Shown here: piece after piece, positions 1 through 64,000 of the stretch
How the letters are laid out: each line of letters opens with the position of its first letter
How positions within the stretch are numbered: position 1 is the stretch's first letter
From: a virus
Strand: one strand, 5' to 3'
Length of the DNA: 64,000 bases
IMG/VR virus record: IMGVR_UViG_3300025009_000004
Location: 32,001-96,000 of that record
Program-made: the position numbers and the translations under genes
Notes under the pieces: model-generated
Told to the model about the DNA's origin: nothing
The model's database searches: none
Seen by the model: only the letters and a program-made list of their open reading frames with translations

Positions 1-74
1 GGAGTTGAATGAAGAGTTTGATAAAGAAAGATATTTAAGAGCGGGGCCTGAATAAAATAACAAGGAGAAGCAAT

Positions 75-437
75 ATGAAACATAAATTAATATTAACCAA
101 CGCGATATTAGAACAGGCAAATGCTTGTTTTGATGGCATAATATGGGTCAGAGCATTAATGAAAAAATATCGTAAATCATGGTTGTCATTTTATGCAACG
201 TATAAGAAAGCACCAGATCATTATAAAGCATGGGCGTTACACAAAATTTCACCAAAATATACAGAATGGATATTATCACATGAAACACCAAACAGAATAG
301 CGGAGTTATTAACAACTAAACTTGTTCCATCATCGGATAATTCTGGGAAAGCATTAAATAATATTATGTGTCCCCACAACTCTGAAGAACAAATCACAAA
401 GATTATAAAGGATTATATTGTCAAACAAGGATGGTAA
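75..437 (+). CDS. hypothetical phage protein
   Basis: 120-aa ORF preceded by AAGGAG RBS; no recognisable motif. Confidence 0.7.
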   Translation: MKHKLILTNAILEQANACFDGIIWVRALMKKYRKSWLSFYATYKKAPDHYKAWALHKISPKYTEWILSHETPNRIAELLTTKLVPSSDNSGKALNNIMCPHNSEEQITKIIKDYIVKQGW

Positions 438-489
438 TCACCTATATTCCTAATTATGGATACAATTTAAAAGTAGATAAGGAGTAATC

Positions 490-858
490 ATGGGAATAAT
501 TAAAGATATCAAAAAAATAATAACAGAATATAGAGAAAACGAATCATTCGATAAGATTGATCTATGCAATTGGCTACAAGATTATATTGATAAGTATGCA
601 AAACAGCGAGTCAAATATGCCACTGATTATCAAAAAGACAATGTCGAATCAACTCGCGAGTATTCAGCCAAATGGAAGAAAGATAACCCAGAAGAATATA
701 AAACACAACAGAGAGAATATAAAAGAAAGGTTAATGGATATTATGAAAAACATAGCAAGGAAATACTTAGCAAAGCAGATGATAGTCTTAAAGATAATAG
801 AGACGCTGAAATTATTGAAGTTGGAATAAAAGATGAAAAGGAGTCAAATGATGAATAA
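490..858 (+). CDS. hypothetical protein with charged helical segment of the type often preceding HNH domains
   Basis: AAGGAG RBS; REYSAKWKKDNPEEYKTQQREYKRK helix; no HNH motif follows. Confidence 0.6.
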   Translation: MGIIKDIKKIITEYRENESFDKIDLCNWLQDYIDKYAKQRVKYATDYQKDNVESTREYSAKWKKDNPEEYKTQQREYKRKVNGYYEKHSKEILSKADDSLKDNRDAEIIEVGIKDEKESNDE

Positions 859-1054
859 GAATGATATGCCTTTATTTCCATTAATTAGCGCATTGGCGGG
901 ATATAGATTAATAGTTATTGACCCCAAGCAAATGCCTGGATTAAAGGAGGCTGATATAATGATTTCAAGAGGATTATATAATAAGATGAGAGATTTATGC
1001 CCTGCCGCATTTCCAGATAAAGAGGAGAAAAATAAAGATGAAGTTAAAAAATAA
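848..1054 (+). CDS. hypothetical protein
   Basis: AAGGAG upstream of ATGATG at 848/851; overlaps both neighbours. Confidence 0.55.
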   Translation: MMNKNDMPLFPLISALAGYRLIVIDPKQMPGLKEADIMISRGLYNKMRDLCPAAFPDKEEKNKDEVKK

Positions 1055-2009
1055 ATCATGGCAGGTTGATACGCATATTGTTCTAATGCCTGTATGCAAT
1101 GGAACGATACGCAAGATACTAAACGATAGGGTTAATAATAGGTTCACAGATATATATGTTCTGGATGTTGGGCCAGATTTCCATGACCCACAAGCAACAT
1201 ATGGCATAATTGAAAAGTATATGCGCTCTAATCAGAATATATTATGGGTTGACCATCATTTCGAGAATTGGAGCGAAGAAGCTAGATATAAATATAATGC
1301 TTCAAAGAATTTGATATTAGCTAACACAAGAAGTTGTGCAGAGATAGTTAAGAACATGAAGTTTGAAAAGTTATCTCGCAATCTTGTATGCTTCGGTACA
1401 GACGCAGATGGAATTATATCAGCAGCGTTATTATGTGCCGGCGACTTTCTTAACGATAGGCAGAAAGATAGATTAACTGATATAGCTATCAAATGCGATA
1501 CTGCGTCATTCTATAGCGACCAGTTAGCAACTAACTTTCATAAGGCAGTATATATAACAAGACTTAATGGCACATCAATACAGTTACTTGAACTTATGGT
1601 TAATTTAGCTAAGGCTAATTTTGCTAAAGGCAAGATTTACAAAGAACTCATGGCAACAGTAGATAAGTATGATGAAGTAATAGCGCCGGCCAATAGAAAG
1701 ATAACAAGCGGTCAGGATGTATTACTTATCAGCGACGTTAACAATACCAACGTTATTGTTTTTAACTCTGATAATGTATGTAATGCTGATCTAACATATA
1801 TATTTAGTAGATGTTATAACTATGGATATAAAATTGCTATCGTCGAGAACTCAACATTTATAAGAGTAGCAAGTAATACTTATGATTTGAAAGCTTTATT
1901 TAAATTAGATCATGGAATGAAATATAAAATACAGCTACCGAAAAAAGAATGGAAACTAAAAGATGTTTATGAAATATGTAAAAGGAGAGTAAACTATTAT
2001 GAATTATAA
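1038..2009 (+). CDS. DHH-family phosphoesterase-like protein with permuted motif order
   Basis: YVLDVG, WVDHH, TRSCAEIV and GTDADGIISAALL motifs. Confidence 0.7.
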   Translation: MKLKNKSWQVDTHIVLMPVCNGTIRKILNDRVNNRFTDIYVLDVGPDFHDPQATYGIIEKYMRSNQNILWVDHHFENWSEEARYKYNASKNLILANTRSCAEIVKNMKFEKLSRNLVCFGTDADGIISAALLCAGDFLNDRQKDRLTDIAIKCDTASFYSDQLATNFHKAVYITRLNGTSIQLLELMVNLAKANFAKGKIYKELMATVDKYDEVIAPANRKITSGQDVLLISDVNNTNVIVFNSDNVCNADLTYIFSRCYNYGYKIAIVENSTFIRVASNTYDLKALFKLDHGMKYKIQLPKKEWKLKDVYEICKRRVNYYEL

Positions 2010-2289
2010 AGTAAAATGTCCAGATTGTGAATGTGGACTTAGCCTTCAAGAGATTGTTGATGATAATAAATCTGATATATTAGACATGCTTGATAGCGAG
2101 ATTGAAGACGAAGCCACAGAAATGTTTAAAGAGTGGAGAAAAGAGGAAAAGATTGAACAGTTAGAATTTATAAAAGATAGCATTAAAGATTTGATAGACA
2201 AAGAGAAATATTTTACTAATGGCGATAAGATTGATTACAAAGAGGCACTTGTAAAAATAATGAAGGATAGTGAAGAATATGAAAAATGA
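1999..2289 (+). CDS. hypothetical protein with N-terminal CxxC
   Basis: AGGAG RBS; CPDC; acidic helical body. Confidence 0.65.
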   Translation: MNYKVKCPDCECGLSLQEIVDDNKSDILDMLDSEIEDEATEMFKEWRKEEKIEQLEFIKDSIKDLIDKEKYFTNGDKIDYKEALVKIMKDSEEYEK

Positions 2290-2863
2290 AAACCTTGAGA
2301 TAATAAAAGACAAGATAAATGAATTAATAAAAGGATACCCAGGGCCGAGTAAACCATTAATTATAAAACACTTTCAGCCTGCATTTGATGCGTCCGAGCG
2401 CATGGCTGCGGAGATTGAAAATTTAAAAACTATTATTAAATCATGTGAAATTGGTGAGAAAGGAATGCGCGAAGAAATAGCAGACTATCGGGGTAAAATT
2501 GCCCGCCTCAAGGCAGAGCTTGAATCCTACCAAAAAATAATTAATCTTTGTGATTATTGTATAAAAGAATATCCTGAATGTGATGCGCCTAAAGAGATAG
2601 AGTTTTCTGGTGCCGATGGTATAATAAAATGTTCTGCTTTTAAAGATGGGCGTAACTTATGGAAAACAATACGCGATCTCAAGGCCGAGCTGGAACAGAG
2701 GCCGGGGATTATATATTGTAAGGAATGTTACAAACGAGGTTTGGTGCAGTGCCCTATGTGGGATTATAGTATCAACAAAACTTTTGACGAAAGAGTTAGT
2801 CAAACCGATGATGATTTTTATTGTGCCAACGGCGTAAAGAAAGAAAGCGAGGGAAAACGATGA
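2270..2863 (+). CDS. hypothetical modular protein (coiled coil plus two Cys-rich modules)
   Basis: two LKAELE segments, each followed by a CxxC...C...C module. Confidence 0.65.
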   Translation: MKNMKNENLEIIKDKINELIKGYPGPSKPLIIKHFQPAFDASERMAAEIENLKTIIKSCEIGEKGMREEIADYRGKIARLKAELESYQKIINLCDYCIKEYPECDAPKEIEFSGADGIIKCSAFKDGRNLWKTIRDLKAELEQRPGIIYCKECYKRGLVQCPMWDYSINKTFDERVSQTDDDFYCANGVKKESEGKR

Positions 2864-3045
2864 CAACCATTCTTCTAATAATGTTTTTATTAAGTTTTCC
2901 AGTGCATACGAATGACCAATCTGAGTATATAACCGTTAAATCAATCAATAAGCATATAGCTCTGATATCTTATCCAGATGGAAAATAAATAAAAATAATC
3001 ATTTCCAAAGAAGGAAGAATAATAAAAAGCGAGGGAGAGAGATGA
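2860..3045 (+). pseudogene. small ORF with hydrophobic N-terminus interrupted by one in-frame TAA
   Basis: MTTILLIMFLLSFPV...YPDGK*IKIIISKEGRIIKSEGER*; TAA at 2986-2988; frame ends in the shared junction motif. Confidence 0.45.
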
Positions 3046-3221
3046 TAACAACACTTAAAGCGCATAATAAATGGTTATTAAAAAAACTAAATATGATTAG
3101 AGCCGAATATGGTGAGCCTTATGATATTTGTGGTGGACTAGAAATAAAAAACCCATTCTGGAGACTTATTGCTTTTGATAGCCAAAAAGTTAAATATAAA
3201 ATAATTATGGAAATATTATAA
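3042..3221 (+). CDS. small hypothetical protein (59 aa)
   Basis: starts inside junction motif copy 2: MITTLKAHNKW...KIIMEIL*. Confidence 0.5.
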   Translation: MITTLKAHNKWLLKKLNMIRAEYGEPYDICGGLEIKNPFWRLIAFDSQKVKYKIIMEIL

Positions 3222-3347
3222 TATTTTTATGATTATGGATTTGCTGGGAAACATGGGGAGCGATGCTCTTTCGAAAATGACACGAAAGCTAATACTATTT
3301 TTCTCGAATGTGGAGTTAAGGGTATATAAAGAAAGCGAGGATGAGAG

Positions 3348-3551
3348 ATGAAAATGGTTTTTATAAGCATCACAGTAGTCGATGATGAAAAGAAAAAAGA
3401 ATGGTCATCTGTTAAAAAGATACCATATCATGCTGGTGATGTAAATCAAGTAAACTTTGCAAGGTTTGACAGGATAAATCAAGTGCTTTACTGTTCGCAA
3501 GAAGCATTTAGAGAAATCGTAGAAAAGGTTGAGAGCGAGGATGAGAAATGA
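3348..3551 (+). CDS. hypothetical protein
   Basis: starts and ends in junction motifs. Confidence 0.65.
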   Translation: MKMVFISITVVDDEKKKEWSSVKKIPYHAGDVNQVNFARFDRINQVLYCSQEAFREIVEKVESEDEK

Positions 3552-3787
3552 AATATAGCATACGAAAATTGCATTGTAATATGACGCTCGACCAATGGCA
3601 CGATATAGAAAAATTTTATAACTCTATAACAAAAACATACGATATGTCTGTTGATGAGTGTTTGAAGACCGTTGGCCTTATTAGTATGAACGCGATAATA
3701 GTTGATGGCAAGCAAAGTCCATTAAACGAACAAGAGAAAGAATTTATAACTAATTTGTATGATGCCTATCGGAGGCGAAGAAAATAA
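3548..3787 (+). CDS. hypothetical protein
   Basis: ATGA-coupled to the upstream ORF. Confidence 0.65.
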   Translation: MKYSIRKLHCNMTLDQWHDIEKFYNSITKTYDMSVDECLKTVGLISMNAIIVDGKQSPLNEQEKEFITNLYDAYRRRRK

Positions 3788-4093
3788 ATGAATAGATGTA
3801 TTGATTGCCAACGTCAATTAATTAAAGACCATCAAGAAACACATGCAGATAATTATAATCTATGCAATAAATGCTATAAGAAAAGATTTGGCATTGAGCG
3901 CAGATATATTTATCAAAAAGAATCTAAGCAAAAATATTATCGATGTGCTATATGCAATCAAACATTTCCAACAAATGGGACTAAGATAGGGAATGAATGT
4001 AGCGCATGTAAATCTAAGAAAAATCATAGAATAAACAAAGGAAAGATGAAGGAGGTTGAAGCAGCTAATAATAAACTTATAAAAAATTTATGA
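3788..4093 (+). CDS. double zinc-ribbon protein, interrupted at its 3' end by the TnpB element
   Basis: four CxxC pairs; the likely original C-terminus (VWKWIYYK...NFTE*) lies at 5494-5594 beyond the element. Confidence 0.65.
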   Translation: MNRCIDCQRQLIKDHQETHADNYNLCNKCYKKRFGIERRYIYQKESKQKYYRCAICNQTFPTNGTKIGNECSACKSKKNHRINKGKMKEVEAANNKLIKNL

Positions 4094-5493
4094 AACTTAT
4101 TGACAAAGATAAAATAAGGAGGTGCAAGCATGCGAAAGGTAGTTCATGGCGGAGTTTATTTTAAACAAGAAACTAAAAACAGAATATTTGAATTAATGAA
4201 AGCCCAATGCTCCGCAATTCATTCTGCATTCCAAGCTATACATAAGTATGAACAGACGGGGAACGCAGTCAAGAAGTATGTTAAAATAAACTTTATGAAA
4301 TATCTAAATCAACGCTATGTTTCAGATGCTTGCACCGTTGCCTCTAGCATTATATCAGAACATGTACTGTTTGGCGGAAAGAGAACATGGGAAGAACTCC
4401 AAACGGGCAGAATTACTAAAGAACAATGGCTTCAAAAGCGAAACAGTCAGTTATTTTCACAAGGTGATGCAGCCAAGGATGGAAATCCTAACATCAGAAT
4501 TAAGGGAAACAAAATATATGTAAACGACCCTGCCATAAGAGGCAAGTGGCTAGAAGGCTCTGTGTTTATTCCTATTAAGTTTAAAGGATGGATTTCACAG
4601 TGCTATAATGCTCGTCTTATCTATAAAAATAATAAATTTAAGATAGTGATTTCATTTGAGGTCGAAACCCCCGAATTAATAATCACTTCTAAAAAGCAAG
4701 GCGTTATCGGGATAGACACTAACCCAGATCAGCTTGCAGTTTCTGAAACCAACAAAGATGGCAACCTTATCAATCATTATTCCTCCAAACTCCAAAGGAT
4801 TCAATTTGCTCGAAAGGAAAAGCGGGACTATGACGTTCAAGTAGCGGCCAAGAACATAGTAAATAGCGCCATTGATAAAGGAAAACCTATAGTTATAGAA
4901 AAATTAAACTTTAAAAAAGATAATAAAGGAACAAAGAAATTTAAGAGAATGAAACATAATTTCCTTTATCGTAAATTAACAGAAGCAATTAAGACTCAAG
5001 CCGCTAAACATGGCGTATTAGTAGAAGAAGTTAATCCAGCGTTTACAAGTATATTAGGTCAACTCAAATACCGAGGAATGCTCTCGTTGAGTTCTCATGA
5101 ATCTGCTGCGTTAGTGATAGCGCGTAGGGGAATGGGTTTTAGAGAACGGCAAACTTTTAATATAACTAAAGACCCCAAGAAATCGGGATATTGGAACCTT
5201 GAAGGAAGAAAATATTCGAAGAGTATTGGAACAAAAGCTTTAGATTATTTGAAAGATTGTTTCCTCAAGCCTCCGCTCACTGCGGTTGATTTGGTCCCGT
5301 TGTAATTGACGGCATATAATCATAATCCGGTGTCGCAAAGCCGGAGGGTAGTCGTGGATGAGAATTGGTCGTCCGTGCGGTGGAATCTGATCTATAGCAA
5401 TAAAGGTATAACAGAATGGGCTCCACGTCAGGAGAAAGAAAGGTCTCCTTCCAAATGTATAAGATTAAGTTTTTATATGTTTGGTAAACCAGG
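4056..5493 (+). mobile_element. non-autonomous IS607-like element carrying tnpB only
   Basis: AGGT at both junctions (4053-4056, 5491-5494); AAA(C/T)TTAT repeats at the left end and inverted variants at the right end; excision restores an in-frame ORF; no tnpA. Confidence 0.7.
4130..5305 (+). CDS. tnpB: TnpB-related RNA-guided nuclease (IS200/IS605/IS607 accessory protein) lacking the Zn finger
   Basis: RuvC-I GIDTNPDQLAV, RuvC-II IVIEKL, VNPAFTSILG, HESAALVIARR. Confidence 0.85.
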   Translation: MRKVVHGGVYFKQETKNRIFELMKAQCSAIHSAFQAIHKYEQTGNAVKKYVKINFMKYLNQRYVSDACTVASSIISEHVLFGGKRTWEELQTGRITKEQWLQKRNSQLFSQGDAAKDGNPNIRIKGNKIYVNDPAIRGKWLEGSVFIPIKFKGWISQCYNARLIYKNNKFKIVISFEVETPELIITSKKQGVIGIDTNPDQLAVSETNKDGNLINHYSSKLQRIQFARKEKRDYDVQVAAKNIVNSAIDKGKPIVIEKLNFKKDNKGTKKFKRMKHNFLYRKLTEAIKTQAAKHGVLVEEVNPAFTSILGQLKYRGMLSLSSHESAALVIARRGMGFRERQTFNITKDPKKSGYWNLEGRKYSKSIGTKALDYLKDCFLKPPLTAVDLVPL

Positions 5494-5515
5494 TATGGAA
5501 ATGGATATATTATAA
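5270..5515 (+). ncRNA. putative omegaRNA of the first TnpB; predicted guide begins TATGGAAATGG at 5494
   Basis: GC-richer, hairpin-forming tract between the tnpB 3' end and the element right end; 5' boundary approximate. Confidence 0.5.
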
Positions 5516-5603
5516 ACTTGAAGACAATAATAGATCGGCATTATATAGTCTCAAAGAGGATATAACCGATATATTATTAAACTTTACTGAGTAGGAGGCG
5601 AAT

Positions 5604-5669
5604 GTGATTGGAATATTACTATTAGCTATAGTAGTTATTATGGACAGTCTATTTGGAAGGAGAAGTTAA
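5604..5669 (+). CDS. 21-aa hydrophobic small peptide
   Basis: GGAGG RBS then GTG; MIGILLLAIVVIMDSLFGRRS. Confidence 0.4.
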   Translation: MIGILLLAIVVIMDSLFGRRS

Positions 5670-5688
5670 AAAAATAATAAGAAAGTTC

Positions 5689-5717
5689 TTGACGTTTAGA
5701 AACATCTATGGTAAAAT
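5689..5717 (+). promoter_or_regulatory. sigma70-type promoter of the replication operon
   Basis: TTGACG-17 nt-TAAAAT with extended -10 TG; preceded by TAAGAAAGTTC. Confidence 0.75.
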
Positions 5718-5757
5718 ATGATTAATGGAGGCAAATCAATGACAGGAGGAAAGCAAA

Positions 5758-5946
5758 GTGCAAGTAAATATTAAGATACCGGAAGACGATAACACAAGCA
5801 ATGCGGTATGTTTAAGGTTTGACGTAATTGCGAAAGCAATGCAGTTAAGCAAACAACAGGCAGTCATTCAGGCGCTTAATGAGTTTAATATAACTCACGC
5901 CAATGTATTAAACGACATGGCTTATCAGATACCAGAAACAAAATAA
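5758..5946 (+). CDS. putative ribbon-helix-helix DNA-binding protein
   Basis: AGGAGG RBS, GTG start; alternating beta strand QVNIKI followed by two helices (...LSKQQAVIQAL). Confidence 0.55.
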   Translation: MQVNIKIPEDDNTSNAVCLRFDVIAKAMQLSKQQAVIQALNEFNITHANVLNDMAYQIPETK

Positions 5947-5955
5947 CTAAATATC

Positions 5956-7098
5956 ATGAAAAGTTATAAAACAGAAATAAAATTAAATAATGAACAAAAA
6001 GAACAATTTCTAAAAACTATAGGAACTTGTCGATTTGTATATAATCTTTTTATTGATATCAATAAAGAGCGTTATGAATATGGCCAGCCTTTTATGTCTG
6101 GGATGTCTTTTTCAAAATGGCTAAACAGTCAATACATTCCAAATAGTCCAGACAAACAATGGATTAAAGAAGTTTCGAGTAAATCTGTAAAACAAAGCAT
6201 AGTGAATGCAGAGAAAGCATATAAAGCATTCTTAAAAACAAAGAAAGGATTTCCGAGATTTAAAAGTCGTAAAAGCAGCATGAATATGTATTTTGTTAAA
6301 ACAGATAACAAACAACCAATAATTTGTAAGCGACATAAAATAAAAATTCCAACTTTGGGATGGGTTCGACTAAAAGAATATGGATATATCCCTGTTTCCG
6401 AAGATATAACAAGTGGCAATATTTCAATGAAAGCAGGGAGGTTTTATGTTGCCGTTGTAACTCATGAAGAACATAAAATACAGAATAATAATACTAATAC
6501 TGGAATAGGAATTGATCTAGGCATAAAAGAATTAGCCGTACTATCGAATGGCAAGACTTTTAAAAACATTAACAAAACAATAGCCATTAAGAAACTTAAT
6601 AAGAAATTAAAAAGAGAACAGCGCAAACTTTCAAAGAAATATGAAAACAAGAAAAAGGGAGCAACTTTAGGAAGCAACTTTAATAAACAGTTATTAAGGA
6701 TTCGAATAATTTATAAAACTATAACAAACATAAAGCAAGACTATCAGTATAAAGTTGTGAATGAGATAGTGAGAACCAAGCCATCTTATATTACAATTGA
6801 AAATCTTAACATTAAAGGCATGATGAAGAATCGGCATTTATCAAGGGCTATTTCGCAACAAGGGCTTTACGGATTTATTCAAAAATTAAAATTTAAAGCC
6901 TATCTCAACGGAATAGAAATAAGACAGGTTGACAGATTTTACCCATCTTCTAAATTGTGCAGTAATTGTGGCAAAATAAAGAAAGATTTAAATCTTTCAG
7001 ATAGGATTTACAAATGTGAATGTGGGTTAATTATTGACCGTGATTTGAACGCGGCGATTAATTTACAACAAGCAACCGATTATAAGATTGCATGTTAA
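5956..7098 (+). CDS. tnpB: TnpB RNA-guided endonuclease (IS605/IS607 OrfB family)
   Basis: N-terminal OrfB HTH, GIDLG, ITIENLN, CSNC...CEC Zn finger, DRDLNAAINL; catalytic D-E-D intact. Confidence 0.92.
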   Translation: MKSYKTEIKLNNEQKEQFLKTIGTCRFVYNLFIDINKERYEYGQPFMSGMSFSKWLNSQYIPNSPDKQWIKEVSSKSVKQSIVNAEKAYKAFLKTKKGFPRFKSRKSSMNMYFVKTDNKQPIICKRHKIKIPTLGWVRLKEYGYIPVSEDITSGNISMKAGRFYVAVVTHEEHKIQNNNTNTGIGIDLGIKELAVLSNGKTFKNINKTIAIKKLNKKLKREQRKLSKKYENKKKGATLGSNFNKQLLRIRIIYKTITNIKQDYQYKVVNEIVRTKPSYITIENLNIKGMMKNRHLSRAISQQGLYGFIQKLKFKAYLNGIEIRQVDRFYPSSKLCSNCGKIKKDLNLSDRIYKCECGLIIDRDLNAAINLQQATDYKIAC

Positions 7099-7262
7099 AG
7101 AAATCTTATAATCAAGTACCGATGGCTTGTCGGGAATTTACGCCTTTGGACTGTTATATCAAACTGTAGTAGCGATGCGAGGCAGGACAGGTTGAAGAAG
7201 GAATTATCTAAAAGTTAGCAAAGCTAACTTCAAAGGAGCAGCGAACTAAATGAATTTCCAAA
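7078..7262 (+). ncRNA. putative TnpB omegaRNA (scaffold plus guide)
   Basis: scaffold conserved with the region 3' of the tnpB at 54779, with compensatory changes; ends approximate. Confidence 0.65.
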
Positions 7263-8371
7263 TTAGAAAAGCGGAAAGAACTCAGGTATGTCCTAAAATA
7301 GCAATATCTGGCCCATCGGGTTCAGGTAAAACATTATCAGCACTAATGATAGCTTATGGCATTACAAAAGACTGGTCAAAGATACTCGTCATCGATACAG
7401 AAAATAGCTCATCAGAATTATATTCAAACGCAGACATCAAGGGCTTATCAAAAAAGATAGGTCAGTTCGATGTTATTCCTTTCGGTCCTCCGTATGCACC
7501 AGAAAGATATGTACAGGCGATTCAGTGCGCCGAACAGGGAAACTATCAGGTTGTAATACTTGATAGCCTTTCTCACTCATGGAATGGCACTGGTGGCGCT
7601 CTCGATAAAGTCAACAATTCGAACTCAAGTAACTCATATGCGGCATGGAAACAGGTAACGCCGATATTCCAGAGAATGATTGATGCGATACTTCAGTCAA
7701 AATGCACGATAATCTGCACCATGAGGGCAAAACAGGATTATGTTATGGAAACGAATGAAAAGGGCAAACAAGTTCCTCGTAAGGTTGGTATGGCCCCGAT
7801 TATCCGCGATGGCATTGAATATGAGTTTACTACTGTATTTGATATTAATCTTGACCATTACGGCTTTACTTCTAAAGATAGAACTGGCATGTTTGGCGGT
7901 CAGCTTATTATGGATGAAAGCATCGGCACAGCATTCGAACAGTGGAGAGTATCTGGCGCTCCCGTAAGAGCGGTCGAACAGACTCCAGTTCAGTATGCAC
8001 AGAACACATTCCAACAGCAGCCATATCAACAGCCGACTTATCAGCCACAGCCTCAGCAGTATGCACAGCCCGTTCAACCACAGTATGTTCAGCCCCCTGT
8101 AATTCAACAGCCTGTCGCTACTATGGCGCCTTTGCCAACCAATGTATCATCAGAAAGGTCATCGGCTATTAGCGAGTTAATGTCGTTGTTCGGACAGATC
8201 GGCGTATCTGATAACCAAGAAGCACAGAAATCTTTAATATCACAGGCAACTGGCATAACTGAAGTAATATTTAAAAAACTTGGTGTTGAGCGTATAAGAG
8301 CAACATCAGATTTTATAAAACGTCAGAATGCACAGCCTGTAAACAATAGTGATCCTAAAGTATTATTTTAA
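7250..8371 (+). CDS. AAA ATPase, Sak4-like phage recombination protein
   Basis: Walker A GPSGSGKT, VIDTE, ILDSLSHSW, GIEYEF; Q/P-rich linker. Confidence 0.8.
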   Translation: MNFQIRKAERTQVCPKIAISGPSGSGKTLSALMIAYGITKDWSKILVIDTENSSSELYSNADIKGLSKKIGQFDVIPFGPPYAPERYVQAIQCAEQGNYQVVILDSLSHSWNGTGGALDKVNNSNSSNSYAAWKQVTPIFQRMIDAILQSKCTIICTMRAKQDYVMETNEKGKQVPRKVGMAPIIRDGIEYEFTTVFDINLDHYGFTSKDRTGMFGGQLIMDESIGTAFEQWRVSGAPVRAVEQTPVQYAQNTFQQQPYQQPTYQPQPQQYAQPVQPQYVQPPVIQQPVATMAPLPTNVSSERSSAISELMSLFGQIGVSDNQEAQKSLISQATGITEVIFKKLGVERIRATSDFIKRQNAQPVNNSDPKVLF

Positions 8372-8380
8372 GGGGAACAA

Positions 8381-9802
8381 ATGCCAGATATAGTAGATAT
8401 AAATTCTCAGATCGCTGATTGTCCTATCGACTTATCTGGCGACCCCGTAATACAGAGTGAAGTTGACTTACTGTGCTTAATATCAGATTATCCTACATCA
8501 ATAGAATCAATAGCGCCAAATATACCGGATGAAATGATAAGCAATAGCGCAGTTGGAAAGTTAATTAAGGCTGTATTAAGAGGGCAACAGCAAATTACGC
8601 ATTCGATAGTAGAAGAGACTGTTAATAATCCGATTTACAATGTTAAACGTAGCGTGTTTAAAATCTCAGATGTTCCTAAAATAATAGAGGCACTGCTATC
8701 GCATTATAAGCATAGATTCTTTACAAAGAAGCTGCCACAATCGTTATTAGCATGCAAATCACTATCGGATGCTGTAAGTAATATTAATGACGCTTATACA
8801 ATCGCCTTAACGGGGTTAGCCAAATACGAAGTTAAAGACAATAGCCTTTATGCCGGCGATTTCATGTCATATATCAACCGTAAGGAAGATATATATAAAA
8901 CAGGAATTAGAGTAATTGATAATTTAATAACAGCTCGTGGCATTGCATTATCTCAACTTATAACACTTGCAGCCGATACAGGCGTTGGTAAAACACTAAT
9001 CGCCGTGCAAATTCTTGAATATATCGCACAAATGTATAATGTGCCGTGCTGCATGTTTTCACTTGAAATGCCAATTGAGCAAATGCTATCTCGCAGAATA
9101 GTTCATTACCTCAACGGATGCATAACAGCAGATCAGCTTATACGAAAAGAAATACCAGATGAGAGATTCCTTGAGATAGAGCAATCAGCAATACAAATGG
9201 CTAAAACACCAATATTCATAAGAGATGATTTATATAACTATTCCGATATAACAAACGCAATACGAGCAATGGTTCCTAAGGGTTTTAAATTCTTTGTAAT
9301 CGATTTATTACAGTTAATCAAGATGCCTGGCTCTAAGTTATCAGAGCGCGAACGCATAGATTGGATTACATCAGAACTTAAAATATTAGCAAATAAATAT
9401 AAAGTAACAATATTCTTGGTTAGTCATCTACATCGTAAAGATGATATCAAAATGAGAACAGATGGCTCAATAGTTCAAAGAGAACCTGGCTTGGCAGATT
9501 TAAAAGGAGCCTCTGGTATTGAGCAGAATAGCGATAAAGTTATGATGCTCTGGTCTCCAGAGGTAGTAAATCCGAAGACAGATAATCCGAATATGTATCG
9601 TTATCTTAAGTTTGGATTGAAGAAGGATAGGTTCGGCAGAGAGTTTAGCATATGGCTGAAACACAATACAATGAGTGGAGTAATTGAAGAATGTATTCAG
9701 CAAGATATAATCTATATCGAGTCTATGATTAATTTACAGAACTCTAAACAAAAACAAAATAATTTCAAAACGTATCAAAAACAATTTAATGAAGGAGAGT
9801 AA
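8381..9802 (+). CDS. dnaB: replicative DNA helicase, DnaB family
   Basis: AADTGVGKT, FSLEM, VIDLLQL, LVSHL, DLKGASGIEQNSD, KDRFG. Confidence 0.88.
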   Translation: MPDIVDINSQIADCPIDLSGDPVIQSEVDLLCLISDYPTSIESIAPNIPDEMISNSAVGKLIKAVLRGQQQITHSIVEETVNNPIYNVKRSVFKISDVPKIIEALLSHYKHRFFTKKLPQSLLACKSLSDAVSNINDAYTIALTGLAKYEVKDNSLYAGDFMSYINRKEDIYKTGIRVIDNLITARGIALSQLITLAADTGVGKTLIAVQILEYIAQMYNVPCCMFSLEMPIEQMLSRRIVHYLNGCITADQLIRKEIPDERFLEIEQSAIQMAKTPIFIRDDLYNYSDITNAIRAMVPKGFKFFVIDLLQLIKMPGSKLSERERIDWITSELKILANKYKVTIFLVSHLHRKDDIKMRTDGSIVQREPGLADLKGASGIEQNSDKVMMLWSPEVVNPKTDNPNMYRYLKFGLKKDRFGREFSIWLKHNTMSGVIEECIQQDIIYIESMINLQNSKQKQNNFKTYQKQFNEGE

Positions 9803-9804
9803 CA

Positions 9805-10326
9805 ATGAACAACCAGATGAAACCCCAGTTAATCCTTACCGCTTGCAATTTCGAGGTTAAACAGACACAGGCTGGCACCAAAATTAATGTAATGATGCTT
9901 TTCAACGACCTTATATATCTTAAAGGCGAATTGAAAACCAAAAAAGATGGTGGCATATGGCTTGAGATCGCTAATGCACCGTGGAAAACAACCGAAGGCA
10001 AATGGAACAACAACTATCGTGGTGGCGTAGCAAATGAAGATTTCAAAAAGAATCTTGAGGCTCAGGTAATCGCTAATTATCAGAGTGGTCAGGTTTCTAT
10101 TATAATGCCGAATATGAGAACTAATTATGATGCCGCGACTTATCTGCATCCTAGAGTTCCCGCACAGCCTCCCGTTCAGGGTCAGCAGCAGTTTAATCCT
10201 CAGCAGTATCAGCAGCCTCAGCCGCAGCAGTATGCTCCGCAGAATCAGTATCAGCAACAGGCACTTCCTCCGGCCCAGCCGCCCGTATATCCGCAGGGCA
10301 ATAATAATCAGCATTGGGGCGTATAG
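9805..10326 (+). CDS. putative single-stranded DNA-binding protein, SpoVG-like fold with Q/P-rich tail
   Basis: beta-rich core (KKDGGIWLEIA...EGKW...FKKNLEAQVIANY); position after helicase; low-complexity tail. Confidence 0.5.
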   Translation: MNNQMKPQLILTACNFEVKQTQAGTKINVMMLFNDLIYLKGELKTKKDGGIWLEIANAPWKTTEGKWNNNYRGGVANEDFKKNLEAQVIANYQSGQVSIIMPNMRTNYDAATYLHPRVPAQPPVQGQQQFNPQQYQQPQPQQYAPQNQYQQQALPPAQPPVYPQGNNNQHWGV

Positions 10327-10349
10327 TCAATCTAATAACCAAATAAGAG

Positions 10350-10384
10350 ATAGAGGCGAGAGCGATCTCGCTTCTATTTTATTT
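10350..10384 (+). terminator. intrinsic terminator
   Basis: ATAGAGGCGAGA-GCGA-TCTCGCTTCTAT stem-loop followed by a T tract. Confidence 0.75.
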
Positions 10385-10396
10385 AAGGAGCAAATG

Positions 10397-10687
10397 ATGT
10401 TAGAAAAAAATATAGTTCTATGCCCTAAGTGCAAACAAAATACATGGCAGGACTCAGTCGAGTCTGGTATAGTAAGTGCAATAATGTTTCCAGATTTATC
10501 AGAGGTAAATGTCTGTGTGTATTGCAGGAGATGTAATAAAATATTTAACGTATGCTATGACGAGCCGGCCATACTTGAAATGACGAAGATACAATATGTA
10601 ATATGGAAGAAAACACAGCAACCGGAAGTTGTTAAGATATCGAGGAAGAAAGAAAAAGTAATAGAAGAAAAGCCGTCATTGTTTTAA
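10397..10687 (+). CDS. zinc-ribbon hypothetical protein
   Basis: AAGGAG RBS at 10385; CPKC and CRRC; the upstream extension in the ORF track is likely spurious. Confidence 0.65.
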   Translation: MLEKNIVLCPKCKQNTWQDSVESGIVSAIMFPDLSEVNVCVYCRRCNKIFNVCYDEPAILEMTKIQYVIWKKTQQPEVVKISRKKEKVIEEKPSLF

Positions 10688-10697
10688 AGGAGCAAGC

Positions 10698-13600
10698 ATG
10701 ATACATTCTCATATTCACACATGCTTTTCCGCTAAGGACTCTCTTGTTCGTATTAAAGACTTAGTTAAATCGGCTAAGGATCGCGGATATAAAGCATTGG
10801 CAATTACAGACCATGGTTCAATAGGAGGCTCTCTTGATTTTTACGATGAATGTATCGCTAACGATATTAAGCCTCTTATTGGATGCGAGTTCTACTTAAA
10901 ATCAGAAACTAAACTAACCACAAATTCACAAGAACGCATGCATATTATTGTGATATGCAAGAATAAAGCAGGTTGGAATAATTTACTCAAACTATTTAAA
11001 CTATCACATATTAACTCGCATTATGTTCCTTTAACTTCATTCGATGACTTGGCAAACCATAGAGAAGGATTGATCTGTACGACAGCATGCTTTGCAGGGC
11101 CGTTAGCAACGCCCATCATGAACTCACGACCTGACTTAGCCATTGAGAATTTAGGGCGCCTTAAATCAATCTTTAAAGATGATTTGTATTTAGAATTACA
11201 GCCCAACTCACTACCATCGCAGCAAACAATAAACAATAATATTTATAAATTAGCGATTGAACACGAATTGCCTTATATTATTGGCATAGACACACATTAT
11301 ATGAACTTATCCGAGGCGAAGGCACAAGAAACATTACTTGGAATTAACATGAGAGCCACGATACTTGACCCCAAGAAAAATGCAGAGGCAGAAAATAAAG
11401 AAGAAGATGGAACCGGAGCAAAGAAAAAATATCGATTCGCGTTCGATAGTCATGACTTCTGGTTTATGACCGAGGAAGAGTTATATAAGCTATGGGATGA
11501 GAACCATAAGGAAATAGGCAAAGGCGTCGAAGAAGGAGATGCACCACATATAATAGCATTAATAAAAGCATTAGATAACGGGCAAGCAATGGCAGATAAA
11601 GTTGAAACATTCTCTATTTATCCGGATAGGTCAAAACTGAATATGACCTATGATATGACGGCAATAAGCGATAGAGAATTTAATCACTTCTTAGAAATAG
11701 ATACAGAACATAAAACACAGCCATTATCGTTAAAATTCTTAAGATATTTGTGTCATGTTGGTATTAAAGAAAAGGGAATCCTCGATAAGCCTAATGCTCA
11801 AGAATATATCGATAGAGTTAGACACGAATTAAAGGATATTGAAGAGGCAAATATCTATGATTACTTATTAATTGTGTGGGATTTAATGAAGTGGTGCCGT
11901 GAAAACTCAATAGGTACAGGGGTGGCCAGGGGTTCTTCGGCGGGGAGCCTTTGCACATATCTTATGGATATTCATGGCGTTGATCCAGTTCAATATGGAT
12001 TATTATGGGAGAGATTCTATAATGCAGGGAGAAAAGGCAGTCTCGCAGACATCGACATCGATTTCAGCTCTTTGCTTAGAGCAAATGTTATAGAATATCT
12101 TGTAACTAAATATGGTATAGATAAAACATCAATGATATGTAATTTCTCTTTCTTTCGCCCCAAATCAACATTTAAATCAGTATGTAAATTTTATGGCGTT
12201 ACATATGAACAAGTTAATGAAGCATTAAAAGATGGCCGCCATATTGAAGAAGAGGAAGAAGATGTTATAGAACAATCTGAAATTAACTTATCTGTTGTTA
12301 AAAAAGAAATGCAAGAACTATTTACTATTAAAGCAGTCAATGAACTATTAGATTCTAATCCATATACCGAGGATATCAAACGAGATTGTATGGCAATTGT
12401 TGGATGCATATCTAATAAATCAGTTCATGCCTCTGGTATCGTTATAGCGTCTGATAGTTTAGAAAATTTATGCCCCACGATGACAAATAAATCTAAGAAT
12501 GAAGCAATGTCAGCAATACAGCAAACCACAGAATGGGACATGAAGATGTTAGATCGTGCTGGCTTTATGAAATTAGATATATTGGCACTTAAAACAGTTG
12601 ATATAATAAATGATACAATCAAGAGCATTAACAAACCAGAACATACGATGCACTCATGGAAGATGTTGGATAAGACTGACCCAGAGGTTCTCAATCTATT
12701 CACAACCGGACAAACGTCTGGTGTATTTCAATTTGATTATGGCAAAGAGTTACAGAGATTATGTCTTGAGTTTAAACCTAAATCATTTGCAGATATATGC
12801 GCTCTTACTGCACTTGGACGCCCTGGTGCCAAAATGTTCCTTGAGCAATACATGAGAAACAGAACAAAAGCAGAACATGAAATAGTTTTAGAAGACCCCT
12901 TGCTTAAACCAATACTTCACGAGACTAATTATGTGTTGGCGTATCAAGAGCAACAGATGGCAATAGCAAAAGACTTGTGTGGCTTTAATCTTAAGGAAGC
13001 AGATGATTTACGAAAGATTATTGCTAAGAAACAGGAAAGCAAAATACCAACAATGAGGCAGAAGTTTATTGATGGATATGTTAAGCGTACTGGCAAAGGG
13101 GATATAGCGATAAAAATATGGGACGCTTACTTCTCTAATTGCGAATATCTATTTAATAAATCTCATGCCGTAGCATATTCATTCAATTCATATGCAACCG
13201 CGTATTACAAACGATATTATCCTATTGAATTTATGGCCGCTGTTATAGATGCTAACAATGATGGAAAGCGTGAAGCAGTTGTTCCTTATATTCATGAATG
13301 TATGAGGATGAAGATACCGATTCATACGCCGAACATAAGGTTCTCGCCGGCAATAACATATGGAGATAAAGAGAATAAATCAATCTATCTTGGCTTAAAT
13401 ACAATAATGGATATGTCAAATCAAATGGCAGCTAAATCGACTAAGATGGAAAGTGATAACGATTTAATTGATTTATTGTTTAATATGCCTAAGTCTCAGT
13501 ATGAAGCGATGATATTATCTGGCGCCTGTGATACATTAATTAAAGGAATTAATCGTCGCTCGTTACTTGAAACGGTTAGCAGTTATCATAAACTTAAAGC

Positions 13601-14165
13601 AGAATGGTCAGAGTATAGCAAAAAGATGCGCGAGTATAAATCTAAAATAGAAATAGCAACAGCTAAAGGAAAGAAAACATCTGCTAAAGAGCCTAAGCGC
13701 CCTGTTTTAGATATGTGTCATGCCCATGAGTTTCCAATAATGGACATGAGTGATTTTACAGACCGTGAAAAAATAGCGCATGAAATTGAGTATCTTGGAT
13801 ATAGTCCAAGTGACCCTGACTTTAAATATATGCCTTATATCCTTGGGACAACGATACATAGCTATCGACAGAAAGATGCACTAAAGGATAACGATATAGT
13901 ATTTATGTATGGTGAAGTAACAGATGTAAAGGAAAAGAAAACAGCGAATGGCAACAACATGTATTCATTGCGAGTACAGCCTAAAACAATGACATATGGC
14001 TTTTATGCTACATGTTGGGATAATAAGTTTAATGCAGATAAATTAACAATAGGGAGTAAATTTATATTCCAGATGAAAGTAAACGAGTATATCGGAAGAG
14101 ATAAAACATTGGTTAAAGGGTTTAATATAATGGATTATAAGGAGGCCAAAGAAATATGGAAGTAG
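10698..14165 (+). CDS. dnaE: DNA polymerase III alpha subunit
   Basis: PHP domain (HSHIHT, AITDHG), GVARGSSAGSL, ADIDIDF, HASGIV, KLDIL, FNKSHAVAY, C-terminal OB fold. Confidence 0.95.
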   Translation: MIHSHIHTCFSAKDSLVRIKDLVKSAKDRGYKALAITDHGSIGGSLDFYDECIANDIKPLIGCEFYLKSETKLTTNSQERMHIIVICKNKAGWNNLLKLFKLSHINSHYVPLTSFDDLANHREGLICTTACFAGPLATPIMNSRPDLAIENLGRLKSIFKDDLYLELQPNSLPSQQTINNNIYKLAIEHELPYIIGIDTHYMNLSEAKAQETLLGINMRATILDPKKNAEAENKEEDGTGAKKKYRFAFDSHDFWFMTEEELYKLWDENHKEIGKGVEEGDAPHIIALIKALDNGQAMADKVETFSIYPDRSKLNMTYDMTAISDREFNHFLEIDTEHKTQPLSLKFLRYLCHVGIKEKGILDKPNAQEYIDRVRHELKDIEEANIYDYLLIVWDLMKWCRENSIGTGVARGSSAGSLCTYLMDIHGVDPVQYGLLWERFYNAGRKGSLADIDIDFSSLLRANVIEYLVTKYGIDKTSMICNFSFFRPKSTFKSVCKFYGVTYEQVNEALKDGRHIEEEEEDVIEQSEINLSVVKKEMQELFTIKAVNELLDSNPYTEDIKRDCMAIVGCISNKSVHASGIVIASDSLENLCPTMTNKSKNEAMSAIQQTTEWDMKMLDRAGFMKLDILALKTVDIINDTIKSINKPEHTMHSWKMLDKTDPEVLNLFTTGQTSGVFQFDYGKELQRLCLEFKPKSFADICALTALGRPGAKMFLEQYMRNRTKAEHEIVLEDPLLKPILHETNYVLAYQEQQMAIAKDLCGFNLKEADDLRKIIAKKQESKIPTMRQKFIDGYVKRTGKGDIAIKIWDAYFSNCEYLFNKSHAVAYSFNSYATAYYKRYYPIEFMAAVIDANNDGKREAVVPYIHECMRMKIPIHTPNIRFSPAITYGDKENKSIYLGLNTIMDMSNQMAAKSTKMESDNDLIDLLFNMPKSQYEAMILSGACDTLIKGINRRSLLETVSSYHKLKAEWSEYSKKMREYKSKIEIATAKGKKTSAKEPKRPVLDMCHAHEFPIMDMSDFTDREKIAHEIEYLGYSPSDPDFKYMPYILGTTIHSYRQKDALKDNDIVFMYGEVTDVKEKKTANGNNMYSLRVQPKTMTYGFYATCWDNKFNADKLTIGSKFIFQMKVNEYIGRDKTLVKGFNIMDYKEAKEIWK

Positions 14166-14884
14166 TTATCAAGAGTATAACAACAGATAATTTAACTAAA
14201 TACATCGCTGAATTTGCGAGAGTGTGTTATCGCCGTGATGAAAAAGAATCAACAGCCGACCAGGATTTAAATAGATGTATTAGTTTATGGAAAATGGGGC
14301 ATGGCACTCCATTTGAATCAATTAATATCGACTTCCTTGTCAAAAATGTAAGTAGAAATTTATTGGCACAGATAACGCGATATAGGCATACATCCCCAAA
14401 TGTTGAGAGCCAGCGATATGTTACCTATCGGGATGATATAGACTTTATTATTCCAGAGTCAGTAGAAAAATCATGCGCTTTAGCGAATGGAGAGTTTAAT
14501 GTTCATTCTTTTTTTGCTTATGCTCAAGACATGTATGTCGCTCTATTAGATGACGATATTAAGCCGGAAGACGCCCGTTGCGTATTGCCTGGCGCAACCC
14601 CAACAAGGTTTAGAATGGTAATGAATCTAAAAGAGTTTTTTCATATATATAAACAGAGGTCAAGCCCAGAGGCCCAGAAAGAAATAAGAGATTTAGTCGA
14701 GTTAATGCTCAACCGCTTGCATGAGAGCGTTGATAATAACTCTCAAAAACTGTTGACCTTTGTGCAGAAAAATGTTAAACTATCAATCAAAAGCCTTATT
14801 AAAGACATAGAAAATTTGTGTCTTGAAGACTATTATGTGCAAGAACTTTGGAAACTTTTAGATGAGTATAAGGAGCTGACATAA
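14156..14884 (+). CDS. thyX: FAD-dependent thymidylate synthase
   Basis: GHGTPFE, QITRYRHTSPNVESQRY, EDARCVLP, AQKEIR. Confidence 0.92.
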   Translation: MEVVIKSITTDNLTKYIAEFARVCYRRDEKESTADQDLNRCISLWKMGHGTPFESINIDFLVKNVSRNLLAQITRYRHTSPNVESQRYVTYRDDIDFIIPESVEKSCALANGEFNVHSFFAYAQDMYVALLDDDIKPEDARCVLPGATPTRFRMVMNLKEFFHIYKQRSSPEAQKEIRDLVELMLNRLHESVDNNSQKLLTFVQKNVKLSIKSLIKDIENLCLEDYYVQELWKLLDEYKELT

Positions 14885-15144
14885 TGGAATGCAAATCATC
14901 TTATTTCTTTTTTTCATGTGAAGACATACAGTACCTTAGCAAATATAACTTCGATAAGATAAGAGTGGATACAGTCGATAATTTTGGTAGATTCCAGGGA
15001 TATGAAGTTACAATATATGGCAATATCAATGCGATGATAGGCAATGGATGTAAATTAAAGGGATTTAAAGTGGATAAAGACGGTATGTCTGCCAAGCGAA
15101 TGTTTAAAGCGCAGGGCATGCCGGCGGATTTTATGAAAGATTAA
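14884..15144 (+). CDS. hypothetical protein
   Basis: TAATG-coupled, AAGGAG RBS. Confidence 0.6.
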   Translation: MECKSSYFFFSCEDIQYLSKYNFDKIRVDTVDNFGRFQGYEVTIYGNINAMIGNGCKLKGFKVDKDGMSAKRMFKAQGMPADFMKD

Positions 15145-15154
15145 GGAGAGTGTT

Positions 15155-16228
15155 ATGGGAGACCGTGATTTTACAAAAATAATAATGCCTAAGAAGGAAG
15201 AATGGTACAAAAATGGAATGGAGCATGTAAGCAATTCTAAAGTAGAATGTTATAGCATGTGTTCACTTAAATGGGCGCTCAAATATATTCTTAAAGAAAA
15301 AGAGCCTTGGAGCGATAACCTTGCGTTTGGTCAGGTTCATCATACGATCTGTGAAAAGATATTACTTGATGCTTATAATGATAAGAATTTCTATAAAACA
15401 GTTAATCAAGAGTATATCGATAAAGTATTAATACCAGAATGGCACAAGGCATTCGCTAAAGAGTTTGAGAATCATAATCTTGACAGTAAAGAGTACGAAG
15501 ACATTAAGAAGATGAGCTTTGGCTCCATTACAGTTGCGCTTAAATGGCTTGTTGAACAGGAATTTGAATTACTTTCTATCAAAGGCAACGATGGCAATAT
15601 GATACCGGCACAAGAATTTGGCGTTGGTGTTCCTATTGAAGACCCATCAACACGCAAATATCTCGATAGCCATTATTTGCAAGTATGGCCTGATGCAGTG
15701 GTTCGGGACAAGAATGGCGATATAATAATACTTGACCATAAAACAGCAGGGCGCAGATACACCGAAGATAAAATTAAAACGGCTATGCAGTTACCTTTAT
15801 ATGCCTATGCACTTAAAGATATACTAAAAGATAGTGGCTACGATTATAAGTTTAAAGTAGCATATGCGGTATTACTTAAACAGAAAAATATAGTAGTCGA
15901 GTATTATGAAAAAGACATTGATGGAGAAGATATCAACGCGGCGTTATACAAAATATGTATGGCTGTTGATGGTATCGAGAAGAAAGCCATAAGTGCCACT
16001 CCATTAGAAATGGCGCATTCATTCTGCGGCTTTAAGCGAAAATGTATGAAAGAAGATGGCGAATGCGTCAACTATAGATTAATAATGGAAATAACTAAAG
16101 GTGAATATGAACCGCCTAAAAAAGAAATAAAGATGGCAGAAGAAGTGGTAGCAAATGAAGAAGTTCAGGGAAATAGCAAGGAAAGCGATAGCACTTCCGT
16201 TAACGATAAAAACGAAGGATGGTGGTAA
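15155..16228 (+). CDS. PD-(D/E)XK nuclease (RecB/Cas4-like exonuclease)
   Basis: AFGQVHH, WPDAV, ILDHKT, QLPLYAYA, C-terminal CGFKRKC. Confidence 0.85.
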   Translation: MGDRDFTKIIMPKKEEWYKNGMEHVSNSKVECYSMCSLKWALKYILKEKEPWSDNLAFGQVHHTICEKILLDAYNDKNFYKTVNQEYIDKVLIPEWHKAFAKEFENHNLDSKEYEDIKKMSFGSITVALKWLVEQEFELLSIKGNDGNMIPAQEFGVGVPIEDPSTRKYLDSHYLQVWPDAVVRDKNGDIIILDHKTAGRRYTEDKIKTAMQLPLYAYALKDILKDSGYDYKFKVAYAVLLKQKNIVVEYYEKDIDGEDINAALYKICMAVDGIEKKAISATPLEMAHSFCGFKRKCMKEDGECVNYRLIMEITKGEYEPPKKEIKMAEEVVANEEVQGNSKESDSTSVNDKNEGWW

Positions 16229-16232
16229 AACA

Positions 16233-16439
16233 GTGATTAACAAGGACATTAACAAACTGGCTCCGTATCCTAAATCAAAGGCACAGAAAGAATGTAAGCA
16301 CGAGCATTATCGTTTCTTAAACAGGAATGAACGTCGTAAGAAAGAGTTTGAGAAGATAGGCGCAGAAGCAGGGTGCTTAGATTGCGGGTGTTTATTCGTA
16401 AACATAAAAGATGAGGTGACCTTTGGAGATAAAAAATAG
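16233..16439 (+). CDS. hypothetical protein with CxH/CxxC
   Basis: likely GTG start at 16233; CKH and CLDC. Confidence 0.55.
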   Translation: MINKDINKLAPYPKSKAQKECKHEHYRFLNRNERRKKEFEKIGAEAGCLDCGCLFVNIKDEVTFGDKK

Positions 16440-16926
16440 TTCTTGTCTTAACGATGCTTGCTGTGATATCTTCCAGAAGTTCGGAATTAATGGCAATACA
16501 ACATTCAAGGTATTAGAGTTTAAAATCGATGGTAGACCATTAATACTTAAGAACAATAAACAGATATTTGTTAACCCAGAAACAAATAGGCCAATAGTTC
16601 TTAAGAATAAAAACTACGAGGCAAATATTAAAGATGTTCACAAGGCTCTTGAAATACAGAGAATGAAGTATCGTAATGATATTGAATTTCCTATCAAAGT
16701 ATGCTTTGTAGCATATGAATTTCATTATGGCAATAAGATTATGGGCGATATCACTAACTTATATGAGGCGCCGAATGATGCCATGCAATATGTTGGCATA
16801 TTAGAAGATGATAAACTGATCGCTACTACATTGCCTTCATGTAGGATTATCGATAAGAAATGGGAAGGCTCAATAATAAGAATATATGTTCCAGATAAAC
16901 TATCTCATGTAGTAGAGGAGAAATAA
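16423..16926 (+). CDS. rusA: RusA-family Holliday junction resolvase
   Basis: GDITNLYEAPNDAMQ...ILEDDKLI motif. Confidence 0.75.
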   Translation: MEIKNSSCLNDACCDIFQKFGINGNTTFKVLEFKIDGRPLILKNNKQIFVNPETNRPIVLKNKNYEANIKDVHKALEIQRMKYRNDIEFPIKVCFVAYEFHYGNKIMGDITNLYEAPNDAMQYVGILEDDKLIATTLPSCRIIDKKWEGSIIRIYVPDKLSHVVEEK

Positions 16927-17381
16927 TGACTTGTTGTTCACAAAAACCAGTAACTATGAAGTTTAAGAAATTAAATCCTAATGCTCAGATTCCAATTAAA
17001 GCATTTTCTACTGATGCCGGCGCTGATTTAAAATCAGTTGCTAACCTAACAATCGAGGCTGGCAAGAATGCAATTGTGCCTACGGGCCTTGCAGTTGAAA
17101 TGCCAGAAGGTTGGGAGGCACAAGTAAGAAGTAGAAGCGGATTAGCCGCTAAGTCGCAAGTATCTGTCCAAAATGCGCCAGGGACTGTTGATTCAAGCTA
17201 TCGTGGCGAAATTGGCGTTATATTACAGAACTGTGGCAGTAAGCCATTCGTCATTAATATAGGCGATAGAATAGCACAGATTGTCTTTAAACAAGTTCCT
17301 ATGGTTGAATTTGTTGAATCGAATGATTTATCTGAAACAGATCGAAATTCTGGCGGATTTGGCCACTCAGGAGTAAGATAA
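16926..17381 (+). CDS. dut: trimeric dUTPase
   Basis: AGADL, RSGLA, GTVDSSYRGEI, RIAQ, RNSGGFGHSG. Confidence 0.95.
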   Translation: MTCCSQKPVTMKFKKLNPNAQIPIKAFSTDAGADLKSVANLTIEAGKNAIVPTGLAVEMPEGWEAQVRSRSGLAAKSQVSVQNAPGTVDSSYRGEIGVILQNCGSKPFVINIGDRIAQIVFKQVPMVEFVESNDLSETDRNSGGFGHSGVR

Positions 17382-17944
17382 TGATAAAATTAACTAAAGA
17401 AGAAAAACTTCAAAAAAGACGAGAGTATCGAAAAAAAAATTTGGAAAGATTCAGGCAAAATGACAAGGATTTTTATCAAAGGCATAAAGAACGCCTTAGA
17501 GAATATAAGAAACAAAAAACAAAAGAATATAGCGAAGTGATGAAAAAATGGAAAAAAGAAACATCAGATAGAAATAAATCTATTTTATATTTAGGCATAT
17601 GTGAAGAGTGTGGATATAAGGGGACCACGCATCTACATCATATTGATAAATCAACTAAATCTTTTACTATTGGCCCTAAAGTTAATAGTAACACTAATAT
17701 TGATATTTTAATGGAAGAACGAAAAAAGTGCATCGAGTTATGTTGTTCATGCCATAGAAAACGACATCCAGAGATAATGAATAAGTGTAGGAAGAAAGTA
17801 AAAAATATTAGTTTAAACATGGAATTTAAATCTATAGCAGAAGCTGCGAGATATTTTAATATTAAATATCCGCATAAAATTAGTTTATGTTGTAAAAATA
17901 AAGAAATGACATGCGGAGGATTTAAGTGGGAATATATAAATTAA
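17381..17944 (+). CDS. free-standing HNH homing endonuclease with NUMOD1-like C-terminal domain
   Basis: CEECG...HLHH...CIELCCSCHRKRH; FKSIAEAARY...CGGFKWEY. Confidence 0.8.
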   Translation: MIKLTKEEKLQKRREYRKKNLERFRQNDKDFYQRHKERLREYKKQKTKEYSEVMKKWKKETSDRNKSILYLGICEECGYKGTTHLHHIDKSTKSFTIGPKVNSNTNIDILMEERKKCIELCCSCHRKRHPEIMNKCRKKVKNISLNMEFKSIAEAARYFNIKYPHKISLCCKNKEMTCGGFKWEYIN

Positions 17945-17960
17945 ATAAATAGCCAAACAT

Positions 17961-17982
17961 AGCGGGGGCTTCGGCCCCTGCT
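17961..17982 (+). terminator. stable cUUCGg hairpin (weak terminator or mRNA-stabilising structure)
   Basis: AGCGGGGGC-TTCG-GCCCCTGCT; poor U tract. Confidence 0.5.
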
Positions 17983-17999
17983 TAACATAAGGAGCGACC

Positions 18000-19667
18000 A
18001 TGATAAAAAATATATCACTGAAATCAATAGGTAAATTTAAAGATGTTTCGTTTGACTTGTCGGATAAAGTTAATATAATCACTGGTCCTAATAGGGCGGG
18101 AAAATCTACACTAAAGAACGCGATACAGTTTTCCTTAACTGGTGACTGCTCAGACCGTGATAAGAAAGATTTAATATCAACAATTGAACTTGGCAAAGCA
18201 GAGATATCAGCAGTAATTGATTACAAAGGCGAACACAAAATAGTTCGTAAACTTGAGCCGGCTTCAATAACTTATGATGGCATTAAGAAAGCGGTATCAA
18301 GAAAAAAAGACATTGATGCGTTAGAGGCAGAAGGCTTTAATAAATATGTATTAACAATGCTCTGTGATAACTATAATTTCTTCTTAATGTCACCGGAAGT
18401 TCAAGAGAAGATATTATTTAATTACTTCTCTGGCGATGCGGCTATTGATCTATCATCATATAAACTAAAGCCAGAAGAACTTAATGAGTTCTACGGTATG
18501 ACAAGCTCGACAATACCATTATTCTATAAGAAGTTCTACGATGAGCGCACATCACAGAAACATGTACTATCAACGATTAAAACAACAATACAGAATAATG
18601 AAGCAGCGATTAAAGAGCTTGGTGATAGCGTAGCATCACATGGTGATGTCGTTGCACAGAAAGAAAAACTTGAGAAATTATATACACAGATGTCGCAAGT
18701 TCCTCAGAATTTCTTCGCACAGCTAACGTCAACAAGCGAAATGCTCAAGGATGTAATGAGGCTGGCATATATGTCTGAATTTAAATCTCGTATAGATGCC
18801 ATTAACGCACAGAGGTTGGCGAATAAGAATAGCATAGATAAATGTTCTAGGTTTGCAGGGAAATGTCCGTTATCAGAAAACATTCCATGCTCATCTTCTG
18901 GTGCGATAAATGCCTATATAACGTCATTGGTTGCCGAGAATGCTAAATTAAAAGATGAAATCCAGGCACTGATCGCTTTAGATAAAGAAGCAGAGGATAA
19001 ATTTAAAGCCGAACAACAGGAAAGAATAAGACAGGCAACATTTGCTGTCAGCAATGCACAGAAAGAACTCGATGCCGCTGTTGCAATGAATACAAAGCAA
19101 AACGAATTAGCAGCAGAAAATAATTTAAAACTTAAACTTGAAATAGATAAACTTGACCTTATTCTAATTAACTTCGCTAAAATGGAACAGCTCGATAATG
19201 AGATACAGAAGTTAGAACAAGAAGAAAATAGAATTACAAAGCGCGTCGCTGATTTAGAAAGATATTTAGAGATAACCGGCAAAGGAACTAATGGGATCGT
19301 TGCTTCATCTGTTGGGTCTAATATCGATTCATTCTTTGAAGCAGTTAACGAACAGGCAAAAGAATTTGGTTTTGTTTTTGAAAAGAATCATGGAGTAACA
19401 GAGTTTGGCATTCTTGTTAATTCAAAGACAGTTAATATGTTGAGTTCATCAGAAAAAATAATAGCTTCCGTTGCAATTCAGGTTGCAATAGCAAAGATTT
19501 CAGGGTATAATATCATAATGGTTGATGATGTAGAAGTGATGGAGGCGAAGTACATAATGGACTTAGTAGAGAAATTATCCTACTCCAAAATACAGGCAAT
19601 TATTGTCGGACATAGCCTTCATTCTTCACTCTTTCAGCCTGACATGGTTAATATAATTCAACTTTAG
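18000..19667 (+). CDS. Rad50/SbcC-like SMC ATPase
   Basis: Walker A GPNRAGKST, long coiled coil with central CPL...C hook, LSSSE signature, IIMVDDVE, VGH. Confidence 0.8.
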   Translation: MIKNISLKSIGKFKDVSFDLSDKVNIITGPNRAGKSTLKNAIQFSLTGDCSDRDKKDLISTIELGKAEISAVIDYKGEHKIVRKLEPASITYDGIKKAVSRKKDIDALEAEGFNKYVLTMLCDNYNFFLMSPEVQEKILFNYFSGDAAIDLSSYKLKPEELNEFYGMTSSTIPLFYKKFYDERTSQKHVLSTIKTTIQNNEAAIKELGDSVASHGDVVAQKEKLEKLYTQMSQVPQNFFAQLTSTSEMLKDVMRLAYMSEFKSRIDAINAQRLANKNSIDKCSRFAGKCPLSENIPCSSSGAINAYITSLVAENAKLKDEIQALIALDKEAEDKFKAEQQERIRQATFAVSNAQKELDAAVAMNTKQNELAAENNLKLKLEIDKLDLILINFAKMEQLDNEIQKLEQEENRITKRVADLERYLEITGKGTNGIVASSVGSNIDSFFEAVNEQAKEFGFVFEKNHGVTEFGILVNSKTVNMLSSSEKIIASVAIQVAIAKISGYNIIMVDDVEVMEAKYIMDLVEKLSYSKIQAIIVGHSLHSSLFQPDMVNIIQL

Positions 19668-19693
19668 GCAATTGGTTTTAAATTAATAACTGG

Positions 19694-19724
19694 GAAAGCG
19701 GCTGTGAAATATCAGTCGCTTTTT
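19694..19724 (+). terminator. intrinsic terminator
   Basis: GAAAGCGGCTG...CAGTCGCTTTTT. Confidence 0.7.
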
Positions 19725-19744
19725 CATACGAAAGAGGGAATGAA

Positions 19745-22105
19745 ATGACTAATCCAGAGATTAAGGTAAAGCGAAGAGGAAGAACAAAAAAAGACAGTAC
19801 CCAGATTCAAATGATGGTTGAATCCAACACGAATGATATTTATGAAATATTTGATAAATCAGTAATTATAAAATCCCTAGTTAAAGGCTGTGATATAAAT
19901 GAAGTCGAAGCTTTAAAGATAGCGGATAATGTAGAGAAAACCCTTATTAAGTCAGAGCTTACTACCATTTCATCTTCTTATATTCGTCAGTTAATAAATG
20001 AAATATTGCGTAGTATGAATTATGAAAAATGGTTGAAATATAATAGCCTGTCGATAGCAGTAGAAGACATAAGGCAGCTTATCGAGGAACAAAATAAAGA
20101 AAACAGTAATACTAGTTTCGGAGCTGAATCGATAAATCTAACCGTTGCCGGCCAGATATTAAAACAATATGCGTTTAGAGAATGCATTGACCCAAAGGTA
20201 ACAGAGGCTCATTTACACGGGGATATCTACGTTCATGACGCCGATTTTTTCGCATTAAGGCCCTACTGCAGCGGCAATTCAATAGAATATATAAAGAAAT
20301 ATGGGTTGCGACTCCCCAATATGATTCATTCTAATCCAGCGCAGCATGCGTTGGTTCTGGTAAATCACTTTCAATGCTTTGCCAGTTATTTGCAAGGATT
20401 GTTCGCAGGCGCGATAGGCGCTGATGCAGTAAATGTTTTCTTCGCCCCATTCTTAGAAGGCATGGAATATAAAGAGATAAAACAAGTGGCACAGCATCTT
20501 ATTTTTAGTTTTGCACAATTAGCCGCTAATCGTGGCGCTCAGGTTGTATTCAGCGATTTTAATTTATTTTTTCATGTTCCTAAGCATTATGAGAATACTC
20601 CGGCTATTGGACTAGGCGGAAAATATACAGGAAAAAACTATAAAGAATATGAAAAAGAGGCCAGATTATTTTTAAAGGCCATATTTGAGGTGGCAATGGA
20701 AGGAGACGCGAATGGCGCAAACTTTCCATTCCCGAAGCTAGATGTTCATGTTGATGATCGATGTTTTAATGCCGATGATGGATTAGTTGACTTAATGTGT
20801 GAATTAAACTCTAAGCGAGGGTCTGCATATGTTATATATGATAGAGGAGACGAGGTAAAGATATCCGAGTGTTGCCGTATGCAATCCTCTTTAACCGATG
20901 AACAAGTAAGAGAGGCATCTTTACATCCAGAGGAAATGCGATTTAGCGCATGGGCCAATTGTAGCATTATATTGCCGCGAATCGCCTATAAATACAAAAA
21001 AATGGATGATATATATAAAGAAATTGACAGACTCATGGATTTAGCTATGGTCGCACATAAAAATAAATATGACCAGATATGCAAATTAATGGCCCTTGGA
21101 GAAAATGGGCCAATGGGATTTCTGGCGAAAGGCATGGACGGAAAACCATATTTAAAGATTGAGGATGCTAAATTTTTAATAGGTATGATCGGCCTTAACG
21201 AAATGGTTCAATGTTTATGTCAAGAGCAGCTTCATGAATCTGAAAGTGCATTGATTTTAGGGCTTAATATCATGGCATATTTATATCAGTCAATGGAACG
21301 GCATGCAAATAAATATAATCTAAAATGCGCAATTGAACAGACGCCAGGAGAAAGCCTCGCCATGCGATCTGCACTGGCTGACGTAAAACATTTCCCTGAG
21401 GCGATACAATATGTCAAAGGCGATATTAAAAGTGGGGACATATATTATACAAATAGTGTTCACCTTCCATATGACGCTAAAGTTGATATATTAACCCGAA
21501 TAGTTAAACAATCTAAGTTTGACCCGTTAATAAAAGCTGGTAGCATTACTCATATTTGGCATTCTGATATAGAACCTGACCCACAGTCGTTAAAGACTTT
21601 ATATAAATATACGTTAGAGAAAACAAATACTGTTCAAACGGCGGATAGCCCTGAGTTCACCATATGTCCTGATTGCCATAAGGCTACTAGAGGATTATTT
21701 GATAAATGTCCATCTTGCGGGTCAACGGCAGCGTATGGCATAGGGAGAATAACAGGATATTACAGCCCAATAAGGTCGTGGAGCAAAGGCAAATCAGCAG
21801 AGCTTAAAGATCGCACAAGGGTCAACTTTGATATGCCCGTTTATAATTCTAAATCAGATAACATTGAAAAGATATTGTTCTTCTCAACGCCTAATTGTTC
21901 CAAATGTGATGATTTAAAACATATACTCGCAGAGAAACAGATACAGTTAGAGGTCATTGATACTCAAACATCAGAGGGATTAGCTTTGGGGTGCTACTAT
22001 GACGTTGTTGAACTTCCATGCCTCGCTAAAGTAAAAGGCGATAAGGTTATATCAAAGATATCTGGCAAAGGTTCATATTTAAAATGGCTTAAAGAGAATA
22101 AATAA
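19745..22105 (+). CDS. nrdD: anaerobic (class III) ribonucleoside-triphosphate reductase with ATP cone and fused C-terminal glutaredoxin/NrdH-like domain
   Basis: YVHD...PYC, FPFP, SECCR, YYTNS, CPDC/CPSC, glycyl loop RITGYY; tail FSTPNCSKC...VVELPCL. Confidence 0.93.
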   Translation: MTNPEIKVKRRGRTKKDSTQIQMMVESNTNDIYEIFDKSVIIKSLVKGCDINEVEALKIADNVEKTLIKSELTTISSSYIRQLINEILRSMNYEKWLKYNSLSIAVEDIRQLIEEQNKENSNTSFGAESINLTVAGQILKQYAFRECIDPKVTEAHLHGDIYVHDADFFALRPYCSGNSIEYIKKYGLRLPNMIHSNPAQHALVLVNHFQCFASYLQGLFAGAIGADAVNVFFAPFLEGMEYKEIKQVAQHLIFSFAQLAANRGAQVVFSDFNLFFHVPKHYENTPAIGLGGKYTGKNYKEYEKEARLFLKAIFEVAMEGDANGANFPFPKLDVHVDDRCFNADDGLVDLMCELNSKRGSAYVIYDRGDEVKISECCRMQSSLTDEQVREASLHPEEMRFSAWANCSIILPRIAYKYKKMDDIYKEIDRLMDLAMVAHKNKYDQICKLMALGENGPMGFLAKGMDGKPYLKIEDAKFLIGMIGLNEMVQCLCQEQLHESESALILGLNIMAYLYQSMERHANKYNLKCAIEQTPGESLAMRSALADVKHFPEAIQYVKGDIKSGDIYYTNSVHLPYDAKVDILTRIVKQSKFDPLIKAGSITHIWHSDIEPDPQSLKTLYKYTLEKTNTVQTADSPEFTICPDCHKATRGLFDKCPSCGSTAAYGIGRITGYYSPIRSWSKGKSAELKDRTRVNFDMPVYNSKSDNIEKILFFSTPNCSKCDDLKHILAEKQIQLEVIDTQTSEGLALGCYYDVVELPCLAKVKGDKVISKISGKGSYLKWLKENK

Positions 22106-22116
22106 AGGAGTTTATT

Positions 22117-22311
22117 ATGCCAGAAAATAACGATAATAATTATCAATTAATAATATCTAAAGACGATATGCCTCACTTTAAAAACATATTATTATCGAGT
22201 TTAAATTCATGTACTTATTTATCAAAACGAGGGAAGCGCATTGCTCAAAAAATATTAAAAGATGAATTTAATATTGACGTAAACATAAGTAGTACGGGTG
22301 GACATAGATAA
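22117..22311 (+). CDS. hypothetical protein
   Basis: AAGGAG RBS. Confidence 0.6.
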   Translation: MPENNDNNYQLIISKDDMPHFKNILLSSLNSCTYLSKRGKRIAQKILKDEFNIDVNISSTGGHR

Positions 22312-22314
22312 ACA

Positions 22315-22339
22315 GAGAGGGGCCTTGGCCCCTTTCTTT
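22315..22339 (+). terminator. possible intrinsic terminator
   Basis: AGAGGGGCC-TT-GGCCCCTTTCTTT hairpin with a T-rich tail. Confidence 0.5.
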
Positions 22340-22351
22340 AAGGAGATATAT

Positions 22352-22612
22352 ATGAAAAATATGACAGCATTCGATGTTGATAAATTTGGGTCATTATGCT
22401 TTACCATACAATATCAGAGTGGCGGAAATCTTATTAATCAAGAACTATTAAATTTAAAGGATAATAAAAACGCAACGGTACAGGATTTATTAACGGCTAT
22501 GGGCATAAAGTTAAATGATAAAATAAATTGTCATATAATTGAGAATGTTCAAGAAGATATGCCTTTTTATTGTAACTTAAATGTTGTATGTGAATACGGG
22601 TCAGTTGAATAA
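22352..22612 (+). CDS. hypothetical protein
   Basis: AAGGAG RBS before the ATG at 22352. Confidence 0.6.
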   Translation: MKNMTAFDVDKFGSLCFTIQYQSGGNLINQELLNLKDNKNATVQDLLTAMGIKLNDKINCHIIENVQEDMPFYCNLNVVCEYGSVE

Positions 22613-22621
22613 GGAGATATA

Positions 22622-23233
22622 ATGGAATACAATCGTGATTTTAAACGCAATATAAAAGCATTTGGTTATCATAGGTCATCATTAGTCGATTATCCTGGAG
22701 AAGTGGCTGGCGTATTGTTTCTTAAGTATTGTAACCTGTCATGTGACTACTGCCATAATGCAAAGAATATGAACTTCCTTGAATCTAAAACTGAAGAGCA
22801 ATTTAATGATATTCTTAATGATATGATATGCAGTCCATCAACCGGATTGGTAATAACAGGGGGGGAACCCCTTTTGTATGGTCGGGACGCTTTGTTAATG
22901 CTTAAACACCTAAGGTCATGTACCAAAAAGAAAATTAAATTAGATACCAATGGAACAATGCCAGAAGTATTAAAGCCCATCATTAAAGACAAACTCGTTG
23001 ATATGATTGCCATGGATGTCAAGGGCCATTTCGATAACTATGAGAAGTTTGGCTATCATGGAGATAAATCATTGCTATATGAAAGCGCCTTTATGATAAG
23101 AACAAGTAATATACCGTATCAATTCAGAACAACAATGTGGTCTGGCCTTGACTCGAATGATTATGGATTTATACTTAAAAACTTCCCAGATATACGATGG
23201 CAGAAGGAAATAAAAGAATTATCTAATATTTAA
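22622..23233 (+). CDS. nrdG: class III RNR activating enzyme (radical SAM)
   Basis: SLVDYPG, CNLSCDYCHN, ITGGEP, KLDTNG, AMDVK. Confidence 0.92.
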   Translation: MEYNRDFKRNIKAFGYHRSSLVDYPGEVAGVLFLKYCNLSCDYCHNAKNMNFLESKTEEQFNDILNDMICSPSTGLVITGGEPLLYGRDALLMLKHLRSCTKKKIKLDTNGTMPEVLKPIIKDKLVDMIAMDVKGHFDNYEKFGYHGDKSLLYESAFMIRTSNIPYQFRTTMWSGLDSNDYGFILKNFPDIRWQKEIKELSNI

Positions 23234-23241
23234 GAATGTTC

Positions 23242-23270
23242 TTGACATTCTATTTAAATTATGATATTAT
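23242..23270 (+). promoter_or_regulatory. sigma70-type promoter
   Basis: TTGACA-17 nt-TATTAT with extended -10 TG; preceded by TAAGAATGTTC. Confidence 0.8.
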
Positions 23271-23293
23271 AGTAAATATGGAGGAGATAATAT

Positions 23294-23947
23294 ATGGGAG
23301 AACTTCATCTAATAGTTATCAGAGGGCGCAATGGCGTTGGCAAAGATACATTTGCATGGCATATCATGGATATGTGTAAAAACTTTAACATCAGTACAAA
23401 GCTATGTCCTTTTGCCGATGCGGTTCGTAAAGAAGCAGCAGAGGTTTATAATCTTGATTATGATAAATTATGCACTGACTATGTTTATAAAGATTTAAAC
23501 AGGCATTTGTTAATCAAAATAGGCAATAAAAGAAGAGAAGAAGATAATTTATATTGGTTTAATAAGAATTGGGAAAACATACAGAAGTGGTATAAAGAGC
23601 AGACATCCGAATATAGCATAGGCATTATAAACGATTGCAGATATAATAACGAAATGTATGGCGCCGAACTATTACAGCGTGATGAGAAGATAGATAAAGC
23701 ATGGCCTGTTTATATATATGCTAACGATGTATCAATGCTTAAGCGCCTGGGTCACGATCTCAAACGATATGCTAACTGGAAATTACTTGAGAATGATGTA
23801 TCAGAGAGAGATGTAAGAATTGACAATTATCCATACTATATGATTGTAGATAACTCAAACGATAAATCATTTCTTTATATGGATGCAGCCAAGATAATAA
23901 GTCAGATAACTAATATAGGAATGGTTGAACTGATTAACAAGATATAG
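23294..23947 (+). CDS. deoxynucleoside monophosphate kinase-like P-loop protein
   Basis: GRNGVGKDT, FADAVR, INDCRYNNE, SE...IVDN. Confidence 0.75.
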   Translation: MGELHLIVIRGRNGVGKDTFAWHIMDMCKNFNISTKLCPFADAVRKEAAEVYNLDYDKLCTDYVYKDLNRHLLIKIGNKRREEDNLYWFNKNWENIQKWYKEQTSEYSIGIINDCRYNNEMYGAELLQRDEKIDKAWPVYIYANDVSMLKRLGHDLKRYANWKLLENDVSERDVRIDNYPYYMIVDNSNDKSFLYMDAAKIISQITNIGMVELINKI

Positions 23948-23968
23948 GGATTTGTAAGGAGCGAATAA

Positions 23969-26089
23969 ATGGTTAAAAGAGCGAAGAAAGAGAATATAAC
24001 ATGGGAACCAATCGAAGGGTTAGAGCATAGCGAATCAGTCATGTATTCAAAAACAGAAGATACGGTAACAGAAGGAGATCGCATACCTACATCATCGTTT
24101 AAATATATGAAGTTTAATTATGAATCTTTTAATCCGATGCAGAGCAAAGTAATTCCGCACATAGACAGCGGGGCGAACATATTGGTGTCAAGCCCCACAG
24201 CAAGCGGCAAAACAGTGGTTATCGAAGCATGCGCTGCTTATGCAATATCCAAAGGCAAGAAAGCGATATATATATCTCCACAGAAGTCATTGTCAAACGA
24301 AAAGTTAAGTGAATGGGAAGATTTAGAGCATGATTTCGCTCAGTATAAAATAGGAATACTTACTGGCGATTTCACTAAAACATCGGCAACTATGGCTAAC
24401 TTAAATAACTGCGATTTAATAATACTTACAAATGAAATGTTAAATAGTGTAGCTAGAGTAGCAAGGCCAGATAAAGAAGAATATAGCTGGCTATTCTCTG
24501 TGGGAGCGGTTATCATCGACGAAATTCATTTAGTCGGGGATAGAAATCGAGGGGATAAACTCGAAGTGGCACTTATGTTATGTGCAGAGTTATGCCCAGA
24601 ATCAAGAATCTATATGTTCAGCGCAACCGCCCCTAATATTGAAGATTTACAGAAATGGGTTCAAAAGATTACAAACAGAGAAACATTAATGTTTAAAAGT
24701 AATTATCGCCCATGCACTGTTACTAGGCATTATATAAAAGTGTCTCCAACCACATCAGAAAAACAAGCCAAAGTGGAGTTAACAAAGCATTTAGTAAATC
24801 ACAAGCCTGATGAAATATTCTTGACATTTATTGGAGCAAAGAAATACGGCGCACATGTTATGAACGAATGCATCGAAAGCGGTATTGATACTAAATTTTT
24901 TAAGGCCGATCTGTCTATACAAGAAAGAAACGAACTATACCGAGCCTTTTGTAATAAAGAATTTCGCCATATGGTCGCTAGCACGGCGATTTCAGCCGGA
25001 ATAAATTTGCCCGCCCGCAACGTGATCGTATCTGATATGAATCATGGCGCACAGCAGATTGTGTCTACAACAAACTTAATTCAAGAGATTGGTCGCGCTG
25101 GTCGCCCCAAATATGATAAAGTTGGCGATGCTTATATATTTATTAAAGATGGGAAGAACTTTAAACGCGACTTTGAAAGAGTTCAAAAAGGCGAATCGGT
25201 TATATCACAGCTACAAGATGCCGATACATTAGCGTTTCATGTTCTCGCAGAAGTATATAATAAAAAAATAAAAAATCCAGAAGATTTAATAAAGTGGTAT
25301 GAAAAAACATTAGCATGCTATCAGACACGCGCTATGGAGTTTTATGAAGCGAAAGAGGTATTTAATCGTCTATTAAAGTGCGGCTGTATTATTCTTGATG
25401 TTGATGGAGAAAATTACACGATAACTCAAACTGGCATAATCGGAGTGTGCTTCTATCTTCTCCCAGAGGACTTGTTAGCATGGAAGAAAAACTTTGATAT
25501 ATTCTATAAAGTTAAAGGAGAAAATAGCCTAACATTACATCAGCAGGATTTATTGTTCGCCCAGGCTTTATCACACATCCCCACATGGGAAGTTAAACAG
25601 AAAGCATGGATATCGCAGGAAGAAATATCAATGGCATATGAGTTCTTCAATGTTCCTCTTAAAAAAGGTAGCGATAAAATAGCGTTAGGATATTATCTCA
25701 TACTTAATAGCGATGCATATCAATCAGCAATAGCGCAGGAGTCTAAAGTTAAATTCTTCCATAACACAATTGAACAGATTAAAATGGATAGCGAAAGAAT
25801 AATCAGCGCACTATCTTTACTTGATGTTAGAACCAAAAAATGGCAGCAGGGCGATTTCTGGTCAATGATGGCAACTCGCTTAAAATATGGAGTTCCGCCT
25901 GAAAGATTAGAATTATGTAAGGTAGAAGGCATTGGTGGTGCAAGGTCCAAAATGTTATGGGATAATGGCATTCGTAGCATCAACGATCTAATTAAGAATC
26001 AGCATAAAGTAAAAGAGATAGTTGGAGATAAAGTAGCAGATAAAATAATACCAAGCGCAATGACGTTAGGACAGGAAAGTTGGTGGTAG
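23969..26089 (+). CDS. SF2 DExH helicase, Ski2/Hel308-like, with C-terminal HhH
   Basis: FNPMQ, SPTASGKT, DEIH, SAT, GINLPAR, QEIGRAGRP, VEGIGGAR. Confidence 0.9.
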   Translation: MVKRAKKENITWEPIEGLEHSESVMYSKTEDTVTEGDRIPTSSFKYMKFNYESFNPMQSKVIPHIDSGANILVSSPTASGKTVVIEACAAYAISKGKKAIYISPQKSLSNEKLSEWEDLEHDFAQYKIGILTGDFTKTSATMANLNNCDLIILTNEMLNSVARVARPDKEEYSWLFSVGAVIIDEIHLVGDRNRGDKLEVALMLCAELCPESRIYMFSATAPNIEDLQKWVQKITNRETLMFKSNYRPCTVTRHYIKVSPTTSEKQAKVELTKHLVNHKPDEIFLTFIGAKKYGAHVMNECIESGIDTKFFKADLSIQERNELYRAFCNKEFRHMVASTAISAGINLPARNVIVSDMNHGAQQIVSTTNLIQEIGRAGRPKYDKVGDAYIFIKDGKNFKRDFERVQKGESVISQLQDADTLAFHVLAEVYNKKIKNPEDLIKWYEKTLACYQTRAMEFYEAKEVFNRLLKCGCIILDVDGENYTITQTGIIGVCFYLLPEDLLAWKKNFDIFYKVKGENSLTLHQQDLLFAQALSHIPTWEVKQKAWISQEEISMAYEFFNVPLKKGSDKIALGYYLILNSDAYQSAIAQESKVKFFHNTIEQIKMDSERIISALSLLDVRTKKWQQGDFWSMMATRLKYGVPPERLELCKVEGIGGARSKMLWDNGIRSINDLIKNQHKVKEIVGDKVADKIIPSAMTLGQESWW

Positions 26090-26090
26090 C

Positions 26091-26285
26091 ATGTATATTT
26101 TAATGAATGCCAAATGTGAACATTGTGATGGAAATATCGGGATAGTAGTTTATTGGGATGCAAAAAGAAAAGAAGAAGTTATAGATCATGGTCGCTGTAT
26201 TAATTGTTTAAGAAATATTGTTCTTCCATGTGAACCCTTTAGAGATTTTAAAAAATATTGTGTTAATATTGAATCAATAAATTAG
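26091..26285 (+). CDS. small zinc-ribbon protein
   Basis: CEHC and CINC. Confidence 0.55.
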   Translation: MYILMNAKCEHCDGNIGIVVYWDAKRKEEVIDHGRCINCLRNIVLPCEPFRDFKKYCVNIESIN

Positions 26286-26297
26286 GAATGGTGTAGT

Positions 26298-26534
26298 ATG
26301 AACAATAACAATATAACATGCTCAAATTTTTTCTGTCAATTTCAATATAACGCTAACATGTGCAGGGCGGGAATAACGTCTAATATATCAATGGATAAAA
26401 CTGGCAAATTAACATGTAGTAACTTTAGGCATATACGCAAACAATATGGATGTCAACTTGATTCATGTTTATATTTAAAAGATGGCCTATGCACAAAAGA
26501 TTATAAGTGCCAGCATTTAAAGGAGTTATCATGA
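26298..26534 (+). CDS. small Cys-rich protein
   Basis: repeated CxxxxC...C units. Confidence 0.55.
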   Translation: MNNNNITCSNFFCQFQYNANMCRAGITSNISMDKTGKLTCSNFRHIRKQYGCQLDSCLYLKDGLCTKDYKCQHLKELS

Positions 26535-26764
26535 TTAAATTTTGGGAAGTTGAATATGTAGCAGAGTTTAACGCACCTGGATATGAAGACTTAAATAATA
26601 AACCAGTTAAAAGAGCATATTTAATCGAGGCAAACGTAAATAAAGCAGTAGAGGACTGCAAGGTGTGGCTTAACAAGTTGAAAGAGAAGGGTATAGTAGG
26701 AAATATAATAAGAGACCCGTATTCATATGAAGTCTGGTCATATGATAAGGAGATATTTCTATGA
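26531..26764 (+). CDS. hypothetical protein
   Basis: AAGGAG RBS before the ATG at 26531. Confidence 0.6.
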   Translation: MIKFWEVEYVAEFNAPGYEDLNNKPVKRAYLIEANVNKAVEDCKVWLNKLKEKGIVGNIIRDPYSYEVWSYDKEIFL

Positions 26765-26976
26765 AAATACACTGGAAGTTAATAAACCAATATATAGAAA
26801 AAGCAGAGTGTGGATGCGACTGTAGTAGATATAATTGCGATGACAATGGCTGTCTTACTTATGTTAGTTGCGGTCCAAAAAATAGATGCCCTCGTCCTTG
26901 TAAACACTGTTTATATTGGACTGGATATGGCCTTGATTATGAAGATTCATTAGAAGAAAGTGGAGTGATTTTATGA
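26761..26976 (+). CDS. small Cys-rich protein
   Basis: AAGGAG RBS, ATGA coupling, many Cys. Confidence 0.55.
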   Translation: MKIHWKLINQYIEKAECGCDCSRYNCDDNGCLTYVSCGPKNRCPRPCKHCLYWTGYGLDYEDSLEESGVIL

Positions 26977-27173
26977 AACTTTCGTTTAAAGTTGGAGATA
27001 AGGTTCGGTTAATAACATCTACGGATAAAGATGAAGGCGTTATAACAAAGGTCGACAAAAAGATGTATAAAAACCTTAACAAAACAATATATACCGTTGA
27101 AAATGATAAGTTTATAGCTGAGTATATTTCAGATGAGGATATGCAGCTTATCGAAAAACGAGGCGCTAAATGA
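26973..27173 (+). CDS. small SH3/KOW-like beta-barrel protein
   Basis: FKVGDKVRL...EGVITKV pattern. Confidence 0.6.
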   Translation: MKLSFKVGDKVRLITSTDKDEGVITKVDKKMYKNLNKTIYTVENDKFIAEYISDEDMQLIEKRGAK

Positions 27174-28921
27174 TTTTAATAATCGGTGGTTATATCGCTC
27201 ATACTCCTCATAAATACTCTCATCTAATCGACATTGAGGACAAGAAATTAACAGAAGCAATAATAAATAAATATCCTAAAGAGGTCATTCACATTGTATC
27301 TTCGCCTGGATGCTTCAATGATACTTTTAAAGAGAAAGGCGCTCAATATAAATTGGTGTCAGAAGACCAAGATGTAGTACAAAATTGGGTTAAGTCTAAT
27401 TACGGCAAATATGCCACAATTATAGCATTATCCGATGGCTGCATCCCCCCTTCATTGGCCGGATTAAGTCTGAAGAAATTCGTTATGTTTAATACAGATA
27501 TTTTATCTAACGAAGGGGAGTCTGATTGGACATATAAAAATATAATAGCTGCTAACGCTGATTCAATTGATATATTCTATGCTCGTATGTCTATATTTAG
27601 ATTTATACAGGATTCAGAGCAATTCTATGTAACTGATAATCATTTTAGCACTCATTCAATATATGGCATTGAAAACGTCATTGATTATATATCTAAAATA
27701 ACAGCAGCAATCGAATGCGAGGTCGAATTATATCAGCCCAAAAAGTTCCCAGAAGATGAATTGGTTGATATTTATAATTCATATCAAAGTGTCATAAATA
27801 ATTTCAATCTTAATATGTCGCTATTGGTTTATGACCGTAGTAAATTGGCATACATGATGTCAGAAATGAAAGATAATAAAACATTTGCTATGATCTATGA
27901 AGGATATATCGGCACTGAAACAGGCAGAACTAAATCGGCCTATGATATTTCAATGGATTTCTTTAAAATGGCAGTGGCGCTTAAATCAATCTATGGCAAG
28001 ATGAGTTGCTGTGTTCATTGGAATGCTTCATACAACTACATTCTAACACGCTATACTGTGTCGCCTTGCCCTTTCGGATATCTACCGAATAAAGAACTAT
28101 GGAGCGACCAGATACGCAAAGTTGAGCCTATAAAGAATGGCATTGTTGATAGCAATTGGGGTCTTATCTATGAAGAGGGCCATGGTTATTATTTAATAGC
28201 AACATCACCAGAAACATTAAGATATGCTATTAAAGAAATGGCAATGATGAACGCTCCGCTTGGTGATAACGAATATGTTTTGAATAGCACTCAAAATAAG
28301 TTAAATCTTAACTATGATTTAAGTCTGCAAGTATATGATAAGTTGGTTAGGCCGATTGTATCAGAGTATCAAAACGCAAATATATTAGCCATGAATAACA
28401 TCGATGATAATGTTGGCGCTTTAACAGGATTAAGCCGGCATCAATTATTCTTTAGCAATCCATTCGGGAAGATGAAGGCTGCATTTAACGGTCCGATGCA
28501 TCCGCTGATGAAATACGATATTATCTTATTTTATGGCTCTTATGAATATCAACAGTTAAGTTTTTCTGAACAGTTACTCAAATGGAAGAAAATGAAATCA
28601 ATGCTTACAAAAGGCGGGCGCATACTTGTAGTTGGAACATATCAGAAGAAGCATGACAATGAAGCAAGCGATGAAGTTTATATTGACAGATTTAAGGGCA
28701 AAGTAGTATCATACAGATTCTCACCGGCAAGCGTAGCAGAGAACAAAAGGACAATAGCAATTAATTCATCTGATATGGCTTTAACTTTACCATATAGTCC
28801 CTTGGAAAATGATTTACTTAACTTACTCGATAGTGAGTTTGTAATAACAAAAGAAAAATATAAAACGTATGACATTTATTGCTATTGCTTTAAGCCCAGA
28901 ACGAAGGAGAGCGCGGAATGA
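27170..28921 (+). CDS. large hypothetical protein, possibly with divergent glycosyltransferase-like and methyltransferase-like regions
   Basis: FPEDELVDIYNS and YDIILF...MLTKGGRILV weak motif resemblances. Confidence 0.6.
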   Translation: MILIIGGYIAHTPHKYSHLIDIEDKKLTEAIINKYPKEVIHIVSSPGCFNDTFKEKGAQYKLVSEDQDVVQNWVKSNYGKYATIIALSDGCIPPSLAGLSLKKFVMFNTDILSNEGESDWTYKNIIAANADSIDIFYARMSIFRFIQDSEQFYVTDNHFSTHSIYGIENVIDYISKITAAIECEVELYQPKKFPEDELVDIYNSYQSVINNFNLNMSLLVYDRSKLAYMMSEMKDNKTFAMIYEGYIGTETGRTKSAYDISMDFFKMAVALKSIYGKMSCCVHWNASYNYILTRYTVSPCPFGYLPNKELWSDQIRKVEPIKNGIVDSNWGLIYEEGHGYYLIATSPETLRYAIKEMAMMNAPLGDNEYVLNSTQNKLNLNYDLSLQVYDKLVRPIVSEYQNANILAMNNIDDNVGALTGLSRHQLFFSNPFGKMKAAFNGPMHPLMKYDIILFYGSYEYQQLSFSEQLLKWKKMKSMLTKGGRILVVGTYQKKHDNEASDEVYIDRFKGKVVSYRFSPASVAENKRTIAINSSDMALTLPYSPLENDLLNLLDSEFVITKEKYKTYDIYCYCFKPRTKESAE

Positions 28922-29310
28922 TGGAGTTCATAATCGTAATAGTATTGATATTAGCGACCTTGCATTTTCTTCATGATGTGATTTATAATAAGCCTATCAT
29001 CAATAATGAAATAAATATTGTTGAGCTTAAAAAATGGATGAACGCACAGGAAGATATAAATAAAGATATGTCGCAAATCATTAAACTAACTGATGTATAC
29101 TTTGACCAAATAAAAGAAAAGCATAATGGCTTAAGTGTTTATACAAGAAAAAGTATGGCCATCTTATTATATGAGTTCGAAAAACTTTATAAGGAGCAAT
29201 ACAGATGCAAAACGCAAAAAATGAGGCAATTCGCTTCTATAAGAAACAACTTCAAGAAAACCAGATCGCGCAACAGTATCTCCTTAATAGGGGTCTCAGT
29301 AGGGAAATAA
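28918..29310 (+). CDS. membrane-anchored hypothetical protein
   Basis: N-terminal TM helix; 3' end overlaps the primase start. Confidence 0.55.
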   Translation: MMEFIIVIVLILATLHFLHDVIYNKPIINNEINIVELKKWMNAQEDINKDMSQIIKLTDVYFDQIKEKHNGLSVYTRKSMAILLYEFEKLYKEQYRCKTQKMRQFASIRNNFKKTRSRNSISLIGVSVGK

Positions 29311-30260
29311 TAGACTTTTTCGATATAGGTTATGCCCCCAAATCTGGAGGGCTCAAGCAACACCTTATATCTCAAGGTGTATCAGAAGAAACTATGTTCG
29401 GCGCCGGCTTATTACGCAAAGCATATGACAATGAATGGGAAGACCAAGATTTCTTTAAGAATAGAATCGTCTTTCCAACCAAGTCTGGTCCGAACGTAGT
29501 ATTCATTTCTGGGCGAGATTTAGGCAATAAGTCTTCAAGAAAGTATCTTAACGTACCTGGGCCTAATGATGCCCTTATAAACGAGGATATACTGTATAAG
29601 AAAATACCCTATGTTATCCTTACCGAAGGGTTCATCGATTGCTATACGCTTATACAGAATAAATTCCCTGCTATTGGCTTGGCCGGCTGCAATCGCAAGA
29701 AGAAATCATTAATGGACAAATTACTTAAAATCAAAAGGGTTTATATCATGTTTGATGTTGACCCTAATGGCGCTGGACTTAAGGGCGCTATGAATACAGC
29801 CTATCAGTTATGCAGAAAAGGGCACATGGATGTTCGCATAGCTAGTCTTCCAAACAATGGAATTGATAAAACAGATATCAATCAACTATATCTTGAAATG
29901 AAGACTGGATTTAAAGATATTATCGCAAACATACTAACACAAAGCACAAGGTCGTTTCATGAAACAGAAGATTATAATAAAATGGAAGCTGATGAACAGT
30001 TTAAACCGATCACATATAACGATATGAACGCACAGGACTCAATAGCAATATATGAAAAGTATTTAGATTTACAAGTAATAAGTGGCAAATATTTAAGGTG
30101 CTGCTGCCCATTTCATGGAGAAACACAACCATCATTTACCGTCTATATATCATCTGGTTTAGGAAGATGTTTTGGCTGCGGTCTTGAATTTGAAAATGGC
30201 AAAGACTTTGAAGAGGCACTAATGGCGAAAAGAATGTTAGAGAAGGTGCAGTACGCATGA
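29205..30260 (+). CDS. dnaG: DnaG-type primase with C-terminal CHC2 zinc finger
   Basis: YLLNRGL, IGYAP, FKNRIVFP, KYLN, TOPRIM EGFID and FDVD, then CPFH...PSF...CFGC. Confidence 0.88.
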   Translation: MQNAKNEAIRFYKKQLQENQIAQQYLLNRGLSREIIDFFDIGYAPKSGGLKQHLISQGVSEETMFGAGLLRKAYDNEWEDQDFFKNRIVFPTKSGPNVVFISGRDLGNKSSRKYLNVPGPNDALINEDILYKKIPYVILTEGFIDCYTLIQNKFPAIGLAGCNRKKKSLMDKLLKIKRVYIMFDVDPNGAGLKGAMNTAYQLCRKGHMDVRIASLPNNGIDKTDINQLYLEMKTGFKDIIANILTQSTRSFHETEDYNKMEADEQFKPITYNDMNAQDSIAIYEKYLDLQVISGKYLRCCCPFHGETQPSFTVYISSGLGRCFGCGLEFENGKDFEEALMAKRMLEKVQYA

Positions 30261-30745
30261 CATCAGATCATATCTTGCAGTTGTTTCAAGCGATTAACAA
30301 AGAGCTTCCACATTGTTTGGCATGTGGGGGAAGCCTAAGTTACAAAAACAAAGAGATATATCGTATGGTTGACAATGGACATTTCAAACGAAATATTTGC
30401 TTTGATAAGATAACTATATCTTGCGAGTGCGGATGGATATCAGAAGTCGCGATGCCTGATAAGCTGTTCTATGACCCAAATATTTTTGCTAAAGATGGAG
30501 TAATTAAATATAACGATGTGATTAACAATATGGATGAAAGCGCTTATATAGTTTTCTTTGCGCCACGCTGTAAATCACATCCTATGGAATGGGCGCTTAA
30601 TCATAGACTAATTGAACAGATAACACAGGCATTGATAAACAATGGAGTTAAAGGAGAATTGGAATGCGAATCATCAAACAAACTAACGACCTCATCGAAA
30701 TGTTTGGAAGAACCATTGACGGAACCGAAGAGACAATTAAAATGA
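30257..30745 (+). CDS. zinc-ribbon hypothetical protein
   Basis: CLAC...CECG; ATGA coupling. Confidence 0.6.
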   Translation: MTSDHILQLFQAINKELPHCLACGGSLSYKNKEIYRMVDNGHFKRNICFDKITISCECGWISEVAMPDKLFYDPNIFAKDGVIKYNDVINNMDESAYIVFFAPRCKSHPMEWALNHRLIEQITQALINNGVKGELECESSNKLTTSSKCLEEPLTEPKRQLK

Positions 30746-30864
30746 GAAGATTTCAGCCAACACAGAGTTGGATAATTATTAGAAATAATGATATAGAAAA
30801 TCATTTTGAATACAGGAATGATGCAATTGAATGGTTAGACTATAATATTTGGGCAAAGGAGTAA
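30664..30864 (+). CDS. hypothetical protein
   Basis: AAGGAG RBS; fills the gap before the cupin gene. Confidence 0.45.
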   Translation: MRIIKQTNDLIEMFGRTIDGTEETIKMRRFQPTQSWIIIRNNDIENHFEYRNDAIEWLDYNIWAKE

Positions 30865-30869
30865 ATATA

Positions 30870-31385
30870 ATGGATATCAGAAAAAAAATAGATTGCCTTG
30901 GAACTAAATCAACAGAACACAACGATACTATCTGGGGTAACGAAATGATTCTCAAATTGACTGGTGAATCTAATATAGAAATCAAAATATTAGATAGCAA
31001 AGATGGACCTTTATCAATACAGAGCCATCCAAACAGTTGGGAGATATGGAAGATATTAGACATTGAACCTGGGGCATTTATAATAGGTGGATTAAAAGAA
31101 GAATATACCCGAACTACTAATGAGTTTTACGCTCATCAAAATAAAACTATTGTACCATTTTGCAATATTATCTTTCCTAAAGTTGGAGATACTTATTTAA
31201 TCCCAAAAGGCTTAATTCATGCTTTAGGAAAGGGAATAGTAGCATTAGAAATTAAACCATCTGTTAATAATAAAACAATTCGCATATACGATTGGGATAG
31301 AGCTAGAGAACAACAATCTCTTAAACTTGGGATAAAATGGTATGATGTATGTAATCAAAATGAGAAGATAATTCAGTTAAATTAA
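30870..31385 (+). CDS. mannose-6-phosphate isomerase (class I)-like cupin, minimal form
   Basis: IKILD...LSIQSHP...WEIW...GDTYLIPKGLIHALG...LEI...TIRIYDWDR. Confidence 0.8.
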   Translation: MDIRKKIDCLGTKSTEHNDTIWGNEMILKLTGESNIEIKILDSKDGPLSIQSHPNSWEIWKILDIEPGAFIIGGLKEEYTRTTNEFYAHQNKTIVPFCNIIFPKVGDTYLIPKGLIHALGKGIVALEIKPSVNNKTIRIYDWDRAREQQSLKLGIKWYDVCNQNEKIIQLN

Positions 31386-32155
31386 CGAAACTTTTCTACA
31401 TTAATTTCAAAATCATCAGTAGTTCTGTTAAATTTAACATGTATTAGCTTCTGGCCATTTGATAGCGGTTTAAAATATGCCTTCGCGGCGTATCCGCAAT
31501 CAGATGCCAGAGCAGACCAACCGCAAACATAATATTGTATTTTTTGAACTAATTGATATTTTTTATTTAAATAATATATTGGCATTTCAGAATCAGCAAC
31601 ATCATGAGTATGACCAGAGATGATTAAATCCGCGCCTGGACTACGGAAATGCATCGCCTGTAAGCGATTTATTTTGCTGCCCGCCGTCCCGCCGCCCCCC
31701 GCGCCATGCCCAGCATAGCCCTCCATCACATTACCATGTTTACATTGCAGTGCGAAATGATACTCTGGGCCATAGTAATCTACGCCAACATCGCCACAGA
31801 GAACTTCCATTAAGTCAAGCGTAGTAGCCTTCTCAACGCGGTTCGAATGATTGCCAGATAACATAAATAAAGTCTTATCTTTAACGCGACTCAACAATCC
31901 TTTAACTATTTTATATTGGTCGCTCATCATATATTTTTGTTCATGAACAGAGCCTTTACTCCCATAGATCGCGCACTCAAGTAAATCGCCAAGGCCAATA
32001 AGATAATAGTTATTTTTACTTTCTACAAGTTTAATAAATCTTTGAATTAAATCTAATTTTGAAGCAGGAGAGCCAACATGCCAATCTGAGCCAACAGCTA
32101 TGGTAAATTCATTGGTGTTAAACTTAAACTTTCTGCCATCTTTTACAAACTTCAT
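31382..32155 (-). CDS. calcineurin-like metallophosphoesterase
   Basis: SDWHVG, GDLLE, GNH, GHG, GHTH. Confidence 0.88.
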   Translation of the reverse strand: MKFVKDGRKFKFNTNEFTIAVGSDWHVGSPASKLDLIQRFIKLVESKNNYYLIGLGDLLECAIYGSKGSVHEQKYMMSDQYKIVKGLLSRVKDKTLFMLSGNHSNRVEKATTLDLMEVLCGDVGVDYYGPEYHFALQCKHGNVMEGYAGHGAGGGGTAGSKINRLQAMHFRSPGADLIISGHTHDVADSEMPIYYLNKKYQLVQKIQYYVCGWSALASDCGYAAKAYFKPLSNGQKLIHVKFNRTTDDFEINVEKFR

Positions 32156-32547
32156 GCCCGTTTACGCCCCTTTTTTAATTTAATCTTAGCCTCTACATCT
32201 GCTGCTTTAATCAAGCAATCATCAATCATCATAGCATTTGTTTTCCTTTTACTTTTCTTTTCTGCCAATGCTTTTGATAATATATCATTTGATTGTTCTA
32301 TTTTGGTTTCTATTATCGCATCAACAGTGCGAGATTGATCTTCCTGCTCTTTTTCAAACTTCTTTATTCTCTTTTCGATATCAGCGTCTGTGCTTAAGTA
32401 AAAATCTCTGGTATCGTCTGGCTCTAATCCTTGTTTGCAATATCTGCATATTCTTTCTTTATAATCTTCAAAAAAATATCTGTGTTGTTCGAATGATCTT
32501 CCGCATTTAAGACAGCTTAAGAATTTTGGGATAATTACATCTGTCAT
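32152..32547 (-). CDS. zinc-finger hypothetical protein
   Basis: CLKC...CRYC followed by a basic coiled coil. Confidence 0.65.
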   Translation of the reverse strand: MTDVIIPKFLSCLKCGRSFEQHRYFFEDYKERICRYCKQGLEPDDTRDFYLSTDADIEKRIKKFEKEQEDQSRTVDAIIETKIEQSNDILSKALAEKKSKRKTNAMMIDDCLIKAADVEAKIKLKKGRKRA

Positions 32548-32566
32548 ATGGTCGCCCCTTTACGGT

Positions 32567-33064
32567 TTATTTAGCCGATAACCCTATTGATTCTACTACC
32601 TTTTGATATATGTCAATTAATTCGTTTTTACTTCCCTTTTGAATAAATGATACTTGTCCTATAAACTCTGGTAATATATATTTCTGCCAATGTTTCATTG
32701 CTGAATATACAATGACAGGAACATCTTTCTTGATAAGTATCTTAATTAAATCATTGATATTGCCGCCCATTACACCGAAATCAATGTCTAATACTGCTAT
32801 ACCAACTATATGATGAAATCCTCCATTTAACCTTGTTATTACCGACATTGCACTGTTAATATTCTCAGATAATATAAAGTTATTTAAACCATGACTCTGC
32901 ATAAACACAGACATCAGCGATAATACAGCAGGATTATCATCAGCGAACAATACATACTTACGCGATGAATCAATATTAACAAGTTGTTCTGCTAAATTAC
33001 GATCTGCGTTATCGTTTAATGTTTGTATTAATCTCTTTGTTTCAGATGTCATGATGTCCTCCAT
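32567..33064 (-). CDS. stand-alone response regulator receiver (CheY-like) domain protein
   Basis: VLFADDN, AVLDIDF (phospho-acceptor D), IVYSA, FIQKG. Confidence 0.8.
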   Translation of the reverse strand: MEDIMTSETKRLIQTLNDNADRNLAEQLVNIDSSRKYVLFADDNPAVLSLMSVFMQSHGLNNFILSENINSAMSVITRLNGGFHHIVGIAVLDIDFGVMGGNINDLIKILIKKDVPVIVYSAMKHWQKYILPEFIGQVSFIQKGSKNELIDIYQKVVESIGLSAK

Positions 33065-33066
33065 TA

Positions 33067-33411
33067 TTAATCTTTTAAACCACAGCGACTTGTTGCTTGT
33101 TTAATTTCTGCTACTGCTGTATTCATCGTTTTAAACTCTGATAAAGCCTGTAACATACTTTGATTATTCAACTGTATCGTGCTATTTAATGTGCTTATTG
33201 TTTGAGTAAGCGCCTGGATTGCAGTGTCGCTATTCTTTTCGTTATCAGAAATAATCTGTTCTAATTTAGTAACATGTTCAAAGTGTTTTTCTATGAATAT
33301 TTTGAATACCTGAAATGCAGAATAAAGCAGATACATGATAAATACGAAACTTATCGCTGTTCCTGCCTTAGAGCCGTATTCAATAAATGGTGCAAACTGT
33401 TCTGGAGCCAT
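33067..33411 (-). CDS. holin-like membrane protein (one TM plus coiled coil)
   Basis: TM AISFVFIMYLLYSAFQVF then coiled coil; close to the endolysin. Confidence 0.5.
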   Translation of the reverse strand: MAPEQFAPFIEYGSKAGTAISFVFIMYLLYSAFQVFKIFIEKHFEHVTKLEQIISDNEKNSDTAIQALTQTISTLNSTIQLNNQSMLQALSEFKTMNTAVAEIKQATSRCGLKD

Positions 33412-33461
33412 TGCTAATTCCTTTACTTTAAATTCTGCGAAACCATTCTACTGCAATTCTA

Positions 33462-33490
33462 ATTATAACATCATTTGGTGATTGAGTCAA
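33462..33490 (-). promoter_or_regulatory. sigma70-type promoter for the holin-like/receiver unit
   Basis: minus strand TTGACT-17 nt-TATAAT with extended -10 TG. Confidence 0.7.
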
Positions 33491-33794
33491 CTATGTTTGT
33501 CTGTTTTATTTGCACATTGTTCAAATGATATTTCTGCACATGGTCATTTCTAACATCATCAACTACAGATAACATCACTAAAAATATAACTACCATAGCA
33601 AACATACAGAGCATAAACTCCATGTATAACGAGTCTTTCTTAGGCTCTGAGACGGGAATATATTCGACTAATATTATATCAGGCTCTGGCTGTTTAATTT
33701 CTTCTGTTATGCTTTTTTGTTTATTTTTATTCTTCCAAAATTTCATTGAGGAAGTTTCATATCTGAATTTATCTAATAATTGACGCATTTTCAT
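33471..33794 (-). CDS. membrane protein
   Basis: single TM FMLCMFAMVVIFLVML. Confidence 0.55.
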   Translation of the reverse strand: MKMRQLLDKFRYETSSMKFWKNKNKQKSITEEIKQPEPDIILVEYIPVSEPKKDSLYMEFMLCMFAMVVIFLVMLSVVDDVRNDHVQKYHLNNVQIKQTNIVDSITK

Positions 33795-33818
33795 TTCTTC
33801 TTTTTCCCCTTTTCATCT

Positions 33819-34049
33819 CTAATTCGTTGTTTCTAAGATTTGATTTACTAAATTTTTATTGTTTGCCATAGATATAAATAAATTAGTTAGACCTCCAACA
33901 ATGGCTTCTTCGTGTTCGAGCGGGAGCAATCCTTTGATTTGGTGTTCACACAATACTCCTCTCATCATCGCACTTGTTATAATAGAACAAACATCTTCTC
34001 TTTCACAATTCTTAGATATAGAAATTTCTTTTTTGATGAATCCGCATCT
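33819..34049 (-). pseudogene. headless 3' fragment of a phage gene
   Basis: open frame RCGFIKKEISISKNCERED...EHEEAIVGGLTNLF...ETTN* with no start/RBS at its 5' end. Confidence 0.45.
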
Positions 34050-34474
34050 TGAAAAACTACTATAAATCTTGTTGTATCAAGAGCAACTGCATTACAATAA
34101 CTCGTTGCCGCCGCATTGAACACATTCTCCGCGCCATTTGGGCTTATGTTGACCGATAACGCCTGATTGTAAGCCTTCATCGTGCCGCTTTCGTTTATCA
34201 AAGACACGACCTGCCCCGCCGTAAGAGCCTCGCCTGCCGTTACCGTAATTGTCTGATTTACGCTTGCCGCCGGTATCGCCGCTATTGCATTTTCAACGGT
34301 AGAATTAACCTCTGCTTTGGTATAAACATCAGCACTCTTAGCATAACTTTCCCTAACTTGACCATCGCTTATCTTATTTTGTGCATATCCATTAGTATAT
34401 ATTCCCATAATTAATACACCAATGGTAAACAAATACACTATTGCCTTAGGCGGCTTCATCATAATTGCACACAT
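33977..34474 (-). CDS. signal-peptide fibre-like protein, apparently truncated
   Basis: signal peptide ...NGYA|QN, YTKAEV motif, TAGEALTAGQVV, first propeller-like repeat and then an abrupt end. Confidence 0.6.
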   Translation of the reverse strand: MCAIMMKPPKAIVYLFTIGVLIMGIYTNGYAQNKISDGQVRESYAKSADVYTKAEVNSTVENAIAAIPAASVNQTITVTAGEALTAGQVVSLINESGTMKAYNQALSVNISPNGAENVFNAAATSYCNAVALDTTRFIVVFQDADSSKKKFLYLRIVKEKMFVLL

Positions 34475-34521
34475 CCTTTAAATAATCTCGATACAATATC
34501 CCGATCATTATTTCAATTAAT

Positions 34522-34839
34522 TTAATCATTTATTTTCTTCCTTTTTCTTTTAATAACTCTATAGCCAATATATATTCCAGCATAAATCATTAGCCATGCT
34601 ATCATGTGAGCGATCATAAAATAGAACATAGCATAATCATTAGTTTGTATATTAACGAACAATGGCATTATCTTAGCCACCATCATTGCTACAAAAGGAG
34701 GTAGTCCTATTTTGTCCATTAAGGTTTCAGGGAATGTTAAGATAAGATATGGCCATTTTAAGGTAGCGCACCAAGACATCGCTATATAATATTCGGCATA
34801 ACCATGTCCTTTGTTGGATTTGCTATTTTGTATTTTCAT
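34522..34839 (-). CDS. membrane protein with MKIQ...NKGHGY leader
   Basis: GGAGA RBS before the ATG at 34839; hydrophobic helices. Confidence 0.65.
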   Translation of the reverse strand: MKIQNSKSNKGHGYAEYYIAMSWCATLKWPYLILTFPETLMDKIGLPPFVAMMVAKIMPLFVNIQTNDYAMFYFMIAHMIAWLMIYAGIYIGYRVIKRKRKKIND

Positions 34840-35122
34840 TGTTATTCTCCTCTGTTCTCTTCTTCCATTCTCTTTCGAGTTTCCAATATTCATAACGCTC
34901 ACATGCCATGAATGTTAATACGATAAAACAATCTAATCCGAATACGAGCGCCCATGTATTATATTCTAATGGAATGCCGATTAATCTTATAGCAACAATC
35001 ACTGAGAATGAAAATCCAGAAAGCAATGTTATCAAACCAATAAAGGTCAGATAAGCAAGCCAATCTGGGAAAACAATACCATAACCGTGTCCTTTATTGT
35101 TGTTTGACTTTTGTATCTTCAT
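34823..35122 (-). CDS. two-TM membrane protein with MKIQ...NKGHGY leader
   Basis: two TM helices and a charged C-tail; directly downstream of the endolysin. Confidence 0.65.
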   Translation of the reverse strand: MKIQKSNNNKGHGYGIVFPDWLAYLTFIGLITLLSGFSFSVIVAIRLIGIPLEYNTWALVFGLDCFIVLTFMACERYEYWKLEREWKKRTEENNNENTK

Positions 35123-35129
35123 AATGGCC

Positions 35130-35720
35130 TCACAGTAATTTATTCACTTCTTTTATAAATGGATTATTACTACCATCAATAAACGGGCATCCAGGCTTAC
35201 CAAAATCTGTATGCGTGTTAATTATTTTAACAGGGTGCTTTGACTTAAGATATAGCACTAGCAATTTACCTGATATTTCCTGTTCTGGTGTAAAATGTTC
35301 TCTATTAGTGCTACCCGCAAATTCAACGCCTATGCTATTCTTATTTCCATTAGTGCCGGCATGATATGCCACTGCATCGTCAGGAACGAGTTGATGAATA
35401 TCGCCATTAAAATTAACAAAATAATGAGCAGATGATTTGCCATGCTCTCTTGATGATGTAAACCAATTGCATATACTCGACAATGCCTTAACGTCGCCAA
35501 AATTATCAGGAACGCCCTGAGAATGGAATACTATCTTGTCTATATTAAGATTAGTTCCTCTTGCACGAGCATTGCCCGCTTTTATAACTTTATCTCCTAA
35601 ATCTGATTTAATAACTAACTCCACTTTAGGTTTATCATCTATCTTTAACACAGGAGTCACCGCCTTTTTCAATGTAATCGTATCTATAACTATATCGTTA
35701 TTGCAATGTGGACATTTCAT
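35130..35720 (-). CDS. endolysin, N-acetylmuramoyl-L-alanine amidase (Amidase_2)
   Basis: IVFHS, SSAHYFV, AYHAG, SIGVE, THTD...GCP. Confidence 0.9.
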   Translation of the reverse strand: MKCPHCNNDIVIDTITLKKAVTPVLKIDDKPKVELVIKSDLGDKVIKAGNARARGTNLNIDKIVFHSQGVPDNFGDVKALSSICNWFTSSREHGKSSAHYFVNFNGDIHQLVPDDAVAYHAGTNGNKNSIGVEFAGSTNREHFTPEQEISGKLLVLYLKSKHPVKIINTHTDFGKPGCPFIDGSNNPFIKEVNKLL

Positions 35721-35741
35721 AATGTGTCACCTATTATAACT

Positions 35742-36221
35742 TTATTTCTGCCATGTATCAATAACATCCCAATGCTTGTAATCACTCTTATACTCTGCCA
35801 TTGATTCTGGCGTTAATGCGTTTACAAAGATATTTGATTGTATGTATTGTTTACCTCTATCAGATATTATCATAATGTAGTGCCAATTACCAATCTCGCC
35901 ATTATATAAGAATATCTCTTCAACGCTATCAGCACACTTCTTATATCGAATAAATTCTGATATTAGCCGCATTGCATCGCTACAATTATACATTTTTCTG
36001 GCTAATACCTGTGATGGCCTTGCGAATGTATCTAAACGATGAATGGGCAATACATTCATACCGTCGGGTTTATACTTAAAGCCATATGTTTGTAGATATA
36101 AAGCTAATTCAAAATAGTTACTAAACTTATCGTAGAATGCTTTAACTTCTGCGTCTGTCCATTCAGGATAGATAAAATTCCAAAATGTATTAACTATCCA
36201 GAGCATTATCTTCTTAACCAT
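35742..36221 (-). CDS. transglutaminase-like/papain-fold Cys protease-like protein
   Basis: PSQVLARKMYNCSDAM (Cys) and WHYIMI (His); likely start at 36221. Confidence 0.55.
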   Translation of the reverse strand: MVKKIMLWIVNTFWNFIYPEWTDAEVKAFYDKFSNYFELALYLQTYGFKYKPDGMNVLPIHRLDTFARPSQVLARKMYNCSDAMRLISEFIRYKKCADSVEEIFLYNGEIGNWHYIMIISDRGKQYIQSNIFVNALTPESMAEYKSDYKHWDVIDTWQK

Positions 36222-36501
36222 TATCATCGTCCTTATTCTTGTATTCAAATTTAAATTCATGCTTAATTTGCGTTGTATCAACAGGATAAAGCATTGTCTG
36301 TCTGCCACTATCTCCTATTTCGACCTCAGCGCCGATATAAACTCCTGTACCGCTATGATAAAACTTACCAACTCGAACTGTTGCATTTTCTGCCTTATAC
36401 ACTGTTATAGATGGCGTTGCTATATAATTGCCCTTGCCATCAACCGTAGCTTTCTTACGAGCGATTGCTAACGCCTCTTTTAAGATAGCGTTAGCAGCCA
36501 C
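36214..36501 (-). CDS. hypothetical protein
   Basis: 95-aa ORF in the operon. Confidence 0.55.
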   Translation of the reverse strand: MAANAILKEALAIARKKATVDGKGNYIATPSITVYKAENATVRVGKFYHSGTGVYIGAEVEIGDSGRQTMLYPVDTTQIKHEFKFEYKNKDDDNG

Positions 36502-36523
36502 TGTTAGATAATGATTATATAGT

Positions 36524-37057
36524 TCAAAGTGCCACCTTAGCGACTTTAAGTTTAATCTGATTTTCTATTTCAGCTTCAATATCATAGCCAGTTACTTTAG
36601 CTAAATCTTTAGTTGAATTAGTAACTTTAGGGATTGCTATTGTCATTGCCTCTGCTTTAAGTTCATCTAAATTAGTTATAACAATAGAACCATCGGATTT
36701 ACGTTCAACCTTAGCCTTACCAGCAATACCAAGTAAATCATCTGTGCAAGTGTTAAGTATTACTGTAAGCTCAACAAGGCGCTTTGCAATGCGTTCATTC
36801 TTTATTTTTTTAGACTGCTCTGCTAAATACTCCCATAACGCATCAAACATCGAATCACCTTTACGCGATATAATAGGGATAACAACTTTAGCAAGCCATG
36901 ATAATGCTAGTAAAGCAATCGACATAGCACCTTTAAGCAATGTATCTGTCCATGTAGCAGTTGTTGCTGTTACATCGGCCGATGCTACTGTAGCTGCAAA
37001 TGCAATGCCCATAAAGATTAAAGTGAATAAGATCGATAAAGATATGATTTTTTTCAT
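36524..37057 (-). CDS. signal peptide plus TM membrane protein (holin-like body)
   Basis: MKKIISLSILFTLIFMGIAFA|AT, second TM, helical cytoplasmic tail; AGGAGG RBS. Confidence 0.7.
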   Translation of the reverse strand: MKKIISLSILFTLIFMGIAFAATVASADVTATTATWTDTLLKGAMSIALLALSWLAKVVIPIISRKGDSMFDALWEYLAEQSKKIKNERIAKRLVELTVILNTCTDDLLGIAGKAKVERKSDGSIVITNLDELKAEAMTIAIPKVTNSTKDLAKVTGYDIEAEIENQIKLKVAKVAL

Positions 37058-37088
37058 AAAGTTTCCTCCTAATATTTATACTGAATTT

Positions 37089-37117
37089 ATAATAGCATTT
37101 ATTTTATGGAATGTCAA
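37089..37117 (-). promoter_or_regulatory. sigma70-type promoter upstream of the lysis-like cluster
   Basis: minus strand TTGACA-17 nt-TATTAT with extended -10 TG. Confidence 0.7.
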
Positions 37118-37140
37118 ATGGAGAACATGCCTGCCTATTA

Positions 37141-37197
37141 TTAATTATTCAAAATATGCTCTGCCACATTTGCTAATATTAATGATAGTTTTTCCAT
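37141..37197 (-). CDS. 18-aa mini-ORF
   Basis: AAGGAGA RBS; MEKLSLILANVAEHILNN*. Confidence 0.35.
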   Translation of the reverse strand: MEKLSLILANVAEHILNN

Positions 37198-37221
37198 GTG
37201 ATTTCTCCTTTATTTATATGC

Positions 37222-38502
37222 CTATTTTATGCCGTAGAGAGTAAAAGTTCCGGTAAAATTAGCGCCTCCGTTAAAAATAGTTATTGATGATATGGCGTTA
37301 GTGCTTTTCCATACACCGCCGCCAGTTGTTGAATACCCGGCGCCCGTTCCAGAATCGACGCCAATGGCATTGAAAAGAACGCCGTGATATGTTGTCGTTA
37401 TATTGCTGATTGTTATTTCAATTGCATTATATTCCCGCGAGTCTTTTCCTATTTTCATTTGAGCTTCATTTGTATTAATTGACGCCCCGACTGTGCTACC
37501 GCTTGTATAAACACCATTATTACTATAATTATTGCCCGTATCACCATTAAATCGCAAAAGCGTATCAGCATCACTACACCCAAAGAGTGCAACCACTTTA
37601 TAACTGTTATAGTCCGTTGAAAACCCCGTGCTAAATGTTAAAGTCGAGGCGTCGTTGGTTCTGGTTATAGTTTCGATTTTTACTAAATCCTGGCTTGCCG
37701 CCGGAAAATCATAATATCCAGAAGTGCCGCCGCTATTCGTTCCATAGTATTTTGAATTGCCTATGGTGGCTGGATTGATTTTAGTTACTTGTGTTTCAAG
37801 CGTGTCAAAACGATTACTATGTGCTGATGAGCTTTCATTATGCACCAGCACTTCTTCCGAGGTTACCGCGTTTGCTTCAGCCTTAGTGTATCTATCATCT
37901 AAATCATCCTGTAAATATCCATCAGTAGTTAATACATTAGTCGATTGTATTACCGCCATCAAGGGCAATGTTTCATAATATGACACTCGTACATCACTTG
38001 TTTCATCAACGTCATATGTCATTGTCACTCTTAGCTTATCTGTGCCAGAATCATCCCATGTGCTAAGTGCATAGTGTGTAGTTTCATATTGCAATAAGCC
38101 GTTCTGTGTAACTCCAACAGTACCACTTATAATAATAGATGATGTAGCATCGTAATCAAATATTCTATAATATCCACTTGCAGCATCACCTTGAGACCTC
38201 GCAGTATATTCAAGATTTAAAACACATTCAACAGTAGCGCCAGAACTTGAACTTGATGCATAATATCCATATCCTGTTGCTGTTTTATATCCCCATGCTG
38301 TGCTATCATCGGGTAATGCCAATGGATTGATCTGGTCAAGGAGTATCTCCGCACTTAATCCACTTGCATAATCATAAAATGTATTTGGTTTAATTGCCGA
38401 TCCTTTTATATAGGTTGGTTCTGCGTTAATAGGGCATATCATGCCGAATAATATACTAATTAAAAGAATATACCCTATTAAAAATTTAGTTATTGTCTTC
38501 AT
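37222..38502 (-). CDS. signal-peptide fibre-like protein
   Basis: signal ...PINA|EP; RYTKAE; C-terminal LRFNGD...AISSITIF...GTFTLYGIK domain typical of phage fibre tips. Confidence 0.75.
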   Translation of the reverse strand: MKTITKFLIGYILLISILFGMICPINAEPTYIKGSAIKPNTFYDYASGLSAEILLDQINPLALPDDSTAWGYKTATGYGYYASSSSSGATVECVLNLEYTARSQGDAASGYYRIFDYDATSSIIISGTVGVTQNGLLQYETTHYALSTWDDSGTDKLRVTMTYDVDETSDVRVSYYETLPLMAVIQSTNVLTTDGYLQDDLDDRYTKAEANAVTSEEVLVHNESSSAHSNRFDTLETQVTKINPATIGNSKYYGTNSGGTSGYYDFPAASQDLVKIETITRTNDASTLTFSTGFSTDYNSYKVVALFGCSDADTLLRFNGDTGNNYSNNGVYTSGSTVGASINTNEAQMKIGKDSREYNAIEITISNITTTYHGVLFNAIGVDSGTGAGYSTTGGGVWKSTNAISSITIFNGGANFTGTFTLYGIK

Positions 38503-38519
38503 TTCAATACTCCTTTAAA

Positions 38520-41500
38520 TTAATACGCTTCGGTTGTATAGCCATTCCATGGGTTAGTCCAACCAGATGCGCCAGCTGGATAATATATCTTAAAGGTCGC
38601 ATCACAATCTACAAATACATCAGTTCCAAATGTTGTGGGGGCATCGCCAGCGAATGTAGCACTTGTTAAGAATGTATTATATGAAAATGCATAATCGCCA
38701 ATTGTAGTAACGCTGGCTGGTATCTCTATATCACCTTGAAAATTACATGCACTAAACGCGCCTTGCTTTATTTCTACAAGTCCTTCATGTAAGGTCATAT
38801 CTGTCAATGGAGTCTGATTGAATGCATACTCTCCGATTGTTATTACAGTTGCGGGTATTTCAATAAAAGTAAGAGCATAGCATGAATTTAATGCGAAATT
38901 GCCGATCGATGTTACCCCAGAATGTATAGTAAACGAATCAATTAAACTACCCTTTAGAGCATAATTGCCAATAGATTCAACTGTTGCAACCATGCCATAA
39001 TTTGTTATCGCTGATGGCACCGCGTATAATATCGTTAAATCTTCACTTAATAAAGCATAGCCGTCATCTTCGTATACTGTATTAGCCTCTTCAACTGTTA
39101 TTGTTTCTAATGATGAACATAAGTCAAATGCCTGTTCGTGTATATTTGTTACTGTCGAAGGAATATTAATTGTTGTAATTGGGGCAGTCCAAAATGCATT
39201 TGCGCCTATCGTAAGCAATCCCTCTGGAAGCGTTATAGAGCCAATATTTGGGTTCATAAACGCATAGGCATATATTTCAGTAACAAGCAAGTTTTCTACC
39301 GTTGTCGGCACAATAAGGCCAGTCCATATATCGCTTGAGCCAGTATAGCTCTCTATCCTTATATGAGTGCCAGAGTCTATGGGGGAGTAATTAAAGAAAT
39401 TACATCTTAACGCAGACATCGCAACAGTTGATTCATTATCAATATCCGTAAGAAATTGCACTAATAAACCAAATGTTTCCTCATCAATATCGATAGAATA
39501 ATCGAACCCTGGGCGCTGTAACACGCCATCAAGGAATATTTGGCATTCTCCAGTCTGCATTCCGCTTGTATATATGCTAACAAATGCGTCAGCGACTGAG
39601 CCTTTCTGATTAAGATATTCAGTAATATTTTGCATATTATCTATTGATAATAATGTTCCCTGAACAGTAGTTCCAGTTATCTTAATAAATGAAGAATCTA
39701 CAATAACTTGTTCGTCAGGGATTGCAGCCAAGAGATTTGTTATTTCAGCACTTGTATAGTAATTAGTAACTAACAAACTTTCGATGCTATCAATGTCTAA
39801 TTCTAATTGAGCATGCGTTTTCGTTCCTATGTTAGTTAGCAGCAAGTGATCGATAACACCCTGTGCAGGAGCTGCCCACATAAATCCATCATCGGTCCTA
39901 GTGATGACTTCTCCGGTGGAACCTCCCTCAAACACTACTTCAACGCTTGCTAATCTTAAATCAATATTATTTATTTTAGCTTCTGCACTATCTAATCTCA
40001 AATCAAGATTATTGATAGCAACTGCTATCGAGTCTAAATCAATATCATGCGCTAATAACATTACTGCAATCGTATCAACGGCAGTTTGAACAGTCGTTGC
40101 GCCAATGCTACTCGTATCTGTATAAACAGAAGATGATGCTGGCAAAGAATGTATTTTAGTTATCTGTGCATTGCTATCTGTTTTATGATTAATATAATCA
40201 ATAATACCGCCAGCACTTTCATCAAAAGAGCCGGTTTCAGATATTCTATCATAGCAATCATAAAGTGTTATCGCGTTTGAACCGTTGATGCTTCTATAGG
40301 CATAGCCATTATAGGCTCCGCCTCTATCTACTATTGCCTCTGCGCCACAGCCCATTACTGATATTGATTTGCTATTATCAAAATAATAACCTACGCCAGC
40401 ACCTTCAGCCGCGCAACCTTGCAGTGTGCAATATGTCATTGTTGTAAGTATAAAGCCTGTTTCAGTCGCGTTATTCGCATAGCAGTTTAAGAATGAAGTT
40501 GATGTTCCGCTCCATACGTTAAAAGCATCGCCAACGCACTTCCTTACTGTTACATTCTTAAAGTTATTCATAATCGGTGTGCTTATTGCGATACCACCAT
40601 TAGATATATCACTTATGAACAAATCCCTAAATGAATGATATGGGTTGTTTGAATTGCTTGATAAGCTAAAATATAAACCACCAACACCAAAAGAAGAGTC
40701 TTGCCCTTCTGCAGTTAAGTTCATATTTTCAACGCTTATGCCAACGCAATCTATAAATCTGAAGTGATGACCGTTAAAGCCGGTTGCATATATATTAGTA
40801 CCTAAGTAAGTTGTATTTTTGCCATGGCCAACGCCACGAAGCGTAATTCCATGTTTGCTTGTAAGCGTTATCTGTGATGCTATTCTATAATATCCAGCAG
40901 GGAATAACACAACGCCACCAGATGTTAGTGAATTGATAGCGTTATTAATTGCAGTAGCATCATTCACTATGCCATCGCCAACTGCGCCAAATTCCATTAC
41001 GTTAACATACGCCTGAGTTATATCAGTATGTATTTCTGCACTATCTGCTTTGAGATTTATAAGCGTTTCATGTGTGTCTAAATTGGCCTTATTTGCCTCT
41101 GTAAGAATAGATATTGTGTCAAGGTTATCATTTATTAAACTTATCTCAGCCGTTATATCTGCTAATTCTAATTCAATCGTATCGAGATTATTAACAATAC
41201 GATCTTCTAAAGTGCCAAGATTGTTTTGAATCGCCAATATTTCAGCAGTTATTAATGCAATCTCATTAGTTGTCCATGCCATATTAGCATTAACTAAATC
41301 TTCAAGAGTGCTTAAGTTACCCTGTATCGCTAATATTTCAGAAGTGATATTTGCTATTTCTAATTCTTGCGTTGAATCGTTAAGAATAAGATCATCTAAA
41401 GCAGATTCTATTGTATCAAGATTGTTCTGTATTAATTCTATTTCAGCGGTTACTAAGCCTATCTCAACAGTGTTTGAGCCGATATTAGAATATAATGCAT

Positions 41501-41630
41501 TAATATCGCTCTGCACATTGCCATTGGTAGTTTTAATCGCAGTGCCTGGATGAGCATACTGCGCTTCTGCTATATTTATATTGATAAGTAAAGCAATAAT
41601 TATAATCAAACTAAATAATATCTTTTTCAT
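38520..41630 (-). CDS. signal-peptide tailspike-like protein: coiled coil, pectate lyase 3-type beta-helix and BspA-type LRR
   Basis: ...IAEA|QY; VNVMEFGAVGDGIVNDATAI; many (I/V)TxIGxxAF repeats. Confidence 0.82.
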   Translation of the reverse strand: MKKILFSLIIIIALLININIAEAQYAHPGTAIKTTNGNVQSDINALYSNIGSNTVEIGLVTAEIELIQNNLDTIESALDDLILNDSTQELEIANITSEILAIQGNLSTLEDLVNANMAWTTNEIALITAEILAIQNNLGTLEDRIVNNLDTIELELADITAEISLINDNLDTISILTEANKANLDTHETLINLKADSAEIHTDITQAYVNVMEFGAVGDGIVNDATAINNAINSLTSGGVVLFPAGYYRIASQITLTSKHGITLRGVGHGKNTTYLGTNIYATGFNGHHFRFIDCVGISVENMNLTAEGQDSSFGVGGLYFSLSSNSNNPYHSFRDLFISDISNGGIAISTPIMNNFKNVTVRKCVGDAFNVWSGTSTSFLNCYANNATETGFILTTMTYCTLQGCAAEGAGVGYYFDNSKSISVMGCGAEAIVDRGGAYNGYAYRSINGSNAITLYDCYDRISETGSFDESAGGIIDYINHKTDSNAQITKIHSLPASSSVYTDTSSIGATTVQTAVDTIAVMLLAHDIDLDSIAVAINNLDLRLDSAEAKINNIDLRLASVEVVFEGGSTGEVITRTDDGFMWAAPAQGVIDHLLLTNIGTKTHAQLELDIDSIESLLVTNYYTSAEITNLLAAIPDEQVIVDSSFIKITGTTVQGTLLSIDNMQNITEYLNQKGSVADAFVSIYTSGMQTGECQIFLDGVLQRPGFDYSIDIDEETFGLLVQFLTDIDNESTVAMSALRCNFFNYSPIDSGTHIRIESYTGSSDIWTGLIVPTTVENLLVTEIYAYAFMNPNIGSITLPEGLLTIGANAFWTAPITTINIPSTVTNIHEQAFDLCSSLETITVEEANTVYEDDGYALLSEDLTILYAVPSAITNYGMVATVESIGNYALKGSLIDSFTIHSGVTSIGNFALNSCYALTFIEIPATVITIGEYAFNQTPLTDMTLHEGLVEIKQGAFSACNFQGDIEIPASVTTIGDYAFSYNTFLTSATFAGDAPTTFGTDVFVDCDATFKIYYPAGASGWTNPWNGYTTEAY

Positions 41631-41631
41631 A

Positions 41632-42345
41632 TTAATGTGACGCTCCTTCGCGTTTGAATTCTATTAACATTACGCCACTATTGGCTCCAGTTATATTTAT
41701 ATTAAACTCATTGCTTCCCGCTACAAAACTATCGACTGTTGTAGATATACTATCAGGGTTTGTTTCAAAAGTAAAGCCTTCATAATAACTTGGCAATCTT
41801 CCTGAATAATGGCTAATCGTATATGAACGATTTAAAATATCCGCACTACCAGAATTTGTAATTGATAATGCCAATGTATATACGGCTCCAAGTAAGCCAG
41901 AATATGTATAAGCGAAGGGGTCTGATGTAATAGGAACTTGTATTTGTGTGGGATTAATGCCAAGATAAGCTGTTTCAATTGCAGTAATAGAATTACATAA
42001 TAATTTATAATGTCCTGATGTGAAAGGCTGTCTTACATACGCGCCGGCATAATGCTCTATTGCTGTTGAATCGCCGCGCCCTCTTGTGCAACTTTGTAGT
42101 GTAATAACACCACCAACATCAGCAATACTTTCAGCCCATATTATTTCTTCATCAATACTCATCCATGAGGGACACTCAACATCAGAAATAGTCTTACCCG
42201 TTGGCAAGACTATTCCGATTGATGTTGCGTCAATAGTTATATCGGCGGCAAGTGTTAACCCGCCATATTTATACGAGTTATTCTGCTTCGGAAATGTATC
42301 TATAGAAGCAGGAAACAACGCAGATATTAAATTAGGTTCAGACAT
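41632..42345 (-). CDS. putative virion structural protein
   Basis: FP...D N-terminus; IDEEII...CTRG...AIEHYAGAYV module shared with the hub protein. Confidence 0.65.
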   Translation of the reverse strand: MSEPNLISALFPASIDTFPKQNNSYKYGGLTLAADITIDATSIGIVLPTGKTISDVECPSWMSIDEEIIWAESIADVGGVITLQSCTRGRGDSTAIEHYAGAYVRQPFTSGHYKLLCNSITAIETAYLGINPTQIQVPITSDPFAYTYSGLLGAVYTLALSITNSGSADILNRSYTISHYSGRLPSYYEGFTFETNPDSISTTVDSFVAGSNEFNINITGANSGVMLIEFKREGASH

Positions 42346-42368
42346 CTTGCTACCGCCTTTTAATCATC

Positions 42369-42641
42369 TTATTTTTGCGTCAGACTTGTTTTTACATCAT
42401 CTGGCAATGCTTCAAAATCTCTTGCTCTTTCGATATCTTTGATAACGAAATCAAGTGCTTGTTTCGCTTTCATTAAATCAGCAGCGCCAAGAATCGCAGG
42501 AGAGAGCATTTTGCCATTATCAAACTTAAATACAATAGCGCCTTTATCCGGTGCTTTACTTTCTTCTAAAGTAATACCACTAATAAATGATGCTGTCTCT
42601 TTAATTATCTCTTTGGCTTTCTCGATGTTATTCCCGTTCAT
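42369..42641 (-). CDS. hypothetical protein
   Basis: GGAGTGG RBS. Confidence 0.6.
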   Translation of the reverse strand: MNGNNIEKAKEIIKETASFISGITLEESKAPDKGAIVFKFDNGKMLSPAILGAADLMKAKQALDFVIKDIERARDFEALPDDVKTSLTQK

Positions 42642-42661
42642 TTAAATCACCACTCCTATAA

Positions 42662-42940
42662 TTATGAATTAATTATTGCAGATTGTTCTGCTGCCATATC
42701 CGTCTGATTCTGCTTTAAAGGCGCTATTAATGCCTCTAATGATTTTTTAAAATTAGATTCTTTCGCTTGGCATTCTTTACATATTTTGAACATAGAAGAA
42801 TATGTTGGGATCGGTATAGGAGAACTAATATTAGAATTAACATCAATTCTAATAGTATCAAAGTTTTTAGGACTTTGGCGATAAGCCTCAGTTTGATTTA
42901 ATGATTTGCATTCATCGCATTTATAAGTAACGATATCCAT
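42662..42940 (-). CDS. zinc-ribbon hypothetical protein
   Basis: CDEC and CKEC; AAGGAG RBS. Confidence 0.6.
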   Translation of the reverse strand: MDIVTYKCDECKSLNQTEAYRQSPKNFDTIRIDVNSNISSPIPIPTYSSMFKICKECQAKESNFKKSLEALIAPLKQNQTDMAAEQSAIINS

Positions 42941-42976
42941 ATAAATTACTCCTTACAATAGCATTATACTACCTTT

Positions 42977-43005
42977 ATTTTACTCTGTTTTTATTAATGT
43001 GTCAA
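42977..43005 (-). promoter_or_regulatory. sigma70-type promoter at the end of the tail tip gene
   Basis: minus strand TTGACA-17 nt-TAAAAT. Confidence 0.5.
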
Positions 43006-46000
43006 TCTTATTTTTAAGTTCTATTATCATATTTTCTAATATTTTGATTCTACTCTCGTGTTGTTGGGTGGCAAGCACATTGTAGACGCTGAAACGATCA
43101 TATTTTAAAGACTCTGGCTGTCCATTGTTATTAAAATTAACTAAGCTTGGAAAAACATTTAAAATATCTTCCGCAATAAATCCTATGTCATAATCACCAG
43201 ATTGTTTAAATCTATAGGCATATGGAGTTAAACAATTGAATTTATCCATAGAAAAGTCTTCTATTGTCGAGATAATATCTTTATATCGAATTGAGGATGA
43301 CTTAAGTTTTACAAATCCATTCGCGTCAATAACTAAATCTGTCCCCGTACCCGCCGCCGATAAATTTTGGAATTGAACCGTTCCATATGCAAATATCGCA
43401 GCGCCAAGGCTTGAGAAATATCCCGCCGTTCCAGTCGCAGACTCGCATATTCCAACGGTTGCCGATCCGGTTCCACTCGTGATATGGCCGATTATGCCAT
43501 TGCCCCCGCTTGTAGTGTTTTTCCCATAAACTGCATATTTACCGGAAGCGCTACTCGTTGCAAAAATTCCATGATTTGAGACAGACGCAAAATGTCCCGC
43601 GTACCATTGAGTTGATGTTCCTTTTACGCCGGTGCTGTAGGTGTTTCCTGCTCCCCAAACACCAGGAATCCCGGCATTCTCGTCCGTAGGGTTAGATTGG
43701 GTATATGACCCGCCGACAACGCCTCCAACTCCATAAATAGTTCTTCCTTCTATAGCAGAGGAAGCCGCACTACTGTAGGTGTTAGTGACGAGTAAAGCAC
43801 TATATGCATCAGTGCAAACAATAACCGCTTTTGAGTTTTCAGAATCTGTCGTAAGCGGGTTATCCGTTGAGGCGTTACATAATAATAACCTTTTCGCCCA
43901 TATTGTATTAACATTATTATTATTTATTTGATACTGTCCAACTTTGAAGAAGGCCGTATTGTCATATCCAAGCATGGCAATCTCGCTAGCAGTAAGGCTT
44001 AGTTTATACGTTGTACCAGAGGAAACATGCCCAAGATAAATAGCAGACGATGTCAATTTTGTATTATAGTATAAGTTTGTATAATCGACACATCCGATTT
44101 TAATGTCCGTGCCATTTAAGACAGTATTATAAACGGTTGTTGCGCCATTTATAACATATATCCCTAATCCAATATCACCGCTTGCTAAAATCCTTGCCCT
44201 ATAGTGAGCAACGTCGCTAACAACATTGCCGCTATGCCCTAAATAAACTCCAGTAGCATTAATCTTGACGTTGTAGGACTGATGATACTCTGCATAGCCC
44301 GCATGATATCCAAGATATACCGCCCCACTTTGGATAATTGTATCAAAATAATATTTAGACCCCCCATAGGTTACGTAGCCTATGCCTATACCGTCTAAAT
44401 ATGACTGCCCACTAATCATTACTTGCCTGGCGGCTGTGGTTGCATCACGAAATAATAGATAGTTGCTATTCAAGTAAAACTGATGGGAAGAATATGCAGC
44501 GCTATAGCACATGGTTATGCTTCCTGAGCTTATTTGCGTATCATAAATATTAGTCGTCCTATACCCCAGATTAATTGCTGTTGGCGTCACAACTAAATTT
44601 GACAATGCACATGTCGTTCCGCCAAGGTATATATTGTCTTTGGCCCATAATCCATATGTGGCATTATCTAAATATCCAAGCTCAACTTTTTTAACATTAC
44701 TCGCGTCGAATACGTTAAACGCAGTCGAATTTATTTCTACTCTACCATTACCAACTGCGTTACGAATGGAAACACCAGTTGTAGTTGCACTAAAGGTATT
44801 AACATTGCTTTGATAAATCTGCAATCCGCTTTTAGTCAAATAACAATAATTACTTGCGTCTGCTTTACTTCTAATCGACAACAAGAAATCCAGATTTATT
44901 TCAGAGCCATAAAATATATTAGCAATGCTCGTTATAACAGGCTGAAATTCAACCAAATTAACCACAGTTGAATCAGGACTATAAAAATATATAGCAACTG
45001 ATTTTGCTAATATCGCTTTGCCAGTAGAGAAGTTTTCATAATGAAGCAGGGCCATATCAGCAACTCCAGAGCCAGTTGTGCTATATTCAAAATATCTATC
45101 TGCATCTGGCTTAGTTGCTGATGTAACTATATCGCCAGCATTATTAAACGTATGATCGCCAGAGTTAAGACATTGTAGCCATACATCTTGAGTCCCTGTG
45201 CTTGTTATTTCTTCAAGTTTAATTACAAATCTAACATTGCTTGTCGTATGCTTAAATTTAAGTTTGATATCAGATATCCATTCAACTTTATTCAAATCTA
45301 TCTTAACGTAGTTATTTGTCGTTGAAGCAATCGTAAATGTGACGAACTCATTATCAAGATAATTAGCATCTAATATATGCTCAGTTGAGCCAGTTTGAAC
45401 AGCGCCAACGTAAGGAGTTAAAGTCAAATCAGACGATAATTTAAACTTAAATATATTATTGCCCATATCAACGGCAGTGACATTTTTAGGTACCACATTG
45501 TTAGCAACAGAAGGAACGCTTCTTGCACCCCAATAGTCTGTTGCATCAACACGCACCCATAGTTTTAATGCAGTGTTGGCCGTGAATAAATCCATTTCAG
45601 TGGCAGATAATGATATATTTATTTTAGTAGTGAATGTTTCATATAATTTGGGATTATTAGGGTCTGGATTACTCCAACCTGGAAATTTCCAATCTCCGCT
45701 GCCAATTGCTGGTTCTGTTTCTGCAATAGCATATTGAATCCAATATTTCTCTACTTCTTCTACTCTTGGAGGAGTGCTTGTGTCGAGCGTAACTGCATCC
45801 CAAAATACTTCTGCGCCACCGACCATTGAATTAAGTCTTAAATTAGCAGGAGCCGCAGGAGGTGTATTGGTTATCGTTATTAAATAAGGATTTACTTGCA
45901 CGGCTCCGGCCTCATTTAAATAAGTTAAGTTATCTGCTATATCATATGCAGCTAAATATAACTGAACAGGAGATGCGGTTGGCTTAAATATAAACGGATT

Positions 46001-49000
46001 GGAGTCTAAAGTATATTCTTTCGCTGTATTTAACGTAGCGCCAATAAATAACTTAAGGCCATCATATAAGTTTCTGCTTACTTTTGCCGGATTAATCCAT
46101 GATAATTTTATATCTCTACCGAATGCCCATGTTAACCCTGTAGGTAAATCAGCGGAAGAAGGCCCAACTGTATCTTTCTTAAATCTAACTACTTGTTCAA
46201 TGCTATTCTCTGCATTATCAAACGCTCTTATCTTAACTTCAAATTCTTTATATACACCATCAACCGTATCAGCGCCAAGCATCGCATTTGTTATATTAAT
46301 TGGCGATCCTGTTGCAGTAGTCCATGTTATTCCGTTATTATAATTATACTCAACTCTATTGATTCCAGAGTTAGCGTCTTTTTCATACGCTCTATAATAA
46401 ATATCGATTCCATTGGTTAATATCTTTTTGTTGATATAACCATTCTTATTTATGGCAATTGTATTATCTTCTTTATACCATATCTTCTGTATATCAAGAT
46501 TCGGCGTTGCTGTATCTATTTTACAGTAACGAGAAGCCGTGGTTGCGATAAGACTTCCTTCTGTTCCATCAGGTCTATATTGAACGGCCTTAACTTGAAA
46601 CAATACCTTATCCGAAGGGAAAGAATACGCTTGTTTAAATCCAGCAGGAATGAGCATAGATACGTTTGTTGTTTCTTTATCGAATCTTGTTTCGGTAGCA
46701 AGAACATATGGCCCTCCACTTGTAGAGATATACCATCTTATTCTGTCTACATATATGCCTTTAGTAAATTCATTTTGTATCGTAAATTGCATTGATCTGG
46801 TATTATAAACGTCTATTAACTGACTATCATTAATCGGAGTTTCGCTAAAGCTATTAAGTTCAACAGGGAGAGACCTTATTACGGTTGCGCCAGTAATACT
46901 TGCTTGTGGCAATATGGCTAAAGTTGACGCAGGGGCATTGCTAAATATTTGAGAGGCAACGCCAGGAACATCATGAAAGTCTACCGCAACGACCATAAAA
47001 TAATATTGTGTTGCATAATTTAAAACAGTCCCTGTTTCATCTTTTTCTATTACGGCGCTATTCGTCGGACCAACCCAAGCCCTATATGCTATATTAACTG
47101 TGGCTAAATTTGCAGGGTCAGTAGACATAAATAACCAAAATTCTTTAAACTGTCTTTGTAAATCAGCAGTTCCATAACTCATTGTCCAATTAAGACGCAT
47201 TACTTTACCATCGAGTTTAGCAGAGCTATAAGTTGGAGAGCCAACTACCGTAGGCGCGGGAAGCTGCTGCAAAACGGATGCAGTTCCAACTGCTGATTCT
47301 TGCGAGTATACTATTTTAGACAAAGTAGTCGATGCATATTTATAATCAACAAAAAAATCACCAACGGCTCTTATTAAAAAGAAATAAGCAATGGGAGATG
47401 ACGGACTAGGATCAATATCGGATGGTAATTGCCAGATATAACTTTGAGCATCTTTGCCGAGTCTTATTGTGTCATTTAATCTTTCTGCACTATCCCATAT
47501 GGCCCTTCTATCTGTAATGTTTGTCGGAGTATTACCTATGATTAAAAGCAAAGCATCATATTGTGCTTGTGATATTTTTTTAATTTCATATCCTGTTAAA
47601 AATGCATCTGTATTTTTTGTCCACTTACAATCAATCTGATGCCTTATTGGGTCATATGTCGTGGTGAACCCTTGTACATCTGCTGGTTTAGGATTAATTA
47701 ATAAAGTCTCGCTTGCAATCCTTGCCCTTCTAACGCCAGCATTTGTTGCGTTGTAAACCGACCCTATTTCAATAGAATAATTGTGTGTTGTCTCCCAAGC
47801 ATCTATGTTGAGAAAGTCCTTTGCATCTTGTTCTTTAAAATCTTGTAATGTAATAGTATATGTTTTTATTGTGTTAGCAAAGTCTTTTTGAAATAATATC
47901 CTTTTTTCCCCATGGTTTTCTCTAAAGGCTAAATATGTTCCATGATAGCCGCCCGCATATGTCCAATCAACTTGAACAGGAAAATTACTTCCTGTCTGAG
48001 TTAGTGTAATTTCACTACTGTCAACAATTAAAGCCGCTAATACTGGATAAGTCCAAGTAGCTGCTGATGAGTTTTCTGCTGTACTATTGTCATATGCATA
48101 GATTTCGTAACCATAGTACTTATTCGCCACTGTTCCATCAATATATGACCATGAAACCATATCTGGAGCCGCAGACGCATCTAAATCAGTTAATAAAGTT
48201 CTCGTACCATCGACATATTGATCTGATGAACTGTTATATTCAGAACGATATATTTTAAATCCTTTTAACCCATTATTGCCATATCTTAACGGAACGCTCC
48301 AGTTCAATTGAAGAATATAATTAGTTGAGTCGCTTATATTAACTGCATAGAAGTTCTCTGGTTTTTCTGGAGCTACAAAATCGCCGGCAATAAACTGTAT
48401 TGATGTAGACCAATCAGAGACATTGCCCGAATTTCTTTGCGCTCTAACCTGGACTTCATAAAATGTTCCCCTTATTAAATTAAGCATCGGAATATAATAA
48501 TATCCACTGGTTAGCGCAGTTCCTGCCAAAACATTAGGTTGCTTTGACCAAATAACTGTACTTTTCTCTTTATATTGTATTTCAAACATTCTAAAATCAT
48601 CATCATCATGTTGTTTGATTTTTAGTATAGCGTTACAATTGTCTCCGTTTGAGGCGGTATCAATTGAAGAAGTAAGGACAACAATTTCATCTAAACCAGT
48701 GATAGGATCAACGCCAACGGGTGGAGTGTATGGAGTTACATTATCTGATGTTGATACGATTATAGGATCGCTCCATGTCTGCTGTCTATTCGCCATGTTC
48801 TTAAGTAATATTTTATAACGAACGACTTCATCTTTAGGAACGTCTCTATCAATAAATTTATTTGTTATCTGTAAGTCAATACTATCGATATGTTCATCGT
48901 CTTCGAATGTACCACTGTTATCTTTATCACGATATATATCAGCAATAACCTGGCCCGTTACATCATGGCCAAGTTTGTCTTTTCCTGAGAATATAATCGT

Positions 49001-49234
49001 CATTTCAACTAACGGCTTGCCGGCTTCAAATCTCGTTACCCATTGTATTTGAGGCATAGCGGGCGGTATGTTAGAATCAAATGAATTATTGAGTTGAGAC
49101 ACATATAGTGGCTCAATGCCATCCTGCATCGTGGTAGCAACAGATTGAGTGTTAACATCATTTACTTGTGTTTTCTGTTCTATCTGTCTATTAATTTGTT
49201 CAGGTAGATTTGTATAAAGATTTCTTGTTTCCAT
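42980..49234 (-). CDS. tail tip / central fibre (host-specificity) protein with FN3 repeats and C-terminal intramolecular chaperone (peptidase S74-like)
   Basis: FN3-like APEKP...LNWSVP...FKIYR; beta-helical C-half; SSIRYKDII...GFIAED...LKYDR then coiled coil. Confidence 0.85.
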   Translation of the reverse strand: METRNLYTNLPEQINRQIEQKTQVNDVNTQSVATTMQDGIEPLYVSQLNNSFDSNIPPAMPQIQWVTRFEAGKPLVEMTIIFSGKDKLGHDVTGQVIADIYRDKDNSGTFEDDEHIDSIDLQITNKFIDRDVPKDEVVRYKILLKNMANRQQTWSDPIIVSTSDNVTPYTPPVGVDPITGLDEIVVLTSSIDTASNGDNCNAILKIKQHDDDDFRMFEIQYKEKSTVIWSKQPNVLAGTALTSGYYYIPMLNLIRGTFYEVQVRAQRNSGNVSDWSTSIQFIAGDFVAPEKPENFYAVNISDSTNYILQLNWSVPLRYGNNGLKGFKIYRSEYNSSSDQYVDGTRTLLTDLDASAAPDMVSWSYIDGTVANKYYGYEIYAYDNSTAENSSAATWTYPVLAALIVDSSEITLTQTGSNFPVQVDWTYAGGYHGTYLAFRENHGEKRILFQKDFANTIKTYTITLQDFKEQDAKDFLNIDAWETTHNYSIEIGSVYNATNAGVRRARIASETLLINPKPADVQGFTTTYDPIRHQIDCKWTKNTDAFLTGYEIKKISQAQYDALLLIIGNTPTNITDRRAIWDSAERLNDTIRLGKDAQSYIWQLPSDIDPSPSSPIAYFFLIRAVGDFFVDYKYASTTLSKIVYSQESAVGTASVLQQLPAPTVVGSPTYSSAKLDGKVMRLNWTMSYGTADLQRQFKEFWLFMSTDPANLATVNIAYRAWVGPTNSAVIEKDETGTVLNYATQYYFMVVAVDFHDVPGVASQIFSNAPASTLAILPQASITGATVIRSLPVELNSFSETPINDSQLIDVYNTRSMQFTIQNEFTKGIYVDRIRWYISTSGGPYVLATETRFDKETTNVSMLIPAGFKQAYSFPSDKVLFQVKAVQYRPDGTEGSLIATTASRYCKIDTATPNLDIQKIWYKEDNTIAINKNGYINKKILTNGIDIYYRAYEKDANSGINRVEYNYNNGITWTTATGSPINITNAMLGADTVDGVYKEFEVKIRAFDNAENSIEQVVRFKKDTVGPSSADLPTGLTWAFGRDIKLSWINPAKVSRNLYDGLKLFIGATLNTAKEYTLDSNPFIFKPTASPVQLYLAAYDIADNLTYLNEAGAVQVNPYLITITNTPPAAPANLRLNSMVGGAEVFWDAVTLDTSTPPRVEEVEKYWIQYAIAETEPAIGSGDWKFPGWSNPDPNNPKLYETFTTKINISLSATEMDLFTANTALKLWVRVDATDYWGARSVPSVANNVVPKNVTAVDMGNNIFKFKLSSDLTLTPYVGAVQTGSTEHILDANYLDNEFVTFTIASTTNNYVKIDLNKVEWISDIKLKFKHTTSNVRFVIKLEEITSTGTQDVWLQCLNSGDHTFNNAGDIVTSATKPDADRYFEYSTTGSGVADMALLHYENFSTGKAILAKSVAIYFYSPDSTVVNLVEFQPVITSIANIFYGSEINLDFLLSIRSKADASNYCYLTKSGLQIYQSNVNTFSATTTGVSIRNAVGNGRVEINSTAFNVFDASNVKKVELGYLDNATYGLWAKDNIYLGGTTCALSNLVVTPTAINLGYRTTNIYDTQISSGSITMCYSAAYSSHQFYLNSNYLLFRDATTAARQVMISGQSYLDGIGIGYVTYGGSKYYFDTIIQSGAVYLGYHAGYAEYHQSYNVKINATGVYLGHSGNVVSDVAHYRARILASGDIGLGIYVINGATTVYNTVLNGTDIKIGCVDYTNLYYNTKLTSSAIYLGHVSSGTTYKLSLTASEIAMLGYDNTAFFKVGQYQINNNNVNTIWAKRLLLCNASTDNPLTTDSENSKAVIVCTDAYSALLVTNTYSSAASSAIEGRTIYGVGGVVGGSYTQSNPTDENAGIPGVWGAGNTYSTGVKGTSTQWYAGHFASVSNHGIFATSSASGKYAVYGKNTTSGGNGIIGHITSGTGSATVGICESATGTAGYFSSLGAAIFAYGTVQFQNLSAAGTGTDLVIDANGFVKLKSSSIRYKDIISTIEDFSMDKFNCLTPYAYRFKQSGDYDIGFIAEDILNVFPSLVNFNNNGQPESLKYDRFSVYNVLATQQHESRIKILENMIIELKNKIDTLIKTE

Positions 49235-49241
49235 CTTAACC

Positions 49242-52200
49242 TCAATCTTTCAAATAAAATATTGCACTCGTTCTGGGGCTACCAGCGGGATCGGTATATT
49301 CGTCGGGAACGTCTGCGCCAGTGCCAAACTCAACGCTATCAATGCCAAGGTATTCTTTAACAGGGTTATTGGTGCCATATGGCATTGCTACATATTCCAA
49401 TAGAGCGATTGGAGCTTCTGTATCTAAACACCTTAATTCTACACCAACTGCCTGTATAATGTCAACATCTGATAAATTAGCAGTTCGGCTAAGAACGACC
49501 GAACAAGTCTTCCATAAGTCTCTTGTCTCATCTATCGTTAATTTAAAATACTTTATTTTACATTCTCTGGTCTCTGTATTATCGCGATATTCTATAAACA
49601 AGTACGGGTTCCATATCTGATTGAGAGTAACACCAGATATTTCTTTGCCACCGCTTCCCTTAGTCGATAAAGTAAACATTCTAAAATAGTAGTTATCTAT
49701 TTCTGTCGATATCTTAACTGTTTGTTCTAAGGCATGTTTAAGCAAGGCCGGCGCAGAAAGTTTCTTGTCGCTTTTATCCCATGCTGTTACTTTATTGCTC
49801 TTCCAGAAGGCAAATTGAATATAGCCATCAGTGCCAGTTTGACCGCCAGTTGGTTGCTCAATATAATTAACCTTAGTAACATTGGTTGTCGTTGTGTTGC
49901 CACCATTGCGAAATGGATGCCAAGGACCATTTTGCAGATTTTGATTGGCACTTATTGATGGGTCGTTTGGCTCTCCCTTGCCTTGTCCTACAATGCTCCA
50001 TTTATTTATTGTCCACATCGGGTTATTGGCGAAGAAGTTGCCATATTCGATCTGAATGGGCTTCATTGAGCCATCAATCAAGTTCGTTGCAGCACCGTCT
50101 ACAATGACCTCAACGCCTTCGCCATAAATATCAAATACATTTAATATCGTCATTTTATATCCAGTGCCAGTTGCCGATGAGCCGGCGGTTACAGTCTTTC
50201 CCTGGCTATCAGTAAAGTCCCATTGTATAATTTGATTTAATCCTATCGGCACAACCCAACGCCTTGCTGTTTCAGTATTAGTCGTTGTGGTATTCATTAA
50301 ATTAACATTGCCGCCATCTGCCGTTGATACATAAGCATCAAAATAAACAGCGTCATTAATGTCTTGATACGCACCGGCATCTGTCTTAATCTGTATAGGA
50401 AGGCTTACCGGCTGATATGAAGCCAAATAACTTGTTGCAGGGATGGGGGCTTTCCATTTAAGTTTATACACATGGCAATTGGTCTTAATAGCAATAGTTT
50501 TACGCTCTGTTGCAATTATGCTTGTATTGCCAGAGAAGCCATTTAATACAGGCTTAATAATAAGCGAAGCATCATATTGTGTTGCTGTCTTAATCCATCC
50601 CGCTGATGTTGCGTTTGCTACATTGCGGCTATCTGGATATCCTGCTTTTATATCTTGGTCAAACTGCCACCAGTAGAAGTTATACTTAGCGTCTTCCCAG
50701 CCCGTAGTAGCGCCGATATGAAACATCCTGTTATACATATAATTGAAGCTATCGTTTGGCATTAAATATATCTTATTAACGCTTTCTGGCCATACTTTAG
50801 CAAAGTTAATTCCACCGTCCCAGCGTATGCCATTCTCTCTTTTATAAACGCCAGCGTCTAATATCTTTTCTTCCATAACATAGGCAAGAGTGTGTTTGCG
50901 ATGTAGTACGCCAACAACGATCTGAACCTTTTGCTGTCTGGTTAACGCGAAGTTAAAAGTTAAATATTCATCGGGAGGTTGGAAATCTGCACATACCTCA
51001 TTAGCAGTTACAACAGCATCTATTAAATGCACGGCGGCTAATGTGTAGTTCTTTGCGCGGGTGCATACTATTGCGCCACGGTATTTGCCAGAAGGAACAT
51101 CCAGAGTTACAGTACAACTTGAAACTAATATATACTCAGTATCAACTTGTATTAAAGTATTCGCTGCAATAGTAAATGTTTCATCGCAGTAAACCGTAAA
51201 AGTTGTATCTATCGCTGCAATCGCAGTTAGCAGTCTAATAGGCGTTCTTTCAACATATGCAGTCTCAGCAATTTCTGTATTGCTACTTACTTGTTTCCTT
51301 GTAATAGAAAAGCCATATGCTTTATTAGCAAGGAATTGTGTTGCAGGAACCGGAGGTTTGATATAAGATTGCATCGGGGGCAAAGCAACAACTGTTAATG
51401 TATCAGTTGAACTTATTCTGCTTATCTCAGTGCTGATGCCAGTAATCCATAAGCGCGTGTCATTAAATGCACCAACTTCGGGGGCCGCTACAACGCCACA
51501 ATCTCCGATTTCAATATAAGGGTTGCTCAAACTGGATATCGAGAATTGTTTAATATTACGTCTATGCATTTCTAATTGTGTGAGTGATATCCAATCTGAG
51601 GTTGCTTTATCAGATATATTTTTCTTAACAACTATCGTTTCTTTTTTATGTCCAACAAAATTATATGCAGGATCGTATTCGTAACACTCAATTTCAGATA
51701 TATATAGGTCAGTAGCACAATATAACTCAATTGTGCTTTGAGTATAGAGCGCCGGCAGTTTAAACATAATACCACCAGATGTTAAATCATTAGCAGTTAC
51801 GGTATGTGATACAATATGAGTTGTCGCATCCTTTAAGGATACAATAGCACCTAAAGGAGTTGTTTGTGGCTTTAAATAAACAAACATTAAATTAAGATTG
51901 CTCGTTAATAATTCTATAATCGCAGGGGCGCTTGTTTTTAATAACGCATATTTGTCATATCTTCCGTCCATAAGTACATGTCCGGTTGAAAAGGTTATAG
52001 TGCCATCAGAGCCGCCCTTAATGGCGTTGTTGCCATTATATATGGATGTAGTGTCAATTGACCTTGATATGATAGGCTGTGGGCTTTCTGGAAGTCCTAT
52101 GATGGTCATTTGATTCCTTACTTCAGCAGATGAATTAACTGCCGATGATACAATCGCATTTAAAGTGTTATCGCAAGTAAATGATATGACTTCATCATTA

Positions 52201-53849
52201 TTGTCTAAATAAAGAAGTCCATTAAAATAAGGAGCTGTAGTTGGCAATGGCGCTACCATTACAACGCCATAAGTATCAGGAACAAATGCCGTATCAGCGT
52301 TTGTAGCCCTATATATTTCTGCTTCATAGTATTGATATTTCTTCAACGCAGGGATTGTAATCGTTGCGCCAACATTTGTCCATGTACCACCGTCTGATTT
52401 CTTTAACTGAATAGTCGCACTATCTGTATTTGACGTATTTGCTATAAATCTTACTCTAAGATTGCGGATGCTTGCTGCGGTTGGTATTGTTCCAACGGTT
52501 AAATCAAATGTATATCTATGCGTTGACAGCGCCTTAATATTCCATGCTGTCCATGACCATACATGATTCTCAATTATTTCACTATTTTGGCTTTCTTCTG
52601 TTCCATTTGATGGGGCGAGCCAGGTGTATTGACGAACCGCTTTGATTGTAAGTACGCCCTGCTCATTAAAGAACACCTTAAAGCCAAAGCCTTCCGTCAA
52701 TGTTAATATTGCATCCCATAATGATTGACCAAATTCTAATTTAAACTTAGCGTCATTAAGCATATCTTCATCTATGCCGGCATATACTTTCTTTTCTATA
52801 ACAGGAGCGTAGCCAGTAGTGCCATCGCCAGTATATGAATCCCTGTCCATTTTTGGGGCCACACCAGAGTTAGCCTGTAATAATCTTTCAAATATAGATT
52901 TAGATTGCATATACGGATATTTATCTGCTCTACCGAGTCTTATCGTAGCAAAATCATTATATGCTATTGAAAGCAGATTAAGAGGAAATTTAGATTTAAT
53001 ACATAAATCTCTTATTGCATAATCTAAACGCCAGTTATCATAAGCAGGAACATATTTATTTAAGAGGCTATCGTTATAAACGTCATCAGGCATTACTAAA
53101 TATTCATCGCCTAAATAGACTTTATTTGCAGGGGATATCGCATGTGTAGATACGCCAGATAATCTCTGAACAGTTAATTTAGCCTCTGCTATCGTAACAT
53201 TAAGAACTAACATTACCTCAGAGTCTATTTTAATCTTAGAGCCTACGCTAAATAAAGTGGCATCGCTTACATAAATAAACTGGTCAGTTGCGCTTATAGG
53301 CGCCGTTATAGTTGCAGTTGAATCGGTCCATGGCAAATCTCTATATGAATTGATATCTGGATAATTATAATTAAGCACATTCATGAAGATAACAGAGAAA
53401 TCAACGCCATTAACTTCCATAATGCCATCATCGTTCGGAACTATACTTTCAATAATACCCGTAAACCTTAACTTAACATGCTCTGTATAAGGTGACGTAA
53501 AATCACAATAGCCAGAATAAGCTCTAATTAAAAATCCCTTTGATAATTTAGAGCCATCTGTGCCTGTGTAAATTCCAGTATCATAATCATATTCAAGTGC
53601 GCCACCGGCATTTCTAAATAATTCAATCGGAAGAGATGCTGATATAGTTTTAGATTGACCTTGTTGAAAATTTAAATTAAGCGTAGAGCAATCAATACGA
53701 TTCCATACGGCAGTTGTGGGGTCAGCTTGCCATTCATATATACTGCCTTCATAAATCTCTATGTAATATGCTGGCCTTGCTGTTTTAGCGTAATTAGCGT
53801 CATTAAGGGCTAAGACTGTATTTACTAAGGTTTTATCTTTAGTTTGCAC
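49242..53849 (-). CDS. baseplate hub / Tal-like tail protein
   Basis: FTGIIE...VNGVDF, FFNEQGVL, NPYIEIGD; position after the distal tail genes. Confidence 0.7.
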   Translation of the reverse strand: MQTKDKTLVNTVLALNDANYAKTARPAYYIEIYEGSIYEWQADPTTAVWNRIDCSTLNLNFQQGQSKTISASLPIELFRNAGGALEYDYDTGIYTGTDGSKLSKGFLIRAYSGYCDFTSPYTEHVKLRFTGIIESIVPNDDGIMEVNGVDFSVIFMNVLNYNYPDINSYRDLPWTDSTATITAPISATDQFIYVSDATLFSVGSKIKIDSEVMLVLNVTIAEAKLTVQRLSGVSTHAISPANKVYLGDEYLVMPDDVYNDSLLNKYVPAYDNWRLDYAIRDLCIKSKFPLNLLSIAYNDFATIRLGRADKYPYMQSKSIFERLLQANSGVAPKMDRDSYTGDGTTGYAPVIEKKVYAGIDEDMLNDAKFKLEFGQSLWDAILTLTEGFGFKVFFNEQGVLTIKAVRQYTWLAPSNGTEESQNSEIIENHVWSWTAWNIKALSTHRYTFDLTVGTIPTAASIRNLRVRFIANTSNTDSATIQLKKSDGGTWTNVGATITIPALKKYQYYEAEIYRATNADTAFVPDTYGVVMVAPLPTTAPYFNGLLYLDNNDEVISFTCDNTLNAIVSSAVNSSAEVRNQMTIIGLPESPQPIISRSIDTTSIYNGNNAIKGGSDGTITFSTGHVLMDGRYDKYALLKTSAPAIIELLTSNLNLMFVYLKPQTTPLGAIVSLKDATTHIVSHTVTANDLTSGGIMFKLPALYTQSTIELYCATDLYISEIECYEYDPAYNFVGHKKETIVVKKNISDKATSDWISLTQLEMHRRNIKQFSISSLSNPYIEIGDCGVVAAPEVGAFNDTRLWITGISTEISRISSTDTLTVVALPPMQSYIKPPVPATQFLANKAYGFSITRKQVSSNTEIAETAYVERTPIRLLTAIAAIDTTFTVYCDETFTIAANTLIQVDTEYILVSSCTVTLDVPSGKYRGAIVCTRAKNYTLAAVHLIDAVVTANEVCADFQPPDEYLTFNFALTRQQKVQIVVGVLHRKHTLAYVMEEKILDAGVYKRENGIRWDGGINFAKVWPESVNKIYLMPNDSFNYMYNRMFHIGATTGWEDAKYNFYWWQFDQDIKAGYPDSRNVANATSAGWIKTATQYDASLIIKPVLNGFSGNTSIIATERKTIAIKTNCHVYKLKWKAPIPATSYLASYQPVSLPIQIKTDAGAYQDINDAVYFDAYVSTADGGNVNLMNTTTTNTETARRWVVPIGLNQIIQWDFTDSQGKTVTAGSSATGTGYKMTILNVFDIYGEGVEVIVDGAATNLIDGSMKPIQIEYGNFFANNPMWTINKWSIVGQGKGEPNDPSISANQNLQNGPWHPFRNGGNTTTTNVTKVNYIEQPTGGQTGTDGYIQFAFWKSNKVTAWDKSDKKLSAPALLKHALEQTVKISTEIDNYYFRMFTLSTKGSGGKEISGVTLNQIWNPYLFIEYRDNTETRECKIKYFKLTIDETRDLWKTCSVVLSRTANLSDVDIIQAVGVELRCLDTEAPIALLEYVAMPYGTNNPVKEYLGIDSVEFGTGADVPDEYTDPAGSPRTSAIFYLKD

Positions 53850-54226
53850 TATGCCACCATCCTGAACGAAATCATTATTGACCGTATCACTTCGCTATTA
53901 TTTATCGTCTTTAAATTATTAATTGCTCTATTCGTGATCTGAATATTAAACTGTTGCCCTACAATTCCATCGACAAGTATAATCGTTTTATGCATTGGAA
54001 CTGAGGCTAAATCTTCATATAAAGCAGATGTAACTAATGGCCAATCCATTGTATAGGTAGGATAAATCTCAAAATGAGACAAAGAATCAGCAGTGTTCCG
54101 ATTCATTGGCACTTTGATTACGTTATATTTCTTTCTCATGGCGTTATTGGTGATTATATAATCAACCGTTTTTGGGCCATAAGCAAGCGTATATGTAGTT
54201 ACACCATCAATAAAACTCCAAGCCAT
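53849..54226 (-). CDS. putative distal tail protein
   Basis: position and size; beta-rich. Confidence 0.55.
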   Translation of the reverse strand: MAWSFIDGVTTYTLAYGPKTVDYIITNNAMRKKYNVIKVPMNRNTADSLSHFEIYPTYTMDWPLVTSALYEDLASVPMHKTIILVDGIVGQQFNIQITNRAINNLKTINNSEVIRSIMISFRMVA

Positions 54227-54236
54227 AGTTTATCCT

Positions 54237-54647
54237 TTAATCGTGGCAATTAACCACAAGAGTACATCTATATCCGCGTTTATCACCTTTAAACACCATG
54301 CCTTCGTGTAGTTCGAATATACAATCAGATACTTGACCTGAATAACTTGTCCATGTGGGCGTAGGCGTGGCTGTTAAATCTTCACCATACATTGTATCAA
54401 ATTCAATTGTATCACCATCAAAACCAAGTGTTTCAAGTGTATTGAATGTCGCTGTGTCTTCAATTAATAAATCCCACACCCATTGTTGCTCTCTATTGAT
54501 AACACGAGAACCATTGTAATAAACGCCAGGAAGCACGATAGCCTTGCCTCTTGAGGGTTTAAATTCACCGTCTTGAGGCAAGGTCTCATTTATATTTGAT
54601 GGCCCTAAAGCCAGTTGTACATTATTAATCTTAAATTTAGCTGCCAT
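54237..54647 (-). CDS. putative distal tail protein
   Basis: first tail gene after the TMP and TnpB; beta-rich. Confidence 0.55.
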   Translation of the reverse strand: MAAKFKINNVQLALGPSNINETLPQDGEFKPSRGKAIVLPGVYYNGSRVINREQQWVWDLLIEDTATFNTLETLGFDGDTIEFDTMYGEDLTATPTPTWTSYSGQVSDCIFELHEGMVFKGDKRGYRCTLVVNCHD

Positions 54648-54800
54648 ACTACCTCTTGTTTAATTATTTTGGTAATTCCTTCTTCAACCTGTCCGACCTC
54701 GATTGCTCTACTATCGTTTGTATAACAGTCCAAAGGCGCAAATTCCCGTGTAGCCCACGGTATATATATAAGCAATATTTATGTTACTATCTTATATTTT
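54625..54800 (-). ncRNA. putative TnpB omegaRNA
   Basis: shares GGGAATTT.CGCCTTTGGACTGTTATA and GGACAGGTTGAAGAAGGAATTA with 7115-7205; covarying hairpins; ends approximate. Confidence 0.65.
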
Positions 54801-55924
54801 ATTGCTTGTTTAAGATTTAATGATGCATTTAAATCTCTATTAATAGTTAAACCACAATCGCACTTATAAACTCTATCTGATAGTTTTAAATCTTTCTTTA
54901 TTTTACCACATTTGCTACACATTTTACTTGAAGGATAAAACGTATCGACTTGTCTTAATTCTATAGAGTTTTCAATGCATTTGAATTTTAACTTCTGTAT
55001 GAAACTATAAAATCCTTGTTTAGATATTGCTTTTGATAGATGTCTGTTCTTCATCATTCCCCTAATATTAAGATTTTCTATCGTTATATACTTTGGCTTG
55101 GTTTTCGCTAAAGTATTTGCTATTTGGTTCCGATGGTCTTCTCTTATATTAGACAATCTTAAATACAATCTTTGGACTTTAATAGATTGTTTATATTGAT
55201 TCTTTCCAACCGCGTCTCCTTTCTTTTTATTCTTAAATTTGCGAGACAACTTTCTTTGTTCTCTTTTTAATTTTTTTTCTATTTTGCTTATTTTAGTTGT
55301 TTTATTAATATTTTTAAATATCTGGCCATTAGAGGCAATTGCAAAATATTTTATCCCCAAATCAACTCCAATGCCATCGTTATAATTATTCTTCTTAATT
55401 TCTAAAGACTCTTCCGTGTTAACAGCCATATAAAATCTCCCCGCTCTTTCTATAATATGGCCACTAGTTATTTTACAAGATAAAGGGATATATCCAAATT
55501 CTTTTATTTTAACCCAACCCAAGACTGGAATCTTTATTCTTTTTTCTTTTATTCCAATAACATGTTTACTGTTTGAACGAACAAAATACATGGATATATT
55601 GTTATCTTTCTTTTTTTTGAATCGAGGGAATTTATTTTGCCCACGGAAAAATCTTTTATATGCCTGTTCTGCATTAGAAATACTTTGCCTTGTTGCCTTC
55701 GTCGAAGACTCTTTAATCCAATTGAGGCTGGGATTGTTAGGCAAATAAAAATTGTTGAGCCATTTTGAAAAAGATATTGCATTTAAAAATGGGATTCCAT
55801 GCAAATATCTTTCTTTATTCTCTTTAATAAATAAATTATAAGTGTACCTACATGTTCCAACTGATTTTCGAAACATTATAATTTGTTTATTTGTTAACTG
55901 TATTTCTATTTTATATGATTTCAT
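54779..55924 (-). CDS. tnpB: TnpB RNA-guided endonuclease (IS605/IS607 OrfB family)
   Basis: GVDLG, ITIENLN, CSKC...CDC, NRDLNASLNL; paralogue of 5956-7098. Confidence 0.92.
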   Translation of the reverse strand: MKSYKIEIQLTNKQIIMFRKSVGTCRYTYNLFIKENKERYLHGIPFLNAISFSKWLNNFYLPNNPSLNWIKESSTKATRQSISNAEQAYKRFFRGQNKFPRFKKKKDNNISMYFVRSNSKHVIGIKEKRIKIPVLGWVKIKEFGYIPLSCKITSGHIIERAGRFYMAVNTEESLEIKKNNYNDGIGVDLGIKYFAIASNGQIFKNINKTTKISKIEKKLKREQRKLSRKFKNKKKGDAVGKNQYKQSIKVQRLYLRLSNIREDHRNQIANTLAKTKPKYITIENLNIRGMMKNRHLSKAISKQGFYSFIQKLKFKCIENSIELRQVDTFYPSSKMCSKCGKIKKDLKLSDRVYKCDCGLTINRDLNASLNLKQAIKYKIVT

Positions 55925-55961
55925 TAACTATCCTCAAACTATTTTTAGCCCTCATGATTAT

Positions 55962-55989
55962 ATTATAACATATAGAAGAGAATTATCAA
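55962..55989 (-). promoter_or_regulatory. promoter upstream of the third tnpB
   Basis: minus strand TTGATA-16 nt-TATAAT with extended -10 TG. Confidence 0.55.
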
Positions 55990-55998
55990 ACATTATTT

Positions 55999-58900
55999 TT
56001 AACCCCAATTAGAGGTTGATGTTGCAATCTTTCCTAATGACGATTGATACGCATTGCTAACTGCTGCGTTCACTTCAGATGCGATAGCTTTAGGCGATGA
56101 ACTCGTAGCGTTTATCGTAATATTAAAAGTTGGTGAAGTCATGTTTCTTTCAGCCTGTACTTTGTTAAGGTCAAATACACTGGGGGCGTTCCATACACCA
56201 TCAGACAACTTTAACAAAGCGTTTGTGTTGCGATCAAGAGCGTCAACGTTACGGAACAGAGGGTACATCTCTCGAACCGGCTGTACTGGCGGCGCTTCAT
56301 CTCCATTCTTTTTTCTCCCCAGCAATCCGCCGATAGCGCCAAGTATCGCACCAATCGGTCCACCAGTTAAAAAACCAGCAGCAGCGCCACCAAGGACACC
56401 AACTGTTCTATTACTCGTCGATGAACCAATAGCATATCCAAGCATTGCTGATGTTAAGTATTGCGATGTGCCATATTTCTTCGCACTGCTCATCTGATCT
56501 ACGCCTCTGCCGGTATATCCATTCCTCGCAGCCGCTGAATAATTAGCAGGAAGCAATTTAGAGCTGCCACCGCCAAATCCACCAAGCATGCTCATTAACC
56601 CGCCGCCGGCGCCACCAGCGCCACCCGCTGCATTAATATTATACTGAACGGAACTATTCGATATGCCAGGCATAATCATATCAGTAACGCTCATTGCTCT
56701 TTTGCCCATTCCCAAACCACCCATTGCAAGAGCACCTAAAGCAGAACGAGGGTCAGATAACGCAGGAGCATTACTTTTCTTCCCGCCGCCGCCCATGCCG
56801 TCTATTCCACCGAATATCATACCGAACATATCGCCTAATCCAGTTTTATTGATAAGCATTTCAGCGAATTTATCTGCTAATTTCTTAAGAACGCTATCGC
56901 CAATATTCTCAAGCACTTCTTTCCATTTATTGGTGGAATTATTTACCTCGTCCATTTTCTTACGGGCTTCTTCGATCTGACGATTAACTTCATTCCACTT
57001 ATCTCTCGATGAATTAATAGCGTCAATGTTACCCGTTGATTCAGCTTGAGCAATACCATAAGCCGCTGTATTTGAGTCCTCGCCTAACTTGGAAAGTTCT
57101 TTTGCTATTTCAGCTAATTGTTTTTTGCGCTCGTTTTTATTCTTCATCGATAAAGCGTCAAATATGCCAGTTGAAAGCATGCCTTGAACTTCTCTAACTT
57201 GTTCATTTATTCTCTGCTTTTTCTTAAGGTCAAGCTGTCTATCAATAAGGCCAAGCATTTGTTCTTCTTTGTTTATCTTAAGGTCAAGCAATTGAACTTC
57301 TTCTGTTGACATTGCAATAGATAATGCTTCTGCTTCATTTTTACCATTCTGCATTGCAACTATCTTCTGAGTTTCAATCGCAATCATTCGCTGTGCTTCA
57401 AGCTCAACTAAAGCAGATTTAATCTTCCATTCCATGTAGCTCTTTTCGTCTGATCTGGAAGCACTATATAAAGCAGCATATTCCATGTCATAGATTTCTG
57501 ATTTGATAGACAATTCAGTTCTAAGACGTTCCATGCCTACACGATTATCGCTTTCCCATTTCTCAAATGCAGCTATTTCTTCTGCCTGTTTTCGATATTT
57601 GCTCTGTAAGTTTATCTTCTCTTGTAATACTGCTATTTCTTCTTTAAACTTCTTAACTTCATCAGGTTTAAGATTCTTTTCTTCTGAGGCAAGAGCAGCT
57701 TTCTTAGCTTGCATTTCAGATTCATATTTAGCCGTTTCAGCGTCATATTTGAGCAGATATTTATCGGGCATTTTGCCTTCCCAATACGAAGACATCTGCT
57801 GCTGTTTTTGAAGGTCTGCTTCTGCTTTTTTGATACGCTCAAGTGCATTATAATGAGCTGTTGATTCACGGTCACGTTTGGCTGCGCCACCGGAAGGCTC
57901 TTTATATTCAAGCGCTTTCTGATTCTTGGCGTATTGTATCTGGTCGGCTATCCCCTTGGCGTCTCCTGGTCCGACAACTTTAGACCCCTTAACCGCCTTA
58001 AAATCCTGTGCATATGACTCTTGGGCCATTTTAGATATTTCTGCTTTTTCAGCCGGCGTTTTTGCTTCCTTAAGTCGTTTTGTCCATGCTTCGAAATTTG
58101 ACTGCGCTGCCTGCGCTGGAGATTGCGTTGGCAGCTCCCCAAATAGCATTTTAGATAGCCAGCCTGGAAGCATTGATCTTAAGAATGCTTCAACTGCCAC
58201 TTTAATCGTAAAAGATCGCGAAGTTAAATCAAGTAAATGAGCAGATAGCGTGTCTACGCCCTTTGTTGCAGAACTAATTGCCCCATCTAATTGTCCACGA
58301 ATAGACTCAGATAAAGCATTAATTTTAGCATTATTTTCTCTAATACTATCACTTGCGCCAGTTATTTCATTGCTATATTGTTTCCAGGTCGCAATCATTT
58401 CCTTGGCATCAGTTTGGGCAGATTCTGCGGCGATTTTGTTATCATTGTTATTTTCTTTAATCGCAAGATTAATCTTTCTTCGCGCCTCTTCTTCTTCGCT
58501 TTGATATTTTAATATCTGTTCTTGTGCGTATGCATACTGTGCGAGATAATCATCCGCAGAAGTCGTTTTAGTTGTCATGCGTTTCTGTCGCATTTCAACT
58601 TCAATTTTAGCCATTTCTCTTGCATATTCTAGGTTCTTAACACGAAGCATTGCCTCTGCCTGTAACTCTTCGTTTTTATTTTTAGTAACTTCGGGCTGTA
58701 ACACTTGAGAGCTAGCCATAATATTTGTTATTTTAGAACTAGTATCATCGGAGCCAAGTAATTGTGTAAATGCAGAGTTCGGTATTTTTCCAATAGACTT
58801 AAAAAAATCCTTAGATAATCTTCCTTTCTCAGTTTTTCCAGACATTGCCGCTTGAATATTTCTAAGTCGAATTAGCTCTTCATCGTCTAATTTACCAAGG

Positions 58901-61815
58901 GCATCTGTAACATCTTTGTCCTGCGCTCTGCCTGTATATTTTTTCTTAGATGCCTCTATTTCATTAATTCTCTCTAATACTGCCCACTCTACGTCAGGAT
59001 TTGTTGCCATTAGCCCTCTGATAAGCTGTAGGGTCCGAATGACCTCTTTCTCATCCTCAATTGTTTTTCCCACAAACCTTTTTAGCTTAGTGTCAGCTTC
59101 TTTAAAAACATTCCCTAAATCAACAATATTAGCAGTTGCGTCTGGTAAGCCAGAAATGCCAGCATTTTTAGTCGCCATAATTTCTTTATTATACTGTAAA
59201 TCAGACGTTTTTGAATATGCAGGAATAAGAGCGCCCGAAAGCGGGTCTCTCTCCATTTTCATTCCAGCCATTCCAGAAGCGCCAAGACCCTTGGCAATAG
59301 AACGAGAAATCTCTAACCTTTGGTCTTCGCTCTTAGCAGCAGAGAGTTCTTTAAATAATTTAATCGCCTCTGCAAGTTTATCATTCATTTCTTTCTGTTT
59401 TTCGGCAGCAGACTCAGTCATCGAACTATAAGAGGACCAAGCCATCGCGGCAGCGGCAATTGCCAATCCAATCGGTCCCATTGCCAAGTTCATGGCGCCC
59501 CATAACGCTCTCATTGTCCCAGCGGCCCTTGTGCCAGAAACGGCAATCATAGACAATCCGCTCGACATTATAGTCCAATTACGAGCAACCCCTGCCCACA
59601 TGCCAGTATTCCCAAGCGCCTGCACAAAACCAGAGCCAACAGTTTTTGCTTTGCCCATCGTTAAAAAGAAAACCATCACAGCATTCATAGCATGACCTAT
59701 TTCTTTTCTAAATGTGCTAAATAGGGATATTGCGCCACTAAATGCTAAAAATCCAGTAGCCGCTCCTGCAATTCCCGCTGATAAGCCAGGGGCCATGCTC
59801 GCCAGAGAAGAGAATGCATTTACAAGATTAGTAACTTGTCCAATTAAAGGAAGAAGCACGGCAGTAGACATTTCATACATCAATGTGCTAAATCTCTGAA
59901 ATGATTTGCTAAACTTTTCCATTTCAGATGCATTTGCTTTTTGAGCATATCCTAAAGAGTTAATTGACCCAGACGTTAATTCTGCTGCTCTGCCCATATT
60001 TTCCATTAAGGCTATAAATGCATTAAGTTGTCTTGAGCCGGCCATCTGTTCGCCTATGAATTTCTTCTGAACATCAGTTAATATTGACCATTTCTTTGCT
60101 ACCGTTTCTAATATCTGAGGAGCGCCCATTATATCGCCACTTATAGGAGATACAAATTGCTGTCCTTTAAATTCTTCCATGCCCTGCAACAGATTAAGTG
60201 TTTTCATTCTCTGAGCGCGTTCAATAATCGTCTTTAACGATGTACCTATTACCTCACCGCTTAATTGTGTTTTCTCAGATACAGCAGCGATATAACCGAA
60301 CAACTGATCTAAACTAACGCCCATTGTCTTAGCCATTGAGCCAGAGCGTTGCATTGCAGAGATAAGCACTTCAGATGATGCAGATGATTTAGCCTGTACT
60401 AATGCTAATTTATCTATTAATACAGTTGTATCACTGAATTGATCTTTCCATACATTTGTAGCGGTAGTTAGATAAGTAACAGTTGTTGCGAAATCAGTTG
60501 ATGCTACATTAACGCCAAGTAGCGCTGAACGAGTCATATCTATGATTTCATTCGCAGCTTTACCTTGCTTAGCAAATTCAGCATATGAACCTAACACTGT
60601 ATCAATAGGAACGCCAAACTCAGCAGCCATACCATATGCGCTCTGTCTTAATCCACCAATATTAGAGCCTTCGGGCAAGAACTTTTTAAGTTCAAGCATC
60701 TGGTCTTGCATCGCAACAGCTTGGCGCATAGCTTCGGTAAATTGTTGTATAGTTGACGTAATCGCGAAGAATGATATATAGTAACGACCAAGGCGCAAGA
60801 CAGCATCGCCTTGCTTACGCATTATATCGTTAATCCATGTCATTTTATTGCCATATTCATTAAGGCGAGATGTGCCACCAGCGATCTTATTTAAATAAGC
60901 CGATGTCGCTTCTAAGGTTTTTTGCTGTTCTGATAGATTTAGGCCAAATGTATTAAAGCCAGCATTCCCGCCAGTGCCAGGAATTTCTTTCTGTATTAAT
61001 GGCCTTACTTTATTCATCGCCTGTTTAACAGACATGCCCATTTGCTCAACTAAGAATTTGCCATATGCCTGTATGTTTGGGACAACTTGACCACCCGTGC
61101 CGAAGTTCTTATCGAGGTAGCCCTGTGGGAGCATTGTTACATCTTTACTTGTATATGTTTTAGGAGATGGAGTTATTCTTTCTGCGCGTTGCCTTGCCAT
61201 CAAATCCATGGCATATTGATGAGCAGATAACGGAGTTACCCTTTGTCTATCGGCTGCTTCTAATTTTTCTATTTGCTGCCGATATTTACGACTTTCTTTG
61301 GCGCTCAATGCTCTTTGCCTTATCTCTGCCTGTGTGTCCTGAAACTCAGAATATAGATGTTCCCCTGATTTTGATATTCGGCTTTTGCCGAGAACTCCCA
61401 TAGCACTCGTAGTCGATCCAATTGGCTGCTGCTTTCCATTTACTGTCTGAGTTACTTCAACATCGACCCTGGCTTTGGTCTTTTTAGAAGCGACTTTATC
61501 CATTGATTTTGATACTTCATCAACAGCATTCTTACTTCTAGTGGCTGATTGTTCGAGAGAAGAAAAGGTTTTAGACATGGCTTGAGGCAATGATTTAACG
61601 GCAGATTCAACTTGTTTAATAGCAGAAACCATATCAATGAAAATACTGCTCTTTAAACTGCCTTTCTTACTGAAAGATAGTTCAAGCGCTTTTCCTATTA
61701 AACTCGCTTGATTCTTCGCTTCTTCCGTTAGTCTCTTTAAGTCTGCAATAGCCCTTGAAGTGTCCAACTGAGATTTAATGAGTACATCTATAGTTGAAGT
61801 ATTTTGTCCAGCCAT
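55999..61815 (-). CDS. tail tape measure protein (TP901-like core)
   Basis: 1938 aa, helical; G..IGTSLKTI, MAGSRQLNAFIALMEN; hydrophobic G/A-rich segments; follows the chaperones. Confidence 0.92.
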   Translation of the reverse strand: MAGQNTSTIDVLIKSQLDTSRAIADLKRLTEEAKNQASLIGKALELSFSKKGSLKSSIFIDMVSAIKQVESAVKSLPQAMSKTFSSLEQSATRSKNAVDEVSKSMDKVASKKTKARVDVEVTQTVNGKQQPIGSTTSAMGVLGKSRISKSGEHLYSEFQDTQAEIRQRALSAKESRKYRQQIEKLEAADRQRVTPLSAHQYAMDLMARQRAERITPSPKTYTSKDVTMLPQGYLDKNFGTGGQVVPNIQAYGKFLVEQMGMSVKQAMNKVRPLIQKEIPGTGGNAGFNTFGLNLSEQQKTLEATSAYLNKIAGGTSRLNEYGNKMTWINDIMRKQGDAVLRLGRYYISFFAITSTIQQFTEAMRQAVAMQDQMLELKKFLPEGSNIGGLRQSAYGMAAEFGVPIDTVLGSYAEFAKQGKAANEIIDMTRSALLGVNVASTDFATTVTYLTTATNVWKDQFSDTTVLIDKLALVQAKSSASSEVLISAMQRSGSMAKTMGVSLDQLFGYIAAVSEKTQLSGEVIGTSLKTIIERAQRMKTLNLLQGMEEFKGQQFVSPISGDIMGAPQILETVAKKWSILTDVQKKFIGEQMAGSRQLNAFIALMENMGRAAELTSGSINSLGYAQKANASEMEKFSKSFQRFSTLMYEMSTAVLLPLIGQVTNLVNAFSSLASMAPGLSAGIAGAATGFLAFSGAISLFSTFRKEIGHAMNAVMVFFLTMGKAKTVGSGFVQALGNTGMWAGVARNWTIMSSGLSMIAVSGTRAAGTMRALWGAMNLAMGPIGLAIAAAAMAWSSYSSMTESAAEKQKEMNDKLAEAIKLFKELSAAKSEDQRLEISRSIAKGLGASGMAGMKMERDPLSGALIPAYSKTSDLQYNKEIMATKNAGISGLPDATANIVDLGNVFKEADTKLKRFVGKTIEDEKEVIRTLQLIRGLMATNPDVEWAVLERINEIEASKKKYTGRAQDKDVTDALGKLDDEELIRLRNIQAAMSGKTEKGRLSKDFFKSIGKIPNSAFTQLLGSDDTSSKITNIMASSQVLQPEVTKNKNEELQAEAMLRVKNLEYAREMAKIEVEMRQKRMTTKTTSADDYLAQYAYAQEQILKYQSEEEEARRKINLAIKENNNDNKIAAESAQTDAKEMIATWKQYSNEITGASDSIRENNAKINALSESIRGQLDGAISSATKGVDTLSAHLLDLTSRSFTIKVAVEAFLRSMLPGWLSKMLFGELPTQSPAQAAQSNFEAWTKRLKEAKTPAEKAEISKMAQESYAQDFKAVKGSKVVGPGDAKGIADQIQYAKNQKALEYKEPSGGAAKRDRESTAHYNALERIKKAEADLQKQQQMSSYWEGKMPDKYLLKYDAETAKYESEMQAKKAALASEEKNLKPDEVKKFKEEIAVLQEKINLQSKYRKQAEEIAAFEKWESDNRVGMERLRTELSIKSEIYDMEYAALYSASRSDEKSYMEWKIKSALVELEAQRMIAIETQKIVAMQNGKNEAEALSIAMSTEEVQLLDLKINKEEQMLGLIDRQLDLKKKQRINEQVREVQGMLSTGIFDALSMKNKNERKKQLAEIAKELSKLGEDSNTAAYGIAQAESTGNIDAINSSRDKWNEVNRQIEEARKKMDEVNNSTNKWKEVLENIGDSVLKKLADKFAEMLINKTGLGDMFGMIFGGIDGMGGGGKKSNAPALSDPRSALGALAMGGLGMGKRAMSVTDMIMPGISNSSVQYNINAAGGAGGAGGGLMSMLGGFGGGSSKLLPANYSAAARNGYTGRGVDQMSSAKKYGTSQYLTSAMLGYAIGSSTSNRTVGVLGGAAAGFLTGGPIGAILGAIGGLLGRKKNGDEAPPVQPVREMYPLFRNVDALDRNTNALLKLSDGVWNAPSVFDLNKVQAERNMTSPTFNITINATSSSPKAIASEVNAAVSNAYQSSLGKIATSTSNWG

Positions 61816-61844
61816 TATCTTCTCTCCCTTTTCTTCATCTCACA

Positions 61845-62117
61845 TCAAAATTTATCTTTAAATTCTTCGGCCTTTCGTTTCATTATAACATCGTCCAAAT
61901 GTCTATCAAGTTCATAGTCACTATCAATGACCTCTGCACTTGGTTTTTCCTTTGGAGTCATGTCACGCAATTCATAATAAAACTTACACCAACTTAAGAA
62001 TAGCGTTTTATTTAAATCCCAATCTGAGACGCACCCATCGAACATACTGCCTAAATCTTTACGACTTAGTTCGTACTTTCTTTGCCAGATATACTCGCGG
62101 GCAATTGCTCTAAAAAA
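61845..62117 (-). CDS. tail assembly chaperone C-terminal (GT) extension reached by -1 frameshift
   Basis: the -1 frame from the slippery site reads RAIAREYIWQRKYELSRKDLGSMFDG... into ORF 61845-62045. Confidence 0.75.
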   Translation of the reverse strand, partial: FFRAIAREYIWQRKYELSRKDLGSMFDGCVSDWDLNKTLFLSWCKFYYELRDMTPKEKPSAEVIDSDYELDRHLDDVIMKRKAEEFKDKF

Positions 62118-62743
62118 CGCTCACCAACTCCCATCCAGAAGGTAGTGCAATCTCTTACAAGATTAATTACGGCCTCGCCATTGGGATAACTCTCTAATTC
62201 ATTCTCATTTTTAAATAAAGGCTCAGTCATATTAGCGTCTTTAAACGCGCACATAACTACCTGTTTAACAATCTGTTCATTCTCTATTATCTTCTCGATA
62301 GTATGAGTGAACATGCTTTCTCTATCAGTGAATAATTTCATATAATTAAGCGTTGCTTTAGTGTAATGATTGTCTGCATCATCAAATGCAGGGTTATCTA
62401 TTCTATCTTCGTATTTAAAAGAATACCATTCTTTATACGCTTCCATATATGTTTTTTGCGCTTCGGTGAATATATTCTCGTCGGCTTCTGTCCACATGCC
62501 ATTGGCTTCAAGTTCTTTGCGCCATGCTCTCATCGTAGGGAACTGTTTCTCTCTTATCATTTTGAGATATTTGAGTGAATATTCTTTATCTAAAATATTC
62601 TTTTCCTTTAAGCGAGGAAACCTTACATAAATAGTTACACCGTCAAAAGTAATCTCTTTTGCCCCACTGAATAATATTGCCTTAGTGTCTGATAACTGTT
62701 CCATGTCTTTCGCTTCTTGAGTAACGACTTTCAATTCTTCCAT
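62066..62743 (-). CDS. tail assembly chaperone (G)
   Basis: lies between the major tail protein and the TMP; slippery heptamer near its 3' end. Confidence 0.8.
   Translation of the reverse strand: MEELKVVTQEAKDMEQLSDTKAILFSGAKEITFDGVTIYVRFPRLKEKNILDKEYSLKYLKMIREKQFPTMRAWRKELEANGMWTEADENIFTEAQKTYMEAYKEWYSFKYEDRIDNPAFDDADNHYTKATLNYMKLFTDRESMFTHTIEKIIENEQIVKQVVMCAFKDANMTEPLFKNENELESYPNGEAVINLVRDCTTFWMGVGERFLEQLPASISGKESTN
62111..62117 (-). other. programmed -1 ribosomal frameshift site T TTT TTA
   Basis: CGT TTT TTA GAG on the minus strand; open -1 frame downstream. Confidence 0.8.
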
Positions 62744-62758
62744 TTCATTTCACCCCTA

Positions 62759-62800
62759 AAATAATAATAGTGACAACAGATTTTACACTGCCGTCACTAT
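62759..62800 (-). terminator. intrinsic terminator after the major tail gene
   Basis: ATAGTGACGGCAG-loop-CTGTTGTCACTAT (13 bp with 2 G-U) then TATTATTTT. Confidence 0.65.
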
Positions 62801-62801
62801 C

Positions 62802-62830
62802 ATTATATCGATTTAATTATCGAATGTCAA
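62802..62830 (-). promoter_or_regulatory. consensus sigma70 promoter
   Basis: minus strand TTGACA-17 nt-TATAAT, a perfect consensus. Confidence 0.7.
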
Positions 62831-62845
62831 GGTTATTGTTATTGT

Positions 62846-64000
62846 TTATACGTCAAGAGCATTTCCGCTGCTGACCCAAGTTATATTGTCAGTCTGAAGA
62901 GTCGCTCTCCACTGGCCGGCAGAGTTACCTACACGGGCCGTATCGCCTTCGGTGACAACTTTGCAATTAGAGAGAGTTATCGTTTTAGCAAGCGTAGTAG
63001 CGCTAGCAGTATAAGCATCAGTATAAACTTCAATCTGAACGTCGCAATTATCTATGAAGTCTTTAACGTCCATAGAGGTTAGTGCAGCAAATTCACCAGC
63101 AGCATTTTTACCCTGTGCTATTGCCATCGTTTTAAGGTCGGCTTGATTGAAGGTCATATCAAACCTTACATTCAGCGGGTAGGTAGTCGGTTTGTCGATA
63201 TAACGCTGAGTGCCAAGTTCGTATATTTCCTGTCTGCCAAAATCTAACGAGCCGCTTACGCTCTGGCAACGGAGCAATCTTTCTTTTTCGCCAGCAAAGC
63301 CATGCTGCCATGCATACACTTTAATACAACCCCTGCGAAGCCCACCACGAGTTCCGGTGTTGGTAGAGGTAAGTTTCGGAAATGCACGAGGAGTATTAAC
63401 GTAATAAACTATTTCTATTCTATCGCCGGCAAGGAAGGGAGTGCCACTTGCTGCCGTTAAAATGTTTCCGGCCCAAGTGATACCATAGGTATCAACCGAT
63501 TTAGCTACATTCTTTACTTCTTCTTTATTTAAAAATACCGCCACAAGAGTATTGCCTGTCGCAATCGCGTTGGTCGTTGCAGTAGCAGTCGTAGCGAATG
63601 TTGCAAAGTCAATATCTATGTCTTTTTTAGTGCCAAGATACCATACTTTATGGTCGCCAGAAAAGCGATAGCTTTCTTTTGCAAGACCGCCAACTTCATA
63701 TGAGAACTCTATCGAGTCAAGATAGGCGCCCTGCATATGGCAGCTTCTGGTTAATACGGTCGTATTCGGTTCGCTTACTTTGAATACAAATGACGGGCAT
63801 CTCTGATGGTCGAGATCAAACGTGGGATCAGCCATTGTAACTGTTTCGGTTACAGCAACAGAGGTAGTCGTTATTACAACGACAACTTCACTACCAGCGA
63901 GAGGAGTTCCGCCAGTGCAAGTCAAAACGGCAGTTGCAGCAGTGCTAAGAGTGGCAGCAGTAAATCCGCCAGTAACCGCTTCGAGTCTATCAAACTGTTT
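62846..64000 (-). CDS. major tail (tube) protein, 5' end outside the window
   Basis: frame open to the window edge; T/A-rich beta protein, EIYELG motif; upstream of chaperones and TMP. Confidence 0.75.
   Translation of the reverse strand, partial: KQFDRLEAVTGGFTAATLSTAATAVLTCTGGTPLAGSEVVVVITTTSVAVTETVTMADPTFDLDHQRCPSFVFKVSEPNTTVLTRSCHMQGAYLDSIEFSYEVGGLAKESYRFSGDHKVWYLGTKKDIDIDFATFATTATATTNAIATGNTLVAVFLNKEEVKNVAKSVDTYGITWAGNILTAASGTPFLAGDRIEIVYYVNTPRAFPKLTSTNTGTRGGLRRGCIKVYAWQHGFAGEKERLLRCQSVSGSLDFGRQEIYELGTQRYIDKPTTYPLNVRFDMTFNQADLKTMAIAQGKNAAGEFAALTSMDVKDFIDNCDVQIEVYTDAYTASATTLAKTITLSNCKVVTEGDTARVGNSAGQWRATLQTDNITWVSSGNALDV

What the first reader, a model, noticed from the sequence alone, without database searches (positions are those of the whole stretch)
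4053..5594. IS607-like TnpB-only element whose precise excision restores a split gene
Seen: AGGT occurs at 4053-4056 and 5491-5494. Joining them gives ...NKGKMKEV-WKWIYYKLEDNNRSALYSLKEDITDILLNFTE* in frame (stop at 5594). AAA(C/T)TTAT repeats sit at the left end (4073, 4084, 4093) with inverted variants at the right end, and an orphan TTGACA precedes tnpB. Known: IS607 serine recombinases act at a GG core without target duplication, and TnpB cuts the empty site. Inference: the TAM ends in ...GGAGG, the guide is TATGGAAATGGATATATTAT, tnpA was deleted, and the element could home into element-free co-infecting phages.
Basis: partly seen in the sequence, partly recalled or inferred. Interest (0 to 1): 0.7.

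Follow-up and report, generated by a model that had tools for sequence, protein, structure and literature searches.

The report
Guide-RNA nuclease transposon splitting phage gene
A 1.4-kb mobile element that carries only an unusual RNA-guided nuclease gene and its guide RNA sits precisely inside a small phage gene, related phages still have the uninterrupted gene, and relatives of the element usually land on ribosome-binding sites.

Summary
Window 4056-5493 (1438 bp) is an insertion after GGAGG (4051-5055 region; exact 4051-4055) in a 122-codon phage gene. Two intact homologous proteins and four related DNA loci read straight across the junction. Three metagenome loci carry exactly the predicted empty site.

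The ORF at 4130-5305 is a divergent TnpB: it has no zinc finger, and D196, E257 and H323 are invariant. This fits the published "RIIIr-4" clade (RuvC-III Asp to His, virus-associated). A 49%-identical relative lies directly behind an IS607-type serine recombinase, so this copy is a tnpA-less IS607-type derivative.

The element ends in AAACCAGG, as in 17 of 18 related elements, and similarity stops there. That places the guide at 5494 onward. The 3' RNA shows covariation, and tnpB is under strong purifying selection.

Nuclease activity, the TAM and homing into other phages remain inferred. No RNA data and no excised form were found.

New here: related elements insert after GGAGG, between the Shine-Dalgarno sequence and the start codon (11 of 18 against a 5.5% background).

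This is a new member of a known kind. The scan had already noted this stretch from another window (e1-6136926).

The parts
3788..4055 (+). 5' part of the split phage gene: codons 1-89 plus the first base of codon 90. It includes all eight Cys of four CxxC pairs.
   Evidence: 82/90 identical to intact P0001. Colinear with L001 and L103-L105 up to 4056.
4051..4055 (+). GGAGG left flank: the presumed target and TAM-like motif. GG 4054-4055 is the presumed crossover core.
   Evidence: The same motif flanks 6 of 9 full-left-end relatives.
4056..4129 (+). Left end of the element (74 nt). It starts TTGAAG and holds AAAYTTAT x3 (4073, 4084, 4093), TTGACA 4100-4105 and an internal GGAGG (4118-4122) that serves as the tnpB ribosome-binding site.
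   Evidence: Left ends of L006, L008, L009, L012 and L015 begin TTGAA/TTTGAA/TTCAA/TTTAA straight after GG.
4130..5305 (+). tnpB-like gene, 391 aa: no zinc finger, with D196 / E257 / H323.
   Evidence: NCBIfam guided_TnpB 3.5e-20, partial. 1458 relatives. D196, E257, H323 invariant in 75/75. AF2 pLDDT 89.7. Foldseek finds Cas12f and TnpB. dN/dS 0.06-0.09.
5270..5493 (+). Conserved structured 3' RNA region (omegaRNA-like scaffold). It overlaps the last codons of tnpB and the right end.
   Evidence: 25 of 32 predicted pairs show compensatory changes in 11 elements. A further hairpin has 3 of 6. The single-sequence fold has z = -2.85.
5464..5482 (+). Right-end arm of the subterminal inverted repeat paired with 4073-4091. 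It also forms part of the last hairpin of the RNA.
   Evidence: 19 nt, 84%.
5486..5493 (+). Conserved element terminus AAACCAGG.
   Evidence: Identical in 17 of 18 elements and AAACTAGG in 1. Similarity ends here.
5494..5513 (+). Predicted guide-matching target (the first 16-20 nt of the right flank).
   Evidence: Position only. In L105 the same 17 nt follow GGAGG in the empty allele. Guide length and use are not shown.
5494..5594 (+). 3' part of the split gene: the last two bases of codon 90, then WKWIYYK...NFTE and the stop codon.
   Evidence: 29/36 identical to the P0001 tail. Colinear with L001 and L103-L105 from 5491/5493.

Best explanation
Window 4056-5493 is a non-autonomous (tnpA-less) IS607-type insertion sequence.

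Its cargo has two parts. The first is a TnpB-family RNA-guided nuclease of the zinc-finger-less lineage in which the RuvC-III Asp is His (it fits the RIIIr-4 clade of Altae-Tran et al. 2023). The second is the structured 3' RNA that would act as its guide RNA.

Shown:
- The element lies after the GG of a GGAGG inside a 122-codon phage gene, with no target duplication.
- Related phages carry the exact empty site.
- Autonomous relatives carry a serine-recombinase TnpA.
- The element end, the RNA structure and the protein are all conserved under selection.

Inferred mechanism:
- A serine recombinase supplied in trans, or recombination with an already filled genome, placed the element here by crossover at GG.
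- Transcription through tnpB gives an RNA whose scaffold ends ...AAACCAGG and whose 3' tail (TATGGAAATGG...) is the guide.
- The TnpB-RNA complex recognises GGAGG plus that sequence, which is the uninterrupted allele. It cuts it, and repair from the filled genome copies the element in. This is retention after excision, or homing into co-infecting relatives such as the L105-type phage.
- The filled allele would be spared because the guide match is preceded there by CCAGG instead of GGAGG.
- The host gene is broken at the DNA level, keeping 90 of 122 residues, and is not restored at the RNA level.
For: Insertion and empty alleles:
-.
- Both junctions are seen at 100% identity in contigs of three other samples.

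Family:
- NCBIfam guided_TnpB 3.5e-20 and TIGR01766 6e-15.
- 1458 relatives.
- No Cys cluster between NPAFTS and H323. D196, E257 and H323 are invariant in 75 of 75 sequences.
- AF2 model pLDDT 89.7. The best Foldseek matches are AsCas12f at 1e-11 and ISDra2 TnpB 8exa at 1.4e-7.
- Passages of PMC10691335 describe RIIIr-4 as lacking the C4 zinc finger, with the RuvC-III Asp replaced by His, sometimes RHH/MazE-associated, and represented in viruses.
- An RHH ORF precedes the L017 relative.

IS607 type:
- L013 TnpA has Resolvase 2e-21 plus MerR 6e-10. L119 is alike.
- There is a GG at both junctions.
- Passages of bioRxiv 10.1101/2023.11.20.567912 show, for an IS607-family element, a strict GG core, TAM TGGG and a scaffold ending UCGG.

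Guide boundary.
RNA covariation.
Purifying selection across three copies at three different sites.
No TnpA-like gene in the window.
Against: - No RNA data exist for this DNA, so the omegaRNA, its ends and tnpB expression are unseen.
- No contig with the excised form was found in 4 runs. Contigs hide rare variants, so this is weak evidence.
- The His for Asp at RuvC-III and the missing zinc finger have not been tested for activity in any paper I found.
- The promoter seen in relatives' left ends (TTGAC(A/T)-N17-TAnnCT) has decayed here.
- Membership of this protein in RIIIr-4 rests on matching the published description. The clade lists are in supplements that I could not open.
- The nearest empty-allele phages are only 86-93% identical in the flanks, so homing efficiency is unknown.
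Confidence: 0.8

Rival explanations
1. The element is an intron-like or IStron-like insertion that is removed from the mRNA by self-splicing, so the phage gene stays functional.
For: - Removal at the shared AGGT restores the frame exactly.
- IS607-family IStrons that do this are known (passages of 10.1101/2023.11.20.567912, and PMC13565253).
- The 33-codon tail is still open.
Against: - No Rfam family at E<=1 between 3000 and 8000 apart from RAGATH-18 at 7143-7203, which belongs to the neighbouring element.
- Only 74 nt lie 5' of tnpB. The paper read tested a native IStron left end of 581 bp.
- Most relatives (11 of 18) sit between genes, just upstream of a start codon, where no splicing is needed.
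- An open 33-codon tail is expected by chance at this divergence.
Confidence: 0.04
2. The protein is a nuclease-dead, exapted TnpB (TldR-like) that uses its RNA to bind DNA and regulate the neighbouring gene rather than to cut.
For: - RuvC-III Asp is replaced by His and the zinc finger is lost.
- In most relatives the predicted guide covers the start of the next gene.
- Phage-borne TldR regulators exist (search listings).
Against: - H323, D196 and E257 are invariant across 75 sequences. PMC10691335 argues that such conserved replacement implies retained activity.
- Presence/absence polymorphism between related phages.
- Three diverged copies at different sites in one 188-kb phage contig.
- Serine recombinase in relatives, and conserved transposon ends.
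- In the filled allele the guide match is preceded by CCAGG, not by the flank motif.
Confidence: 0.08
3. The element is an inert relic. It was inserted once by a recombinase, and tnpB and the RNA no longer do anything in this phage.
For: - No tnpA in the window.
- Decayed left-end promoter.
- No excised form seen.
Against: - The ORF is intact, with dN/dS 0.06-0.09 against copies in two other phages at other sites.
- A good ribosome-binding site lies 7 nt before the ATG.
- RNA stems are kept through compensatory changes.
Confidence: 0.06

Closest known systems
IS607-family elements, including the Clostridium botulinum IStron (TnpA serine recombinase + TnpB + omegaRNA; bioRxiv 10.1101/2023.11.20.567912, passages read)
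   Same: - GG core at both junctions, no target duplication and a scarless empty site.
- The scaffold ends in ...GG, and the TAM equals the recombinase target.
- The flank motif differs from the right-end motif a few bases upstream of GG (there TGGG against TCGG; here GGAGG against CCAGG).
- A serine recombinase is present in relatives L013 and L119.
   Different: - No tnpA in this copy, and no group I intron.
- The flank motif is GGAGG, not TGGG.
- The nuclease lacks the zinc finger and has His at RuvC-III.
- The NCBIfam IS607_TnpB model does not match it at E<=0.1.
RIIIr-4 major clade of TnpB (Altae-Tran et al. 2023, PMC10691335, passages read)
   Same: No C4 zinc finger, RuvC-III Asp replaced by His, presence in viruses, and occasional RHH neighbours.
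   Different: The clade was defined by phylogeny. I could not see the member lists (supplements closed), and I found no experimental work on it. The flank motif, the termini and the Shine-Dalgarno preference described here are not in the passages I read.
ISDra2 / IS605-family TnpB homing (PDB 8exa, 8h1j; the Meers et al. preprint appeared only as a search listing)
   Same: Same fold. The guide RNA comes from the 3' end of the element, the target is the empty donor joint, and the proposed role is retention and homing.
   Different: The partner transposase is a Y1 HUH enzyme with a TTGAT-type target. That protein has a canonical D-E-D site with a zinc finger. Sequence similarity is marginal (Cas12f only, E 0.005-0.012).
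Free-standing homing endonuclease genes of phages (SegF-type 'intronless homing'; review PMC13565253, passages read)
   Same: A selfish nuclease gene sits between or within conserved phage genes. It is present in some relatives and absent in others, and is expected to spread during co-infection.
   Different: Recognition here would be by RNA guide plus a short motif, not by protein. The element keeps transposon ends.

Membership tests
TnpB / OMEGA RNA-guided nuclease | RuvC (RNase H-like) fold with WED/REC architecture like TnpB/Cas12f | tested here: met
   AF2 pLDDT 89.7, pTM 0.76. Foldseek probability 1.0 to AsCas12f, ISDra2 TnpB, ISFba1 TnpB, Fanzor2 and RuvC. NCBIfam guided_TnpB 3.5e-20 over the central part only.
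TnpB / OMEGA RNA-guided nuclease | Catalytic D-E-D triad | tested here: not met
   D196 and E257 are present and invariant. The third position is H323, invariant in 75/75. This is the published RIIIr-4 variant. Activity is untested.
TnpB / OMEGA RNA-guided nuclease | Conserved structured RNA over the 3' end of the gene and the right end, with the guide beginning at the element boundary | tested here: met
   25 of 32 pairs show compensatory changes. There is a sharp loss of similarity after AAACCAGG in 18 elements. No Rfam family matches.
TnpB / OMEGA RNA-guided nuclease | RNA is expressed, bound and directs cleavage next to a TAM | not testable with these tools
   No RNA run holds this DNA. 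This needs RIP-seq and TAM-library assays.
RIIIr-4 clade (PMC10691335) | No C4 zinc finger between RuvC-II and RuvC-III | tested here: met
   NPAFTSILGQLKYRGMLSLSSH has no Cys, and no relative in alignment A1 has one there. The Pfam TNB domain matches only profile positions 1-28 of 60.
RIIIr-4 clade (PMC10691335) | RuvC-III Asp replaced by His | tested here: met
   H323 is invariant. It sits at the start of helix 322-334, before the SAALVIARRG stretch. Its equivalence to the DRDxN Asp rests on motif position and on the paper, not on a residue-level structural superposition.
RIIIr-4 clade (PMC10691335) | Placement inside the clade in the authors' tree | not tested
   The member lists and tree are in supplements, which were closed.
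IS607 family | Serine-recombinase TnpA with an N-terminal MerR-like HTH | tested here: not met
   Absent from this element and from the window. Present directly upstream of tnpB in relatives L013 (Resolvase 2e-21, MerR 6e-10) and L119. This copy is therefore a non-autonomous derivative.
IS607 family | Identical core dinucleotide (GG) at the left flank and the right end, with no target-site duplication and a scarless empty site | tested here: met
   GG at 4054-4055 and 5492-5493. Empty alleles L103-L105 equal the flank join. All 9 full-left-end relatives lie after GG.
IS607 family | Subterminal repeats at both ends (recombinase binding sites) | tested here: inconclusive
   AAAYTTAT x3 in the left end and an inverted copy in the right end. 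L013 and L119 have TGGACA x2 in the left end and its inverse in the right end. The repeats co-vary between lineages. Binding is untested.
IStron (group I intron + IS605/IS607) | Group I ribozyme in the 5' part of the element | tested here: not met
   No Intron_gpI or any other hit at E<=1. The 5' untranslated part is 74 nt.

The most novel reading that the evidence does not exclude
This phage-borne, zinc-finger-less TnpB lineage may be specialised on the Shine-Dalgarno motif itself. Target and TAM would be GGAGG, so the elements land in the few bases between a ribosome-binding site and a start codon.

There the host's GGAGG can drive tnpB translation, and the AGG of the element's own ...CCAGG terminus replaces the lost site for the downstream gene. 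The guide RNA is then the translation start region of that gene.

Copies whose left end has shrunk to 12-17 nt (L002, L004, L007, L117) can no longer be moved by a recombinase. They would persist purely as RNA-guided homing genes, the RNA-guided counterpart of free-standing phage homing endonucleases.

The window's copy would be a mis-hit on an internal GGAGG...ATG look-alike.
Probability: 0.45. Interest if true: 0.65.

Novelty: new member of a known kind. Interest (0 to 1): 0.5.

Why it matters
This is an unusually clean natural example of a TnpB element. The element, the exact empty allele in relatives, the flank motif and the guide boundary can all be read from sequence. It concerns a large TnpB clade (no zinc finger, His in RuvC-III) for which I found no experimental work.

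It offers a compact 391-aa candidate nuclease with a predicted GGAGG TAM and a defined scaffold end to test. It also suggests that phage genomes carry RNA-guided homing elements that ride on ribosome-binding sites. If that holds, it would explain how such elements spread through tightly packed phage operons at little cost to the phage.

Tried and rejected
- blastn of 3300-6000 against the phage collection found no match. tblastn of the protein there found only 4 Thermus phage records at 28-30% identity, so cultured phages give no close context.
- The profile search of solved structures by sequence gave only marginal Cas12f hits.
- hhalign of the family profile against the window's canonical TnpB aligned only the RuvC-I region, at probability 0.9%. 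It gave no residue-level map of RuvC-III.
- MAFFT on the last ~150-190 nt misaligned the window group against the others. I replaced this with a longer anchored alignment. The last hairpin still could not be put in register, so its covariation is by eye only.
- No RNA holder was listed for this DNA. In the 4 runs laid, no joint and no empty allele was seen; these are contigs only.
- Group I and group II boundary rules were checked by eye. No choice of boundary within AGGT gives a 5' exon ending in U together with an intron ending in G, and GU...AG is possible only by shifting the boundary. I rejected this as uninformative.
- I considered that the T of AGGT belongs to the core. I rejected this because 9 other elements have A, C or G after ...CCAGG.
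- Literature: two searches for RIIIr-4 work or for TnpB/IS607 with Shine-Dalgarno or ribosome-binding-site targeting, plus one wider search, gave no paper describing this. That is all that 'not found' means here.
- Rows dropped from the 18-element count:
  - Loci that repeat a contig region already counted: L010 = L009, L016 = L008, L019 = L012, L011 with L117, and L106-L108, L110-L112, L114, L115, L118, L120.
  - L014, L018 and L020, where no A(A/C)C(C/T)AGG end was found in the range scanned.
  - L021 and L022, which are partial matches and were not scanned.
- The 80 genome loci (about 30% identity) were only sampled, in six groups, and are not in any count.
Full report
**1. The observation**

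GGAGG ends at 4055 and the next base is T, so AGGT is at 4053-4056. The right side reads ...GGTAAACCAGG, ending at 5493, again followed by T, so AGGT is at 5491-5494.

ORF 3788-4093 (101 aa) and the short frame ending at 5594 are two parts of one gene:
- A search with the N-part returned only two proteins, P0001 (122 aa) and P0002 (123 aa). Both read ...MKEVWKWVYDKLEDNN... across the junction.
- P0001 matches the N-part at 82/90 residues and the tail at 29/36.

At the DNA level a related viral contig (L001) and three metagenome contigs (L103-L105) are colinear with the window on both sides and lack 1438 bp. L001 differs in the motif (AAAGAAGTG).

Contigs of three further samples cross one or both junctions with no difference, so the insertion is real.

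**2. What the ORF is**

Pfam gives only a sub-threshold partial hit to the Cas12f1-like TNB domain. NCBIfam gives guided_TnpB at 3.5e-20 over residues 212-315 and TIGR01766 at 6e-15. PHROGs gives 'transposase'.

The big-database search found 1458 relatives:
- Five are at 73-81% identity and 391-395 aa.
- The rest of the 120 listed are at 46-54% identity. Nearly all of the 120 carry a precomputed Pfam label, PF27229, that my Pfam copy does not hold.

Alignments of 17 and 75 members show invariant D196 (GIDTNPD), E257 (IEKLNF) and H323. They show no cysteine cluster between NPAFTS and H323, where canonical TnpB has its zinc finger.

The AlphaFold model is confident (pLDDT 89.7). Its best structural matches are Cas12f, ISDra2 and ISFba1 TnpB, Fanzor2 and RuvC.

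Passages of Altae-Tran et al. 2023 (PMC10691335) describe one of five major TnpB clades, RIIIr-4, with these traits:
- it lacks the C4 zinc finger;
- its RuvC-III Asp is replaced by His;
- it includes members next to RHH/MazE-like genes;
- it is among the rearranged branches 'specifically represented in viruses'.

All four traits are met here: 21 viral loci and an RHH ORF before the L017 relative. I could not see the clade's member list because supplements were closed. I found no experimental paper on the clade.

**3. What kind of element it is**

- Relative L013 (49% identical protein) has an ORF with MerR HTH and resolvase domains ending at the tnpB start. That is the IS607-type serine recombinase. 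L119 has the same gene.
- In 18 distinct elements the right end is ...A(A/C)C(C/T)AGG: AAACCAGG in 17 and AAACTAGG in 1. Similarity stops exactly there.
- In nine elements with a full left end, the element starts straight after GG. Six lie after GGAGG (the window, L008, L009, L015, L013, L119), two after GGGG (L006, L012) and one after TCGG (L003).
- This matches what the IStron paper reports for an IS607-family element: a strict GG core, TAM TGGG equal to the recombinase target, and a scaffold ending UCGG (passages).
- The window has no relative of the L013 recombinase and only 74 nt before tnpB. This copy is therefore a tnpA-less derivative.
- The left-end repeats (AAAYTTAT x3) have an inverted partner in the right end. 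L013 and L119 instead have TGGACA twice on the left and its inverse on the right. The ends co-vary, as binding sites of lineage-specific recombinases would.

**4. The RNA**

From the last codons of tnpB to the terminus, 11 elements share a structure in which 25 of 32 predicted pairs show compensatory changes. The next hairpin, with a GAAAGG loop, has 3 of 6. The last hairpin is visible by eye but was not alignable. Rfam has no family for it.

Longer relatives (~440 aa) read through this region as protein, which explains their extra C-terminal residues.

Position, conservation and the sharp boundary are those of an omegaRNA scaffold, with the guide starting at 5494. Expression is unseen.

**5. 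Is it alive?**

tnpB copies in three phages at three different sites give dN/dS of 0.06-0.09 (dS is saturated). A ribosome-binding site lies 7 nt before the ATG.

The promoter present in relatives' left ends (TTGAC(A/T)-N17-TAnnCT-N7-ATG in L008, L009 and L012) is reduced here to the orphan TTGACA. Transcription probably comes from the phage operon.

The L105-type empty allele has GGAGG followed by 17 bases identical to 5494-5510. L103 and L104 match for 11 bases. L001 lacks the GG. Some relatives would therefore be targets and others immune. This is inference.

**6. Beyond the finding**

Eleven of 18 right ends are followed at 3-11 nt by an ATG that opens an ORF of 50 aa or more. The background is 957 of 17,389 GG sites (5.5%) in the same loci, giving binomial P of 3e-10. 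For GGAGG sites on either strand it is 24 of 250. L119 adds a GTG start.

Joining the flanks rebuilds a Shine-Dalgarno site, a spacer and a start codon. In L002, L004, L007 and L117 only 12-17 nt separate the flanking GG from the tnpB start, so these copies have lost the left end. The window's own left end contains a GGAGG at the matching place (4118-4122), which suggests how such deletions arise.

Whether this pattern reflects target choice or survival of harmless insertions is open. The window's copy is the exception: it lies inside a gene, at a GGAGG followed by ATG look-alikes. It leaves 90 of 122 residues and all eight Cys.

**7. Rivals**

- Splicing is unsupported: no ribozyme, a short 5' part, and mostly intergenic relatives.
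- An exapted dead regulator is unlikely, given mobility, the recombinase partners and the invariant triad.
- An inert relic is contradicted by the purifying selection.

**8. Verdict**

This is a new member of a bioinformatically known but untested TnpB clade within the IS607 scheme. Its TAM and guide can be read clearly from sequence, and a ribosome-binding-site preference was noted here.

Earlier scan notes e1-6136926 (same stretch) and e1-6136932 (neighbouring TnpB) agree with what I found.

Noticed in passing
window 5955-7236: A second, canonical TnpB element: ORF 5956-7098 (guided_TnpB 1e-84) with a RAGATH-18 RNA at 7143-7203. It is also absent from relative L001, where 3 bp stand in its place. 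Its ATG lies at the very left boundary, and its right flank is the ribosome-binding site and start of the AAA_24 gene at 7250. In L104 a different ~490-bp gene occupies this slot.
   Followed up: partly
window 54785-55924 (- strand): A third TnpB gene, 60.5% identical to the second one (tblastn). The window therefore holds three TnpB-type genes and no transposase relative of the L013 type.
   Followed up: no
L119 (reverse strand, ~1500 nt before its right end): This element has the recombinase gene and the complete 3' RNA and right end, but tnpB is reduced to its first ~30 codons. L109, L113 and L116 have the RNA and right end with no tnpB match in the 1.7 kb upstream. They may be guide-only or miniature derivatives.
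   Followed up: partly
L029, L031, L032 (Anaerolineae genome contigs): Distant relatives (~30% identity) also end in ...GACCAGG but are flanked by 8-9-bp direct duplications (ATAGGAGG, TTTAATCC, AAATCCCCA). This is unexpected for a serine recombinase.
   Followed up: no
L010, L012, L016 (one 188-kb viral contig): Three copies of the element family in one large phage contig, 76-78% identical to each other and at different sites.
   Followed up: partly
L013 2282-2527 and the matching place in L119: The autonomous elements carry a further conserved ~81-aa ORF between a strong left-end promoter (TTGACT-N17-TATAAT) and the recombinase gene. Its function is unknown.
   Followed up: no
window 3788-4055 with 5494-5594: The interrupted phage gene encodes a 122-aa protein with four CxxC pairs and no family assignment: only sub-threshold ZZ and double zinc ribbon hints. 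It is conserved and intact in at least five related phage sequences.
   Followed up: partly
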